Shown here in pieces: positions 1-64,000 of a stretch of DNA of 64,000 nt. The stretch lies in the NCBI GenBank assembly GCA_965262115.1, contig OZ253496.1, positions 1,408,001 through 1,472,000 of the forward strand, written 5' to 3'. The notes under the pieces were generated by a model, which saw nothing but the letters and a program-made list of their open reading frames with translations, was not told the DNA's origin and made no database searches. The translations under genes were made by a program, and so were the position numbers. The stretch is from Nitrospinales bacterium (GTDB lineage Bacteria > Nitrospinota > Nitrospinia > Nitrospinales > VA-1). Each line of letters opens with the position of its first letter. Position 1 is the stretch's first letter.

Positions 1-2462
1 TTAGACTCCGTATACATCTCCCAGAAGGGAGACCGAGGATAGGTTCTGAACAGCAACAGACATGCACCCGGCTCACCATACTTGCCGTTGATGATATCGT
101 CGATGTTGTAACCCATACCCGTTGTAGACGTCGTGAACAACCGACGAATCATAGCCTTGGTGCGATTCGGCGCTTTGCCTTCATAGACCTTCATATGATC
201 CATAAAACGCTTATCACCTGTTACCTCAGCCATCCGCCGAGAGAACTCACGATGCATCAAGTTATCATCGATAGTATCGAAGATAGGTTTGATTCCCGTG
301 CCGCCCCAAATCTGATGAAACGGATTCGAACATGCAGAAGTGATTTCATAACTTTCAAACTCGGCCCATGAGTTCGGAGCCAATACGATGTCACTGTATT
401 CGCAGGAACCTGTGAACTCGATGTCCTGAGCTACGATCATGTCTACGTTGTTGTTGGTGTTGAACACCAGCTCGTAGAACCACTTAGCATTATTTATAAC
501 ATTAACGTTAACAAACCAACACAGCTTGGTAGGCGTAGGCATATGCGTACGTCCCGTAAATACTTTCCGGCCATAGCGCGGGGTATTTACGATCAGCGCT
601 TTATCACGATGCGCCCAGTAGCTGACTTCCTCACCTTTCAGGTAACCCTTAACATTCTTCCAGTCAATATTCTTGGAAGGGTCCATGACTATGTTGAAAG
701 GATCTTCCGCAACCATGGCCGCGAAGCCAGGTCCAGACCAATGCGAACCCTGGTAGTTACCAGCCTTGTAGTTACCAGCCCAAGTATGGGAACCGGAACC
801 TTTAGGACCGACGTTACCTGTCAGCATCAGAGGAACATAAGACGCACGGTTGTGCATCGTTGCGTGGAAGTAATGGTTGATTCCTTCACCGTAATGGATT
901 TCAACAGGTTTGATCGTACCAATGTCGCGAGCCAAGCGGACGATTAAGTCCTTCGGAGCATGACAAATCTGGTTGACCGTATCAATGTCGTAATCCTTCA
1001 GATTAACTTTATACATCTCATAAAGAGGCATGACCGTGATGGTTTTGCCGCTTACAAGTTTAATGTCAAAAACACCGTCCAATACAGGATCGATATTTTT
1101 CTTTCTCATCTTGGCGCCGATGTCTTCGCGCGTGATGGCGACCGGCTTATCCGTATTGGCATCCCATACGGTGTAGTCAGGCATCATGTCACGGTTGAAG
1201 TTCTTCATCCACTTAGTGGTGAAGCCGTCTTTCGGCAAAGACTGAGCCTTGTAGCCCGGAATGAAATCATCCGGATGCAAGCGGATCAGCGTATCCGTAC
1301 GAACCAACAGAGGCATATCTGTGTAGTCCTTTACGTAATCGATGTCCACAAGACCTTCGTCCATGATAATTTTGGCAACGCCCAAGAAAAGGGCGATGTC
1401 AGATAGACCTGCACGAACCGGTACCCAGTAATCCGCTTTAGTTGCAGGCGGATTGTACTCAGGAGCGATTGCAACCAGCGTACCACCACGCTCCATGATT
1501 TCTGTGTACCAATGCGCTTCAGGCATTTTGTTCTCAATCAGGTTCTTACCCCACTGAATCGTCATCTTCGCATACCGATGGTCAGCGAAGTCGATATCAG
1601 AGGTCTGCATTCCATGTGTCCAGGAATGACCAGGAGCCTGATCACCATGCCAAGTGTAGTTAGACCATGCACGTCCACCCAACACTTTACCAGGGCCACG
1701 ACCACGAATGATTGAATCCAACAGAGCAACCTGGTTAGCAAGACGATATACACCGTACTTACCAACTACACCAAGAAGACCCATACCGCCGCGATACTTA
1801 AAAGTACGTGGACCGGATCCGCTCATGGCTTCGATCATTTCAGGCTGATAGCCTTCATTCTTCAGACGCTGCGCACCACGAGCTCCACTGTAGGCCTTAG
1901 CGACCGCAATGTGACCCTTTGCGAGGTACGTAAAAGTCTGATCCCAGGTCATACGAACAAATTCGTCCGTGCCCCGGCTTGTCATCTTATACTTTTCACG
2001 ATTTTCCTTGTCCAGATAAGGAAATCCATCATCCGCCCACTGCTTCCAGCCAACACGAATCATCGGATATTTATTCCGATACGGGCCGTAAGCACGACGG
2101 GGATACGTCATACCACGCAGACACATGCGAGGATTCCACGCAGCGTCAGCTTGGTTACCATACAGATCGCGAACTTTGTGATGATCGTAGTTCTGCTCGA
2201 TACGCATCAAGATGCCGTTACGTACGAATCCACGTACGCGACACTGATGGGTGTCGTTCGGAGAACAACAATACGTGAAAGAACGCTCATACTTATACTG
2301 GTCACGGTAGACTTCTTCCCACCGTCTGTCAGGATAAGCTTCCAGCGGATTCCCGACTTTCACTACGGGTTTCAGCTGAGCTCCAACCCTCTTGCTCGTC
2401 AATGCCATAGCTGTCGCTACACCAGCACTTACCTGCAAGAACTTACGTCTGTTTAATCTCAT
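1..2462 (-). CDS. nxrA: Nitrite oxidoreductase alpha subunit, periplasmic Nitrospina/Nitrospira type (DMSO reductase type II Mo-bisPGD enzyme); 3' end outside window
   Basis: Hand translation from ATG at 2462 gives MRLNRRKFLQVSAGVATAMALTSKRVGAQLKPVVKVGNPLEAYPDRRWEEVYRDQYKYERSFTYCCSPNDTHQCRVRGFVRNG. This has a Tat motif (RRKFL), an FS0 Fe-S motif CxxxDxxxC, and an RBS GGAGG upstream. Confidence 0.93.
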   Translation of the reverse strand, partial: MRLNRRKFLQVSAGVATAMALTSKRVGAQLKPVVKVGNPLEAYPDRRWEEVYRDQYKYERSFTYCCSPNDTHQCRVRGFVRNGILMRIEQNYDHHKVRDLYGNQADAAWNPRMCLRGMTYPRRAYGPYRNKYPMIRVGWKQWADDGFPYLDKENREKYKMTSRGTDEFVRMTWDQTFTYLAKGHIAVAKAYSGARGAQRLKNEGYQPEMIEAMSGSGPRTFKYRGGMGLLGVVGKYGVYRLANQVALLDSIIRGRGPGKVLGGRAWSNYTWHGDQAPGHSWTHGMQTSDIDFADHRYAKMTIQWGKNLIENKMPEAHWYTEIMERGGTLVAIAPEYNPPATKADYWVPVRAGLSDIALFLGVAKIIMDEGLVDIDYVKDYTDMPLLVRTDTLIRLHPDDFIPGYKAQSLPKDGFTTKWMKNFNRDMMPDYTVWDANTDKPVAITREDIGAKMRKKNIDPVLDGVFDIKLVSGKTITVMPLYEMYKVNLKDYDIDTVNQICHAPKDLIVRLARDIGTIKPVEIHYGEGINHYFHATMHNRASYVPLMLTGNVGPKGSGSHTWAGNYKAGNYQGSHWSGPGFAAMVAEDPFNIVMDPSKNIDWKNVKGYLKGEEVSYWAHRDKALIVNTPRYGRKVFTGRTHMPTPTKLCWFVNVNVINNAKWFYELVFNTNNNVDMIVAQDIEFTGSCEYSDIVLAPNSWAEFESYEITSACSNPFHQIWGGTGIKPIFDTIDDNLMHREFSRRMAEVTGDKRFMDHMKVYEGKAPNRTKAMIRRLFTTSTTGMGYNIDDIINGKYGEPGACLLLFRTYPRSPFWEMYTES

Positions 2463-2796
2463 AGAACCTCCTTGTGAATCTTGGTAATTGCGGACCCGGC
2501 TTATCCGAACCCAATTACAACTGTTTCACTACTACACTTCTACTAACTTCTTCGGAGCCTCCCAGCCTCGCGACTTTTCACCTCCAACTAACCTACTACT
2601 CGTACCACTTTGCTAAACTTTAAAACCCTTACTCAACTCTAAAACAAACACACAACAACCTAACAAAACAAAAATAGCTAACGCGCTAAAACCCGCGCCA
2701 AATGGCATCACAACAGGCACAAAGACTGAGAAAAAAATAAACGTCCCTAATAAAAACTTCTCCGCAACAACGTGGATATCAAGGGGCAAATCGTGC

Positions 2797-2911
2797 TTTT
2801 AAATCTCATATTTTGCCCTGTATTTCGAATCAAACTTTCTGCCCTTTTTCCAGATGAGGCTATGTTATATGAGTTTTCCAGCATAATGTCAAGAAAATAT
2901 GAGATTTAAAA
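2797..2911. repeat. Perfect 18-bp inverted repeat bracketing the nxrA promoter
   Basis: TTTTAAATCTCATATTTT (2797-2814) and AAAATATGAGATTTAAAA (2894-2911). Confidence 0.85.
2864..2892 (-). promoter_or_regulatory. Candidate sigma70 promoter for nxrA
   Basis: Minus strand TTGACA (2892-2887), 17 bp, TATAAC (2869-2864), pointing toward nxrA. Confidence 0.65.
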
Positions 2912-3186
2912 AAAGAAAAAATAGCGGGTAAAATCACCAGAAGTACCCCCATAAATATGGCCCCTGAAAACAAGATTTTCACGTAATTTTTGCAAAAAAA
3001 TAAAAAAATTTACAATCTTAGAAAGCCCTTATATTTAAAGGAGTTTTGCCGATTATCTCCCGCCTGATAATTTACAGTTAATTTCCCTATAACTGGCAAC
3101 AACCACCGAAATTTCAAAAATTTGTAAAATTTCAGGACAATATGAAAAAAAATCCATTTTTTTGCCCGATATTGCCCTCAAAAAAG

Positions 3187-3367
3187 GAAACCTTTGCATA
3201 ACCTGAGATTCTCATTGATCCTCCCCTCTCATGAGGGGAGGCAAGGCGTAGCCGCGGAGGGGTGTGGATTATTTTTACGGAATTCATAATCCAACCCTCC
3301 CCTGGCCCCTCCCTATGAAGGGAGGGGAAATTTCTGCTTCCGCATTTTCTACTTACGCAAAGGTCTC
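3187..3367 (+). mobile_element. MITE-like palindromic repeat with 15-bp terminal inverted repeats
   Basis: Ends GAAACCTTTGCATAA / TTACGCAAAGGTCTC. The hairpin core (CCTCCCCTCTCATGAGGGGAGG...CCCTCCCTATGAAGGGAGGGG) recurs near 19377, 26778, 31099 and 36928. Confidence 0.7.
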
Positions 3368-3428
3368 CCTCGGAGGGGAGAGGAACTTAATAGTTGAGGA
3401 GTACATCCACCTACGGAAAAATATAACA

Positions 3429-3687
3429 TGATCTTCCCCTGAATTGGTGGACACATCGAAAAGTGTGGATAATACACTTTTGGAGGTGTTTTTATGGGAA
3501 CCAAACGCAGGAGTTTCAGTAAAGAATTCAAGTTAGAAGCGGTTCGATTGGTTATTGAAGTAGGCGATAGCATTGCCCGGGTGTCCCGGGATCTGGGAAT
3601 CCGTTCTGCCCTTCTGGGTCGCTGGAAACAGGAGTATGAGGAGGATCAGGGGAATGCGTTTCCCGGCAAAGGACAGCTTAAGCCGGG
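3429..3687 (+). mobile_element. IS3-family left-end fragment (IRL plus truncated orfA)
   Basis: IRL TGATCTTCCCCTGAATTGGTGGACAC; orfA MGTKRRSFSKEFKLEAVRL; identical to 54089-54347. Confidence 0.9.
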
Positions 3688-3767
3688 CTGGCCCAAAAAC
3701 CGTTCTTTAAAAATTTGCCAAATTTTATTTTGGCGATATAATCCTGCTTTTTCCTCAAGGCTTACTT

Positions 3768-4250
3768 ATGAAAAAGAATCGTATCGCTCTTTATCCGGGA
3801 ACTTTTGATCCGGTCACTTTTGGCCACATCGATATTATGCGCCGGGCCATGAAACTCTTTGACCGACTCATCGTTGCCGTTGCGCTCAACCCAAAAAAGA
3901 ATCCTGCGTTTTCTCTGGATAGTCGGGTCAGGTTTATTAGAAACGCCACAAAAAAATTCAGCAAGATTGAAGTCGTCTCCTTTGATAATCTGCTCATCTC
4001 GCTGGCGCATTCTAAAAAAGCTTCTGTAGTGATAAAAGGACTGCGGGCCATCAGTGATTTTGAATTTGAACTGCAGATGGGACTGATGAACCGGGCACTC
4101 GACGAGTCCGTCGAAACTTTATTTATGATTCCCAGCCAGGAATATTCTTTCCTGAGTTCCAATCTGGTTAAGGAGATCGCACGGCACGAGGGCGATGTCA
4201 CAAAACTTGTGCCTCGCGATGTGATCAAGGAGTTGAAAAAAATTATCTGA
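3768..4250 (+). CDS. coaD: Phosphopantetheine adenylyltransferase
   Basis: YPGTFDPVTFGH, KGLRAISDFEFE, SSNLVKEIA motifs. Confidence 0.97.
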   Translation: MKKNRIALYPGTFDPVTFGHIDIMRRAMKLFDRLIVAVALNPKKNPAFSLDSRVRFIRNATKKFSKIEVVSFDNLLISLAHSKKASVVIKGLRAISDFEFELQMGLMNRALDESVETLFMIPSQEYSFLSSNLVKEIARHEGDVTKLVPRDVIKELKKII

Positions 4251-5446
4251 TGAAATTTTCCGAACGTATTCAAAATGTAAATCCATCCATGACATTGGCC
4301 ATCGATGCCAAAGCCCGGGAAATGCAAGCCCGGGGCGAGGATGTCATCGGTTTCGGGGCTGGCGAACCCGATTTTAATACCCCGGAGCACATCAAGCAGG
4401 CCGGCATCCGGGCGATAGAAAATAACGAAACCCGTTACACCTCGGTCGGTGGCAGTGATATTCTAAAAGAAGCCATCATCACAAAACTGCAACACGACAA
4501 CGGACTGGTCTATGAAAAAAACCAGATTCTCGCTTCCTGTGGAGCCAAGCATTCCTTTTACAACCTGGCCCAGGTGCTTTGGCAGGCAGGAGATGAAGTC
4601 ATCATCCCGGCACCTTACTGGGTCTCGTTTCCCGACATAGTGATCCTGTCGGGAGCCCGCCCCCTCATCGTCCACACCGGGCAGGATTTCAAAATCACCG
4701 CCGAACAAATTGAAAATTCCGTCACTCCTAACACCAGAGCCATCGTGCTCAATTCGCCTTCCAATCCGACCGGCTCCGCCTACAACAAAGATGAACTGGA
4801 AAAACTGGCCGAGTGCGCGTTAAAGCACAAGCTGTTGATCCTCTCAGATGAAATTTATGAGCAGATCGTGTTCGATGGATTCCAACACATAAGCATTGCC
4901 TCTTTAAGCAAGGAAGTGCAAAAACAATGTGTGGTGATTAATGGGGTTTCTAAAAGCTACGCCATGACAGGCTGGAGGATCGGCTATATCGCGGTGGGAG
5001 ATCCCGAGATTGTCAAACAGGTCGCCAAACTGCAGGGACAAAGCACGTCCAATCCCTGCTCGGTATCGCAGGCGGCCAGCATCGAAGCCCTGAACGGTCC
5101 GCTCGACAAAATTTATGCCATGGTGGATGAATTTGAAAAACGCCGGGACATCCTCGTCAATCTCTTAAACCAGATTGACGGGGTCACCTGCAAAAAACCA
5201 CACGGCTCGTTCTACACCTTTCCGGATTTTTCCGGCGTCTATGGCAAAAAGGATATGAATGGGAAAGCGCTGGAGGGGTCGTTGGATTTTACCGATTATC
5301 TGCTATCGACCGAGAAGGTTGCCATCGTGCCCGGAATTGCGTTCGGAGCCGATAACCACGCACGTTTGTCTTTTGCCACATCGCTGGAAAACATTGAGGC
5401 GGGTGTCCAACGAATAAAAAATGCCATTTCCAAACTCCACCACTAA
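4250..5446 (+). CDS. aspC: Aspartate aminotransferase (class I/II PLP-dependent)
   Basis: GAGEPDF, NSPSNPTG, SDEIY, SKSYAMTGWRIG. Confidence 0.9.
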   Translation: MKFSERIQNVNPSMTLAIDAKAREMQARGEDVIGFGAGEPDFNTPEHIKQAGIRAIENNETRYTSVGGSDILKEAIITKLQHDNGLVYEKNQILASCGAKHSFYNLAQVLWQAGDEVIIPAPYWVSFPDIVILSGARPLIVHTGQDFKITAEQIENSVTPNTRAIVLNSPSNPTGSAYNKDELEKLAECALKHKLLILSDEIYEQIVFDGFQHISIASLSKEVQKQCVVINGVSKSYAMTGWRIGYIAVGDPEIVKQVAKLQGQSTSNPCSVSQAASIEALNGPLDKIYAMVDEFEKRRDILVNLLNQIDGVTCKKPHGSFYTFPDFSGVYGKKDMNGKALEGSLDFTDYLLSTEKVAIVPGIAFGADNHARLSFATSLENIEAGVQRIKNAISKLHH

Positions 5447-5570
5447 GCGTGGGGCCAAGTAGCTGTGATACCCTCTTCCACAAACTTCATGTCCCGCAGG
5501 GGTAAATGGCTTTATTGGGCTGGAAAAGATTTGTCTCGGCTTATAAGAGGTTTGCCCCCTCTTTTTAAAG

Positions 5571-5963
5571 TACCCGTGCCGGGCATGAATGCAATTGAAG
5601 AGATATCACAAGGGTCGGGGTGATTTGCAGGGGTCTGCATTGCCCATCATTGTGAGGAACCAACGGTCTAGATGGCCGCGCTCCTTTTACCCCTTCTACC
5701 CGTTCCGGGCATGAATTTAGCGAAGAGGATATCACAGGCTCATGAAGGCAAATGAAGAATTTCACACAGTCGCTCGCGATGACGACCAGATGGGGTAACT
5801 CACATGCTGAGCTAGTCGAAAGCTCGAAGGCCCCTGCTATTTCCCTCCTGCGGAAGTGAACGGCTTGACGGATTCTTGCACTATATACCCCTCCTACCCC
5901 TGCGGGGCATGAAACAAGTGAAGAAATATCACAGGCTCACGAAAGCTAAGGAATAATATCACG
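5571..5963 (+). repeat. Cluster of TACCC...ATCAC micro-elements (5571-5610, 5697-5766, 5895-5963) nested in other palindromic repeats
   Basis: For example TACCCGTGCCGGGCATGAATGCAATTGAAGAGATATCACA. Confidence 0.8.
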
Positions 5964-5987
5964 CCCACCTACGAGAGTGGGAAAGGG

Positions 5988-6245
5988 TCAGCAGGCCGGA
6001 CCGCTGGATGCTTCAGACTCAACAGCGTCTTCTTTCAAGCTATCTTTATGGCCCTTGATTCGTGCTTCGATATTTGAACGGCAGCGTTTGGCCCTACAAT
6101 TGCCCGTTCCCACACCGATTTTTCTTCTCAAACCTTCAAAGGTCAAGGTCCCTTCCCGAATAGCGGTCATAATTGTTCCCGCCTTGATGCTTCGGCACAG
6201 GCAAACCTTTTTGAGATTATCTAAAAATTGTTTTTTTGCTTCCAA
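5988..6245 (-). CDS. BFD-like [2Fe-2S]-binding protein
   Basis: CLC...GTGNCRAKRC pattern. Confidence 0.8.
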   Translation of the reverse strand: MEAKKQFLDNLKKVCLCRSIKAGTIMTAIREGTLTFEGLRRKIGVGTGNCRAKRCRSNIEARIKGHKDSLKEDAVESEASSGPAC

Positions 6246-6418
6246 AATATATTAGGTTCCGGCTATGATCCTTACGCCAGATTGTATTTTTTTTAAAGAT
6301 AGTATTTTAAGGGCACCAAAATTTAAAACCGCTTTGTGGAGCTACCCTTAAAGTTTCGATTTAACAAAACCTGAACATCCATTCTGAACCTTATCTTCCA
6401 CCCTAATATAAACCAGCA

Positions 6419-7948
6419 TTGGTGAAAAACCTAATTCTTAAAGAACCGCGCCCACTTCTACTCTCCGCTTTGAGCGGGATTCTTCTGGTGTTGATCTTCC
6501 CGCGTTTTAATTTTGAAGTTCTTGCCTGGTTCGCCTTTATCCCTCTTTTTTCAGCGATTGAGACCAAAACCCCTCAACGTTCCGCGTTGTTGGGATTCAT
6601 CACCGGCATGGTTTTTTATGCCTGGGGTTTGAGCTGGGTCAACAACACTCTCATCAACTACGGCAACCTTCCCCAAATCGTGAGTTTCATGGTTTTAGGG
6701 CTTTTAGCCGCCTATCTCTCTTTCTATACGGCACTCTTTTGCTATCTGATAAGGAGGGTCTGCAAAGATAATCGGGGACTGCTTTTCCTGTTCGCGCCGG
6801 TTCTGTGGACATCTTTCGAGTACCTCCGCTCGACCCACTCCGAATACGGGTTTTCCTGGTTAGGACTTGGCTATTCCCAATTCCAAACCCTGCCGGTCAT
6901 TCAGATGGCCGAGATCACCGGTGTGTATGGCATCTCGTGGCTCATCATGCTGGTCAATGTCGGACTCTATCTGGCCTGGAAGTCATGGGGCAATATGGGA
7001 GCACGGTTTTTATCGGTCACGATTCTTGTTCTGGCGCTATGGGTAGGGTTAGGCATCATTGCCCTGAACCGCGCGGTCAATGGCCCCAGCCTGACGGTGG
7101 GATTGATTCAAGGCAATGTCGAGCAGGCCATGAAATGGAATCCGGTTTACCAGAAGGTGGTCATGGCCAAATACCGAGACCTGACTCTCAAGGCGGCGCA
7201 ATCAAATCCGCAATTGATCGTATGGCCGGAAACCGCCACACCTTTTTTCTACTCCCAGCACGCACCCGGCACCCAGTTTGTGAACGACCTGGCGCGGCAA
7301 ACCGAAATCCCCATTCTATTCGGCAGTCCCTACAAAGAAAACAGCATCCACTACAACAGCGCCTACCTGGTAACTGAATCAGGTGTCCCGCAAAACCGTT
7401 ACGACAAAATCCATCTGGTTCCTTTTGGCGAGTTCGTTCCCTTCCGGAAAATATTATTCTTCGTGGAAAAAATGGTGGAGATGATCGGCAACTTCGGCCG
7501 CGGTGAGGAAGCGATAGTGTTCGATGTGGCAGGACACAAGGCCGGGGTCTCAATCTGTTATGAAATAATCTTCCCCGACCTGATACGGCAGGCGGTTAAA
7601 AATGGCGCCGATTTTTTAATCAATATCACCAACGATGCCTGGTTTGGCAAAAGTGCGGCGAGCTACCAGCATATGAGCATGGGAGCACTAAGGGCGGTGG
7701 AAAACCGCATCCCCATCGTGCGTGCGGCGAATACCGGGATCTCCGGAGCCATCACGGCTAGCGGCGCCCTTCAAGATGAAACAGAACTTTTTGTCGAAGC
7801 CGCCAAGATCACCAAAATCACCCCGCGCCAAGGCAGACTCACCTTCTACAGCACCTATGGCGATGTGTTCAGCTGGCTGTGCCTGGGGCTGACCTTTCTT
7901 CTGCCATTTTTGCAAAGAAAAGAACTGACCGGTAATCACTCGCAGTGA
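6419..7948 (+). CDS. lnt: Apolipoprotein N-acyltransferase
   Basis: N-terminal TM segments, WPETA, YDKIHLVPFGE, ICYEI, TNDAWFG, RAANTGIS. Confidence 0.96.
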   Translation: MVKNLILKEPRPLLLSALSGILLVLIFPRFNFEVLAWFAFIPLFSAIETKTPQRSALLGFITGMVFYAWGLSWVNNTLINYGNLPQIVSFMVLGLLAAYLSFYTALFCYLIRRVCKDNRGLLFLFAPVLWTSFEYLRSTHSEYGFSWLGLGYSQFQTLPVIQMAEITGVYGISWLIMLVNVGLYLAWKSWGNMGARFLSVTILVLALWVGLGIIALNRAVNGPSLTVGLIQGNVEQAMKWNPVYQKVVMAKYRDLTLKAAQSNPQLIVWPETATPFFYSQHAPGTQFVNDLARQTEIPILFGSPYKENSIHYNSAYLVTESGVPQNRYDKIHLVPFGEFVPFRKILFFVEKMVEMIGNFGRGEEAIVFDVAGHKAGVSICYEIIFPDLIRQAVKNGADFLINITNDAWFGKSAASYQHMSMGALRAVENRIPIVRAANTGISGAITASGALQDETELFVEAAKITKITPRQGRLTFYSTYGDVFSWLCLGLTFLLPFLQRKELTGNHSQ

Positions 7949-7992
7949 AAAACCCTAGAAGTCAATCACCCCAACCCTATTCGAAAAGGGTA

Positions 7993-8358
7993 TTAACTAT
8001 CATTCAGGTAAGCTTGTACTAGAGCTTGGAGTTTCTGAGGGGTTTCTTCTGAATCTAATGCGCCTTGCTGTATTCTCTTCAAAAGCCCATCTGAAACATA
8101 ACCAACAACAAAATCACCTTTCAATACCCGGTCTAATGTTTGCTCTGGGTAGGCATGACCTTCTGCGTAATAAATGACTGATTTATGTTTAATAAAGTCA
8201 TGCTCTCCTGCTTCAATTATGCATGCTTTGTCAGAATCATCTTTGTAGGTAGTAACATTAAAACATACTACATCCTTATTCGCACTTTTAGAAACAACTA
8301 CCCATAAATGACTAAGTCTATCACCAGAAAGACTCCGAAAAGTTTGTCCCACATCCAT
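7993..8358 (-). CDS. Hypothetical protein, putative toxin partner of the Panacea antitoxin
   Basis: TAATG overlap with the upstream DUF4065-like gene; low GC. Confidence 0.55.
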   Translation of the reverse strand: MDVGQTFRSLSGDRLSHLWVVVSKSANKDVVCFNVTTYKDDSDKACIIEAGEHDFIKHKSVIYYAEGHAYPEQTLDRVLKGDFVVGYVSDGLLKRIQQGALDSEETPQKLQALVQAYLNDS

Positions 8359-8909
8359 TATTTTTTCATGCAATATTCAAAGTTGAATATTTCTTCAGCT
8401 TCTTCGGACATACGATCTATAGTCTCTTGAGAAACACCTTCGGCCTTTAAAATTTCTTCAGGATTAATCACGCGACTCGACCCCCCAGGATATCTCCACT
8501 CCGGCAAATCATGAGTTAACGTAATTAGGTCATGTCGGCTCTTATGCCCATGCTCTGTAAATATCTTTTCTAAAACCTTAAGCTCATACTTAGATAACTC
8601 GTCTGTTTCTGGATTCTCTTTGGCTAAAGACACATTATAATTATCCGCTTCTGTCACGTATTCATACCAGTCTTTAGTTTCTTCTGATATTTCACCCTGA
8701 AATCTATTCAAAATTACAGAAAGGATGGGTCCTTGCCTCATAGAGTACATAGTATCTCTAGTAATAGGTCGGCCCTTTTCTATTAAAGATTGTCTGTCTG
8801 CCAAATAAAGTAATTTCAATAGGGCTTGGTAATTAAATACCCCGCCTTTTTTTTGAATGAACCAAGCCGTTGTTTGAGCCGCCTTTCTTTCATTGAATGT
8901 AAAATGCAT
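8358..8909 (-). CDS. Panacea (DUF4065/SocA/GepA-like) antitoxin
   Basis: LLKLLYLADR...GRPIT...GP...LTHDLPEW signature. Confidence 0.8.
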   Translation of the reverse strand: MHFTFNERKAAQTTAWFIQKKGGVFNYQALLKLLYLADRQSLIEKGRPITRDTMYSMRQGPILSVILNRFQGEISEETKDWYEYVTEADNYNVSLAKENPETDELSKYELKVLEKIFTEHGHKSRHDLITLTHDLPEWRYPGGSSRVINPEEILKAEGVSQETIDRMSEEAEEIFNFEYCMKK

Positions 8910-9086
8910 AATGCTCTTCCTAAAAGTGATTACTCTAAATACATTTTAGCTATTTTTCCCATTTAATTGCAAATCCCCATTTCAATATTTTTACACAACC
9001 CAAAACCCCTCAGACGCAAGCCCTAGTAAATCTTTTTTAATTCTGTAATTATCTCTTAATTGCATCAAATATTTTAGGATAATCAG

Positions 9087-9995
9087 TGATCTTCCCCTGT
9101 TTTAGTGGACAGTTAGTTAAGAGGCATAGGCCTGTTTCTCGAATTCGGCAGGGCTGAGATAGCCGAGATATTAGTGACGGCGTTGCCGATTATAAAACAC
9201 TTCGATATATTCAAAAATATCCTTCTTTGCTTGCTGACGGGTTTTGTAGTTCCGGTTATGAATGAGTTCCACTTTGAGAGTATGGAAAAAACTCTCCGCC
9301 ACGGCGTTATCCCAGCAATCGCCCTTCCGGCTCATACTGCACTCTATCCCATGAACATTGAGCAAGGCTTGAAAATCGTTGCAGGCATATTGAACCCCCC
9401 GGTCAGAATGGTGAATCAATCCCGGTTTCATGCCGCCGTTCTTCATTGCCATATTTAAAGCTCTCATTACCAACCAACGGGTTATCCAACGATCCATGGC
9501 CCAACCAATAACTTTACGGTGGAATAAATCCAGCGTCACCGCAAGGTATAACCAGCCCTCTTGAGTCGGGATATAGGTGATATCCGAAACCCAGCATTGA
9601 CCGGGCTCAGCAACATTAAACCGCCGTTGCAGTTTGTTTTTTGCCACCGGGTGATTATGTTTGGAATCGGTTGTCACCCTAAACTTTCTTTTGTGCTTGG
9701 CAACGATTCCATGCTCGCGCATAAGACGGGCAATACGATGCCTGCCAATGGCATATCCCTTGTCTTTCAAGTCCTCATGAATTCTGGGACTGCCATAAGT
9801 CTGGCGACTCTTCTTATAAACGGTTTTGATCTCATCAACCCATCGCTGCTTCTCACGGCTCCTCAGGCTCTCGGGGCGGCTCAGCCAGGCATAGAACCCA
9901 CTTCGTCCCACTTCCAGAACCCGGCACATCGGGCTTACCGGAAATGCTTCTCGATGATCCCGTATAAACCGATATCTCATTGGGAACCCTTCGAG
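9087..9995 (-). mobile_element. IS3-family right part: orfB DDE transposase (premature TAA near C-terminus) plus IRR
   Basis: [45 protein letters not shown] starts at 9087; inverted copy of 55659-56567. Confidence 0.93.
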
Positions 9996-10039
9996 TACCC
10001 CTTGTATGTTGTTCATAAGGGGAATTTGTAGTAGTTGTA

Positions 10040-11174
<1,135 letters not shown>

Positions 11175-11191
11175 CATTTAACACAGTTGCT

Positions 11192-11303
11192 TCGGGGCAT
11201 GAGATACCCGTGCCGGGCATGAAGGCAAAGGTAAAATATCACATACCCGTGCCGGGCATGAATTTTAAGGAAGAGGACATCACAGCTATGAAAGAATATC
11301 ACG
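11192..11303 (+). repeat. Nested micro-elements: two units (11205-11243, 11244-11284) inside the element that IS110 interrupted
   Basis: Removing IS110 and both inner units leaves the 39-bp TACCCCTTCGGGGCATGAGAGCTATGAAAGAATATCACG. Confidence 0.75.
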
Positions 11304-11394
11304 GCCACCGGCGGCTCGTCGGCCACGCCTGGTGGGTTGACGGAGCCGGGTTAGGGCGTTATGATTCTTTTTCATTAAATTTCTGGAGCAAAGA

Positions 11395-11570
11395 ATGGGG
11401 TACAAAGAATCTTATATGCCTGAACCCTTGGATGAGGGCCAAAAGAAGAAGAAAAAAGAAATTTTAAATACCCGGATTGCTCCGGTCGACTTTGAAAATA
11501 TTAAGGATGTGGGTGATCTGGTGGAGTCGTTTCAATCGGCTTCCATTCAGGCCCGAAACCTCGGGCAATG
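11395..11570 (+). pseudogene. 5' fragment of a deoxyhypusine/homospermidine synthase-like gene, truncated by IS3 sequence
   Basis: DVGDLVESFQSASIQARNLG resembles the DHS N-terminus; fused to IS3 DNA at about 11562. Confidence 0.55.
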
Positions 11571-11712
11571 CTATCGCCTACTTCAATAACCAATCGAACC
11601 GCTTCTAACTTGAATTCTTTACTGAAACTCCTGCGTTTGGTTCCCATAAAAACACCTCCAAAAGTGTATTATCCACACTTTTCGATGTGTCCACCAATTC
11701 AGGGGAAGATCA
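11562..11712 (-). mobile_element. IS3 left-end fragment (IRL plus start of orfA)
   Basis: Reverse complement of the IRL/orfA start; flanking CAG (11713-11715) matches CAG (9084-9086) beside the IRR. Confidence 0.88.
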
Positions 11713-11818
11713 CAGTATCTAGTAAAATATGTAGTTCACTTTGAAAAAGGGGGATAAAGCCTCATCTAAGCCGAAACAAGTTTTTGCCAGCCAGAAAATT
11801 TGCTATCTGCCTCCCTGG

Positions 11819-12643
11819 TCAGGGACCCGTCAGGTGATTGAGAAGCAACTGCACATTACGGTCGCCGGGTTTGGCGCCGACAAAGCCCTCGATATCACCG
11901 GGCCCGGCTCGGGCATCACCATCGACATCTATTCTTGCCGCCAGCACCATCGGGCCTTCAAAAGCTGCTCCGGGCATCATGATGTCCTGCGGTCCCAATA
12001 CAAATTCATAAGGAAGCTGAAGGTCGGCGATGCGCTTGACCGCCAGCGGTGGGCCGCGTTTCACGCCATCAGACCGGGCAAAAATAAACAGGGTGCCATT
12101 GACCGGGATCTTTTTCCTGAGCGCCTCGCTCACGTTGACCGTTCCCTGGATGTTGTAAGCATCGGCGCTTATCCTGTTGTTCAGCACCAGTTGAACGCCT
12201 TTTTGTCCGGCGGTGACTTGCACCTTTCCTTCCACATCACCCGGACTGGACTTTCTATTGCCATCCTGATCAAGCCGGACCGTCAGGTTCATGGTTCCTT
12301 CAAATTGGGTTCCCTCGATCATGGTATGCAGCTGCCCGATCTTAAACTCAAAGGGGAACTGGAAAACACCGTGGCGTTTGACCGCCAGCGGTGGCCCGGC
12401 ATCCACCCCCTCGGGCCGGGCAAAAATGAACAATCCGGCACTCGGGCTCAAACTCACCTTCAGCGCAGGGTCGAGTACAATAGTACCAGAAACGTCATTA
12501 AGGTGAATCGTCGGATCGGCCTTTCTGGCCAGTTCTTTTTTCAGGCTTTCGGGCAGAGGGTGCTCTTTCAAGTCCCGATCACACCCCGCTAGCCCAAGAA
12601 TTCCCAAAAAATAGAAAAATAACGCTAATCGTTTCAAAATCAT
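11819..12643 (-). CDS. Lipoprotein with two tandem CcmH/CycH C-terminal-like domains
   Basis: Lipobox LAGC; duplicated LFIFAR...GPPLAVKR...P(F/Y)EF...PGD(V/I)EG. Confidence 0.7.
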   Translation of the reverse strand: MILKRLALFFYFLGILGLAGCDRDLKEHPLPESLKKELARKADPTIHLNDVSGTIVLDPALKVSLSPSAGLFIFARPEGVDAGPPLAVKRHGVFQFPFEFKIGQLHTMIEGTQFEGTMNLTVRLDQDGNRKSSPGDVEGKVQVTAGQKGVQLVLNNRISADAYNIQGTVNVSEALRKKIPVNGTLFIFARSDGVKRGPPLAVKRIADLQLPYEFVLGPQDIMMPGAAFEGPMVLAARIDVDGDARAGPGDIEGFVGAKPGDRNVQLLLNHLTGP

Positions 12644-12876
12644 CCTCCGATAAGAGCATACAGGCCGAAGAAATAAATCCTGGGCAGGTGCTTGACATCC
12701 TAACTAGTAGATTTCATTAATACTACAATACCCAGTTAATAATTTCATTTGGCCCAAAGGGCTGAAACCGACCCAACACGTTGATCTATCAACCGGGCGT
12801 AGGCGCTTCAATATATATTCAAACCTCCAAACCGGGGCGAAAATCGACCAGGTCGGCCTTAAGTTTGGAGTGTAAC

Positions 12877-13062
12877 ATGTTTCACGAAGTCAAAATATTC
12901 GATAAAAAGGGCAAAGTCAAAAAGGTCCTTTCCAGCGAGAAGCTCAGCACAAAGTACTGGGACTCGTTTTTTAACAATCCATTGAGCGGATCGATGAAAG
13001 CGAAGGGACGCAGACGAAAATCGCAGAAAAACGTGGATTGCGACGATGAAAATCTTGAATAG
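12877..13062 (+). CDS. Small basic hypothetical protein
   Basis: GGAG RBS before ATG 12877; MFHEVKIFDKKGKVKKV. Confidence 0.55.
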   Translation: MFHEVKIFDKKGKVKKVLSSEKLSTKYWDSFFNNPLSGSMKAKGRRRKSQKNVDCDDENLE

Positions 13063-13620
13063 TCTGATTGACTTGAACTTTCAGCTCCGGTGACGGAGCC
13101 CATACAATTTTATTGGGATAATTTTGATGACTGGCTGACTCCTAATCCTCCACCAAGGTAGAGTTGGAACAATTGCAATTACCCCATACATGGGAGGCGA
13201 CTCCAGGAGGAATTGCCTCCCATGTGCCCTAAATTCTTCATCCCCCCAACTTTAAAACCCGTTAGCGAAGCACCCTCCCCTAAATGCGCCGTTTTGCGGA
13301 CCGCATCTAAAAAATAGCCAAACTCCGATATCATCACAGATGATGTTGTAACTTTCTAAATTCATATTCCAATATTGCCAAAAAGGATATGGCAGAATCA
13401 AAAAAGAAAATATTGATCGTTGATGATGAAAAATCCATCGCCATATGATTGAAACAAATTCAAAAAACTCTTGTTGCCGAGGTTCAACCCTCTGAAGTTT
13501 CAAAGAATATAATGAGTGAGGTTGAACTGGTATTAATGATTCTTGAAAGAAAAGGGTTGAACACCCGAGATCAGACAAAAGAAGAACTCAATAAAGTCAA
13601 ATCCAGGCTGAAAAAATAAT

Positions 13621-14058
13621 CTAACGCTCCAACATCCGCGCGGAAACCATTAACAATCCGGAAAATGCCACCATAACCAGATCTTCCACGATGGTCCAAC
13701 CATCCAAAGGTCGGGCGAAAAACACACCAAAGCACCCACAGTTGGGAATATCAAGTCCTCTCATAACCGTCACTGAGGCCCAAAGCGTAAACACCGTATG
13801 CAACCCCAATGAACTAAACGCCGCCCAAAATATTATGCGCCCACTGAACAACCAAAAAGACAAAATTAGCTCCGCGGCTATCATGCCCACGGCAACAGGA
13901 TAGAGCATCCAGTCTGCAAACGCCTGATAAGTGATCAGGACTTCGACAAAACCCGGAATATCCAGAGCCTTGCCCAATCCCGTGGTCAGTAGAATGGCCG
14001 CGATAAAAAACCGCAGAAAACGACCGAAGATTTTATTGTTGGTTAAGCGTCCAGTCAT
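13621..14058 (-). CDS. MauE/DoxX-family membrane protein (start uncertain)
   Basis: Four hydrophobic segments, RGLDIPNCGCFG. Confidence 0.75.
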   Translation of the reverse strand: MTGRLTNNKIFGRFLRFFIAAILLTTGLGKALDIPGFVEVLITYQAFADWMLYPVAVGMIAAELILSFWLFSGRIIFWAAFSSLGLHTVFTLWASVTVMRGLDIPNCGCFGVFFARPLDGWTIVEDLVMVAFSGLLMVSARMLER

Positions 14059-14851
14059 AAGGAATAAACTTGATGTCATAATGTTCGGGGACCGGGGTTT
14101 TGCGGTACCTGTTGATATAAGTGATTAATGTAGGGGTTCGTTGGTCATCCACAAAATCTTCGGTATAAAAATCCATAATCTCCGAAAGGTAGACTACTTT
14201 TTTCTTTCTAAGGACTTTGACATTGCGCGATTGATTTAAAAATTCATAGGTGACGCGTTCCAATTGCCTGTCCAACTGACTCGCCTTGAACGGAACCTGC
14301 GGCAGGCGGGGGCACCCCACAACCATACAATTCAAAGCAAAGTGAACCCTCGGGTCTCCCAAGGGCCGGATGATTTTGTTTTCGTAATCCAATAGCGAAA
14401 TCCAGTCTTTGCCAACGACGTACCGGGTGAGTTTAAAAAATTTTGCGCGCTCCAGCAGGCTTTCGAATCCTTCTTCCACCTCAAGCTTCACCACCCCGTA
14501 CATAGCCAGGGCATTATAAGAATTCAGGTAATACGCCAACCGGCTATCCGGGCCGGGAAACAAATCGGGACGATTGTGCGGCGCATTGTGTCCGATGTAT
14601 GCCACATAGGCACGCAGGCGGCCAGGGTTTCGGGCCAAACCTGAAAAATCAATCTGGCCTTGAGCATCCACCGCCTGTTTCAAAATGACGGCCCATAATC
14701 GATCCGCTTGCTTTGGTGTCCAGTCCTTCTGAGTTTCAGAAGATGTTGGTATTTTAATATTCTTACTGCACCCCTGGAGAACGCCCATAGCCATCAGGGC
14801 GAACAAAAGAAAGACAAAACGATAAAATAGATGTCGTGCATTGAGGATCAA
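14033..14851 (-). CDS. DUF547 family protein (probable lipoprotein)
   Basis: LAYYLNSYNAL, DPRVHFALNC...CP, YDWTLN. Confidence 0.85.
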   Translation of the reverse strand: MILNARHLFYRFVFLLFALMAMGVLQGCSKNIKIPTSSETQKDWTPKQADRLWAVILKQAVDAQGQIDFSGLARNPGRLRAYVAYIGHNAPHNRPDLFPGPDSRLAYYLNSYNALAMYGVVKLEVEEGFESLLERAKFFKLTRYVVGKDWISLLDYENKIIRPLGDPRVHFALNCMVVGCPRLPQVPFKASQLDRQLERVTYEFLNQSRNVKVLRKKKVVYLSEIMDFYTEDFVDDQRTPTLITYINRYRKTPVPEHYDIKFIPYDWTLNQQ

Positions 14852-16227
14852 GCGGCGGGGTCCTTTATCAAAGTTTTTGCGGAAGAAAGCGGATAAAAAA
14901 TTTCTTTACCATGATCGGTTTCGATTTCCAGTGGACGCAAAATATATTCATCCCTTTCAGCATTGTGTGCGCACATCGAAACCGGACCGTCGGGCGTCAT
15001 CACCATAAAGGAACAGGCGTCGATTCGTTCCTGATCTAAATGGTCTGCGTGCATAAAATTTTTCACGAAAAAAATAATCGGTCGAGCTTTTCCTCCAGCC
15101 GCCCAAAAATGATGCCGAAGGAACCACAATCTGGTCAGGACATATCTCAACATCTCTAACAGCCAACGGGGTTTGCGTAGCATGACTTTAAAATAGGACC
15201 AGGCGATCGCCGAAGCACTTTGCCTCCGATCATGCATGACATCACCGAACTCACGTAAAAATCCGGCAAATAAATTCGCATCGTCCACCAGGCCGAATGC
15301 TTTTCCGTTCACCGCCAGGGCAGGTAAATAACTTTGGCATTGGGGATGCCCGACCAGAACAACCTCCCAGGGTAATTCAGAACCTGCCCCCAGGCTGATC
15401 TGATTGCGAACGGATTCCAAACTTATGCAGTCCGGTCGGCCCCGCACTTCGCCGCGCCCGGTATCCGCTTGCAATTGAAACGATGTCAAACCCACCACAG
15501 CGGATTGCCCGATAAAAAACTGCACCAGGTCTGGAAGTTCATGGTAATTATCCGTGAAGATGGTCGTATTGAACATGACCATCAAAGGTAAGCCCCGGGC
15601 ACGTTCAATATATTCGAGTCGAATGGTGTTCAGTTCATTTTCAGTGGTGAACCCCTTTCGTTTTTGGGTCAGGTCTACATGGAACGCCACGTCACTCAAC
15701 CCAGTTTTGCACAGCTCGACCAGTAAATCCCGGGGGCACAGTATTCCATTTGTGAGCAGCGATGGATGCAATCCCAGGTTACGCGCGTATCGCACAATCT
15801 GAACCAACTCGGCACGGTCCCGCATAGTCGGGTCACCGCCACTGATTTGGACGTTGGTCCCGATACCAAAATTCCGGCGCACACCTTCCAACCGCTCAAA
15901 TACTTCGGATAAAGGGAGATCAGTAACGTCGTTGGAATTTTCGGACAAATAGCACAAAGAGCAACTCAAGTTGCATCGTTGGCTGATCTCAACCGATACA
16001 CACCCGATCGAGTTGCGAGAACCCAAAAATTGATTGGGTTGGTTAAACTTTCCCAACCGCTTGCGGGTGGCTCTCAGTGCTTTTTCGCGTTCCTTTTTTT
16101 CGTCTTCGCTTATCTCCGCCGTCTGCACAGCATCGAATATCTTGGTACGTTTTATATTTTTCATATGGATAGGTCGTTCAGGGGTTGTTTTCGAGAAACG
16201 CTTCAAGTAAGTCCTGGACAAAGACAT
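14848..16227 (-). CDS. Radical SAM protein (start may be 16164)
   Basis: CNLSCSLC motif, ISGGDPT, LLTNG. Confidence 0.88.
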   Translation of the reverse strand: MSLSRTYLKRFSKTTPERPIHMKNIKRTKIFDAVQTAEISEDEKKEREKALRATRKRLGKFNQPNQFLGSRNSIGCVSVEISQRCNLSCSLCYLSENSNDVTDLPLSEVFERLEGVRRNFGIGTNVQISGGDPTMRDRAELVQIVRYARNLGLHPSLLTNGILCPRDLLVELCKTGLSDVAFHVDLTQKRKGFTTENELNTIRLEYIERARGLPLMVMFNTTIFTDNYHELPDLVQFFIGQSAVVGLTSFQLQADTGRGEVRGRPDCISLESVRNQISLGAGSELPWEVVLVGHPQCQSYLPALAVNGKAFGLVDDANLFAGFLREFGDVMHDRRQSASAIAWSYFKVMLRKPRWLLEMLRYVLTRLWFLRHHFWAAGGKARPIIFFVKNFMHADHLDQERIDACSFMVMTPDGPVSMCAHNAERDEYILRPLEIETDHGKEIFYPLSSAKTLIKDPAA

Positions 16228-16350
16228 TACCTTACATTTAAAGATGCAGAAATATTGGTGCGGGTGTAAGATCCAACTGGAGAATCCGACCCGTCTTGAA
16301 ACCTCTCTTTCTCGGAGGATTAGCGCTGCTTGTTTTAGAACCCATTTATC

Positions 16351-16867
16351 ATGAAATCAATCAAACGCGTCTCTCTCATTGTTATTTTACTGACCGGAGT
16401 GTTTTATTTCTACCAGGCTTGGGCACATGACCGGCCTGACCAATTGGATCAACTCTTCTGAAATTCGTTCTATGGACGAATTAAAAGGAAAGGTCGTTCT
16501 CATCGATTTTTGGACGTTTGGTTGCATTAATTGCATCCACACCTTACCGCATGTACAAAAATGGCATCAAGCTTATAAGGATCAAGGCTTGGTGGTCTTG
16601 GGCATTCATGCTCCGGAATTTAATTATGAGCGAAAACTGAATAACGTAATCGGAGCGGTGAAACGGTTTGGTTTGACTTTTCCAGTTGCTATCGACAATA
16701 AGTTTAAACTGTGGAGAGCATACAAAAACAGGTTTTGGCCGGCTATGTATCTGGTAGACAAAGATGGGATAGTCCGATACATGCATTTCGGCGAAGGTCG
16801 TTACCAGGAAACCGAAGCGGCTATCGTTTATCTACTCAATAAAAAATATTCGGCTTCATCAGGGTAA
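16351..16867 (+). pseudogene. DipZ/TlpA-like thioredoxin; signal peptide (ATG 16351) out of frame with the redoxin domain (16427-16867)
   Basis: DFWTFGCINC, GIHAPEF, WPAMYLVD, HFGEGRY. Confidence 0.65.
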
Positions 16868-16912
16868 AAATTTTGGGATACTCGTGCTGATCTCTTTTTA
16901 GTCCTTAGTCCA

Positions 16913-17470
16913 ATGAACCCAAAAATAAAGCTATTAATAATTTGCGCGCTATTAGTGACAGTTTTTTTAGTAGCAGAACTTACAGGTCTTCGGGCAAGCC
17001 TTTCTCCTCAACACATCAAAGAATTATTTCTACAGTTCCAGCTTTGGGGCATATTGATATTCTGCATAAGCTTCAGCCTCGGGAACCTGCTCTATATTCC
17101 TGGTTGGATTTTTTTGCTGGGAGCGGTTTTTGCTCTTGGTAAGGAATGAGGAGGTTTGGCCACTTATATTGCGGCTCTCACCTCTTCCACAATTAGTTTT
17201 TTCCTCATTCATAAGATAGGCAGGAATGCTCTTCGCAGCTTCAACAACAAATATGCCGATAGAATATTTTCAAAACTGGACCAATACCCGATTTACTCCA
17301 TAGAGCTGTTGAGGTTGATGTTCCAAACCGTACCGGCGCTGAATTATGCTTTGGCCATGGCAAACGTTCGATTCAGCCATTACATCCTGGGAACGATAAT
17401 CGGGCTCCCTCTTCCCATTTTTATTTATTGCTACTTTTTCGAAACCATCTTCCAGCACGTACTCAAATAG
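16913..17470 (+). pseudogene. TVP38/DedA (VTT domain) membrane protein with in-frame TGA at 17147-17149
   Basis: LGKE*GGLATY reads through in frame; LNYALAM...GTIIGLPL. Confidence 0.75.
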
Positions 17471-17475
17471 CAAAA

Positions 17476-18000
17476 CTACACTTTTCCCCTATTTTTGATC
17501 GCGCCTAGAATGCCTGGCACCTGACCCGCTTTCACTTCGCTTAGTTGAGAAACATGAAAATGGTGATTCAAAAAATGGTCCAGCGCCTGTAGCGATTCAT
17601 TGCGAATGCCGGGTCCGTGCTGCCACAAATACATGATCAAACTGAGTTGTGCCATGGTGGCGGGCTTGCGCCCGGAGGAAGCAATGGGGTGAGGGGGTTT
17701 CAATCGGTCAGGGTCTTTAGTCTTAACAGCAGGCCCCGTTGCTGGCGCTGAAGGGTAGCCGCTTTCCCAGCCCAGGCTTTTAAAATGATCGAGCAGTTCA
17801 TCGATCTGTTCGTGGGTGAGGTCCTTGGCAGAGGTTTCACCAAACAACACGTTCAAAAACCCGCGATACAACTGGTCGGTCAGTTTCAAATCGCGTTTGG
17901 CAATATGAACCTTTGCCAACTCGGCCCGACTCGGCCCACCACTAGGCGTGGAGCCAGCGTGCAAATTCTTATTTTGGCTGGCAGATGACATTGGCGGCAA
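17476..18000 (-). CDS. Mu gp16/GemA-like (DUF1018) protein
   Basis: LAKVHIAKRDLKL...YR..L...G.TSAKDL...LLDHFKSLGW. Confidence 0.75.
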   Translation of the reverse strand: MPPMSSASQNKNLHAGSTPSGGPSRAELAKVHIAKRDLKLTDQLYRGFLNVLFGETSAKDLTHEQIDELLDHFKSLGWESGYPSAPATGPAVKTKDPDRLKPPHPIASSGRKPATMAQLSLIMYLWQHGPGIRNESLQALDHFLNHHFHVSQLSEVKAGQVPGILGAIKNRGKV

Positions 18001-18209
18001 CCTCGTGGGTTATTGCCCAACTTCGTCCCCTGAAAAGGGCCGTGACGCTGGACCCGGAAATGGGCATAGACTCGGCGGACAATTTCCTGGATGAATCGGT
18101 AGTTGGTTTTCCAGGCATAGGACACCTCCCCGATTTCTTATTAAATATAAGTCAAAAAGGAAAATCGGCAAGGCAGGGTTGCTAAGCTATTAATTTGGAA
18201 GGGATTTGC

Positions 18210-19037
18210 TTAAACATGGCGGAAGTCTTTGCCCTCAAGGCGGACCTTCTTGCACATTTCCATCAAGCGGGAAAAAATGCGTGGGCCGATTTTCTCCTCC
18301 AGAGTGTAGGAAGGCGCGGATTTTTTACTGCCGTCGATTGCCGACTTGTCATTGAAGTTGGTGGTGACCAGTGTCACCTTGTCATCATCGTTGTAGCGGG
18401 TGGAGATGAAGTGATCAAGAATGGTGAGCTCCCAATCCGTGTTCCTGCCCTTGGCCAACTCATCAACCACCAATACCTTGACGCCGACATAGGGATTGAT
18501 GAATTCGCCTTCCGAGATATCTTCTCCATAACCGTGGCGGATGTCGCGCAACAGTTCAAAAAAGTCGACGAACTTGCATTCGATGCCATGTTTTAAAATC
18601 AGTTCCTTGATGATGGATACGGCGAGATGGGTTTTGCCCAGGCCGGGTTCGCCCATGAAAATCAAACCCTGACTGTATTGACCCTGCATCTGGACAAACT
18701 CTTTGATGAAGGTTCTGGACCGGGTTAAAGCGTCTTTCAGCGACCTGTGCCGGGGTGGTGTGACCTCAAAATTGTCCAGACCCTCGTGCACAAACTTGCC
18801 CGGAATCCCAGCTTGATTGAATAGCTTTAATCTTTTATTAAAGTCGGCGCATTGGCATTCGTGGATTCGGGAAATGCCATTCGCATCTTCCTCTAAAATT
18901 CTTCCCGTTCCCTGACAACTTTCACAGGCAAAACATTTGCAGGCTTCGGCGTGGACTTTGCCTTTTTGATTGGACACCACATACTGATGATCGCGGCAGG
19001 TGCTGCAGGTTATCGAGTTGGCCGTTGTACTTTTCAT
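18210..19037 (-). CDS. DnaC/IstB-like AAA+ ATPase with N-terminal Cys-rich region
   Basis: GEPGLGKTHL, VLVVDELA, TTN, RIFSRLMEM. Confidence 0.85.
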   Translation of the reverse strand: MKSTTANSITCSTCRDHQYVVSNQKGKVHAEACKCFACESCQGTGRILEEDANGISRIHECQCADFNKRLKLFNQAGIPGKFVHEGLDNFEVTPPRHRSLKDALTRSRTFIKEFVQMQGQYSQGLIFMGEPGLGKTHLAVSIIKELILKHGIECKFVDFFELLRDIRHGYGEDISEGEFINPYVGVKVLVVDELAKGRNTDWELTILDHFISTRYNDDDKVTLVTTNFNDKSAIDGSKKSAPSYTLEEKIGPRIFSRLMEMCKKVRLEGKDFRHV

Positions 19038-19297
19038 GAATGAGACCGTTCCATTTCCGCTTCGACAAATACTTCGAGATAACTCAAACCCACTCTCGAA
19101 GATTGCCGGGTGTTCTGCCTGTCAAATTCGACGACCCCGTTCTCAATGCCGCGACAAACCACATTGACCGGAATGCCCCGGCTCTCCCATTGCTGAATCA
19201 AATCGTAATCAGTGGCGGAAAGTGCCAAGCCAGAATCTTTCAGGGCAAGAAAAAACTGTTCAACAGTGACAAGATAGTTTTGGTTTTCAAGATTCAC
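19034..19297 (-). CDS. Hypothetical protein coupled to the DnaC-like gene
   Basis: ATGA overlap with the downstream gene. Confidence 0.6.
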   Translation of the reverse strand: MNLENQNYLVTVEQFFLALKDSGLALSATDYDLIQQWESRGIPVNVVCRGIENGVVEFDRQNTRQSSRVGLSYLEVFVEAEMERSHS

Positions 19298-19356
19298 GAA
19301 ATTAATGAAATAAAGGAAAGAATTTTATCCATATCAGCCCCCCCCTCATCCTGGCC

Positions 19357-19661
19357 TTACCCTTGCGGGGCACGAATTGATCTTCCCCTCTCATGAGGGG
19401 AGGCAAGGCGTAGCCGCGGAGGGGTGTGGATTATTTTTACGGAATTCATAATCCAACCCTCCCCTGGCCCCTCCCTATGAAGGGAGGGGGGATTTCTGCT
19501 TCCGCCTTTCTCAAAGTACCCCTGCGGGGCATGAAGGCAAAGGTAAAATATCACGTCTTCATCGCGTGCGCTCTTCAGAATGACAAATAGCCTTGTATTG
19601 TCATTCTGAACGCAGTGAAGAATCTCGCTTTTCTGTTTTTTTCGACTTATGCAAAGGTCTC
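19357..19661 (+). repeat. Composite repeat: MITE core, micro-element (19517-19555), GTCATTCTGA-type palindrome and MITE end
   Basis: Near-identical to the 3187 core; ends TTATGCAAAGGTCTC. Confidence 0.8.
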
Positions 19662-19726
19662 TTGAAAGGAGAGGATCAGGGTGATTCAAGAGTGCTTTGC
19701 AATTTGCTTCTCACGCTATCAGGTAG

Positions 19727-20440
19727 TTACCCCTTAATGTCCAGGATGGTGCCCAGCAATTCGTCATTCGCTTTAATGACATTGACGCTGGCTTTAAACG
19801 CCGCCTTCGCTACGATCTGATCGACGATCTCCTCGGTGATGTCGACGTTGGAACCTTCGAGAAAGCCGGAACACACCGTGCCCAGTCCGCCTGCTCCCGG
19901 GTTGCCAGCCACCGGCGCACCGGAGGCAGCCGATTCGTTGAACAGGTTCCCGCCTGCGGCAGTTAACCCTGATGGATTCTGAAAATTAGCCAGGGTGATC
20001 TGGCCGGAGACCTCAGGCTGTCCACCTACCTGCGCAGAAACCTGTCCAGTGGCATCGACACTGATTCCAGTATTGTTTCCCGGAATATTGATCGCCGGGA
20101 CCAAGGCGTTGCCACTGGCATCAACAATATTCCCCGCGCCGTCTTGTTTGAAACTACCCGAGCGGGTGAATCTGGTGCCGCCGTTTGGATTCGTCACCTG
20201 AAAAAAACCATTGCCATCAATGGCAAAATCGAGGGGGTTGCCAGTCGGAATCAGTCCGCCATGAGTATTGGATCTGGAAATATCGCTGACCCGGGTGCCG
20301 CCCGATTTTAGTTCGACACTGTTGACATCGCTTTTCTTGAATCCGGCGGTGTTGATGTTGGTAATGTTGTTGGTGCTGTTTTGCAGCCTTTGGGACGCGT
20401 TTTTCAATCCCGTTAACGCGTTGAATATAGGACCTAACAT
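19727..20440 (-). CDS. Flagellar basal-body rod/hook family protein (FlgG/FlgF-like)
   Basis: NNITNINTAGFK, TGNPLDFAIDGNGFF, TRSGSF, LEGSNVD. Confidence 0.85.
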   Translation of the reverse strand: MLGPIFNALTGLKNASQRLQNSTNNITNINTAGFKKSDVNSVELKSGGTRVSDISRSNTHGGLIPTGNPLDFAIDGNGFFQVTNPNGGTRFTRSGSFKQDGAGNIVDASGNALVPAINIPGNNTGISVDATGQVSAQVGGQPEVSGQITLANFQNPSGLTAAGGNLFNESAASGAPVAGNPGAGGLGTVCSGFLEGSNVDITEEIVDQIVAKAAFKASVNVIKANDELLGTILDIKG

Positions 20441-20471
20441 GGCTTAAATCCTCCTTAAACCCTTATCCCAA

Positions 20472-21005
20472 TCAATATAGGACTTCTGCAGAATCTTTCA
20501 AGGCCGCCGGATTTGCCAATGGCAATTGTGCCAATGGCAAATTTTTCAACGGTAATAATGAAAGGCTCATCGCCGTTTCATCGCAATTGTCTTTATGCAG
20601 GCAAGCCTGGCAATCGTTCCACACCTTCTGCGGCAGTTGCATTTTATCGACCACTTCAAATCCGAACCGGGTGAACAGCGGCACCGCATAAGTGAGAACA
20701 AAGGCCGTGTCGCAGTCGTCCCGCAACAAAGCCCGTTCCACACTGCCTTGAATCATCTCGGTGGCAATGCCCTGCCGGTGATAGCGCGGGTCGACACCGA
20801 GTGAGCGAATCTCCACAAGGCGGTCCCAACCAAATTTCAGGCTACAGATGCCGATGATTTCATTGTGTTTCTCGTAGACCAGAAAATCGGCAATGTTCTG
20901 TTCAATTTCTGCCAACGCGCGGAACAACATTTTACCGTCTTCGGAATAGCAACAGATCAAATTCTGGATGGCCTGCGCATCCTCATATTTAGCTTCTCGT
21001 AACAT
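20472..21005 (-). CDS. GNAT N-acetyltransferase (short ArgA-like)
   Basis: EIRSLGV...RQGIA, FVLTY, LPQKVWNDCQAC...CDE. Confidence 0.8.
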   Translation of the reverse strand: MLREAKYEDAQAIQNLICCYSEDGKMLFRALAEIEQNIADFLVYEKHNEIIGICSLKFGWDRLVEIRSLGVDPRYHRQGIATEMIQGSVERALLRDDCDTAFVLTYAVPLFTRFGFEVVDKMQLPQKVWNDCQACLHKDNCDETAMSLSLLPLKNLPLAQLPLANPAALKDSAEVLY

Positions 21006-21290
21006 ATATAACTTTTCGTAATATACAAGGAACCTTAATAAAAAAAAACCCGCCACTCGGCGCCACTGGCCGTGGGGGCAGTGAAAAATCATTTACCGTT
21101 GAAATATCGATCGATGATTAAAAAAACTTTTTTCCGGGAACCGGGAACCGGGAACGGTGACTGGTCAGTATAAGGGAGATTGCGAATTTAGTCAATGACA
21201 ATTAACAGAGGGGAACCCTTCTAACTACTGAATATTGCTGATAAAAGGGGATTGAATCAGATGAGAAAGATGGAGATATTGCGAGTTACT

Positions 21291-21698
21291 TTATTTTTGG
21301 TGCTTTTTCAACTGGCCCTTTTCGTTAAAACTCCAATCAATTGTCCAGATATCGGAATTCTTCCCTTCTTTAACGGCTTTTTCAATTTTAGACCACCAAA
21401 ATAAAATAAATGCCGCCTGTACGTGAGCTAATGATTCTGCCCACTTTTTAGGAAGGAGAACTACTTGAAGACCAGTTGCTTGAATTGCTTTTCTTTGGTG
21501 GCCTTTAGTGAATCCTCGGTCTGCTGTTAAAATAGCCGTACCGTTATCTTTTCGAAATGCTGTTGCCCAGCTAACATCAGGATGGCCACGTTGACCTTTT
21601 TCTTCAACGTGAGAAAGTTCCACTCCTTCTTTTAATCCCACTTCCCGTATTGCTTTAATAACCTTTATTGAAACATGCTCATCTGCACGAATTTTCAC
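21291..21698 (-). CDS. PIN-like toxin (VapC45/DUF5615-like)
   Basis: MKIRADEHV, DVSW, ILTADRG; overlaps the upstream antitoxin gene. Confidence 0.7.
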   Translation of the reverse strand: MKIRADEHVSIKVIKAIREVGLKEGVELSHVEEKGQRGHPDVSWATAFRKDNGTAILTADRGFTKGHQRKAIQATGLQVVLLPKKWAESLAHVQAAFILFWWSKIEKAVKEGKNSDIWTIDWSFNEKGQLKKHQK

Positions 21699-22405
21699 GC
21701 AACCAATCTTTGCTCAAATTTGACAGCTTGTTTTGCTAAAGATGGATTTACTCCAAACCAATTTCCTACTGTTTTAAAGTTTTTCTCCGCCTTCCAAAGA
21801 TTGAATAAAGCACTTGTTGGGACATGTTTTCTTGATACCGTTGGATGCCCGTATGCAAATCGAGGATTAACAATAATATTGGGAAATTCCTTAGGAATTG
21901 GAATCCAACTTTTTGGAAGCCCTGTATCCATGTTAAAAGTTATTCCCTCTTCCAGGAACCGCTCCCACGCTTGATAAATATTGAACTGTTTTGTTACTAG
22001 ATTTAGAAGAATATCATCTCCAGCTTCTTTGGCGGAATGTAAAAATATATCTCTACGGTCCGTCACTAGTTTGGTGTTAGTAGAAAATGGATGGTCAACG
22101 TTTAATTCTTTTCGTAAATTAAACGCTGCCTTTCTTAGGGCTTGAAGAGAAACTCCTTTATCTCGAAAATAATTTATAGATCTTGCTTCCATTAAATCGA
22201 AAAAACCTAACGTTTGTTGCCCATCAATCACTTCATACTGTCTAATTATTAATGGTGCCATATCCGTTGGATGTTCCGTCAGCCAATGGCTTAATTTTCC
22301 TGGAAATTTAATATGTAAAAGCCGTCCTGCCTCTGCAGCGGAATAAAATCCACCAGACATTGGGTCATTTATTTCTATTTTTCTTTTTATTTTTTTTGAT
22401 TTCAT
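21695..22405 (-). CDS. HTH plus DUF433 antitoxin (VapB45-like)
   Basis: YSAAEAGRLL, FFDLME, IIVNPRFAYGHP...VPT. Confidence 0.75.
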   Translation of the reverse strand: MKSKKIKRKIEINDPMSGGFYSAAEAGRLLHIKFPGKLSHWLTEHPTDMAPLIIRQYEVIDGQQTLGFFDLMEARSINYFRDKGVSLQALRKAAFNLRKELNVDHPFSTNTKLVTDRRDIFLHSAKEAGDDILLNLVTKQFNIYQAWERFLEEGITFNMDTGLPKSWIPIPKEFPNIIVNPRFAYGHPTVSRKHVPTSALFNLWKAEKNFKTVGNWFGVNPSLAKQAVKFEQRLVA

Positions 22406-22622
22406 TCGGAATGATTTATCTTTTGATTATTCTTAAATTCTCTTTTTAATTTTAGGCTATCTATAAAAATACTCAATAGCATTCAAGAAAAAAAATTCTG
22501 AAGGCATGGCCATATTTTATACCTTTGAAAACAAAGGTATTAAGAATTTTTAAGCTGGCGATAACAACCACGCTTTTCACCATTACCCTGCAAAACCTAG
22601 TATTTGATCGCTGGCCCTCTGC

Positions 22623-23354
22623 CTAGGAGTTGACAACCAGTTGGTCTTTGAGTTGGTCGATGAGGAGGATGTTGTTGATGGAGATGGAAACTTTGTCGGC
22701 CATGCGTTCGAGAAACTCGGTGCTGAGTCCGTCATGAAAGTGAAAGGGATTGGGGCTGCCAAAGGCAATCGCCCCGACCATGACATCCTGCGCCATGATG
22801 GGAATCAACGCTTCTGATTTAATGCTGTCATTATTAGCGAACAGTTCGGAGTCTTTGATCTCACTGCGAAGGATGGGTTTGAGTCCCTTTTCAAACCAGC
22901 TCTCAGCCGTTTCCTGGCAAATGAATTTCACTGTTTCGTCGAGGGTGCCGTTATAGCGCTGCCGCAACCGGTCTTCCATACAAGGGTCGGAGCCTTTCAC
23001 CAGACAAACTTTGACATTGGGAATGCCAAACCGGTTGGGAATTTCTTTTTGTAGTTGATGGACCATTTGGTCGAGGTTGGTGCTGGTCAATACCAGTCTT
23101 TCGATTTCAAACAAGTGATCCTGAATTTTTTCATTGGCGCGGGAAATTTCGAACAACCATTCCAGCTTGCTTTTAAGATGTTCTTTATCATCGTGAACCC
23201 GCTTGATGACCCGGTCCGCCAGACTCAACGTCGTCATGGGCTCGATAGGAAGGTCTTCGTCTTTAATATCTTTTATCTTTTTCAGCAGTTCCGGGTATTC
23301 GTTGAAAAACTCGAGGTGCTCATTAAGATAGATAGCGATCTGGTCTTTATTCAT
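22623..23354 (-). CDS. DUF484 (YigA-like) GAF-fold protein
   Basis: IAIYLNEHLEFFNEYPELL, SEALIPI, GS...F..GLSTEFL. Confidence 0.75.
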   Translation of the reverse strand: MNKDQIAIYLNEHLEFFNEYPELLKKIKDIKDEDLPIEPMTTLSLADRVIKRVHDDKEHLKSKLEWLFEISRANEKIQDHLFEIERLVLTSTNLDQMVHQLQKEIPNRFGIPNVKVCLVKGSDPCMEDRLRQRYNGTLDETVKFICQETAESWFEKGLKPILRSEIKDSELFANNDSIKSEALIPIMAQDVMVGAIAFGSPNPFHFHDGLSTEFLERMADKVSISINNILLIDQLKDQLVVNS

Positions 23355-23494
23355 GAAGTATTCCTATTCGAGTATGTTGAAAAAGGACTCAATATACCAC
23401 AGAACTCGCCGACCTAACAAACATAAAATACATAAAATCAATAAGTTATAGGATTACCGGAACGTGGAGTGCCTCCCTCGTGTGAAATTTTTCC

Positions 23495-26400
23495 TTAGTT
23501 TTCATGCCTCGGAGGGGTATTAGAGGGGGTGTGGAACCACTTATATAAGGTGGGCAGGACCACCAGTGTCAACGCGGTCGAGGAGAGGATGCCGCCGATC
23601 ACCACCGTTGCCAGCGGACGTTGCACTTCGGCGCCGGTTCCCGTTGCCAGAGCCATGGGGATGAATCCCAACGAAGCGACCAGTGCCGTCATCAAAACCG
23701 GACGAAGACGCGTGAGTGACCCTTGTCGAATGGCATCATCCAGGGGAACCCCCTGGTCGCGCAGGTTGCCGATGAACGAAATCATCATCATACCGTTCAG
23801 CACCGCGACTCCCGACAGAGCAATAAAGCCCACCGCCGCCGAAATCGATAAGGGAATTCCCCGCAGCCATAGGGAGAGGAATCCGCCAGTGAGCGCCAGG
23901 GGCACTCCGGTAAAAACCAGCAGAGCGTTGGCGTTGGAACCGAACGCCGCAAACAGTAATAAGTAAATCAGCACAAGGGTCAGGGGAATCACCACCCACA
24001 ATCTTTGCGCTGCGGAAATCAGGTGCTCGAACTGACCTCCCCACTCGATCCAATAACCCGGCTCGGCTTTGAGGTTAAGGGCGCTTTGTGCCTCTGCAAC
24101 AAAAGAACCCAGGTCGCGGCCCCTTACATTAGCGGTCACCACCACACGGCGCTTGGCGTTTTCGCGGCTGATCTGATTCGGCCCCTTGATAACTTTAAAT
24201 TCCGCGATCGTTCCGAGTGGTATGAATTTGGGGAAATGTGAACTCGTCCCCGAATGCGCTTCTTCGTCCTGAGCTAACAGGATGGTAATCTCTTTGAGCA
24301 AATCCATATTTTCGCGGATGTCTTCCGGCAAGCGCACGATGAGGTCAGACCTTTGGTCTCCTTCAAAAACCTGTCCGGCCTTTTTTCCTCCAATGGCGAT
24401 TTGGACGACTTCCTGAACATCGGCGGCGTTGATCCCCAACCGGGCCATTGCAGGGCGGTCCATCTCTACCGTAAGAACCGGGAGTCCGGTCACCTGTTCG
24501 ACTTTCACATCGGACGCGCCGGGGATATCAGCCAGAACATGTTCGACCTCATAGGCCAGGACCAGCAGCTTGTCCAGATCATCGCCAAAAATTTTAACCG
24601 CCACATCACTGCGCACGCCCGAAATCAATTCATTAAACCGCATCTCAATCGGCTGGGTGATTTCATATTTGTTACCGGGCACTTCGGCCAACTTCTTTTC
24701 CAGATCCCGCACCAGAGCTGATTTTTCTCTTGTGGGGTCACTCCATTCAGAACGGGGTTTCACTATCACAAACACATCGGCCACACTGGGTGGCATCGGG
24801 TCGGTGGCAATGTCCGCCGTGCCGATCTTCGCAAAAACATAATCCACTTCCGGCAGTTCTTTTATTTTTTTCTCCAGCGTGTCCTGCATGGAAACGGCTT
24901 GAGAAATACTGGTACCGGGAACCCGAAGGGCGTGAACGGCGAAATCCCCTTCATCCAGAGTCGGGAGAAACTCGCTGCCCAATTTCTGGATCAATAAAAT
25001 ACTGAGCACAACCAGAACCCCGGCAAAGGCGATCACCGAGGCGCGATTCCTGGCGGTGACGTCCAGCAGGAAAGAATAAAACCGGTCCGCGCCTTTTAAA
25101 ATGATGCTCTCCTTTTCAGAGATGGAAGAAGATGCAAACTGAGCCATCATCGCCGGAACAAAAGTGATCGAAAGAATCAATGCTCCGGCAAGAGCCATCA
25201 ACACGGTGAAAGCCATGGGCTGAAACATTTTGCCTTCGATTCCAGTCAGGGTGAGTATGGGCAGATAAACGATCATGATGATGAACACCCCGAAGATGCT
25301 GGGGCGGGAAACTTCGCAGGCAGAACTTTGCACAATGTCAAAGCGTTCCTGCTGATTTAATATTCGCCCCAACTGTTTTTGTTTCTCGGTAAGGCGGCGA
25401 CTGCAGTTTTCCACAATGATCACCGCACCATCGACGATGATGCCAAAATCAATAGCGCCCAGGCTCAACAGGTTGCCACTGACCCGGTTGCTCACCATCC
25501 CCGTTACCGCAAACAACATGGAAAGGGGAATCACCAGCGCCGTGATCACCGCCGCGCGGAAATTGCCCAGCAACAAAAATAAAACGGCGACAACCAGAAG
25601 CGCTCCTTCCAGAAGGTTGTCACGGACGGTTTTGAGAGTGGCGTTAACCAGATGGGTACGGTCATAAACGGTTTGTGCCACCACGCCTTCGGGCAAAGTC
25701 TGGTTGATCAATTTCATTTTCTCGGCAACCCTTAATGAAACCGTTCTACTGTTTTCTCCCTTAAGCATGAACACAGTACCCAGCACCACTTCCCAGCCAT
25801 TTTTGGTTGCGGCTCCCGTCCTCAACTCCTTGCCCAGGTCCACGTCTGCCACATCCTTAATATAAACAGGAACCCCTTGATGGGAACCGATGACAATATT
25901 TCTAATATCCTCCAGGCCCGATACCTGACCGGGGGTTCGCACAAGGTATTGCTGACCGCTATGCTCAATATAACCCGCACCAGTGTTTTGGTTGTTTCTG
26001 CTCAAAGCTTCGATGACATCTCTGAACGAAAAACCATAGGCGATCAGTTTTTGCGGGTCGGGCGACACCTGAAAATTTTTGACATATCCGCCGATGCTGT
26101 TGACCTCCGTCACCCCGGGAATGTTCATCAGTTGCGGCTTGATGATCCAGTCCTGAATGGTTCTCAGCTCAGAAGATGAATAGGGTTTGCGATTTTGGTC
26201 TTCGGCTTCCACCGACCACATGAAGATTTCCCCCAGTCCGGTAGCGATCGGACCCATAACCGGTTCCACGTTTTCAGGCAGGTGGCTTTTCACTTCCTGA
26301 ATTTTGGAATTGATCAATTGCCGGGCGAAAAATATATCTGTTCCATCCTCAAAAATCACCGTGACCTGGGAAAGGCCGTAGCGGGACAGCGAACGGGTGC

Positions 26401-26641
26401 GCTTCAATCGGGGCATGCCCGCCAGAGTGGTTTCAATCGGGAAGGTGATGCGCTGTTCGACTTCCAGCGGCGTGAAGCCCGGGGCCTCGGTATTGATCTG
26501 CACCTGAATATTGGTGACATCGGGAACCGCGTCAATAGGAAGGATTGTAAAATTATACCCACCCAGCGCGATGAGGGCCAAAGCCCCGGCAATCACAAAA
26601 AATCTTTGCCGAATGGAAAATGCGATAATTTTTTCTAACAT
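23495..26641 (-). CDS. czcA: Heavy-metal RND efflux permease, CzcA/CusA family
   Basis: LPIDAVPDVTNIQVQINT, GAIDFGIIVDG, RLRPVLMTALVASLGF. Confidence 0.95.
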   Translation of the reverse strand: MLEKIIAFSIRQRFFVIAGALALIALGGYNFTILPIDAVPDVTNIQVQINTEAPGFTPLEVEQRITFPIETTLAGMPRLKRTRSLSRYGLSQVTVIFEDGTDIFFARQLINSKIQEVKSHLPENVEPVMGPIATGLGEIFMWSVEAEDQNRKPYSSSELRTIQDWIIKPQLMNIPGVTEVNSIGGYVKNFQVSPDPQKLIAYGFSFRDVIEALSRNNQNTGAGYIEHSGQQYLVRTPGQVSGLEDIRNIVIGSHQGVPVYIKDVADVDLGKELRTGAATKNGWEVVLGTVFMLKGENSRTVSLRVAEKMKLINQTLPEGVVAQTVYDRTHLVNATLKTVRDNLLEGALLVVAVLFLLLGNFRAAVITALVIPLSMLFAVTGMVSNRVSGNLLSLGAIDFGIIVDGAVIIVENCSRRLTEKQKQLGRILNQQERFDIVQSSACEVSRPSIFGVFIIMIVYLPILTLTGIEGKMFQPMAFTVLMALAGALILSITFVPAMMAQFASSSISEKESIILKGADRFYSFLLDVTARNRASVIAFAGVLVVLSILLIQKLGSEFLPTLDEGDFAVHALRVPGTSISQAVSMQDTLEKKIKELPEVDYVFAKIGTADIATDPMPPSVADVFVIVKPRSEWSDPTREKSALVRDLEKKLAEVPGNKYEITQPIEMRFNELISGVRSDVAVKIFGDDLDKLLVLAYEVEHVLADIPGASDVKVEQVTGLPVLTVEMDRPAMARLGINAADVQEVVQIAIGGKKAGQVFEGDQRSDLIVRLPEDIRENMDLLKEITILLAQDEEAHSGTSSHFPKFIPLGTIAEFKVIKGPNQISRENAKRRVVVTANVRGRDLGSFVAEAQSALNLKAEPGYWIEWGGQFEHLISAAQRLWVVIPLTLVLIYLLLFAAFGSNANALLVFTGVPLALTGGFLSLWLRGIPLSISAAVGFIALSGVAVLNGMMMISFIGNLRDQGVPLDDAIRQGSLTRLRPVLMTALVASLGFIPMALATGTGAEVQRPLATVVIGGILSSTALTLVVLPTLYKWFHTPSNTPPRHEN

Positions 26642-26696
26642 ATTTTTTTCCCTGATTCACATATTACATATGAGGTTGTAAATCCCCCCAGCCCCT

Positions 26697-27075
26697 CGTG
26701 ATATTTTACCTTTGCCTTCATGCCCGGCACGGGTATGTGATATTTTACCTTTGCCTTCATGCCCGGCACGGGTACTTTAAGAAAGGCGGAAGCAGAAATC
26801 CCCCCTCCCTTCATAGGGAGGGGCCAGGGGAGGGTTGGATTATGAATTCTGTCAAAAACAATCCACACCCCTCCGCGGCTACGCCTTGCCTCCCCTCATG
26901 AGAGGGGAGGATCAATGAGAATCTCGGATTACGCAAAGGTCCCTTTTGAGAAAAAGGGGGACAACCTGAAACCTTCTGGTTGTAAATCCCCCCAGCCCCT
27001 CGTGATATTGTTCCAAAGCCCTCGTGCGGGGCATGGAGGCTGATGTTAAATACCACAGGGGTCGGGGGGATTTGC
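26697..27075 (-). repeat. Two tandem 39-bp micro-elements (26697-26735, 26736-26774), MITE (to 26943) and a degenerate element (27001-27057) between czcB and czcA
   Basis: TACCCGTGCCGGGCATGAAGGCAAAGGTAAAATATCAC twice on the minus strand. Confidence 0.85.
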
Positions 27076-27081
27076 TTTTCC

Positions 27082-28839
27082 CTAGTGGCTGTGGGTGGCG
27101 CCAGACTTTTCAATCTCGGCCTTCACCGCATAACTGTTTTTTGCCACATACTGTTCTCCGGCTTTCAAACCCTGCAGAACTTCCACCCGGCTACCATCGT
27201 TTTCTCCAAGCTCCAGAGGCCGTGCTTCCAGTTGAGATCCGTATTTGACAAAGACCACCGACCAGTAGCGGAAACTTTGAATGGCATCCGGTTCCACCAC
27301 CACAGGAACCCTGCGTTCGTCGAGGACCAGTTTCACCGTGACATAACCGCCGGGACGCAAATCGCGCTTCATATTGGGAATCACGACACGCCCTGTCGCC
27401 GTTCGCGTTTTTTCATCAATGATCGAACTGAGATAAGACAATTTCGCCTGCAGGGTCTTGGGTCCCTCCTCAAAGATCACTTTTTGCCCGAGGCGAACTT
27501 TTTTGAGTTCCTTTTCCGGAATGGCAAAATTCACCCAGACCTCTGAAAGATCGGCCAGGAGAAAAATGTCATCATCCTTTTTGACCGCCTCTCCGGTGGT
27601 TAGATGTTTCTGGATCACCGTACCGTCTAAAGTAGCGCGCAGTTCATACCGGGTGAAATGCTGTTCATCCTGTTCCAGCAAATAATCCACTTCCTCCGGG
27701 GCCAGTCCCAATGCCAGCAGTTTTTGGTTGGCGGTTTTCAGATTAAGCTGGTCGATCTCCAGAGTTTTTTTCTTTTGCCGGAGAGACCACGCGCCATCGT
27801 AGGAAATTTTTTCACGCAAAGCGATATAACGAGCCTCGGTGCTTTTGTAATTTTCCAAAGCGACTAAATATTCCGATTCGGATGAGATGCCCTTTTCCAG
27901 CAATCCTTTTTCACGCAGGTGAATGGACTTTGCCAGCTGTAATTTGGCAGAGGCGGGAATGAGCAGTTCGCGGCTTTTTCCGATCACCAGGTCTTTAAGC
28001 TGACGATAAATTTCTTCCGGGTCCAAATCCTGCTCAAGCAGATCCAGCATGCGCTGGGTGTTTTCGAAGACCTGTGTTTCCCGGTCCAGGTCTGCCCTCG
28101 CCATGCCAGCCTGCTTGGTGTTGGTCAGGTAATCGATCTTCGCGTCGGCCAGTTCCCGGCTTTCCAGTATGGCGATGACCTCACCACGGGAAACCTGATC
28201 TCCCAAATCTTTAAATACTTTTTTAACCACTCCATCAACCCTTGGAACGATGTGGACCACCTTTTCCTCGTTGAGTCCGATCTCGCCCGGCAAACGTATC
28301 GTTGTCACCAGTTTTTCCGGCCCGGCTTTTTTAAAAACCAGTCCCGCGTTTTGAATCGCCTCTGGGGAAAATTCTGCCCGGCCTTCAATTTGAGAAAGTT
28401 GCCACTGAAAGTTTTGCCCTTTCCATTTTGCGTTGACAATCATTTCAAAAGAATGCGGCTCGGCAACCACCTGGTCTCCCAGCAAATAATCTCCCGAAGG
28501 TTTAAAGCCAATGGTGTCGGTCCTATCCAACCTCTTTAAAACGATATTCAAATTAATCTCGTTAAGGTTGACAGGTTCACTAGAAGTTATATAGACCCTG
28601 AATTGTGGCGGAATACCGTCTTCAAAAATTTTTACCTCCACCTGAAAATCCTGTTCGGCAAACAACCAACCGCCGTGTTTTCCCCTTTGAACAGAGGGAT
28701 CACCATTCTTACCCTGAGCGTGCGATGAGTCCGGCTCATCAAGCCCGGGCTTTGCCTTATCCATATTTAAAATGCCCCAGGCCAGAACCGCTCCTACAAC
28801 CAGAATGGCAATAGCGCCGAAAGAAATCTTTCTGTTCAT
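27082..28839 (-). CDS. czcB: RND periplasmic adaptor, CzcB/CusB family
   Basis: HIVPRVDGVV, LADLSEVWV, TRTATGRV; between czcC and czcA. Confidence 0.9.
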   Translation of the reverse strand: MNRKISFGAIAILVVGAVLAWGILNMDKAKPGLDEPDSSHAQGKNGDPSVQRGKHGGWLFAEQDFQVEVKIFEDGIPPQFRVYITSSEPVNLNEINLNIVLKRLDRTDTIGFKPSGDYLLGDQVVAEPHSFEMIVNAKWKGQNFQWQLSQIEGRAEFSPEAIQNAGLVFKKAGPEKLVTTIRLPGEIGLNEEKVVHIVPRVDGVVKKVFKDLGDQVSRGEVIAILESRELADAKIDYLTNTKQAGMARADLDRETQVFENTQRMLDLLEQDLDPEEIYRQLKDLVIGKSRELLIPASAKLQLAKSIHLREKGLLEKGISSESEYLVALENYKSTEARYIALREKISYDGAWSLRQKKKTLEIDQLNLKTANQKLLALGLAPEEVDYLLEQDEQHFTRYELRATLDGTVIQKHLTTGEAVKKDDDIFLLADLSEVWVNFAIPEKELKKVRLGQKVIFEEGPKTLQAKLSYLSSIIDEKTRTATGRVVIPNMKRDLRPGGYVTVKLVLDERRVPVVVEPDAIQSFRYWSVVFVKYGSQLEARPLELGENDGSRVEVLQGLKAGEQYVAKNSYAVKAEIEKSGATHSH

Positions 28840-30137
28840 GGCTGGCTTTCTCCTTTCCCGTTTTCCAGAGATTTGTTTTTGGCAAATGGATCTACCCCAA
28901 TCAGGCGTTTCACATCGGCAACAGCATTGTGATACTCGGCCAGCGCATCAAGGTATTGGCTTTGAACCTGAAAAAATGTTTTCTGGCTATCCAGCACATC
29001 TAACAAACCGAATTTTCCGAAACGATAACCTTCGCTGATGGCATCGAATGCTTTTTTTGCTCCGGGCAAAACCTCGGCCTTGATTGAAGTTACTTTTGCG
29101 TGGGAAAAAGACACTTCGCTACGGGCCTTTAACAGAGCTTCCTGCATTCTCAATGCCTCTGCCTTTTTTTCTTCCTCGGCTTTATACAGCCTGTGACGGG
29201 CTTTGGCAATTCCGCCCTGATTACGGTTGAACCAGTTCAAAGGAACGGTTACACCAAAAACCAAAGCGTTATCATCCGTTTGCTCCAACCGACGGTAACC
29301 ACCGCTGAGTGTCAAATCAGGGATTGCTTTAGAATTCTCCACATCCAACTCTGCCTGCCGATGGGCCAGAGCCGTTGCCGATCTGGAAAGACGCGGATTG
29401 GCGGACAGTTCTGTTACTGACGGCTTGTCCGAAATTGTGAAAAAACCTCCCTGAGCCGAGTCGAACCGGGGTTCGGCGTTCCCCCACAGTACGGACAATT
29501 TCCTGTGGGCATTTTTCAGTTCCTGTTGGGCCCGTGCTTTTTCCATGCGCATATTGGCAAGGGCCACCTGCGCCTTGATTTTTTCTATCGCCGCGACCTT
29601 GCCCACTGTAACTCTCTCAGAAACCGCGTTTAAAAATTTCCTCGCCAGTTGCACCCCTTCGGCCGCTAAAGAAACTTTTTGCTGGGCTTTCAGCACATGA
29701 GTGAAAGCTTTCGAAACACTGGCCAATATTTCCAGACGCTGGACTTCATAATCCCACCCAGTAATTTCTTTCGATAAGTTGGCGGAACTTCTCCTAAGAT
29801 CGCGCTTGCTTCCCAGTTCCAGTCGCTGGCTCAATTGAACCGTGGTTTCAGATTGGTCGAAGCCATTGAAGTCTCCCGATCCGGCTGCGTTTTCCACCTG
29901 CACATGCAGTTGAGGATTAAAAGACAACCCGGCCTGCAAAGTCTCGGCCTCTCGGGCACGAACCTCATACGAAAAAGCCTTCAGGTCAGGGTTTTGCAAC
30001 AAGACCATCTGTAAGACCTGGGTCAGAGTAATGGTCCCGGTTAAGGCTTTCTGTTGTTCTCCTTCCGCCCAGGAGATGCCTGGTATAGAAAAGCTTAGAG
30101 CTAGACAAACCCCAAGGGTTTTTAACGCGCGTTTCAT
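28836..30137 (-). CDS. czcC: Outer-membrane efflux protein, CzcC/TolC family
   Basis: Signal peptide, LSQRLELG.KR, NRNQG, GYRFGKFGLLDVLD. Confidence 0.9.
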   Translation of the reverse strand: MKRALKTLGVCLALSFSIPGISWAEGEQQKALTGTITLTQVLQMVLLQNPDLKAFSYEVRAREAETLQAGLSFNPQLHVQVENAAGSGDFNGFDQSETTVQLSQRLELGSKRDLRRSSANLSKEITGWDYEVQRLEILASVSKAFTHVLKAQQKVSLAAEGVQLARKFLNAVSERVTVGKVAAIEKIKAQVALANMRMEKARAQQELKNAHRKLSVLWGNAEPRFDSAQGGFFTISDKPSVTELSANPRLSRSATALAHRQAELDVENSKAIPDLTLSGGYRRLEQTDDNALVFGVTVPLNWFNRNQGGIAKARHRLYKAEEEKKAEALRMQEALLKARSEVSFSHAKVTSIKAEVLPGAKKAFDAISEGYRFGKFGLLDVLDSQKTFFQVQSQYLDALAEYHNAVADVKRLIGVDPFAKNKSLENGKGESQP

Positions 30138-30253
30138 CTGCTTTATCCTCGATGCTTTTCCGGCACATAAAAATCAAGCCCAGATGCAAACCATTACGCA
30201 ACAGGTTTCATGACGCCGGAAATTTAAAAGGAACTAAATTTGTGGTGATGGAT

Positions 30254-30730
30254 TTAAAGAAACAACGAAGGAGGGGCGCGTGAAGAATTTGGACTTCTTC
30301 TAAAACGTGATTGGAAAGAAACGGTTTCAGAGCCTATAGGAACAAAAACCAGAGGATTGAAAAATTCAAAGTGTTTTGAAGAATCCTGTTTAAAGACTAG
30401 TCCCTGCTTGAAGGACTTGGAGTTTTTAGCCAGGACAAAATAATCGGAATCGTTTTCACCCTCATCCTGGGAAGAATGCGAATGGTGAAAATGGTCGTCG
30501 AGTTCGGAATTGGAAAAATGCCCGTTTACAAGATGGGCATAAGCTTCCAAAGTCGCGGAATGATAGCGCCCCTGATGCTGGTGAGCGTCTATGTGTTCAT
30601 CATGGAGATGCTCGGTTTCAGGATGGTAATGAATGAACGGAAGCAAAGAGAGCGGAATAATGATCCCCAAAAAGATCAACTTCCACAAACCCGAATTTTT
30701 CCTGTTCATTCTAAAAGTCATCGAGCGCAC
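30254..30730 (-). CDS. His-rich exported protein upstream of czcCBA (CzcI-like position)
   Basis: TM/signal segment, His clusters, C-terminal RAPP. Confidence 0.6.
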   Translation of the reverse strand: MRSMTFRMNRKNSGLWKLIFLGIIIPLSLLPFIHYHPETEHLHDEHIDAHQHQGRYHSATLEAYAHLVNGHFSNSELDDHFHHSHSSQDEGENDSDYFVLAKNSKSFKQGLVFKQDSSKHFEFFNPLVFVPIGSETVSFQSRFRRSPNSSRAPPSLFL

Positions 30731-30999
30731 ACAGTTTTGTATTACTTGTATATCGGAAAGTATACTTATTACTTTAAACGAAACCGGTTAGCGGATTCAA
30801 GCGTATTTTCCCGGTTTTTTAAAACATCGATGCGCCTGGGGGAGGAACAGGAGGGGCTTTCTTGCCGCAACCGACCGTACCGCCAAGAAAAGCCAGGATC
30901 ACTAACAAGAGCACAATTGTTCTTAGTTTCATACTCATATCCTATGAGGGCCTTTATTTAGTTGATAATTTTCTCTACGGCAACCACTAAGCACATGAC

Positions 31000-31264
31000 G
31001 GTGATATTCTTCCCCGGCTGTGATGTCCTCTTCCCTAAACTTTATGCCCGGTACGGGTATGTGATATTTCACCTTTGCCTTCATGCCCGGTACGGGTACT
31101 TTAAGAAAGGCGGAAGCAGAAATTCCCCCTCCCTTTATAGGGAGGGGCCAGGGGAGGGTTGGATTATGAATTCCGTAAAAATAATACACCCCTCCGCGGC
31201 TACGCCTTGCCTCCCCTCATGAGAGGGGAGGATCAATGAGAATCTCAGGTTATGCAAAGCTCTC
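31000..31264 (-). repeat. MITE plus tandem micro-elements (31019-31059, 31060-31098)
   Basis: Same architecture as 26697-26943. Confidence 0.85.
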
Positions 31265-31306
31265 CTTATCAGGGGGAAGTTTTTTGCCCCCGGCGGCTCG
31301 CCGGCC

Positions 31307-32680
31307 TTATTTCAGTTTTTTCGTCAATCGGGAAATCTGCGCCTTCACCTGTTTTTTTGCCGTCCCCCCGTGAACATTTTTCCGGTCCACTGAGTTCTTA
31401 AGAGCAATGTGCTCAATGACATCCTTTTCAAACCGTTTGGAAATTTTGCGAAGTTCGCCCAACGAAAGGTTGCCCAGGGTTTTTTTCTTATCCAGACAGC
31501 AGGCGACGGTTTTTCCGGTAATCTCGTGGGCCTCACGAAAGGGAACCCCTTTCAGGACCAGGTAGTCCGCCATGTCGGTGGCAGTTAAAAACCCACTGGC
31601 CTCCAGTTCTTCGTCTGAAAGCGAAGTGAACTTTGCCGACTTCATCATATCGTTGAAAATCTTCAGGCAGACTTTGATCGTATCCGCCGAATCGAACAGG
31701 GGTTCCTTGTCCTCCTGCAAATCTTTATTGTAAGCCAGCGGCAATCCTTTCATTAATGTGAGGAGGGAAACCAGATTGCCAAACACACGACCGGATTTTC
31801 CCCGAATCAGTTCTGCTGCGTCGGGATTCTTTTTTTGCGGCATGATACTGCTGCCGGTGGTGAAAGCGTCGGACAACTCTACAAACCCGAACTCACTGGA
31901 ATTCCAAATGACCAGTTCTTCACAGAACCGGCTGAGATGCATCATCAGCAAAGCCGAAGCGCTGCAAAATTCTGCGGCGAAATCCCGATCCGCCACCGCA
32001 TCCATGCTGTTATGGGAAATTTCCGGAAACTTTAAAATTTTGGCGGTGTATTGGCGGTCGATGGGAAAATTAGTGCCGGCCAATGCCGCTGATCCCAGAG
32101 GCATAACGTTGATCCTTTTGCGCGCATCCAGAAAACGGTCTTTGTCGCGAAGCAACATTTCCACATAAGCCAAAAGGTGGTGCGACAACAAAACCGGTTG
32201 TGCCCTTTGCAAATGTGTGTATCCAGGAATCACCCGGTCGATATTCTTTTTGGCAAGAGTCACCAGGGTTTTGCACGACCGGTCGATTTCCTTTACTACC
32301 TCATCCACCTCGTTTCGCAAATACAGGCGGATGTCCAGGCAAACCTGATCGTTACGACTGCGAGCGGTGTGGAGTTTGCCGGCGGTGGGTCCTATCATTT
32401 CACGCAGGCGGCTTTCGATATTCATATGAATATCTTCCAGCTTGTCGCTGAACTGGAACCGTCCCGTTTTGCATTCTTTTAAAATCCGCTTCAACCCTTT
32501 CTGGATTTTCTGCGACTCGGACGGGGAGATTATTTCACAATGCGCCAGCATTTTGCAATGCGCGATACTTCCTTCGATGTCACAGGCGTAAAGCCGCTTA
32601 TCAAAAGAAATGGAAGCCGAGAAGGTTTCCATCAACGTATCGGTCGATTGTTTGAACCGGCCGCTCCATGGTTTTTTCAT
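31307..32680 (-). CDS. argH: Argininosuccinate lyase
   Basis: WSGRF, HTARSRNDQ, GYTHLQRAQP, GSSIMPQKKNPD. Confidence 0.97.
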   Translation of the reverse strand: MKKPWSGRFKQSTDTLMETFSASISFDKRLYACDIEGSIAHCKMLAHCEIISPSESQKIQKGLKRILKECKTGRFQFSDKLEDIHMNIESRLREMIGPTAGKLHTARSRNDQVCLDIRLYLRNEVDEVVKEIDRSCKTLVTLAKKNIDRVIPGYTHLQRAQPVLLSHHLLAYVEMLLRDKDRFLDARKRINVMPLGSAALAGTNFPIDRQYTAKILKFPEISHNSMDAVADRDFAAEFCSASALLMMHLSRFCEELVIWNSSEFGFVELSDAFTTGSSIMPQKKNPDAAELIRGKSGRVFGNLVSLLTLMKGLPLAYNKDLQEDKEPLFDSADTIKVCLKIFNDMMKSAKFTSLSDEELEASGFLTATDMADYLVLKGVPFREAHEITGKTVACCLDKKKTLGNLSLGELRKISKRFEKDVIEHIALKNSVDRKNVHGGTAKKQVKAQISRLTKKLK

Positions 32681-32902
32681 TTTAAATTCCCCTCCCCCCG
32701 GCTAGCCGCCACCAGGCGTGAGGCTGTGATATTTCTTTACTCCAGGTTCTTGACCTCCACTTGCGAGCCGGTTTTCGGGCATCGGCTATTTGGGCGAGGG
32801 TCATTTTTTCTCAACAATATTTTCGCCAGCGAACTGTAGCTTCATGGTTCTTCCCTTGGGAGCGGGAAGCGGATCCGTTGTACCATTGGTGCCGTATTCT
32901 GT

Positions 32903-33421
32903 TCAGGCTTCGCAAGCCGTCCAATCTTCTCTTCTGATTTTTATTTCTTTGCTCGGTGGGCTATTATCCAAGGATAAAAAACCTACCATCGTTTTTACAA
33001 TTCGCATAATGCCGGGAGTCTTTATAATCTCGTCTGTTTTTTTTTCCAAGTATATGCGGCGAATATGCTTGTCATTGCTCCCTGTAATTTTTGTTTTTCC
33101 ACCCTACCACCTCGTTACGGTCATTCTTTTAACGCCCATAATTCTGGCCAGCTCTTCCCCTGTATAACAGAGATGTTTTCTTAAAAACCGGGCTTCCCTT
33201 CCGGTTAGGGCTTTGGGCTTAAATACCAAAGCGAAAGCTATCATAAGGTGCAACCCTTCCGAACACGGAACTTCCCACTCTGTACTCTTGCATGACAAAC
33301 AAATATAATTAGGGACGCCCTCAAGAATTATATTATCCAGGCCGGATTGAGTATACCTGAAATTTCCTTTGCCTTTTTTTTGCGTTTTACCGCACTCTAA
33401 ATATTTCATGATTAGGCCCAT
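32903..33421 (-). pseudogene. MqsA/YgiT-type Zn-finger plus HTH antitoxin with in-frame TAG at 33104-33106
   Basis: CLSC, LTGREARFLRKHL...ELARIMGV..TVTRW*GGKTKI reads on to TGA at 32903. Confidence 0.65.
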
Positions 33422-33465
33422 CTCTCCATTTTTTTATGTTTTACCGCGCTCCAAGGGTATCAAGA

Positions 33466-33729
33466 TCATTTTTTTCTTATAATTGCTATAAGCCTTATCT
33501 TTGATTTTCTTTTGTCTACAACTTCAAAGACTACCTTTAAATGTTCGACAGGATGCTCAATTCTATAAGTCCATGCGCCCGTAACGATATGCGGCTCCGG
33601 AGCGTTAAAAATAAACCCTGACCTCGCCAAGGCTATCAGGTCATTGGCTTCCACCCCATCTGTGGATGATTTTAACTTGCTTGACGGGTTGATTGGAAAA
33701 CCGGTTCCGTTATGAAGAGGAGCCACCAC
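33466..33729 (-). CDS. Putative toxin partner (DUF4258-like), possibly degenerate
   Basis: Directly upstream of the MqsA-like gene; PEPHIVTGAWTYRIE. Confidence 0.4.
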   Translation of the reverse strand: MVAPLHNGTGFPINPSSKLKSSTDGVEANDLIALARSGFIFNAPEPHIVTGAWTYRIEHPVEHLKVVFEVVDKRKSKIRLIAIIRKK

Positions 33730-33848
33730 AAGACCCGCCCGGATGCCCTGTTTTTTTCTTTATGAAATAAATCGGGCGTTCCGCATATCCTGGATAGCTT
33801 CCCCATTATTAAACGGGATGATGAAAAACTTTTTAATGGAAAATACTA

Positions 33849-34559
33849 CTAACTTTTCCTCTTTTTCTCGTCTGAGCCGGCGATCACCACGGTGATTTCG
33901 CCTTTCCAGGTTCGTGTCAGGGTGGAAAGCTCTTTCAGGCTGCCACGAATCACTTCCTCATACATTTTAGTCAGCTCGCGGGTAACAGCCACCTTGCGAT
34001 CTCCAAAAAACCGGTAAAGGTCTTGCAACGTTTTTTGAATGCGGTTCGGCGATTCAAATAAAACTACGGTGCGTTTTTCATTCGCCAGATTCTCCAGCAT
34101 CGTCGTGCGCCCTTTTTTGCGGGGGAGGAACCCCTCAAAAACAAACCGGTCCATGGGCAAACCGGAAACAGTCAATGCCGCCAGCAATGCCGATGGACCA
34201 GGAATGGAGTAAACAGAAACCCCCTCCTCGATTGCGCTGTTCACTAAATGATAATGCGGGTCAGAAATTCCGGGCGTTCCGGCGTCTGAAACCAGAGCAA
34301 GGTCATCGCCTTTTTTGAGCCGCTCGACAAACTCCCTGCCTTTCTTAATTTTGTTAAAACTGTTGTAACTGGAAAGGGGCGTTTGGATTTGGTACCTGTT
34401 CAACAAAATTCTTGTCCGGCGGGTATCTTCAGCCGCTATCAGGGAAACCGCATCAAGGGTTTCTATAGCGCGATGGGTCACATCACCCAAGTTGCCAATT
34501 GGGGTGCTCACTACAAATAAATTGCCCGCTTCCACTGACCCCGGTTGCACAACAGCCAT
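33849..34559 (-). CDS. rsmI: 16S rRNA C1402 2'-O-methyltransferase
   Basis: STPIGNLGD, AAEDTR, VSDAGTPGISDP, RELTKMYEE. Confidence 0.95.
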   Translation of the reverse strand: MAVVQPGSVEAGNLFVVSTPIGNLGDVTHRAIETLDAVSLIAAEDTRRTRILLNRYQIQTPLSSYNSFNKIKKGREFVERLKKGDDLALVSDAGTPGISDPHYHLVNSAIEEGVSVYSIPGPSALLAALTVSGLPMDRFVFEGFLPRKKGRTTMLENLANEKRTVVLFESPNRIQKTLQDLYRFFGDRKVAVTRELTKMYEEVIRGSLKELSTLTRTWKGEITVVIAGSDEKKRKS

Positions 34560-34633
34560 GATTGAATATTTATTTTAGTCTCCGGTTTTGAAAAACTCAA
34601 CCCTTCGTTAGGAAAAGCAGGACCGATTTTCAG

Positions 34634-35059
34634 TTACCCTTTCGCGGACTGGCCGGAAACTTTCTTTTCTTTTTCTTCGGTTTTTACCAGAGGTATGATT
34701 TTATTTTCTTTTCCCGTCATATCGCAGGAACCGTCCAATACCCCTCCCAGCTCAATGTACAAAGCAGGGGATTTAATATTTCCCACCACCCGGCTGCCCG
34801 AATGAATCTCAACCTTTTTGGAAGCAATGATGGTTCCTTCTACGCGACCCATGCAGACAACCGTTCCCGCAGAAATTTCCGCTATAAGATGTCCCGTCTC
34901 CCCGACAACCAGCGTATCATCGGTGTGGACCTCGCCTTCAAACTTGCCATCAATGCGAACAGTCCCGTCAAAATATAACGACCCGTTGAAAACCGTGTCT
35001 TCGCTCATAGAGGCTTTAATTTGCGTGTCTTCTTTTTTCATATTTTTCTCTCTCCACAT
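34634..35059 (-). CDS. Bactofilin (polymer-forming cytoskeletal protein)
   Basis: VRIDGKFEG, V.GNI...L.IE.GG.LDG.C.M. Confidence 0.88.
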   Translation of the reverse strand: MWREKNMKKEDTQIKASMSEDTVFNGSLYFDGTVRIDGKFEGEVHTDDTLVVGETGHLIAEISAGTVVCMGRVEGTIIASKKVEIHSGSRVVGNIKSPALYIELGGVLDGSCDMTGKENKIIPLVKTEEKEKKVSGQSAKG

Positions 35060-35079
35060 GAGAAACCACCTGTCCCGTT

Positions 35080-35952
35080 TTAATGTTTTTGCTGGCCAAT
35101 CAATTCCTGGATGCGATCCAGATCGTCATCCGAGTAATAAGTCACCACCAGTTTGCCACCTTTTTTCCCTGGATTAATCTCAACTTTGGTCCCCAGCTTG
35201 CGCTCCAACTCCTTTTCCAGGTCCCTGATAAAAATATTTTTTTTACTAGCAGGGACGAGTTTTGTAGGCGTCGATTGTTTTAACCTGTTCACCCGGCTTT
35301 CTGTTTGCCGTACCGTAAGATCCTGTTTGAAAATTTCTTTACGCAGAGCTTGCATTTGTCCGGCATTGTCCAGCCCCAGGAGAGCCCGGGCGTGGCCCAT
35401 GGAAAGTTTTCCGGAAATCAAATCTTCCTTGATATTTCTGGACAACTTGAGAAGCCGCAAAATGTTGGCAACCGCAGCCCGGCTTTTACCTACCTTTTTA
35501 GCGATCATTTCCTGAGTCAGGGCAAACTCATCGGAAAGGCGGGCATAAGCTTCCGCCTCTTCTATGGGGTTGAGATCCTGACGATGAATATTTTCAACGA
35601 TCGCCAATTCCAGAGCCTGATTGTCGCTGACCTCGCGAATCACTGCGGGAATTTTTTTCAGTCCCGCTTTTTTTGATGCCCGCCATCGTCTTTCACCCAC
35701 CACCAACTTATAACCGGTTGCCGCTTTTTGCACAATCACCGGTTGCAGAATTCCATTTTCACGAATGGACATTACCAGTTCTTCAAGCTTGTCATCATCG
35801 AAATATTTTCTCGGTTGAAACCGGTTGGGTGAAATTTCATCGATCAGTAATTCCGTTCCCAGGGTCGTTCCTCTTTCGACGGATTCGGGAACTCCCATTT
35901 CGAAGTCCGGGATCAATGCGTTAATGCCTTTGCCTAATGCTTTTCGGTTCAT
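35080..35952 (-). CDS. parB: Chromosome partitioning protein ParB/Spo0J
   Basis: LGKGINALI, QPRK, GERRWRAS, ENIHRQDLNPIEEA. Confidence 0.96.
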   Translation of the reverse strand: MNRKALGKGINALIPDFEMGVPESVERGTTLGTELLIDEISPNRFQPRKYFDDDKLEELVMSIRENGILQPVIVQKAATGYKLVVGERRWRASKKAGLKKIPAVIREVSDNQALELAIVENIHRQDLNPIEEAEAYARLSDEFALTQEMIAKKVGKSRAAVANILRLLKLSRNIKEDLISGKLSMGHARALLGLDNAGQMQALRKEIFKQDLTVRQTESRVNRLKQSTPTKLVPASKKNIFIRDLEKELERKLGTKVEINPGKKGGKLVVTYYSDDDLDRIQELIGQQKH

Positions 35953-35978
35953 GCCGCCGAGCCTGAAAGTGGGGTTCG

Positions 35979-36743
35979 TTATTCGGTTTTAGATCGGGAT
36001 ATAATTTCTTTAGCCAGTTCCACATAAGAATCCGCGCCGCGTGAGCGACCGGCATACAGCATGATCGGCTTGCCATGACTGGGCGCCTCGCTCAACCGCA
36101 CATTCCTTGGAATGATTGTTTTTAGCAGGAAGTCGCTGAAATATTTTTGCACCTGGTCCTTCACCTGTGAGGCCAGCAGGGTTCTGCCATCAAACATCGT
36201 CAACAAAATGCCTTCCACTTTTAAATCCGGGTTGATGGATTTCTTTATCAGCTTTAAAGTTTTCAGCAAATGGCTCAAACCCTGAAGAGCGTAATATTCA
36301 CATTGCATCGGAATCAAGACCGAGTTGGAAACCGTCAAGGAATTCAAAGTCAAAAGACCTAAAGAAGGCGGACAATCTATAACCACAAACTCAAACTCCT
36401 CGCGCACTCCGTTGAGCGCCGTCTTCAAAACTTTCCCCCGGGCTTCCCTGGATACCAGCTCGATTTCAGCACCGGTAAGATCCACCCTCGACGGGATGAT
36501 TTTCAGCGTTTCAATTTCAGTGGAGCAAATGACTTCCTTTTGGCTCGCCTCACCCATCAAGAGTTCATAAACCCCCCGGGAATTGGCATCGATCCCCAAC
36601 CCGCTGGAGGCGTTGCCCTGAGGATCAATATCGATTAACAACACTTTTTTGCCCGAAAGGGCTATAGAGGCTGAAAGGTTGATGGCTGTGGTGGTTTTGC
36701 CCACCCCGCCTTTTTGATTTGCAATGCTTATGATTTTGCCCAT
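35979..36743 (-). CDS. parA: Chromosome partitioning ATPase ParA/Soj
   Basis: NQKGGVGKTTT, DPQGN, DCPPSLG, EAPSHG. Confidence 0.96.
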   Translation of the reverse strand: MGKIISIANQKGGVGKTTTAINLSASIALSGKKVLLIDIDPQGNASSGLGIDANSRGVYELLMGEASQKEVICSTEIETLKIIPSRVDLTGAEIELVSREARGKVLKTALNGVREEFEFVVIDCPPSLGLLTLNSLTVSNSVLIPMQCEYYALQGLSHLLKTLKLIKKSINPDLKVEGILLTMFDGRTLLASQVKDQVQKYFSDFLLKTIIPRNVRLSEAPSHGKPIMLYAGRSRGADSYVELAKEIISRSKTE

Positions 36744-36927
36744 GAAACCTCTTGGGAACAGTTCGGACAACCGCCTCAAATTACCATATTTTCAATTCTT
36801 TGCCAATATATAAATTGATTTGGACCACTGTTCGGCCAGGGTAGCACTGGACCCAACTGGCAATAGCCTCTCTGGCAAGCAACCTTTTTTCTCGGCTAAG
36901 TCCTTGCTAATCTTGCCCCTGCGGGGC

Positions 36928-37243
36928 GAGACCTTTGCATAACCTGAGATTCTCATTGATCCTCCCCTCTCATGAGGGGAGGCAAGGCGTAGCCGCGGAG
37001 GGGTGTATTATTTTTACGGAATTTATAATCCAACCCTCCCCTGGCCCCTCCCTATGAAGGGAGGGGGATTTCTGCTTCCGCCTTTTTCAGAGAGGGTCGG
37101 GGTGATTTACCACCAGAAGGTTTCAGGTTGTCCCCCTCTTTCTCAAAGAGAGACCTTTGCATAACCTGAGATTACCCCTGCGGGGCATGAAGTTTATGGA
37201 TGTGGATATAACAGGCTCATGAAGGTTTTGGTAAGTCATCACA
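36928..37243 (+). repeat. MITE copy, a second MITE end and a double micro-element (37173-37243)
   Basis: GAGACCTTTGCATAACCTGAGAT at 36928 and about 37150. Confidence 0.8.
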
Positions 37244-37262
37244 CCTGTAGCGGCTCGCCGGA

Positions 37263-37278
37263 TGTTTCACGTGGAACA
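37263..37278. promoter_or_regulatory. parS centromere-like site
   Basis: TGTTTCACGTGGAACA matches the parS consensus; overlaps the rsmG stop codon. Confidence 0.9.
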
Positions 37279-37911
37279 TTTTTCATAAATCAGCAGGCTG
37301 GAGACCCGTCCCTGATAGCTGGTTATGGTGATCTCGTCCTTTAAAGGAATACTGGATTCCGGGAGGGTTTCGTCGGGGGACTTTTTCAGGACCAACCTGC
37401 CTCCGGGAGCTAAAAACCTCTCGCCCAGGGCCAGACAAGGCTCTACACCCGATACAGCGCGAAATATGACCGCATCAAATTGGCCTTCCTGTTGGGCCGG
37501 AATGTCTTCCGCTCTGGCATTGATCACCTCAGCCTGATCCAGCTCGAGCTCCCGGATGACCGTTTCCAGAAAACTGCAGCGTTTTCGCTGGCTTTCCACC
37601 AAAACCAATGGCATTTCAGGAAAAATGATTTTTAAAGGAATCCCGGGAAAACCAGCACCGCTGCCTATATCCATGGCCCGGAAATCCGGTTTGAGCGCCC
37701 GGCAATACTGTAGAGAGTCGAATATATGTCTTTTGAGGATGTTTTCGGGGTCTTTTTCTGCGGTGAGATTAATTTTGTGGTTCCATTTGACCAGAAGATC
37801 CAGATAGTGCTGAATCTGAGGCTCCGCGAGGCTAGAAAGCCCACTATCCAGAGCCAGCCGGGGGTCCTGCAAAATATGTCCAATGGTACCTTGCATGGGA
37901 GGCCTTTGCAT
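37267..37911 (-). CDS. rsmG: 16S rRNA m7G527 methyltransferase
   Basis: KWNHKINLTA, HIFDSL, DIGSGAGFPGIPL. Confidence 0.95.
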   Translation of the reverse strand: MQRPPMQGTIGHILQDPRLALDSGLSSLAEPQIQHYLDLLVKWNHKINLTAEKDPENILKRHIFDSLQYCRALKPDFRAMDIGSGAGFPGIPLKIIFPEMPLVLVESQRKRCSFLETVIRELELDQAEVINARAEDIPAQQEGQFDAVIFRAVSGVEPCLALGERFLAPGGRLVLKKSPDETLPESSIPLKDEITITSYQGRVSSLLIYEKCST

Positions 37912-37926
37912 AGGGCAAAATGGCGT

Positions 37927-38910
37927 TCAGGAAGCAAGAATCTTTTTAAATTCCCGGGTAAGAATAGGGACGATCTTTAGAACATCTCCAACTAACCCAT
38001 AATCGGCAACAGAAAAAATAGCCGCATTGGGGTCGGAATTAATGGCTACAATGCATCGTGACGAAGACATTCCGGCTAAATGCTGTACCGCCCCGGAAAT
38101 ACCACAGGCGAAATAAAGATCCGGGGAAACGGTTCGCCCGGTCTGGCCCACCTGGTTGGAATAGTCGCGCCAACCATTATCTACCACAGGCCGACTAGCC
38201 CCTACCGCCCCACCCAGGACTTCTGCCAGGTCTTCCAGCAGTTTAAAATTTTCCGGCCCCTGCATCCCCAGTCCACCCGATACCACAATCCGGGCTTCGG
38301 TGACATCCAATTGGGAACCCACCTGTTTGACCAGTTCCCGGACCCGTTGGGAAAATTCCGGCAATTCGATTTCTTCCTGAATAATGTCGCCCTGCCGTGA
38401 AAGCGGGGGATCGCGAAATACATTCGGCCTGAGGGAAAGTATATGCGGTTTCTTGCCCTTAAAGCGGACTGAGGAGTGGGCCTTTCCGGCTGAAACCGGC
38501 CGTACCGCCTCCACCTCACCACCGCTAACAGAAAGGGAAATACAGTCGGTCGCCACCCCTACCCCTAACTGGGCCGAAAGAACCGCCGACAATTCCTTGC
38601 CGTTATTGGTCGCCGGCAACAATAAATAATCGAATTCAGATTTTTCCAGCTGCCGCAATAAAGCGAAAGCATAATTTTCGTGGACATAGTGCTGCAGGTC
38701 GGGATGAGTGAGAAAACGCACTTCATCGGCGCCGTATTGAATAAAAAGGTCGGCCTCAAAATCCGCTGCATGGCTAAAACAAAAGGCAACCACCTTTCCA
38801 GAGATCTGGTCCGCCAGTTTCCGGGCGGCGCTTAGAATCTCAAACGATACCGGTTTGGTTTTACCTTGGTCATGCTCGATCACCACAGCCAGGACACGAT
38901 CAACACTCAC
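37927..38910 (-). CDS. etfA: Electron transfer flavoprotein alpha subunit
   Basis: GASRPVVD, QVGQTG, GISGAVQHLAGM. Confidence 0.95.
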   Translation of the reverse strand: MSVDRVLAVVIEHDQGKTKPVSFEILSAARKLADQISGKVVAFCFSHAADFEADLFIQYGADEVRFLTHPDLQHYVHENYAFALLRQLEKSEFDYLLLPATNNGKELSAVLSAQLGVGVATDCISLSVSGGEVEAVRPVSAGKAHSSVRFKGKKPHILSLRPNVFRDPPLSRQGDIIQEEIELPEFSQRVRELVKQVGSQLDVTEARIVVSGGLGMQGPENFKLLEDLAEVLGGAVGASRPVVDNGWRDYSNQVGQTGRTVSPDLYFACGISGAVQHLAGMSSSRCIVAINSDPNAAIFSVADYGLVGDVLKIVPILTREFKKILAS

Positions 38911-39035
38911 AAAAAAACTCCAGAAAAAAAATAAAAAGGGTGGCCGGAATCACGAACGCCAGAAAAATGTGTTTTATTGCCTTTTTAGGCGTAGCCTGAT
39001 TGGCGCATTTAATGGGATATGAAACCACAGTACGG

Positions 39036-39221
39036 TCAATATTTACCGGGTGGGCGAAACAGGGGAAGATCCAATATCCATTCAATCTCCCAGATTTCGC
39101 CAATGGTTCCCAGTCCGAGAAGAAAAACATATAGAACCAGGAGACCAATGCCAAATTGACCTTTATATTTCTGTGCCAGGCTTTTTAGTCCGCTGTCCGC
39201 GGGAGCAGGAGTTTCATTCAT
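39036..39221 (-). CDS. Small membrane protein between etfB and etfA
   Basis: One TM segment; operon position. Confidence 0.5.
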   Translation of the reverse strand: MNETPAPADSGLKSLAQKYKGQFGIGLLVLYVFLLGLGTIGEIWEIEWILDLPLFRPPGKY

Positions 39222-39238
39222 AGGATAGATTTTCTTGA

Positions 39239-40015
39239 TTAAATGATTTTTTCCTCTTCACGCAGCAAGCGAACCAGCTCGCCGCTTATTTCTTCTTCAG
39301 ATCCTTGCAGAATTATTCCCTTTTTTCGCTCCGGGGGCAAGCATAGATTTTCCTCAATCACCCGGTTGTCACCAATGTCAAGCGTCTCAACATCAAGGGC
39401 AGATAGCGTTAAAACTTCTTTTTTCTTAGCGGCCATTATACCTTTAAGCGAGGGCAGACGAGGTTCATTAAGACCTTTCTGGCAAGTCAGCAACAAGGGA
39501 AGCGGCAATACGCAAACTTCACTGCCGCCTTCGACCTGCCGGGTTATTTTAGCATTTTGAAAGTCGTCGGAGAGCTCAATCCCTGTCACCACAGTGACGA
39601 AGGGAATGTCGAGAAAAGTAGCCAGGGCCGGGCCGGTCTGGGCCTGATCCACATCCACAGCCTGCCTGCCGCAAAGAATTAAATCGTAGGGAATTTTTTT
39701 AATCGCGCGGACCAAAATTTGGGCCAATGCATAAGAATCCAGTCCTTCAAATTTAGCATCCATCAAATGCACGGCCTTATCCGCACCCATAGCAAGAGCT
39801 TTTTTAATGGAATCCTTAAATCCTTCGGGCCCCAGCGATAAAAGGGTGATTTCGGTATCCGGTTTTTTTTCTTTAATGCGCACCGCTTCTTCAATCGCAA
39901 ACTCATCATAGGGGTTGATGATGCGGGAACTCCCGGGAGAAACCACCCTTTCATTTTCAATCTGGATTTGAGCAGCAGTGTCCAGAACCTGTTTGACACA
40001 AACGATGATTTTCAT
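39239..40015 (-). CDS. etfB: Electron transfer flavoprotein beta subunit
   Basis: VCVKQV, NPYDEFAIEEA, GRQAVD, NEPRLPSLKGIMAAKKK. Confidence 0.95.
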   Translation of the reverse strand: MKIIVCVKQVLDTAAQIQIENERVVSPGSSRIINPYDEFAIEEAVRIKEKKPDTEITLLSLGPEGFKDSIKKALAMGADKAVHLMDAKFEGLDSYALAQILVRAIKKIPYDLILCGRQAVDVDQAQTGPALATFLDIPFVTVVTGIELSDDFQNAKITRQVEGGSEVCVLPLPLLLTCQKGLNEPRLPSLKGIMAAKKKEVLTLSALDVETLDIGDNRVIEENLCLPPERKKGIILQGSEEEISGELVRLLREEEKII

Positions 40016-40209
40016 AATCCTCAAGCACGATTAACTTAACCTGGATATTGTCGCAGAGGGCGGCAATTTGTAAAACCGCCAAATTGTCACCAACACAACT
40101 GGGTAAAAATCTGTGAGGATTTAATAGTGATACTTTTAAGGTGAGGCTGATTGATGAATTGTGCAAATACGACTTCAGTACCCGGGAAAAGATGGGATTG
40201 TAATGGTTC

Positions 40210-40551
40210 TTAAACCATATATATCACTTCGGCCATTCGTTTTAACCTTTTCTTATTCATTTTTGATCTTTTTCCCCATGACAGCGTATGTGCTAAAGTT
40301 GATTTTATGGCGCCGTATTGGTCTCTTTCTAAAGCTTCTCTTTCACCTCTCAATTTTCCAGCACGCAATCTAATTAAGCCTTGGTCGGGATATTCATCGT
40401 GAAATTCCAACGGACTAATAAGACTTTCCAAGCAACATGAAATACCTCCTGGACCAAATGCAACTGACGAAACTTCTCCGTTCCTCCAATATTCTACTGG
40501 CATTCTTCTCAGGAATCCCTCTTCATCAAGAAATTGTTGGATCATCAACAT
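40210..40551 (-). CDS. Hypothetical protein (possible toxin)
   Basis: Low-GC ORF tightly paired with 40570-40962. Confidence 0.5.
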   Translation of the reverse strand: MLMIQQFLDEEGFLRRMPVEYWRNGEVSSVAFGPGGISCCLESLISPLEFHDEYPDQGLIRLRAGKLRGEREALERDQYGAIKSTLAHTLSWGKRSKMNKKRLKRMAEVIYMV

Positions 40552-40569
40552 GCTTTTCTCCGTTTTTAT

Positions 40570-40962
40570 CTACAAATTCTCTATCCATCGGATCAAGTCA
40601 GGGATCTCATCATTTGACACATTATCTTTTTCCAAATACATAATTTCATCGGCGCTTAGTTCCTCGGTTTTTAGAACAGAAATAGTTTCCTCATTAAACT
40701 CCATTTCCAAATCTCTTTTCCCATATTTCCACTCAAGCTGCAATCCTCCCCCACAAACCGGAAAAATAGAAGGTAATTCTAATTTGGAGGTTTTGGAGAA
40801 ACTTCCAGCTTTCTTAGCATAATTTAGAGCCCGTAACTTTGGCTTTATCTTCCTCTCAGGTTGGGCCATGTTATCACTTCCGTACAGACAGATTGTACTA
40901 AGTTTATCCAAGGACTCAGACGGTAGATACTTTGTCGCCCTGAAATTATCGACTGACTTCAC
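40570..40962 (-). CDS. Hypothetical protein (possible antitoxin)
   Basis: PSIFP...GGLQLEW...RDLEMEF; acidic C-terminus. Confidence 0.5.
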   Translation of the reverse strand: MKSVDNFRATKYLPSESLDKLSTICLYGSDNMAQPERKIKPKLRALNYAKKAGSFSKTSKLELPSIFPVCGGGLQLEWKYGKRDLEMEFNEETISVLKTEELSADEIMYLEKDNVSNDEIPDLIRWIENL

Positions 40963-41285
40963 CCTAAAGTCAGGGTCATTTTTTTGAGGCCGGCCTTGAG
41001 GTGGTCGGAGAGGGCTTGGCTGCTGATCTTCATGATACGCGCAGCGAGTTTTTTCTTAAGCCCCCCATTAAACACCAATGAGACAGCCATCAACTGCCTG
41101 TCCGTCAATCCCATATCTTCAAGGTTCAAGAAACCTTCCTTTAAGTAGGAAAACTCTGAGTGCGGACGATAATCCTGAAATTCAACTCCGAAATTCTGGG
41201 CATTGCGGATAATTTCCAACTCATCAGGAGGAAAAAACCTCAAGTGATAGTCATTCTCCGATCCATAATCTATACCTTCATTCAT
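40959..41285 (-). CDS. Sigma70 region-4/LuxR-like HTH protein
   Basis: LTDRQ...AARIMKISSQALSDHL. Confidence 0.65.
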   Translation of the reverse strand: MNEGIDYGSENDYHLRFFPPDELEIIRNAQNFGVEFQDYRPHSEFSYLKEGFLNLEDMGLTDRQLMAVSLVFNGGLKKKLAARIMKISSQALSDHLKAGLKKMTLTLG

Positions 41286-41299
41286 TTGTTTTGCAGGGT

Positions 41300-41728
41300 T
41301 CAGACATGCTCGTGATTCTCCAAGTATTTTAGAAATTGAGGACCATCATAGAAAATAAAATAGGAAAACCAGGGAGGCGGATCGGGCTCGAGCAAATCGG
41401 CAAAAAGACTGCGCGGCAAACCATCGGGCAAACCCATCACGGGAACACCATTAATAAAAACTTTGTCCCGGGAGAACATCGTCCGCCAATATTCACGTCC
41501 CACCCTGAAATGAAACCACAGTGCTTTTAGCGAAGGTTCCCGACGATATAAATAATTTCCACAATAAAGGCAATGCCAACCCACATCGGTTTCGTGCAAT
41601 CCCTTTCTACCGCAACCCCTTTGAAGAGTTTCTCCGCTTTCCAATACATAAGAAACCCGCAAACAAAGTTTGAGTCTTTTCCTGGCAGATGCGTTATGAC
41701 CCGAACGCGTTATCCGTATCTTTTCCAC
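41300..41728 (-). CDS. Hypothetical Cys-containing protein
   Basis: GGAGG RBS before GTG; CLYCG motif. Confidence 0.55.
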   Translation of the reverse strand: MEKIRITRSGHNASARKRLKLCLRVSYVLESGETLQRGCGRKGLHETDVGWHCLYCGNYLYRREPSLKALWFHFRVGREYWRTMFSRDKVFINGVPVMGLPDGLPRSLFADLLEPDPPPWFSYFIFYDGPQFLKYLENHEHV

Positions 41729-42291
41729 GGCACCCCTCCTCTAAAGTAGTTACCTGACACCTTGTTTCATCAAACCTGCTGATCCGGCGAAGTACAGTGC
41801 CCATCTGGCCAGGATTGATTTGATAGCCCCAAAATTTTCAGCCAACCCCAGCCAAGCACATTCCTGTTATTTTCCGGATATTTTTCGTTTACCGATTGCA
41901 TTGTCCGGACAGGAGTTGTTATAATTCCCACGTCCCCAGCTTGACCCTTTGAGTTTTATCCGGCAAATCCATATCGCAGGAAAGCCGGGGGGCCATTCGT
42001 TTCGGCTATTTTGCACATTAAAATAACCATTTTGTAGTTGCTGTAATTAATTGATAAATGGTGAATTATTTTGTCTGTTCATTTTCCCTATTCCCAAAAT
42101 ACCTGATCAAGATGGTATAATTAGTGGAAAGGCAGAATTCGAACCAAGCCATACTGCCAATAAAGTGAAACTGTTTCGCCAAAGAGCAAATTACAAAAAA
42201 ACAGCGAATTCGGAATAAGGACTTTATTCCTTTTTCTAATTTTTAATATAGGACATTTGTCCTCTTATGTCAAGAGCTTTTTCACTCCGTC

Positions 42292-43182
42292 ATGCCAAAA
42301 ACACGGGTTTGGGAAAGAATAGGGTCTTTGCCGGGGAACAACAACCTTGCCGATTTTTGTCGAAAGGTTGGCTTGAATTATGAAAAATTCAAGAAGAGCC
42401 ATAGGCGTAACAATGGACCTCCTGATTCCATAACCCTGGAAAAAATCGCCAGGCATTTCAGGCTGGACCTGGGATGGCTGATTACGGGCATCACTTCTTC
42501 CTCTCCCCTTAACCAGAGAATTGGTAAAAAGCTCAAACGTTTGAGAAAAAAGAATGGCTGGTCCCTTGAAGAACTGGGCAAGCGCGTTTCTCTCCTTCCG
42601 CAGGTTTTACAAAACTACGAAAATGGAAACTGGTCCATCTCCCCTGATTTGCTCAACGACCTGGCAGAAAAAATGAATATTCCGCCGAACGAGTTTTTGA
42701 AGGAAGGGGACACGTTTCCGGTGCAAGTGCCGGAATTGAAAATTTATCAACCCAGGAGCATCGCAGAAGCTCCAGCCATTAAAGGGGAAGACTATATCTC
42801 CATTCCTCTCACGGCCTCTTCCATCGCCGCCGGACAACCCATCATCCAGGAAAATAATATTGAGGATTATGTTCTGCTTCATATACGGGCGGCAGGCAAA
42901 AAGAAAAATCTGGTGGCCAGCCGGGTAGACGGGGATTCCATGGAGCCCATGTTGCACTCGGGCGACATTGTGGTCATTGACCGGGATGACAAAAAATTAT
43001 TGAAAAACCGTATCTTTGCCATCTTCTATGATGAGGGTTTAACAGCAAAATATGTGGAATCCCAACAAAACCTGTTGATTCTCAGGCCTATCAACCCCAA
43101 CTCTCAGGTACAAATCATCAACCTCAACGAGCATCCCGACCCCATTGTCGGCCGCGTTATTGGTGCCTGGAAAGAGCTTTAA
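42292..43182 (+). CDS. CI/LexA-like repressor: XRE HTH domain(s) plus S24 autopeptidase
   Basis: LKRLRKKNGWSLEELG...YENG; AAG cleavage site; VDGDSMEP; TAK. Confidence 0.88.
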   Translation: MPKTRVWERIGSLPGNNNLADFCRKVGLNYEKFKKSHRRNNGPPDSITLEKIARHFRLDLGWLITGITSSSPLNQRIGKKLKRLRKKNGWSLEELGKRVSLLPQVLQNYENGNWSISPDLLNDLAEKMNIPPNEFLKEGDTFPVQVPELKIYQPRSIAEAPAIKGEDYISIPLTASSIAAGQPIIQENNIEDYVLLHIRAAGKKKNLVASRVDGDSMEPMLHSGDIVVIDRDDKKLLKNRIFAIFYDEGLTAKYVESQQNLLILRPINPNSQVQIINLNEHPDPIVGRVIGAWKEL

Positions 43183-43247
43183 ACTCCTTCCACAATCCAG
43201 ACAATTTGATTTTACAATTTCCGCCTCGATAATCCATAATAGAGGCT

Positions 43248-43694
43248 ATGAGTGGTCAGGGTGGTGAAAAACCAAGAGAAGCCGACAAGAAAAAAGAACT
43301 CGGTCCCCCGCTCAAAATTCTAGTCGCCGATGACACAGCGGTTGACCTTGCCTTGGCGACAAAATTATTAAAAAGAAGGGGTCACGATATTATTGCGGTC
43401 GAGAATGGCCTCCAGGCTTTTGAAACTTTCAAGGAAACCTCCTTTGATGTTGTCCTGCTGGATATCCATATGTCCGCCATGGACGGTTTAGAATCCACAA
43501 ACAAAATCCGCGAATTTGAAGCTTCCCAACCTTCCCGGCCACCGACTCCTATCGTAGCCATGACCGCCAATAATGAACAAAGCGACCATGAAATATATTT
43601 AAAATCCGGGATGAACGGAATCATCACTAAGCCACTGGACATCAAAACCGTCGTTTCACAAATTCGAGAAATCATCGCAAGCTTCTCATGCTGA
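43248..43694 (+). CDS. Single-domain response regulator (receiver)
   Basis: ILVADD, LLDIHM, IVAMTAN, TKP. Confidence 0.9.
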   Translation: MSGQGGEKPREADKKKELGPPLKILVADDTAVDLALATKLLKRRGHDIIAVENGLQAFETFKETSFDVVLLDIHMSAMDGLESTNKIREFEASQPSRPPTPIVAMTANNEQSDHEIYLKSGMNGIITKPLDIKTVVSQIREIIASFSC

Positions 43695-43792
43695 ACCCGC
43701 AAGTGGGTTTTATTCCCCGTGGCTTGCCACGTCCTTTAAAATAACACTTTGTCAGGATACCCTGTCTGCTTGCAGCGGAGGTGTTCACTTTT

Positions 43793-44254
43793 TTAAGGGC
43801 TGGGTATTGCTTCTTTCGGGTAATAAAGGGTCACCACAATCTTATCCCCTGCGACAACCGATCCGACTTGAGTAAATTTTAAACCCAGCCGGTCGGACAC
43901 CAAAAACCCGATTGAAGAACCTAAAACCGTTTTTCCAAACTGGCTTCCGTCCGTTAATGTTCCGGGGTTGGTCTGGGCCCTTCCATTTTTTAAAACATCG
44001 ACCTTCATATCCTGGCCAGTGGGAGCGGTTTGCGCAAAAAGGCCGATTGCCTTTACCGTAATATTTTCCTGCGGAACAAACCCATCATAAAATATCACCC
44101 CATTAGCAGCGGAGTCGAGAACGGGAACGGTAAAACAAAACAAATTACCAAGATCATCCACCGCCTCGGAAAAATCGGAATATTCATTTTCCCAATTTAA
44201 ATCTCCGGCGGAGGGAACCGCAAGATTAAGGTTCGTTGTAAAAGTATTAGCCAT
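43793..44254 (-). CDS. Phage tail-associated hypothetical protein
   Basis: Last gene of the tail operon; RBS AAAGGAG; N-terminus TTNLNL. Confidence 0.55.
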   Translation of the reverse strand: MANTFTTNLNLAVPSAGDLNWENEYSDFSEAVDDLGNLFCFTVPVLDSAANGVIFYDGFVPQENITVKAIGLFAQTAPTGQDMKVDVLKNGRAQTNPGTLTDGSQFGKTVLGSSIGFLVSDRLGLKFTQVGSVVAGDKIVVTLYYPKEAIPSP

Positions 44255-44311
44255 AAAACTCCTTTCCAAAATTTAAATCCAAGGCCAAACGCTGGTATGA
44301 ATCAAAATTCT

Positions 44312-47203
44312 TTAATTTATTTCTGCACCGCCAAAACCCGAGCCCCCAAAACCCTGCAGCCCAAACCCCGCATTGCCGACAAGTCCGCGCATTTGCCGGG
44401 CGATTACAGGAACCGTATCCATACGTTGGGCAATTCCCGAACCCATAGACCTGCCGGCACCTAAAACCATGACTTTGACATTTTCCAATTCATGCGTAGG
44501 AGGGTTGATTTCAAGAATATCGCCCCGCTCAATTTCCATATTATCCAGCAGCAATTCAATCTCATAAACATCCCGGGGAAACCCGCGTTCCTGCAAATAA
44601 AATAAAGCCAGATCCGCCGCAAGGGCCTCGGTCCGAATCCAATTGAACTCAAAATCAGTCGGCTTTTCCTTTTGCCCAAACTGATTGATCGATTCGACAT
44701 CGTTGGCGCTTTCCACCGATTTATAGCCCTCGCCGGACCAGTTTTTGCGGTATTTCAGATCAATTTTATTCACCACATCCTCAATAGGATTACGCGTGGA
44801 TTTAAACCGAACCTGATTTTTGGAATCCAACAAAACCATATTGTCCAAAATGATTTTATCCGCGATGGTGCTGGTATTCACAAGGTTTAATCGACGAAAC
44901 AGAATTTTTGCCAATCCCAAATCCCAATAAAAAAAAGAACGACTTTCCTTGCCTCATTGATTCCAGAGTTCGCGGGCTGAAACCTTATTGGCTATTATCC
45001 CGGCCAACAAATAACCGGAAAATAAACCGCCCGCCTGATCCAGAGATGCAGAGTCCAAGACCGAGCTGCTGAAATTTAACGCTTTGAGAATCGACCATTT
45101 ATATACATGATCCGGTCTTTCAACAAGGGAGCCGGCCATCCCGGTCAGGGTTCCACTGGAATCATCCTTCACACCCTGGATATCAGCACTGACCTCATCG
45201 GTGAACTGGATTCGTCTTCGGGCGTACTCAATTTCATAAGCAAGGTGAACGATAAAGGCAGTGCGGCCATCGCTGGAGCCATTGTATTGAATTTGGGATT
45301 CCCGGTTGGTGAACCAGTTCCAGTCTCCATTCACATGGGTTGTGATATCAAAAAAATCAACCACACTGCGAGTGGCTTTTTCAGCCGTGGAATTAATCGC
45401 CGGGCGGGAAGAATGCTGGGTCAAGGACCCGGTTTTTGAGGTGGAAACATTGGTCCCTTGCGTACTCACGCTTAGCGGTGCATTCATGGTCACGACCCGC
45501 GTGGCAAAAGTCACCTTAAAAACAATAAATGTTGCGTTATGAGTGAGACGAATGGAGTTCGTGTCTGTATTGATATTGCCGCCTGTGGTATAGGTCTGCG
45601 TCGTTCCTTGCCGTCTCCACACCCTGTAGCTGCCTGAGGGATGCCCTCCATTATTTTTTGCATAAACATCCACGGTATTCGGTCCATTGATAGTTCCTGA
45701 CCATTCAAATCCAATTCCATATTCCGCTGTTGCCCAGGTACCCGGACCCGGATCGGGAAAAGTAATAATATGTTGCTGTCCGCTATTCAGGCCGATCGTT
45801 TGCCCACCGACCCCGGACAGGGCACTTTGCGTTATCTTTGGAGGAAGCGCTCCGGTATGCTGATGTTGTGGATCACTGATGGGGAACCCGAACGAGTCCA
45901 AATGCGTATGAGTGATATCCGTCGTCCCGCTCGAAAGCACCACATCATCCACAGCCGGAGCAGACAAGGTGCCGACCTGGCCCACCCCGGTAACATGGGC
46001 CGTCATATTGTCATTGGGAAGTTTCTCCTCAACAAAATGCTCGACCCGAAAAAGTACTTTACCAATGGTTCCAATATTAGCCAGGGAATCGGTTTGCCAT
46101 AACGATAGAACATTGGTGCTCTGGTTGATTTTGGCATAGGTCGTGGGGCTGTTGGGAATGTTGGCGTTGGTCGGATTAACAGCCGTATTCCCCGCGCCCA
46201 CTACATCGTTCTGCGCCTGTAAGAATTTGGTGTCGATGGAATCGGACTTTTTAGGCTTCGAGGAAAACACCACTTCCCCTTTAGCAACATCTACCGAAAA
46301 ATCTCCAGAATCGGCCAGATGGCCCCCGACACTGACGTTTGAAATCTCTTTAACAGGATAATCAGGGTCACTGAATAAATAACGATGGTCTGTCACCTTC
46401 TCGAGAACCGCATCCCCACTATAATGAAATTCATTGATCCCGGAACAACCCAAAAACTGGGTGGAGTTCAAACTGGTAAAGCTGATTTCATCATCATTGA
46501 CGATAACCGTCCCGGACGCCGAAAAATTATCAGTGGAGGCAACGTCCAGCAAAGACCCGCCGGGAATCGCCACCGACGTTAATTGCGTTTCTTGTGATTT
46601 CCGTACCAGAGTCCCGGGGGCTTCATCGACATTACCAATAACGATGGGCCTGATTTTTCCAACCGATGCTTCCGGAGCATTCGGGTAATCAGCAAGAGTG
46701 AGGGTGTTGCCGATCACTGTTGAACCATAACCCTGAGATATATCCACCAGGTCAAAAGTACAAATCGCCTCGTCATATTGGATCGGGTCTCCAATGCGGG
46801 CAATAAAAAGGACGCCAATATCCGCGTCGGTCAACCCGTCATCCGCAAACCACTGGTAAAGAGTCACCACAGCCGATTCAGGGGGACGATGGCGAAACAA
46901 ATTTGAAAACCGGGCCACCGGACTGAACAAGTCCACCGGCGCATTCACCACGTTCACCGTGAGGTTGGGGTAAGAATTGCTATCGGTTTGATCGGGGGAT
47001 ACCAGCCGGTCAAGGTTTCCCATATTATTCACCAGCGGGTACCAGTAAAGAGAGTTGATCGTGATCCCTTCCCGGTCGGTCAGCCTCAACGTCAACGCCG
47101 ACAACCCATTCATGGCAGACCAGTCAATTTGCAACAGGTTGACCGGTGCATTGCTCTTGTTGTTTCTGGAAGTGTTAAATCCGGATGTAAAATCGGTTCG
47201 CAT
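44312..47203 (-). pseudogene. Large phage baseplate hub/central tail protein with in-frame TGA at 44954-44956
   Basis: The 749-aa and 202-aa ORFs share a frame: LWNQ*GKESRSFFYWDLGLAKIL. Confidence 0.7.
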
Positions 47204-47282
47204 GACGAATAAAATAACAATAGGTTTATAAAGGGCTCTCTAATCCTTGCAAACTTTCACAAAGTCCCACATGAAAATTATT

Positions 47283-47600
47283 TCAGCCAATCGGGTTCTT
47301 ACTCATAGCCATCAACTCCAACTTGTCATCAATGCCTATCCGGCTTGAGCGAATCTTTTCATCAATCTCCTCCCGCACCCGGTTTTTCAGAATTTTCATC
47401 AACTGTTCTTTCCAGTCCTCCCTATATCTCAACTGGGCATAAAACTCGGCCCGAAGAGGAACGGATTTCTGGAAAGCAAAGGTCTCCCCCTTATAAAAAA
47501 CCCGGACCGGGAACAATTGCGTCTGCCCCACTTGCTGAATTTCCTCACCCTCCACCACAAGGTTGAATTCCTCAGCTTGGCACTGGCTCCAATCAATCAT
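47283..47600 (-). CDS. Hypothetical protein in tail operon
   Basis: AGGAG RBS; co-oriented with the operon. Confidence 0.6.
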   Translation of the reverse strand: MIDWSQCQAEEFNLVVEGEEIQQVGQTQLFPVRVFYKGETFAFQKSVPLRAEFYAQLRYREDWKEQLMKILKNRVREEIDEKIRSSRIGIDDKLELMAMSKNPIG

Positions 47601-47745
47601 ATTCGTCTCCTTTATCTATTTGCGGAAAACCGCGTGACCAGCGTGACGCTGGCCGGGCAGCACCCGGTGGTGATTGGGCAAAGATTTCAAGGCCGAGATA
47701 ACTTTTTGCTCGCCTGGAAAAGTTATTGCAATTTGCCCACGGCGG

Positions 47746-48126
47746 CTACGCCGGTTCTTTTCTAAGATCAATAGTCCCGGAATATTTGCCAAAGAGGACC
47801 AGTTGAAAATTAAATCCGTTCATCCATCGGACGGTATGAAGAGCTGCGTTCCGGTCCTCCAACTCAAAGGTGTTGAACGATTTTTTAACGGTATCAAAAA
47901 AGTTCTGGGCGCTGTCCCGATCCGATTGATTGATGCGGACAAAATTAAACTGGAAGGTCTGCCGTTGGCCGCCTTTTTCCTGGACATAAAGCGTGCCGCC
48001 CGCAGTGGCAGAACTAATCTGTTCCGGATAGTCCAGCACCTCCCCCGCCGGGTACTCCGGCTGGGTGACAGGCACCCATTGCGCCGACGGCGCGGACTTT
48101 GTCGGATAATAAAAACCAAAACTCAT
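47746..48126 (-). CDS. Putative distal tail (Dit-like) protein
   Basis: Directly after the tape-measure gene; 126 aa. Confidence 0.55.
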   Translation of the reverse strand: MSFGFYYPTKSAPSAQWVPVTQPEYPAGEVLDYPEQISSATAGGTLYVQEKGGQRQTFQFNFVRINQSDRDSAQNFFDTVKKSFNTFELEDRNAALHTVRWMNGFNFQLVLFGKYSGTIDLRKEPA

Positions 48127-48185
48127 AAAACATTCTCCAAATCACTAAATAAAAAAACTTCTTCCAATAAAAAACCATGGCCCGG

Positions 48186-48308
48186 TCGTCATTGCGAGGA
48201 GCCAAAGGCGACGACGCAATCCAAGAATACCCTTGCAGGGCATGAAGGCTAATGAGGAAATATCACAAACCTGGATCGCCGCGCTCCTTACAGTCGCTCG
48301 CGATGACG
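48186..48308 (+). repeat. GTCATTGCGAG...CTCGCGATGAC palindrome carrying a micro-element (48228-48267)
   Basis: TACCCTTGCAGGGCATGAAGGCTAATGAGGAAATATCACA in the loop. Confidence 0.75.
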
Positions 48309-48334
48309 CACAGGGTAGCAACCCAGCCTGGTGG

Positions 48335-49366
48335 CTAATTGATTCGGCGGTCAAGACGTTTGAGTTCATCACACATCATGAAAGCCATATTGCGGAACTC
48401 CTCCCGGTCGAGCTTGCTGCCGTTGGGAACATTGAAACTGAAATTAAGATTATTAATGCTCATTCCATTGGCCCCACTCTGGCGAAAATCATCGGCCTTG
48501 TTTTTTGACAAAACCGCTTCATCTTTATGGATCATGGCGATCATGTCCCTGGGAACCCGGTCGATACCGCTGTCAAAACTGGGAAGGCGTGGATTGGTGG
48601 TGGAGTCCACTGACTTGCTGAACCCTGTCAAATCCGGACTCGAAGTAAGAAACTCTGGCAGGCCATCATCGAAAAAGGAGTTGGATGAACCGGAAGGAGC
48701 CACTGAGCGGATTGTTTCTTCGATAATGGTGATTCTTTGAGTGATGTCCTGGGAGAATATTGCTTCAATTTCTGCACGAATGGCCTTGGCCTGTTCGGTG
48801 GCGTTATCCAGCAGGTTGATCGTGATCAAAACATCCTGCATATTCTGGATCTGTTCGAGGCAGGTTTTGGTGGTTTCAAGCGACTGCACCGTCTCCGGCG
48901 GTAGCGCCGGAGGTTCAGCATTGCCAAGCTGCTCCAGCGATTCTTTCACACCTCCTACATATTCTTCAATCGGTTGACCGGCCACTCGCCACTCTTGTAA
49001 TAATTGCTGTTCTTTCCATGCAATATAAAAAGCTCCTAAAGCAACTGTAGCAGCCCCAAATATCGAAGGCCATTTAACAATAACACCAGTCAAAGCCCCT
49101 ATTTTAAGAATTCCTTCAATAGTTTCCCATCCTAAAACTTCATCCTCCAGGCCAGTAAAAAATCCATCCATCGCTTCCTTAAAAGGTCGCCTTGATTCAT
49201 TTTCAATCTGCTGCACCTCTTCGTAGGCCTTCTTTAATTTTTCAATATTACGAAGTGACGATGCCAGAGAATTTGCCTCCTGCTGGACTTCATCCAAAGA
49301 TTTTTTTGCCGGTATGGAAAACTGATCATCAAGTTTAAGTATGATTTGTGTTTCTACATTTGCCAT
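48335..49366 (-). CDS. Short tape-measure-like protein (343 aa)
   Basis: N-terminal IILKLDDQFS, helical core with a TM patch, C-terminal FDSGIDRVPRDMIAMIHKDEAVL typical of TMP C-termini. Confidence 0.65.
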   Translation of the reverse strand: MANVETQIILKLDDQFSIPAKKSLDEVQQEANSLASSLRNIEKLKKAYEEVQQIENESRRPFKEAMDGFFTGLEDEVLGWETIEGILKIGALTGVIVKWPSIFGAATVALGAFYIAWKEQQLLQEWRVAGQPIEEYVGGVKESLEQLGNAEPPALPPETVQSLETTKTCLEQIQNMQDVLITINLLDNATEQAKAIRAEIEAIFSQDITQRITIIEETIRSVAPSGSSNSFFDDGLPEFLTSSPDLTGFSKSVDSTTNPRLPSFDSGIDRVPRDMIAMIHKDEAVLSKNKADDFRQSGANGMSINNLNFSFNVPNGSKLDREEFRNMAFMMCDELKRLDRRIN

Positions 49367-49448
49367 CTATAAAATCCTTAAAAAACAGGCCGTTAAAACT
49401 ATAAATTAAATATGATATAGTTCCGCAGACCCATATGGAGAAACAGCC

Positions 49449-49781
49449 ATGGCCTTGATTCCCTGTTTTGAGTGCGGAAAAGAAATCAGCGATAAAGCCG
49501 TAACCTGTCCCCAATGTGGAGTTCCAATTCCAATTAAAAAAGAAAAGAGAAGTGACTTTATTCTTTTCTTTGGTCGACTTTTTGGACAAATTCAAGCGGT
49601 TTGTAGAAAATGCCGATTTCCCATCAAGTCGGCAGGTCAGAATTTTTGTAAAACCTGCGGCACCTATTTTCCCTTCCATGAATCAAATAAAACTATTTCT
49701 TTGTTTTTTCTCATCGTGTTTTGTGTGTGGTTTTTTACCAAATTTTTATTTCCTAAAACATTTAGTTTCTTATTTTCATAA
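49449..49781 (+). CDS. Double zinc-ribbon membrane protein (moron-like)
   Basis: CFEC..CPQCG, CRKC..CKTCG, C-terminal TM. Confidence 0.7.
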   Translation: MALIPCFECGKEISDKAVTCPQCGVPIPIKKEKRSDFILFFGRLFGQIQAVCRKCRFPIKSAGQNFCKTCGTYFPFHESNKTISLFFLIVFCVWFFTKFLFPKTFSFLFS

Positions 49782-49900
49782 ACTCCACCTTATTTAAATC
49801 CAAACAACTTTAAAAAGGTCTACGGTTTTTGATCCTGCAAAACTCCCAATAAAATTATTTATAACTTTCCATTGCCTGCATTACTGGCACAGTAAACGGG

Positions 49901-50095
49901 TCATCAAGTTTAAGTATGATTTGTGTTTCTACATTTGCCATATATAAAGTCCTTAAATATAGTCGATTAAAACTTTAAATCAGCTATGGTATAATTCGGT
50001 CAACCAATATGGAGTATTTACCATGGCTTTGATCCCCTGTTTTGGGCGCGGAAAAGAAATCAGCGATAAAGCGGTAACTCATCCTAACGGTGGAA
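49901..50095. pseudogene. Degenerate duplicate of the TMP start plus the zinc-ribbon gene start
   Basis: 49901-49941 identical to 49326-49366; MALIPCFGRGKEISDKAVTHPNGG at 50023. Confidence 0.75.
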
Positions 50096-50205
50096 CCTGT
50101 TCCAAAAAAATAACTAATAAAAATCCCCCCTTCCCCATAACTCATGGAGTCATAGGGGTCGAGGGGTTGCCGCCCGTCAAGGAGGAGGTAACGGGCAACA
50201 AACCA

Positions 50206-50511
50206 TTAACCGTGGTCGGTGGGCCTCTGGCGATTCTGATATTTTTCCAATAAGGCCAGGGCTTTCCATTCGACAAGATCCAGATCATTTTTTGCAAAAG
50301 GGTAACCACCCTGTTTTAACAGCAGAAGGTTTTCCAGATACCACACCCATTTGCCGAACCCTTCAGAGTAGCGGTTGAGAATTTTCCGTGCCGGGTGATT
50401 TTCGATATTCCATTGCGGGTCATCTGTTTCTTCGTGAACCCATTGCAGGAATTTCTGGTACTCTACTTCCAGTCCCGGCACATCGTCCTGGAAGTAGGCG
50501 ATCAGTTTTTT
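50206..50511 (-). CDS. Tail assembly chaperone frameshift extension (gpT-like)
   Basis: Open in the -1 frame from slippery A AAA AAC at 50511-50505. Confidence 0.7.
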   Translation of the reverse strand, partial: KKLIAYFQDDVPGLEVEYQKFLQWVHEETDDPQWNIENHPARKILNRYSEGFGKWVWYLENLLLLKQGGYPFAKNDLDLVEWKALALLEKYQNRQRPTDHG

Positions 50512-50891
50512 AGTGTGGCGTGTTCCAAGTTGGCGGAGGTGCCTTCAAACACCATTGCCGCCGCGCATTTGAATGAGGCCTGGACATACTTTTTCCAGTT
50601 TGGAATTGAAGGGGTCAAAGGTTTTTCCTCGCCTGTAGCAGGGTCGGTAAAAACAACCTCTTCTTCGCCCTCTTTAGTTTTAACTTTAATGTCCATTAAA
50701 ATTGTTTCGATGAATTCAATACGCGCCTGCGAGGAGTGGTCATCGACATTGCCGGGAGAGACAAACTTGAACCGGTTTTTTTGGAACCGGCAAAACTCTT
50801 CGGTCGTGTAATCCCGCAAAACCAGAACAACCGTTTCCCCGCAATAAGGAATTTCTACTTTTATAATCCCTGGATTAATATTTATTGCCAT
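50502..50891 (-). CDS. Tail assembly chaperone (gpG-like)
   Basis: Between tail tube and TMP; ends CTA AAA AAC TGA. Confidence 0.7.
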   Translation of the reverse strand: MAININPGIIKVEIPYCGETVVLVLRDYTTEEFCRFQKNRFKFVSPGNVDDHSSQARIEFIETILMDIKVKTKEGEEEVVFTDPATGEEKPLTPSIPNWKKYVQASFKCAAAMVFEGTSANLEHATLKN

Positions 50892-50918
50892 TCATACCTC
50901 TATTCATTAAATGGTGTT

Positions 50919-51962
50919 TTAGTTTAAGTATCCTGTTTGCTCATTGATCACTTTCACAATCACCGAGCCGTAGGTCGTGTCTTCCAATATCTAAAACTCG
51001 GCATTCACGGTCACAACTTCCCCATCCCGGTCTTTTTTGGCTTCTTTATAAACCACCTTGGGGAAAATAAGGTCGCAGGAGTAATTGAACAAACCGGAAC
51101 CTCCCGCGATCACCGCTCCGGTAACGGGAATGTGCAACACATATTCGGTGCCGTTGACCAAGCCGGATTTATGGCTGTCGTCCTGCATTTCCAGAGTCGC
51201 GGTTAAAGTTTGCTGGAACCGGTCGCCGCGTTCAGCTCTCGTTACATATCCGGAACTGTCACCCATTTCATAAAATGTTTGCGCCTGGTTATCCATCGTC
51301 CAGTCAAAGGACAGCAAATCTGCCTTGAAGGATGTCGGCGAACCGCCAACCGCAAGATCTCCTCCGGCAACCGAACCAGAAATAGAACCCCCGCGATTAA
51401 AATTGACATCGCCATATCTTAAATAGGATTCTCCAACCACGGTTGGTTTGGAGTCGGAATTGGGTTCTTCTTTTCCATTGCCGCCAAACTGCGCCTCGAG
51501 TTTGACGAAGTCGCCCCTCGACCCGCTGATTTTGGCGGACTTCCCAAACAATCCGGAATAGCGCTTGTTGGCAATCCCGTCATACTCCACCAGGGTCACA
51601 GAGGGCAGAGCAATATTAGCAAGATCGCGCTCCATGAAATGCCGATAAACGGTGGGATCATTGGTATTATCTGGCTGGTCGGTGGTGACTTTTCCCATCA
51701 CCAGTGCAAGAAAAAATGCCAGGTTGTGCGGCATAGCTCGCTGTTGATGGGTACCATCGAGTTTCCAGTTAAGAATTTCCTGAATGGAGGGTTCATTGAG
51801 TCCGGTGGTCTCGTTTTCATCCGTCTGCACCTCATTCGGTTGCACATCGGTGATGGGACCTTCAAAATTAAAAGCGGTGGAAATTCCTGCCGGGGTTCCG
51901 TAACTGGCTTCTTTAGCAGTGGAAAATCCGCGCCATCCTGTGGTAATACGTTTGGTCGTCAT
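50919..51962 (-). pseudogene. Major tail tube protein with probable premature TAG at 50991-50993
   Basis: KEASYGTP N-terminus; VNAEF*ILEDTTYGSVIVKVINEQTGYLN* continues in frame. Confidence 0.65.
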
Positions 51963-51971
51963 AAAATGTCC

Positions 51972-52448
51972 TCAAAAATTAACGGTCAATTCAATTTGGG
52001 CAGTGGTGATGGAAATAAAATAATAATATTCCCCTTTTTTAAATTGTTCTTCGGTTGTGCTGACTTCCCGGACAAAACCCCCGATGCCAAGATCGTCGCT
52101 GGAGCTTTTTTGCTTATCCAGGACCCTTTCAATATTCGCCACCAGGGTATGATGAGCCGCCAACCCCAATTGGGCGTCCCTTTGCCGGGTCACGGCGATC
52201 ACCTGGGCTGGCACGGTTTCGCGAATCTCGTTAGTGGCTCCGGGCTCCTGCTGTTTGGCCTCGGCGTTGGGCACCACGGCGATGGCAGGCAGGTCGGCCG
52301 GGGCAAAAAACCGCGCGTCCTTTTCATCCTGAATGGAAAATCCCCTTTTATGGGTTTCAAGAGTCTTAACATTGGCGGAATTACCCACCCAGGAATCGTT
52401 TTCCAACGTTGTTTTAATGGCATTGCCAAGAACGGTATAATCGGTCAC
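51972..52448 (-). CDS. Putative tail terminator/completion protein
   Basis: Position before the tail tube; DLPAIAV motif. Confidence 0.55.
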   Translation of the reverse strand: MTDYTVLGNAIKTTLENDSWVGNSANVKTLETHKRGFSIQDEKDARFFAPADLPAIAVVPNAEAKQQEPGATNEIRETVPAQVIAVTRQRDAQLGLAAHHTLVANIERVLDKQKSSSDDLGIGGFVREVSTTEEQFKKGEYYYFISITTAQIELTVNF

Positions 52449-52459
52449 CGAGGCTCTCC

Positions 52460-52924
52460 TTAATTAAATTTCCGCTTGAGCGCAGTTTGAAAAATCTTTC
52501 CAGTTTCTTCCGCCGCCTCTTCTGTTGCTTCCCCCAGTACCCGAAATGCAGGAGTGCCAGGGTGTTTGACTTCTTTCACAGGGTGTTTTGCCCCCGGCCA
52601 GAATAAAAGTTTATTTCCCTTAGGCCTGATCATATGCGGACGACTGCCAAACTCAATGATGTCCGCCACGGGCGAGTTGCTTTCCAGCTTTGAGGTGAAG
52701 GACCCATCCCCATCCAGAAAATCAGATTTTATGGAGCGGAAATAATTACCCTTTCCCATATTGGGTTTACGGGTTGTGGATCGAACCCTTGCCTTTGCCA
52801 GATGTTCAGCGCGAAGCATTAATGCGTGAGCAGTTTCTCGCGTTGCCTCTTTCACGCCTTGTGATAAACGTAGAAAACGGGTCTTGATTTTTTCAAACGA
52901 ATCAAAACGGATAGAAATTGTCAT
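52460..52924 (-). CDS. HK97 gp10-like tail completion protein
   Basis: IEFGSRPH.I.P...L.W...V.HPGT. Confidence 0.7.
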   Translation of the reverse strand: MTISIRFDSFEKIKTRFLRLSQGVKEATRETAHALMLRAEHLAKARVRSTTRKPNMGKGNYFRSIKSDFLDGDGSFTSKLESNSPVADIIEFGSRPHMIRPKGNKLLFWPGAKHPVKEVKHPGTPAFRVLGEATEEAAEETGKIFQTALKRKFN

Positions 52925-52937
52925 CAGGTCTTTTGGG

Positions 52938-53540
52938 TTATATTTTGAAAACTCTGTAGGGTTCCCACAAAACCCTCACAGCAGGTGGAATGGGTACCCG
53001 GTTCAACTCAAGAAGCCCTGAGGTGGATTCATCGGATTCAAATAGTTTGGATTTATTGGCGAACAACAGTTTGATCCATTGCAGAATTCCCTGCTTGATC
53101 GTTTCCGGAACGCTGGAGGCATCCCCAAAACCAGCGACAAACTCAATTTCCAACGCATTCATTTCTCGAAGAGAATTGGGCCATGTATGACCCTCGTTCA
53201 AGCCAACACGACCGGGAGTGGATGCAGCATCCACCAGATATTTACTGGCATCAAAAGTGCTGACTATATTGGCGGAATCGTAGGGTTTAATATCGACTAC
53301 AGACTGCAAAGGTGAAAGCGGGATGGAAAACATCGCGCCTTCCGGTGCCGAATCCAGCCACAGGGTCCAGGTTTGAGTGATGAACAAACGCCGGGTCCAG
53401 GTTTCGCCTTTTTGCCGAATAGCGGTCACCAGAGAATTGATCAACGCATCATCGTCGCTATCAGTAATACGCAAATAGTTTTTAGCCTTGGCCAGAGAAA
53501 CCGGCTCCGAAGCAGGCGGAACATTTATTATTAAAGCCAT
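52938..53540 (-). CDS. Head-tail connector (HK97 gp6/phiE125 gp8-like)
   Basis: PPASEPVSLAKAKNYLRI...DDALI...RRLFITQTW...VAGFG...VP. Confidence 0.85.
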   Translation of the reverse strand: MALIINVPPASEPVSLAKAKNYLRITDSDDDALINSLVTAIRQKGETWTRRLFITQTWTLWLDSAPEGAMFSIPLSPLQSVVDIKPYDSANIVSTFDASKYLVDAASTPGRVGLNEGHTWPNSLREMNALEIEFVAGFGDASSVPETIKQGILQWIKLLFANKSKLFESDESTSGLLELNRVPIPPAVRVLWEPYRVFKI

Positions 53541-53541
53541 T

Positions 53542-53763
53542 TTATTTTTCTGTTAAGGTTTTCGTCTTTTTCCCAGTGGTTTTATTTTCAGGGGCCTTGC
53601 CCCGGTCTTTCGCGCTTAGTTTGGTAACCTTGCGCGCCCAGCGTTGCTGAATGAAAACACGCGCCAATTCGGCCGGAACATCCACCGTTTCACCACTGAT
53701 ATAAGTGTTGACGGCGATCCCGTCTGGAGAACCTTGCCGGGTTTTGAGCATTTTAATTTTCAT
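53542..53763 (-). CDS. Small basic phage protein of the type that follows major capsid genes
   Basis: MKIKMLKT...GETVDVPAELA...APENK. Confidence 0.55.
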   Translation of the reverse strand: MKIKMLKTRQGSPDGIAVNTYISGETVDVPAELARVFIQQRWARKVTKLSAKDRGKAPENKTTGKKTKTLTEK

Positions 53764-53801
53764 ATATGGTGTCCAAAAAAACTCCCCTTCCCCTAAAAAA
53801 G

Positions 53802-54027
53802 GAGAGCTTTGCATAAGTCGAAAAACCTGAAAAGCGAGATGCTTCGACATACCCCTACGGGGCAAGAATTCAAAGGTCAAATATCACTAGCTCAGCATGA
53901 CAATACTGGGGCATTTTGTCATTCTGAGGAACAAGGTGACGAAGATGTGATATTTGTGATGGCCTCTTCCTTAAACTTCATGCCCGGAACGGGTAGAAGG
54001 GGTAATCTCGGGTTATGCAAAGGTCTC
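53802..54027. mobile_element. MITE with TIRs, carrying a REP-like palindrome and micro-elements (53850-53888 +, 53946-54004 -)
   Basis: GAGAGCTTTGCATAA...TTATGCAAAGGTCTC. Confidence 0.7.
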
Positions 54028-54088
54028 CCTCGGAGGGGAGAGGAACTTAATAGTTGAGGAGTACATCCACCTACGGAAAAATATAACA

Positions 54089-56567
<2,479 letters not shown>

Positions 56568-56719
56568 CATATAAAAAAATCTGTTTTGAAAACTTTTGTT
56601 AATGCTGAAGTTGGGGGACTTTGATCTCATTCCTGGTTTTTGAGGTTGCTTTTAGGGCTCTTCTTTTATATATTGAACGCCAATTTCTCTCCACAACTCA
56701 TTATTTGTTTCCAAAAACC

Positions 56720-58066
56720 ATGGAAGTCAAAGAAGCCATTTGGAAAAAATGCTTAGAAAAAATTGAGGAGCAAATACTGCCCGAAAGCTATACCACTTGG
56801 TTTTCGCCCACCTATCCGAGGACCCTTTATGAGGGTTTGATGACCGTCGCGGTTCCAAATCAATTTTATAGAAAGTGCCTCATAGAGAATTACCGGGACC
56901 TGATCGAAAGCACTTTGAAATCTGTCACAGAAAAACCAATTCTGGTAGATTTTTGCATAGAATCTGAGATTATAGCCCAAACGGATCAAGACAAAGAAGT
57001 TGAGGAAGCCCCGGTTATTGAGCCGGTTGAGAGCCTTTGCGTTTCATCCTCTCTCAATCCTAAATACAATTTTTCAAATTTTGTGGTTGGTTCGAGCAAC
57101 CAGTTTGCCCATGCAGCGGCTTTGGCTGTTTCCACCCGCCCCGCCATCGCCTACAACCCCTTATTTTTGTATGGGGCAGTAGGATTGGGCAAAACACACC
57201 TTCTACATGCTATTGGTAATAAAATTTGCGAGAACAGCCCTAGATCTCGGGTCCGTTATATTTCTGCTGAAAGCTTCACCGTTGACCTTATTGAATCCAT
57301 TAAAAAAGACAAAATGCCGCTATTCCGGAAAAGGTATCGTCCTTTGGATGTTTTGCTTGTTGATGACATTCAATTCATTGCCGGCAAGGAAAGGACTCAA
57401 GAGGAGTTTTTTTATACCTTCAATACTCTTTACGAATCACACAAACAACTCGTTATTTCCAGCGACAGGTATCCTAAAGATATTCAGAAGATGGAAGAGC
57501 GGTTACGATCCCGGTTTGAATCCGGGTTGGTGGCTGATATCAATCCTCCCGATCTGGAAACAAAGGTTGCTATTTTGTACAAAAAGGCTGACTTTCACCA
57601 AAAAACTATTCCGCAAGATGTCGCTATTTTCATTGCTGGCAACATAAAATCCAATATTCGTGAGCTAGAAGGTTTTTTACTTAGGGTCATCGCATTTTCC
57701 TCTTTCACGCATCGAAAGCTTGATTTAGAGTTAACTAAAGAAGTGTTGAAAGATTTTACGCTAGATAAAAACAAGCATTTCACCATTAACAATATCCTTA
57801 AAACTGTTGCCGGATACTACGATCTTAAGGTGTCCGATCTTAAATCTAAAAGGCGCACTCGGGATATTTCCATACCCCGTCAAATAGCCATGTTTTTATG
57901 CCGGGAACACACCAAATCCTCGCTTCCTGAAATTGGTCGTCAGTTTGGCGGCAAAGATCACACAACAGTGATTTTCTCCTATAAAAAGATATCTAGTTTA
58001 GTCAAAGAAAACAGAGAGTTAGAAGCTTCCATCCGGGAAATAGTCAAGCTTGTTGAAAAAGGATAA
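56720..58066 (+). CDS. dnaA: Chromosomal replication initiator DnaA
   Basis: LNPKYNF, YNPLFLYGAVGLGKTHLL, DDIQF, FGGKDHTTV. Confidence 0.98.
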   Translation: MEVKEAIWKKCLEKIEEQILPESYTTWFSPTYPRTLYEGLMTVAVPNQFYRKCLIENYRDLIESTLKSVTEKPILVDFCIESEIIAQTDQDKEVEEAPVIEPVESLCVSSSLNPKYNFSNFVVGSSNQFAHAAALAVSTRPAIAYNPLFLYGAVGLGKTHLLHAIGNKICENSPRSRVRYISAESFTVDLIESIKKDKMPLFRKRYRPLDVLLVDDIQFIAGKERTQEEFFYTFNTLYESHKQLVISSDRYPKDIQKMEERLRSRFESGLVADINPPDLETKVAILYKKADFHQKTIPQDVAIFIAGNIKSNIRELEGFLLRVIAFSSFTHRKLDLELTKEVLKDFTLDKNKHFTINNILKTVAGYYDLKVSDLKSKRRTRDISIPRQIAMFLCREHTKSSLPEIGRQFGGKDHTTVIFSYKKISSLVKENRELEASIREIVKLVEKG

Positions 58067-60903
<2,837 letters not shown>

Positions 60904-60975
60904 GAAGAACCTCTTATAGATGACATCTTTCTCCTTTTGTCACTTCTGAAATTTTAAGCACAGAAAGGTATTTGA

Positions 60976-63396
60976 ATGCCGGGAACGATCGAACCGATCA
61001 ATATAGACGATGAAATGAAAAACTCGTACCTTGATTACGCAATGAGCGTAATCATTGGACGCGCCCTGCCGGATGTCCGAGACGGGTTGAAGCCTGTCCA
61101 CCGCCGCGCCCTCTATGCGATGCATGAGACCGGTAATGTCTGGAACAAACCCTACAAAAAATCCGCTCGCATCGTTGGCGATGTGATGGGTAAATACCAT
61201 CCGCATGGAGATCAGGCAATTTACGACACAATCGTTCGTTTGGCGCAGGAGTTTTCCCAAAGACACCCGCTTGTCGATGGCCAGGGAAACTTTGGTTCGA
61301 TAGATGGCGATTCAGCCGCCGCCATGCGTTATACAGAAATTCGCATGGAAGAGATCACCGGTGAACTGCTCCGGGATTTGGAAAAAGACACCGTTCAATT
61401 CACCCCCAACTATGATGACTCTCTGAAAGAGCCTTCTGTGTTGCCTGCAAGTTTTCCGCAATTGCTTGTTAACGGCTCGTCAGGAATCGCCGTGGGTATG
61501 GCGACCAATATTCCTCCGCATAACTTGGGAGAAGTTATCGATTCCGCGGTTTACGTTATTGAGAATCCCAATTGTTCGGTGGAAGACCTTATTGGGCTTA
61601 TGCCGGGTCCCGATTTTCCCACTCGGGGAATCATACAGGGAAGAAATGGAATATGGTCCGCTTATAAAACTGGCAGAGGTATCATCCGGGTTCGTGGTCG
61701 TGCTGAGATTGAAACCATGGAGAAGAGTGACCGGGAACGCATCGTCATCAACGAGTTGCCGTTTCAGGTCAACAAGGCCAGGCTGGTGGAGAAGATCGCC
61801 GAACTGGTTAGAGACAAGCGATTGGAAGGAATTTCTGACCTGAGGGATGAGTCGGACCGGGACGGAATCCGCGTCGTGGTGGAATTGAAAAAAGGCACCA
61901 TGGGGCAGGTGGTTTTAAACTCCCTTTACAAAAATACCCAGCTTCAGGACACTTTCGGGGTCATCCTGTTAGCTTTGGTGAATCAGCAACCCAGAGTTCT
62001 CAACCTGAAAGAGTTTTTGCACCATTTCATCCTGTTTCGTAAAGAAGTGGTGACTCGAAGAACCGAGTTTGACTTAAAGAAGGCCCGCGAGAAAGAACAT
62101 ACCCTTGAAGGATTGGCCACCGCGTTGGATAACCTGGATGCAGTGGTTCAGCTTATCCGCAATGCTGAGGATCCGACCGCCGCCCGCGACGGGCTCATGG
62201 CAGAGTTCGGGTTGTCAGAAATCCAGGCCAAAGCCATTCTTGAAATGCGCTTGCAACGTCTCACCGGACTGGAGCGGCAAAAAATAGTTGAAGACTTGGA
62301 AGAAACCCGCAAACAGATCAAAGCATTGCAAAATGTTCTTGCCCATGAGGAAGTCAAGCTTAAGATCATCAAAGAAGAATTGCTGGAAATTAAAAACAAG
62401 TATGGCAATGAGAGGCGGACAGAAATCGCCGATACGGATGATGAGGGCGATATAGACATTGAAGACCTCATTGCCGATGAGGATGCAGTGGTCGTTTATA
62501 CCCGAGGGGGTTATATCAAACGGCAAACCGTTGATAATTACCGGGCGCAAAGAAGAGGCGGTAAGGGCATTCGGGGGATGAATCTCAAAGAAGAAGATGT
62601 TGTCGAAAAACTTTTCATCGCTTCAACACTGAGCCATCTCCTGGTGTTTACCAGCATCGGAAAGATTCACGCATTGCGGGTATTTTCTATTCCGGAAGTG
62701 AGCCGGATTGCCAAAGGAAAATCCATCGCCAATCTTTTGCGTCTCCAGCCGGGAGAGGCCATAGCCAGTATCCTTTCCCTCAGGGAATTTGAAGAAGATA
62801 AATTTGTCATGGTCGCCACAGAACGCGGTATCGTTAAAAAAACATATTTGATGGCATACAGGAAGCCTCGACAGGGCGGCATTATCGGGCTGACGATCAA
62901 CGAAGGGGACCGGGTTATCGGCGCAGAATTGTGTGACGGGAAAAGCGATATTTTACTCGCCACCGAAAGAGGATTTTCTATCCGTTTTAACGAAGAAGAA
63001 GTACGCCCCATCGGCCGCACAGGTAGAGGGGTTCGCGGCATCCGTCTCAAAGACGGAGACCGGGTCGTAGGTGCGGAAATCGTTCAACCCGGCACCAAAC
63101 TCCTCACGGTAACTTCAAACGGTTATGGAAAGCGAACGCCCATAGAAGAGTATCCTCAACAGGGCCGGGGCGGACTGGGTGTTATGACGATCCGCTGTAA
63201 TGAAAAAATAGGAACCGTGGTGGGCGTGCAACAGGTAGATGAGGCAGATCAGCTTCTGGTCATCACCTCCGATGGTAATATTGTTCGCATGCGTGTCAGC
63301 GAAATATCCGTGATAGGCCGAAACACCCAGGGCGTTCGCGTAGTGGGTACCGGCGAAGGCAATCAGGTTGTCAGCATCGAAAAACTGGTCGAATAA
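60976..63396 (+). CDS. gyrA: DNA gyrase subunit A
   Basis: YHPHGD, AAMRYTE, GyrA box QRRGGKG. Confidence 0.98.
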
Positions 63397-63406
63397 AATC
63401 CCTCCT

Positions 63407-64000
63407 ATGGATGTGACCTCCCAGACTTATCCTGCTCCAATATGGTCTAACCCGGCGGTTTGGAACAAACTGTGGGCGGGGATTTTTTTTCTGGGGTGGA
63501 TCTTCCTGGTTTCCTGCTCGGAACAGATGGACCCTCTTCTTCAGAAGGCGAATGAAGAATGGATCCAAGGCCGAAACCATAGCGCTATCGAGATGTTCAA
63601 TGAGGTGCTGAAAGAGCATCCCTCCGGCTCACTGGCGGAAGAAGCCCTGTTTCGCCTTGGTGAAATCCACCACTTAAGCTTAAACAGCAGTTCGCGGTCT
63701 CTGGTCTATTTTCAAGAAGTCCGGCAAATGAATCGAGGTGGAGAGTTCAGTTATCCAGCGCAAAAATATATTGCGGAAATCGCCGAATTTGGTTTGAAGG
63801 ATTATGATCAGGCGATCATCGAATACCAGAACTTAATCAATCATTATACCGGTAAAAATGACACCGGCGATCATCAATACCGCATTGCCTCGATTTATTA
63901 TAAAAAACAAAATTACGAGCAGGCTCTGGTAGAACTGGAAGTTTTATTAGAAAACTACCCCAAGAGCTCCTGGGCGGAAGAAACCAAATTTAAAATTATT
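63407..64000 (+). CDS. TPR-repeat lipoprotein (BamD/CpoB-like), 3' partial
   Basis: Hand translation: IFFLGWIFLVSC lipobox, EEALFRLGEI, YDQAIIEYQNLI. Confidence 0.75.
   Translation, partial: MDVTSQTYPAPIWSNPAVWNKLWAGIFFLGWIFLVSCSEQMDPLLQKANEEWIQGRNHSAIEMFNEVLKEHPSGSLAEEALFRLGEIHHLSLNSSSRSLVYFQEVRQMNRGGEFSYPAQKYIAEIAEFGLKDYDQAIIEYQNLINHYTGKNDTGDHQYRIASIYYKKQNYEQALVELEVLLENYPKSSWAEETKFKII

Follow-up and report, generated by a model that had tools for sequence, protein, structure and literature searches.

A 39-41 bp repeat family in a Nitrospinales genome that is inserted precisely without target duplication

In Nostoc punctiforme and its relatives, Elhai and colleagues reportedly described in 2008 a set of small dispersed repeats (SDR1-8) of 21-27 nt, with a compensated hairpin, self-nested and confined to a clade, with no transposase identified. 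PATEs, which derive from IS200/IS605 elements, insert precisely without a target-site duplication (TSD) or terminal inverted repeats (TIR), and carry a hairpin near one end. In Neisseria, the 20-bp dRS3 palindrome borders variable segments, forms NIME mosaics and is targeted by IS110/Piv-like recombinases. REPs, too, were reportedly found by Tobes and Pareja in 2006 to be targeted by IS110-family elements. The parts cited here of Bertels & Rainey 2011 (PMC3116915) and Di Nocera et al. 2013 (PMC3733652) describe REPs and REPINs as short, intergenic, G+C-rich hairpins present in hundreds of copies, lacking TSD and TIR, and having RAYT transposases, and the part cited of Durrant et al. 2024 (PMC11208160) presents REPs as natural targets of IS110-family elements. 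The spread of tiny repeats without a RAYT has been a standing question since the cyanobacterial SDRs and the CGTC-type REPs.

The window (the whole stretch of 64,000 nt analysed here) contains a repeated unit of about 40 nt, for which REP elements and cyanobacterial SDRs are the closest analogues. The unit resembles the SDRs in being dispersed and shorter than 100 nt, in its hairpin with compensatory changes, self-nesting and clade restriction, and in that no transposase is identified; this is a likeness of kind, as the comparison with SDR1-8 was by description, not sequence. The unit differs from the SDRs in length (~40 nt versus 21-27 nt), phylum, its fixed asymmetric ends TACCC...CACN, its GNA-type triloop, and its use as an IS110 target. 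With REPs it shares a short intergenic hairpin, hundreds of copies, the lack of TSD and TIR, and targeting by IS110, but only 11 of its 40 nt lie in the hairpin, it has no GTAG or CGTC tag and no downstream-of-gene bias, and neither this genome nor the unit-richest relatives contain a RAYT. In contrast to the inverted dimers of REPINs, most units stand singly, in direct tandem or nested. PATEs likewise insert precisely, lack TSD and TIR and have a hairpin near one end; the unit differs from these and from other IS200/IS605 miniatures in having one hairpin rather than two, no conserved left tetra- or pentanucleotide, no strand bias and no TnpA. Like dRS3, the units build intergenic mosaics and are landing sites of DEDD-type recombinases, but each is an asymmetric 40-mer inserted whole, and not a palindrome flanking variable segments. 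The absence of TIR and TSD sets the unit apart from a MITE of a DDE transposon, and tandem units without spacers, together with the unrelated repeats of the arrays found, set it apart from a CRISPR repeat.

Copies, sequence and fold

The pattern TACCCSNNNSGGGCATGAA, with up to 2 mismatches allowed, matched the 64-kb window 17 times, compared with 0.12 matches expected by chance, and none of 100 shuffles reached 17. The complete 2.68-Mb genome contained 305 pattern matches and, by the profile scan that the initial annotation had proposed, 318 units (nhmmer), 189 of them full-length. The initial annotation had listed about 15 copies in the window. Motif and nhmmer support a unit at all 15 positions, those on the minus strand being 26697, 26736, 31019, 31060, 53955 and 54429; three further copies had been missed, at 5464-5504 (minus strand), 23481-23519 (minus strand) and 19358-19376 (5' half only). 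That it did not recognize the repeat as a named family agrees with the absence of Rfam matches in the window at gathering score, and with literature searches for Nitrospina and repeats, which returned nothing on a 40-nt unit family. The features of the window are as follows.

5464..5504, minus strand: full-length unit (nhmmer 33.0 bits; motif match with 1 mismatch)
5571..5610, plus strand: unit in a palindrome, between CCCTCTTTTTAAAG and AGGG (motif, nhmmer; empty paralogue at 37081-37108)
5697..5736, plus strand: unit occupying the loop of a host unit that is older and degenerate, between TACCCCTTC and GGCTCATGAAG (nhmmer, empty-site match)
5737..5766, plus strand: remaining 3' portion of that degenerate host (GGCTCATGAAGGCAAATGAAGAATTTCAC; repeat family D8)
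5895..5933, plus strand: unit (nhmmer), followed by a second degenerate host remainder at 5934-5963
9996..10003, plus strand: 5' portion (TACCCCTT) of a unit interrupted by an IS110-family insertion sequence (IS)
10004..11189, plus strand: IS110-family IS in the unit hairpin loop, transposase ORF 10234-11028
11190..11204, plus strand: 3' continuation (CTTCGGGGCATGAGA) of the IS110-split unit, broken by the next two units
11205..11243, plus strand: unit nested in the host unit, first of a tandem pair (motif, nhmmer)
11244..11284, plus strand: unit, second of the tandem pair (motif, nhmmer), followed by the host 3' module AGCTATGAAAGAATATCACG
19358..19376, plus strand: 5' module only (hairpin and CACGAA), fused directly to a 134-nt repeat (motif)
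19517..19555, plus strand: unit (motif, nhmmer)
23481..23519, minus strand: diverged unit, 20.3 bits; other repeats in the orthologous spacer of three relatives
26697..26774, minus strand: two identical tandem units (26697-26735, 26736-26774); two differing units in the ortholog of relative G007
27019..27057, plus strand: degenerate unit and an inverted 3' module, joined in head-to-head arrangement
31019..31098, minus strand: two tandem units (31019-31059, 31060-31098; motif, nhmmer)
37081..37108, plus strand: empty palindromic target, CTTTTTCAGAG joined to AGGGTCGGGGTGATTT
37173..37213, plus strand: unit, followed by a host remainder at 37214-37243; 35 nt missing here in relative G031
48228..48267, plus strand: unit at the centre of a ~80-nt palindromic host repeat (nhmmer)
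53850..53888, plus strand: unit, CAAGAA variant, between GAGATGCTTCGACA and AGCTCAGCATGAC; 18 empty forms in the genome
53955..53995, minus strand: unit with the best score, 44.3 bits (nhmmer)
54429..54464, minus strand: 3' part of a unit in the IS3 orfA/orfB overlap (nhmmer)
54465..55650, minus strand: IS110-family IS in the loop of that IS3-borne unit, ORF 54626-55420, 5' UTR ~55421-55650 with the target-matching loop
55651..55658, minus strand: 5' part (TACCCCTT) of the IS3-borne unit split by the IS110-family IS

Units are 39-41 nt long, with the ends TACCC...CAC[A/G/T]. They start TA-CCC in 252 of 257 units, and the preceding base is variable. The middle segment, initially annotated as variable and purine-rich, is divergent rather than free, with a consensus of about nnnAAnGAAGAnnA. 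Pairing is limited to positions 3-13, which form a single hairpin per unit with a 4-bp stem and a T-N-C loop (G-N-A when read on the opposite strand). Loop position 1 is T in 255/257 units and position 3 is C in 240/257, while the middle base is free. All four stem pairs are standard in 230/257 units; the closing pair is C-G in 157, G-C in 78, C-C in 6 and G-G in none of the 257, counts that do not represent independent events of covariation, as the unit subfamilies share descent. Nearest-neighbour energies of -3.0 to -3.5 kcal/mol (z of -0.4 to +0.3 versus shuffles, either strand) make this a weak hairpin, and the case for a structure is therefore made by covariation and loop conservation only. 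The G-N-A loop, on the strand opposite TACCC, is a known motif of stable DNA mini-hairpins.

Filled and empty sites

An exact empty-site match (14 + 14 nt of joined flank) was found in the genome for 43 of the 189 full-length units. Ungapped alignment gave a paralogous empty site for 147 of the 318 units, 119 of which fit a 40-nt insert, and across ~88 flank classes the inserts start with TACCC and end with CAC[A/G/T]. Two of the restored sites proposed in the initial annotation were recovered in this way. For the unit at 53850-53888, the exact 14+14 flank, GAGATGCTTCGACA joined to AGCTCAGCATGAC, was found 18 times in the genome, and the junctions around the 40 nt are unambiguous, with no repeated bases. 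For the unit at 5571-5610, AGGGTCGGGGTGATTT, its right flank at 5611, is identical to the uninterrupted copy at 37094-37109, and the left flanks resemble each other without being identical (CTTTTTAAAG versus CTTTTTCAGAG). The boundary can slide by at least 1 nt in 61/147 cases, close to the ~44% estimated for a chance match of a single flanking base, with no excess of microhomology.

The early description of an element without TIR, TSD or fixed target sequence holds: neither of the ends TACCC and ATCACN is an inverted copy of the other, no bases are doubled at the junctions, and over the 67 flank clusters formed by the 189 full units no position of the left flank exceeds 0.23 bit. On the right, the same clusters weakly favor C or G at +2 (0.45 bit) and C at +5 (0.59 bit). 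The bias first described as one toward hairpin repeats favors other small repeats and the unit itself; folding of 88 empty sites gave no clear structural enrichment. Insertion at the 3' side of small hairpins, an impression gained by eye, was discarded, as no class stood out among the MFE folds of these 88 sites; 50% of them were unpaired/unpaired at the insertion point, versus 39% of control positions.

The units' hosts include an IS3 reading frame, palindromic repeats, the interiors of other units, and unique DNA next to terminator-like hairpins. Fifteen of the 189 full units lie inside another unit, 2 of these 15 in an inverted host. Ten of the 15 sit at host position 20/21; with 15 nested cases detected, a ~10-nt periodicity of nested sites is not claimed. 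For 26/189 full units another unit starts directly after, in the same orientation, and tandem arrays reach 6 copies, abutting without spacers. The family, with 318 copies here, is inserted exactly, without target duplication, in intergenic DNA, other small repeats and copies of itself. The empty sites for 147/318 units, one orthologous filled/empty pair and the nested and tandem copies bear out the initial inference of an ultra-short, non-autonomous, precisely inserted element.

Irregular forms also occur: copies of the 5' module only, A-A-B and A-B-B arrangements, an extra TACCC, and repeated TACCCCTTC 9-mers. The orphan 5' modules are joined to the 134-nt repeat or cut by IS3 or IS110. Such forms are not predicted by a strictly end-specific enzyme, and require later recombination or slippage. 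They raise the alternative that there is no dedicated enzyme, and that units are copied into new sites by replication template switching or break repair at small hairpins, with later reshuffling through slippage and gene conversion among repeats. This model accommodates half units, the A-A-B and A-B-B arrangements, arrays of up to 6 and the repeated 9-mers, as well as the location of most units in other repeats and the failure of any of the four enzyme families searched across the genus to track the units; the identical copies at 26697-26774, whose G007 orthologues differ from each other, look like concerted evolution. We nevertheless consider this model unlikely, because the same TACCC...CACN boundaries recur across the ~88 flank classes, because the junctions (61/147 sliding, near chance) lack excess microhomology, and because it does not demand the conserved loop, closing pair and terminal bases.

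The motif was present in 16 of 18 genomes of the same genus, with up to 469 matches (G013), and single matches with 1 mismatch were found in 4 of 12 genomes of other genera; reversed-pattern controls gave 0-2. In a public scan, 56 of the 80 listed loci had Nitrospina-type labels, and each other label occurred once. The family is restricted to one genus. Copy number within it ranges from 0 (in the clade of G009 and G017) to 469, and from 16 to 469 among complete genomes.

The initial annotation had called for empty alleles in related strains. One was found: a 39-nt unit is present in G031 and the site is empty in the present genome, G000, at 93-96% identity, with otherwise collinear flanks. In a syntenic stretch of 145 kb, G031 shares 3 of the 13 anchorable G000 units, and four orthologous spacers carry differing sets of units in four genomes. 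At the site orthologous to 31019-31098, G007 lacks the pair, and G031 and G013 have just a 32-nt relic; the unit at 48228-48267 is common to G031 and is missing in G007, G015 and others. These comparisons show rapid turnover of units between related species. Complete genomes with 16 to 469 copies, exact filled and empty alleles at 93-96% identity, a constrained structure and four obvious enzyme families that do not track the units make this lineage an unusually clean case of tiny repeats spreading without a RAYT.

Identical copies of the subfamily with a G..C closing pair occur in 2-4 different contexts. Identical units mostly share flanks; for example, 15 copies occupy 2 contexts, and sets of 6, 4 and 4 copies are each confined to a single context. 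A large share of the copies therefore comes from larger repeats and from an IS3 that contain the unit, and many copies were amplified passively inside them. It could be that the 40-mer is not itself mobile but an optional module of composite repeats, with empty forms produced by deletion or by conversion from paralogues. Besides the shared flanks, a 129-nt composite including a unit, present in G031 and missing from G000 as one block, and the presence of the unit in 15/15 IS3 copies favor this reading. We regard it as decidedly unlikely, given 67 flank clusters among 189 full units with unrelated hosts and the 39-nt filled/empty orthologous pair with otherwise collinear flanks; moreover, an enzyme would be needed even for the exact deletion of 40 nt where no direct repeats flank them.

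With respect to genes, 252 of the 318 units are intergenic. Between co-directional genes, 73 units have the same orientation and 67 the opposite, and in G000 there is no enrichment between convergent genes or downstream of genes. The family might instead be a host-function motif (a protein-binding site, uptake signal or RNA element) kept by selection, its spread being secondary. The strong conservation of sequence and structure across the genus and the intergenic location (252/318) are in keeping with this, but there is no gene-orientation bias or convergent-gene enrichment, copy number varies from 0 to 469 within the genus, orthologous positions are rarely shared, and gain occurs by exact 40-nt indels, not point mutation. 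We give such a function very little credence as the explanation.

IS110-family and IS3 elements

An IS110-family IS lies in the unit hairpin loop in 24 of 25 pairs of left and right ends (LE-RE); the 25th pair belongs to a partial IS copy. Its flanks are ...CCCCTT on the left and CT(T/G)CGGGGCA on the right (24/25 pairs). It has a CT core, no TSD, and the ends TGTATG...ACAGTTG, unlike those of the unit, and its 5' UTR contains an internal loop with TTTACCCCTT on one side and CCCGAAG on the other, one guide being identical to the left target half and the other complementary to the right half. The unit thus has what characterizes an IS110 target, namely one insertion position and a UTR loop matching both target halves, and the IS110-family element uses the unit hairpin loop as its landing site. 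In the parts cited of PMC11208160 and PMC11208158, IS621 and IS110 bridge-RNA elements are likewise described with a CT core, no TSD and a guide-bearing UTR loop; this likeness is to the resident IS, not to the unit, and the bridge RNA is here a prediction. Rfam gave no bridge-RNA match for the resident IS in the 64-kb window.

The span 54429-55658 had been annotated as one inserted element whose excision restores the IS3 orfA end. It does hold one minus-strand unit, and its removal restores ATC TTC TCG AAG GGT TCC CAA TGA; the unit is, however, split by a 1,186-bp IS110-family IS, as follows from the 24/25 end pairs in the hairpin loop. The unit is present in all 15 of the 15 IS3 copies found in the genome, so there is no empty IS3 in it to prove this excision. 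The parasitism has three layers, the unit being present in every IS3 copy found and serving in turn as the landing site of an IS110-type element that has a hairpin-matching loop in its 5' UTR.

An IS110-type bridge-RNA recombinase could also move the unit itself, as a tiny single-stranded circle. G000 contains 24 IS110 transposase matches. According to the part cited of a preprint (10.64898/2026.08.31.748434), IS621 mainly excises a single-stranded circle and donor-arm recognition is sufficient; a 40-nt circle is feasible only when single-stranded. Against this, the ends of the resident IS are unlike those of the unit, and its UTR loop fits the unit as target, not donor. IS110 was found in 6 of 23 genus genomes; it is missing from the unit-bearing G006, G018 and G004, and a single truncated copy is present in G013 (469 matches). 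A long enzyme-encoding element with unit termini, which the initial annotation had suggested seeking, was not found at five other IS110 loci, in relatives. IS110, one of the movers named initially, is on these grounds an extremely improbable one.

Candidate enzymes and mechanism

The other movers first suggested fared no better. A Y1 HUH/RAYT protein (PF01797) had no match in G000, which is one contig; the control matched in 6/14 genomes. Within the genus, Y1 HUH was found in 7/23 genomes, being absent from the unit-bearing G013, G007 and G006 and present in the unit-free G009, which argues against it as the mover. Y2_Tnp (PF04986) had no match, its control likewise matching in no genome. Four tyrosine recombinase matches (PF00589) were found: two Xer-like by score, one 288-aa ORF and one fragment. 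No RAYT-style gene flanked by units was found; units border 10 genes on both sides, but all of these have the look of housekeeping genes, none resembling a nuclease or recombinase when their sequences were read by eye.

Reverse transcriptase (RT) was found in 8/23 genus genomes. Movement through an RNA intermediate, copied back by RT, is reportedly what Elhai and colleagues proposed in 2008 for the cyanobacterial SDRs, and the unit's analogy to these in size, compensated hairpin, self-nesting and clade restriction may hint at the same route. However, the sole RVT_1 matches in G000 carry stop codons, none were found in the unit-rich G007 or G031, gene orientation is unbiased (73 same versus 67 opposite), and the G-N-A form of the conserved loop belongs to the strand opposite TACCC. 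We consider this route very unlikely.

Cas1 was found in 7/23 genus genomes, with three Cas1 genes in G000. Origin from a CRISPR repeat was rejected: an I-F-type array and another array have unrelated repeats, and units lack spacers. A type I-C repeat at G000 2127853 does have a hairpin followed by G/CATGA-like bases, as in the 5' module of the unit; this link was rejected because units are similarly dense in G031, which lacks that Cas1. Y1 HUH, IS110, RT and Cas1 do not track the unit family across the genus.

We tentatively favor the reading that this is a genus-restricted mobile repeat of ~40 bp, likely moved in trans by an enzyme that recognizes TACCC...CACN and the mini-hairpin, probably on single-stranded DNA. 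A dedicated protein would cut and join at the unit ends, the strand with the G-N-A triloop being the putative active form, and insertion would be hairpin-guided and end-specific. The youngest subfamily, with the G..C closing pair, may prefer older units as targets, mostly right after CAYGAAR. More specifically, the 40-mer could be a self-contained substrate of a new kind of transposition, in which a 40-nt single strand with a GNA triloop and fixed ends is excised and precisely reinserted by an enzyme, lineage-specific or housekeeping, outside the known transposase families, a proposal we hold to be rather doubtful. If true, the unit would rank among the smallest of mobile DNAs and offer a way into the spread of REP- and SDR-like repeats without RAYT.

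Transposition on single strands of the IS200/IS605 type usually leaves a strand bias. Orientation of the 318 units relative to the replichores was even (156 leading, 162 lagging), which speaks against that type.

In practice, short-read assemblies of Nitrospina-type genomes break at these units, which also give rise to spurious small ORFs. Contigs of sequencing runs break at the repeats, and in a contig of run X5 (~95% alike) window positions 5427-5985 are replaced by 228 other letters.

Copy number and anatomy of the unit

Searched with at most 2 mismatches, the pattern of the unit, TACCCSNNNSGGGCATGAA, occurs 17 times in the window, where chance would give 0.12; of 100 shuffled windows, 0 attained 17. 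Pattern search and profile placed a copy at each position listed in the initial annotation and added three, at 5464-5504 (minus strand), at 23481-23519 (minus strand) and, as a half copy, at 19358. The genome holding the window (G000) is a single contig (C1) of 2,684,264 bases with 46.8% G+C, the window being C1:1408001-1472000; it contains 305 matches to TACCCSNNNSGGGCATGAA as a regular expression. A profile of 39 positions, built from 120 seed copies and used with a cut-off of E ≤ 0.01, identified 318 units (162 plus-strand and 156 minus-strand), of which 189 are full-length.

The unit is 39-41 nt long and consists, in order, of TA, a stem-loop, CA(T/C/A)GAA, a divergent middle, and ATATCAC plus one base; among 67 flank-cluster representatives, this last base is A 42 times, G 23 times and T twice. 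The middle, about 13 bases between CA(T/C/A)GAA and ATATCAC, had been described as variable and purine-rich; it is indeed purine-rich, but does not vary freely, since the copies have a loose consensus (~nnnAAnGAAGAnnA) in common and group into subfamilies.

The stem has 4 bp, CCC(C/G)...(G/C)GGG, and encloses a 3-nt loop. Among the 257 copies with an aligned 5′ end, the loop reads T (255/257), any base, C (240/257), all four stem pairs are standard in 230, and the closing positions hold C-G in 157, G-C in 78, C-C in 6 and G-G in 0. On the complementary strand the loop is therefore G-N-A; GNA triloops form unusually stable DNA mini-hairpins. Nearest-neighbour energies of the unit hairpin are weak (-3.0 to -3.5 kcal/mol) and on neither strand more favourable than those of shuffles, so that the evidence for structure lies in covariation and loop conservation, not in energy.

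Insertion sites, host repeats and nesting

The joined flanks (14+14 nt) of 43 of the 189 full units have an exact match elsewhere in G000. With mismatches allowed, an ungapped alignment to an empty site, in which the same flanks are joined without the unit (at least 12 nt per side), was obtained for 147 of 318 units, and a 40-nt insert fits 119 of these. The clearest insertion, GAGATGCTTCGACA|TACCCC...ATCACT|AGCTCAGCATGAC, permits a single boundary pair, and its empty form occurs 18 times in the genome. Junctions hold no duplicated bases, in agreement with the initial proposal of insertion without target duplication, and throughout approximately 88 flank classes, inserts run from TACCC to CAC[A/G/T]. 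Boundaries slide by at least 1 nt in 61 of the 147 cases, about the chance identity of one flanking base; junction microhomology is therefore not in excess.

Target preference in 67 clusters is weak: the left flank, in which no position carries more than 0.23 bit, is enriched in A/T at -3 to -1, and the right flank favours C or G at +2 (0.45 bit) and C at +5 (0.59 bit). When 88 empty sites were folded, no structural class stood out clearly where the unit inserts. Many hosts of units are other small repeats, several of them palindromic. Repeats that carry or adjoin units in the window are as follows.

53826-54020: composite repeat GCGAGATGCTTCGACAAGCTCAGCATGACAATA...GTCATTCTGAGGAACAAGGTGACGAAGA...ATCTCGGGTTATGCAAAGG; present about 40 times in G000, with no unit, one or two at the same site; the unit-free form occurs 18 times
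48155-48305: palindromic repeat of about 80 nt, GTCATTGCGAGGAGCCAAAGGCGACGACGCAATCC...GGATCGCCGCGCTCCTTACAGTCGCTCGCGATGAC, centred on a unit; in other copies the unit lies within the right arm instead (CTCCTTT|CAGTCGC)
3214-3347, 19376-19509 and 36953-37086: 134-nt repeat TTGATCCTCCCCTCTCATGAGGGGAGG...GCCTTTCTCAAAG, adjoining units
26790-26950 and 31110-31270, minus strand: copies of the 134-nt repeat
19358: 134-nt repeat fused to a unit 5′ module after CACGAA, the position at which whole units are nested
54154-54470 and 55651-55700: IS3, with 15-17 near-identical copies in G000

A unit was present in 15 of 15 IS3 copies found in G000, directly after ...GCAGTTATCTT, itself downstream of an A AAA AAG slippery site; by codon reading, it would shift the orfA/orfB frame relation from -1 to +1. 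Flanks are common to most identical unit copies, so that much of the copy number is due to larger repeats carrying a unit. This would suit a unit that is itself an optional module of larger repeats, a reading that we consider decidedly unlikely.

Nesting in another unit was observed for 15 of the 189 full units, ten times at host position 20/21, directly after CAYGAAR, twice at position 30, once at position 9 (the loop) and twice at position 17 of an inverted host. One unit directly follows another in 26 cases, and one array has six copies. The nested insert is mostly of the G..C closing-pair type and the host mostly of the C..G type, and identical G..C units are present in 2-4 different contexts; the G..C type looks like the youngest, self-targeting subfamily. 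There are irregular forms as well (lone 5′ modules, A-A-B and A-B-B), which imply subsequent slippage or recombination.

An IS110-family element in the unit loop

The IS110-family element of G000 is 1,186-1,196 bp long. Of its LE-RE pairs, 24/25 are bordered by ...CCCCTT| and |CT(T/G)CGGGGCA..., which places the element in a unit loop with a CT core; the one remaining pair lies within a partial IS copy. Both copies in the window obey this rule.

10004-11189, plus strand: IS110-family element in a unit loop
54465-55650, minus strand: IS110-family element in a unit loop

At 54429-55658, a unit had been reported whose removal restores the IS3 orfA end. The unit is there, and because the IS110 copies of the window lie in unit loops, its form is explained as a unit with the element in its loop. 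In several copies the left and right flanks belong to different loci, which points to rearrangement mediated by the IS.

The folded 5′ UTR of the element contains an internal loop, GATCG-TTTACCCCTT-(GGGC...GCCC)-GTCCCGAAG-CGCAGATCG, that includes TTTACCCCTT and CCCGAAG; the loop has the left target half on one side and the complement of the right half on the other. The right IS end motif, ACAGTTGC, recurs farther along. This arrangement, which we take to be the layout described for bridge-RNA elements, fits a target loop of a predicted bridge RNA aimed at the unit. Movement of the unit itself as an IS110-type single-strand circle, an idea kept alive by a 2026 preprint (10.64898/2026.08.31.748434), is unsupported by the unit ends or by the distribution of IS110, and appears scarcely probable.

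Turnover, candidate enzymes and mode of spread

The motif is carried by 16 of 18 same-genus genomes, with 0 (G009, G017) to 469 (G013) matches, and by 4 of 12 genomes from other genera of the order, with one 1-mismatch match each; a reversed-pattern control gave 0-2 matches. Multi-copy matches in public genomes occurred only under the labels Nitrospina, Nitrospinaceae, Nitrospinales and Nitrospinota, which account for 56 of the 80 loci listed, the remaining 24 labels occurring once each.

The genome of a relative, G031, is syntenic with G000 across about 145 kb at 93-96% identity, and units are about as dense in it as in G000 (26 per 179 kb vs 29 per 145 kb). Positions differ: anchoring succeeded for 13 of the 29 G000 units, and G031 has a unit at the corresponding site in 3 of these 13 cases. 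A clean filled allele in G031, ...AAGAATC|TACCCC...ATCACG|TGCACGCTGG..., is matched by the empty allele ...AAGAATT|TGCACGCTGG... in G000. At four orthologous spacers, G000, G031, G013 and G007 differ in the units and other repeats that they contain, and where the window has a 557-nt spacer with four units (5427-5985), a contig of run X5, from a strain about 95% alike, has 228 other letters. These differences indicate turnover that is fast relative to the divergence of about 5-7%.

By a crude ORF call, 252 of 318 units are intergenic (65 between convergent, 47 between divergent and 140 between tandem genes). Between co-directional genes, 73 follow gene direction and 67 oppose it; the TACCC strand is leading in 156 units and lagging in 162. 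The orientation of the 318 G000 units shows no RNA-level or replication-strand polarity, and beside it we regard movement via an RNA intermediate as highly unlikely. That the unit is a host-function motif seems to have a very small chance indeed.

Enzyme families searched in G000 and in the genus
Y1 HUH (PF01797): none in G000; 7/23 in the genus; absent from G013, G007 and G006, present in unit-free G009
RVT_1: two fragments with stop codons in G000; 8/23 in the genus; none in G007 and G031
DEDD IS110: 24 matches (transposase) in G000; 6/23 in the genus
Cas1: 3 in G000; 7/23 in the genus

Across the 23 genus genomes, in which most relatives are fragmented assemblies where repeats and mobile genes assemble poorly, unit distribution was not followed by Y1 HUH, RVT_1, IS110 or Cas1.

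Our best reading is that a protein would recognise the unit and join it exactly into its target, the unit moving as single-stranded DNA; taken as a whole, we hold it with somewhat less than even confidence. Constant ends over many unrelated targets, the lack of excess junction microhomology, and the conserved loop and closing pair point to such a protein, and the G-N-A loop suggests the single-stranded form. Against protein joining stand the failure to find an enzyme, the lack of strand bias and the irregular products. Spread that needs no dedicated enzyme, by recombination or template switching, would accommodate the first and the last of these observations, and the microhomology result less readily; we judge it unlikely. 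The descriptive part of this account is much firmer than the mechanistic part.

In kind, the unit is like the SDR, "very small mobile repeated elements" of Nostocaceae, and more loosely like REPs; it lacks the tested defining features of RAYT-type REPs, IS200/IS605 derivatives and MITEs. No printed description of the 40-nt unit was found in the literature searched.

A link between the type I-C locus and the units was rejected, as G031 has as many units without its Cas1. This locus and two other regions of G000 had the following features.

G000:C1:2120041-2127960: type I-C CRISPR-Cas locus; cas8c apparently split into several ORFs; array of two repeats and one spacer only; repeat GTCGCCCCCCGTGCGGGGGCGTGGATTGAAAC loosely like the unit 5′ module
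G000:C1:50216-51029: reverse-transcriptase fragments interrupted in frame by one TGA and one TAG; the gene appears to be broken
G000:C1:700-28300: in the first ~28 kb of the contig, several kilobase-long low-complexity tandem repeat tracts, e.g. 6563-8720 and 25699-28241
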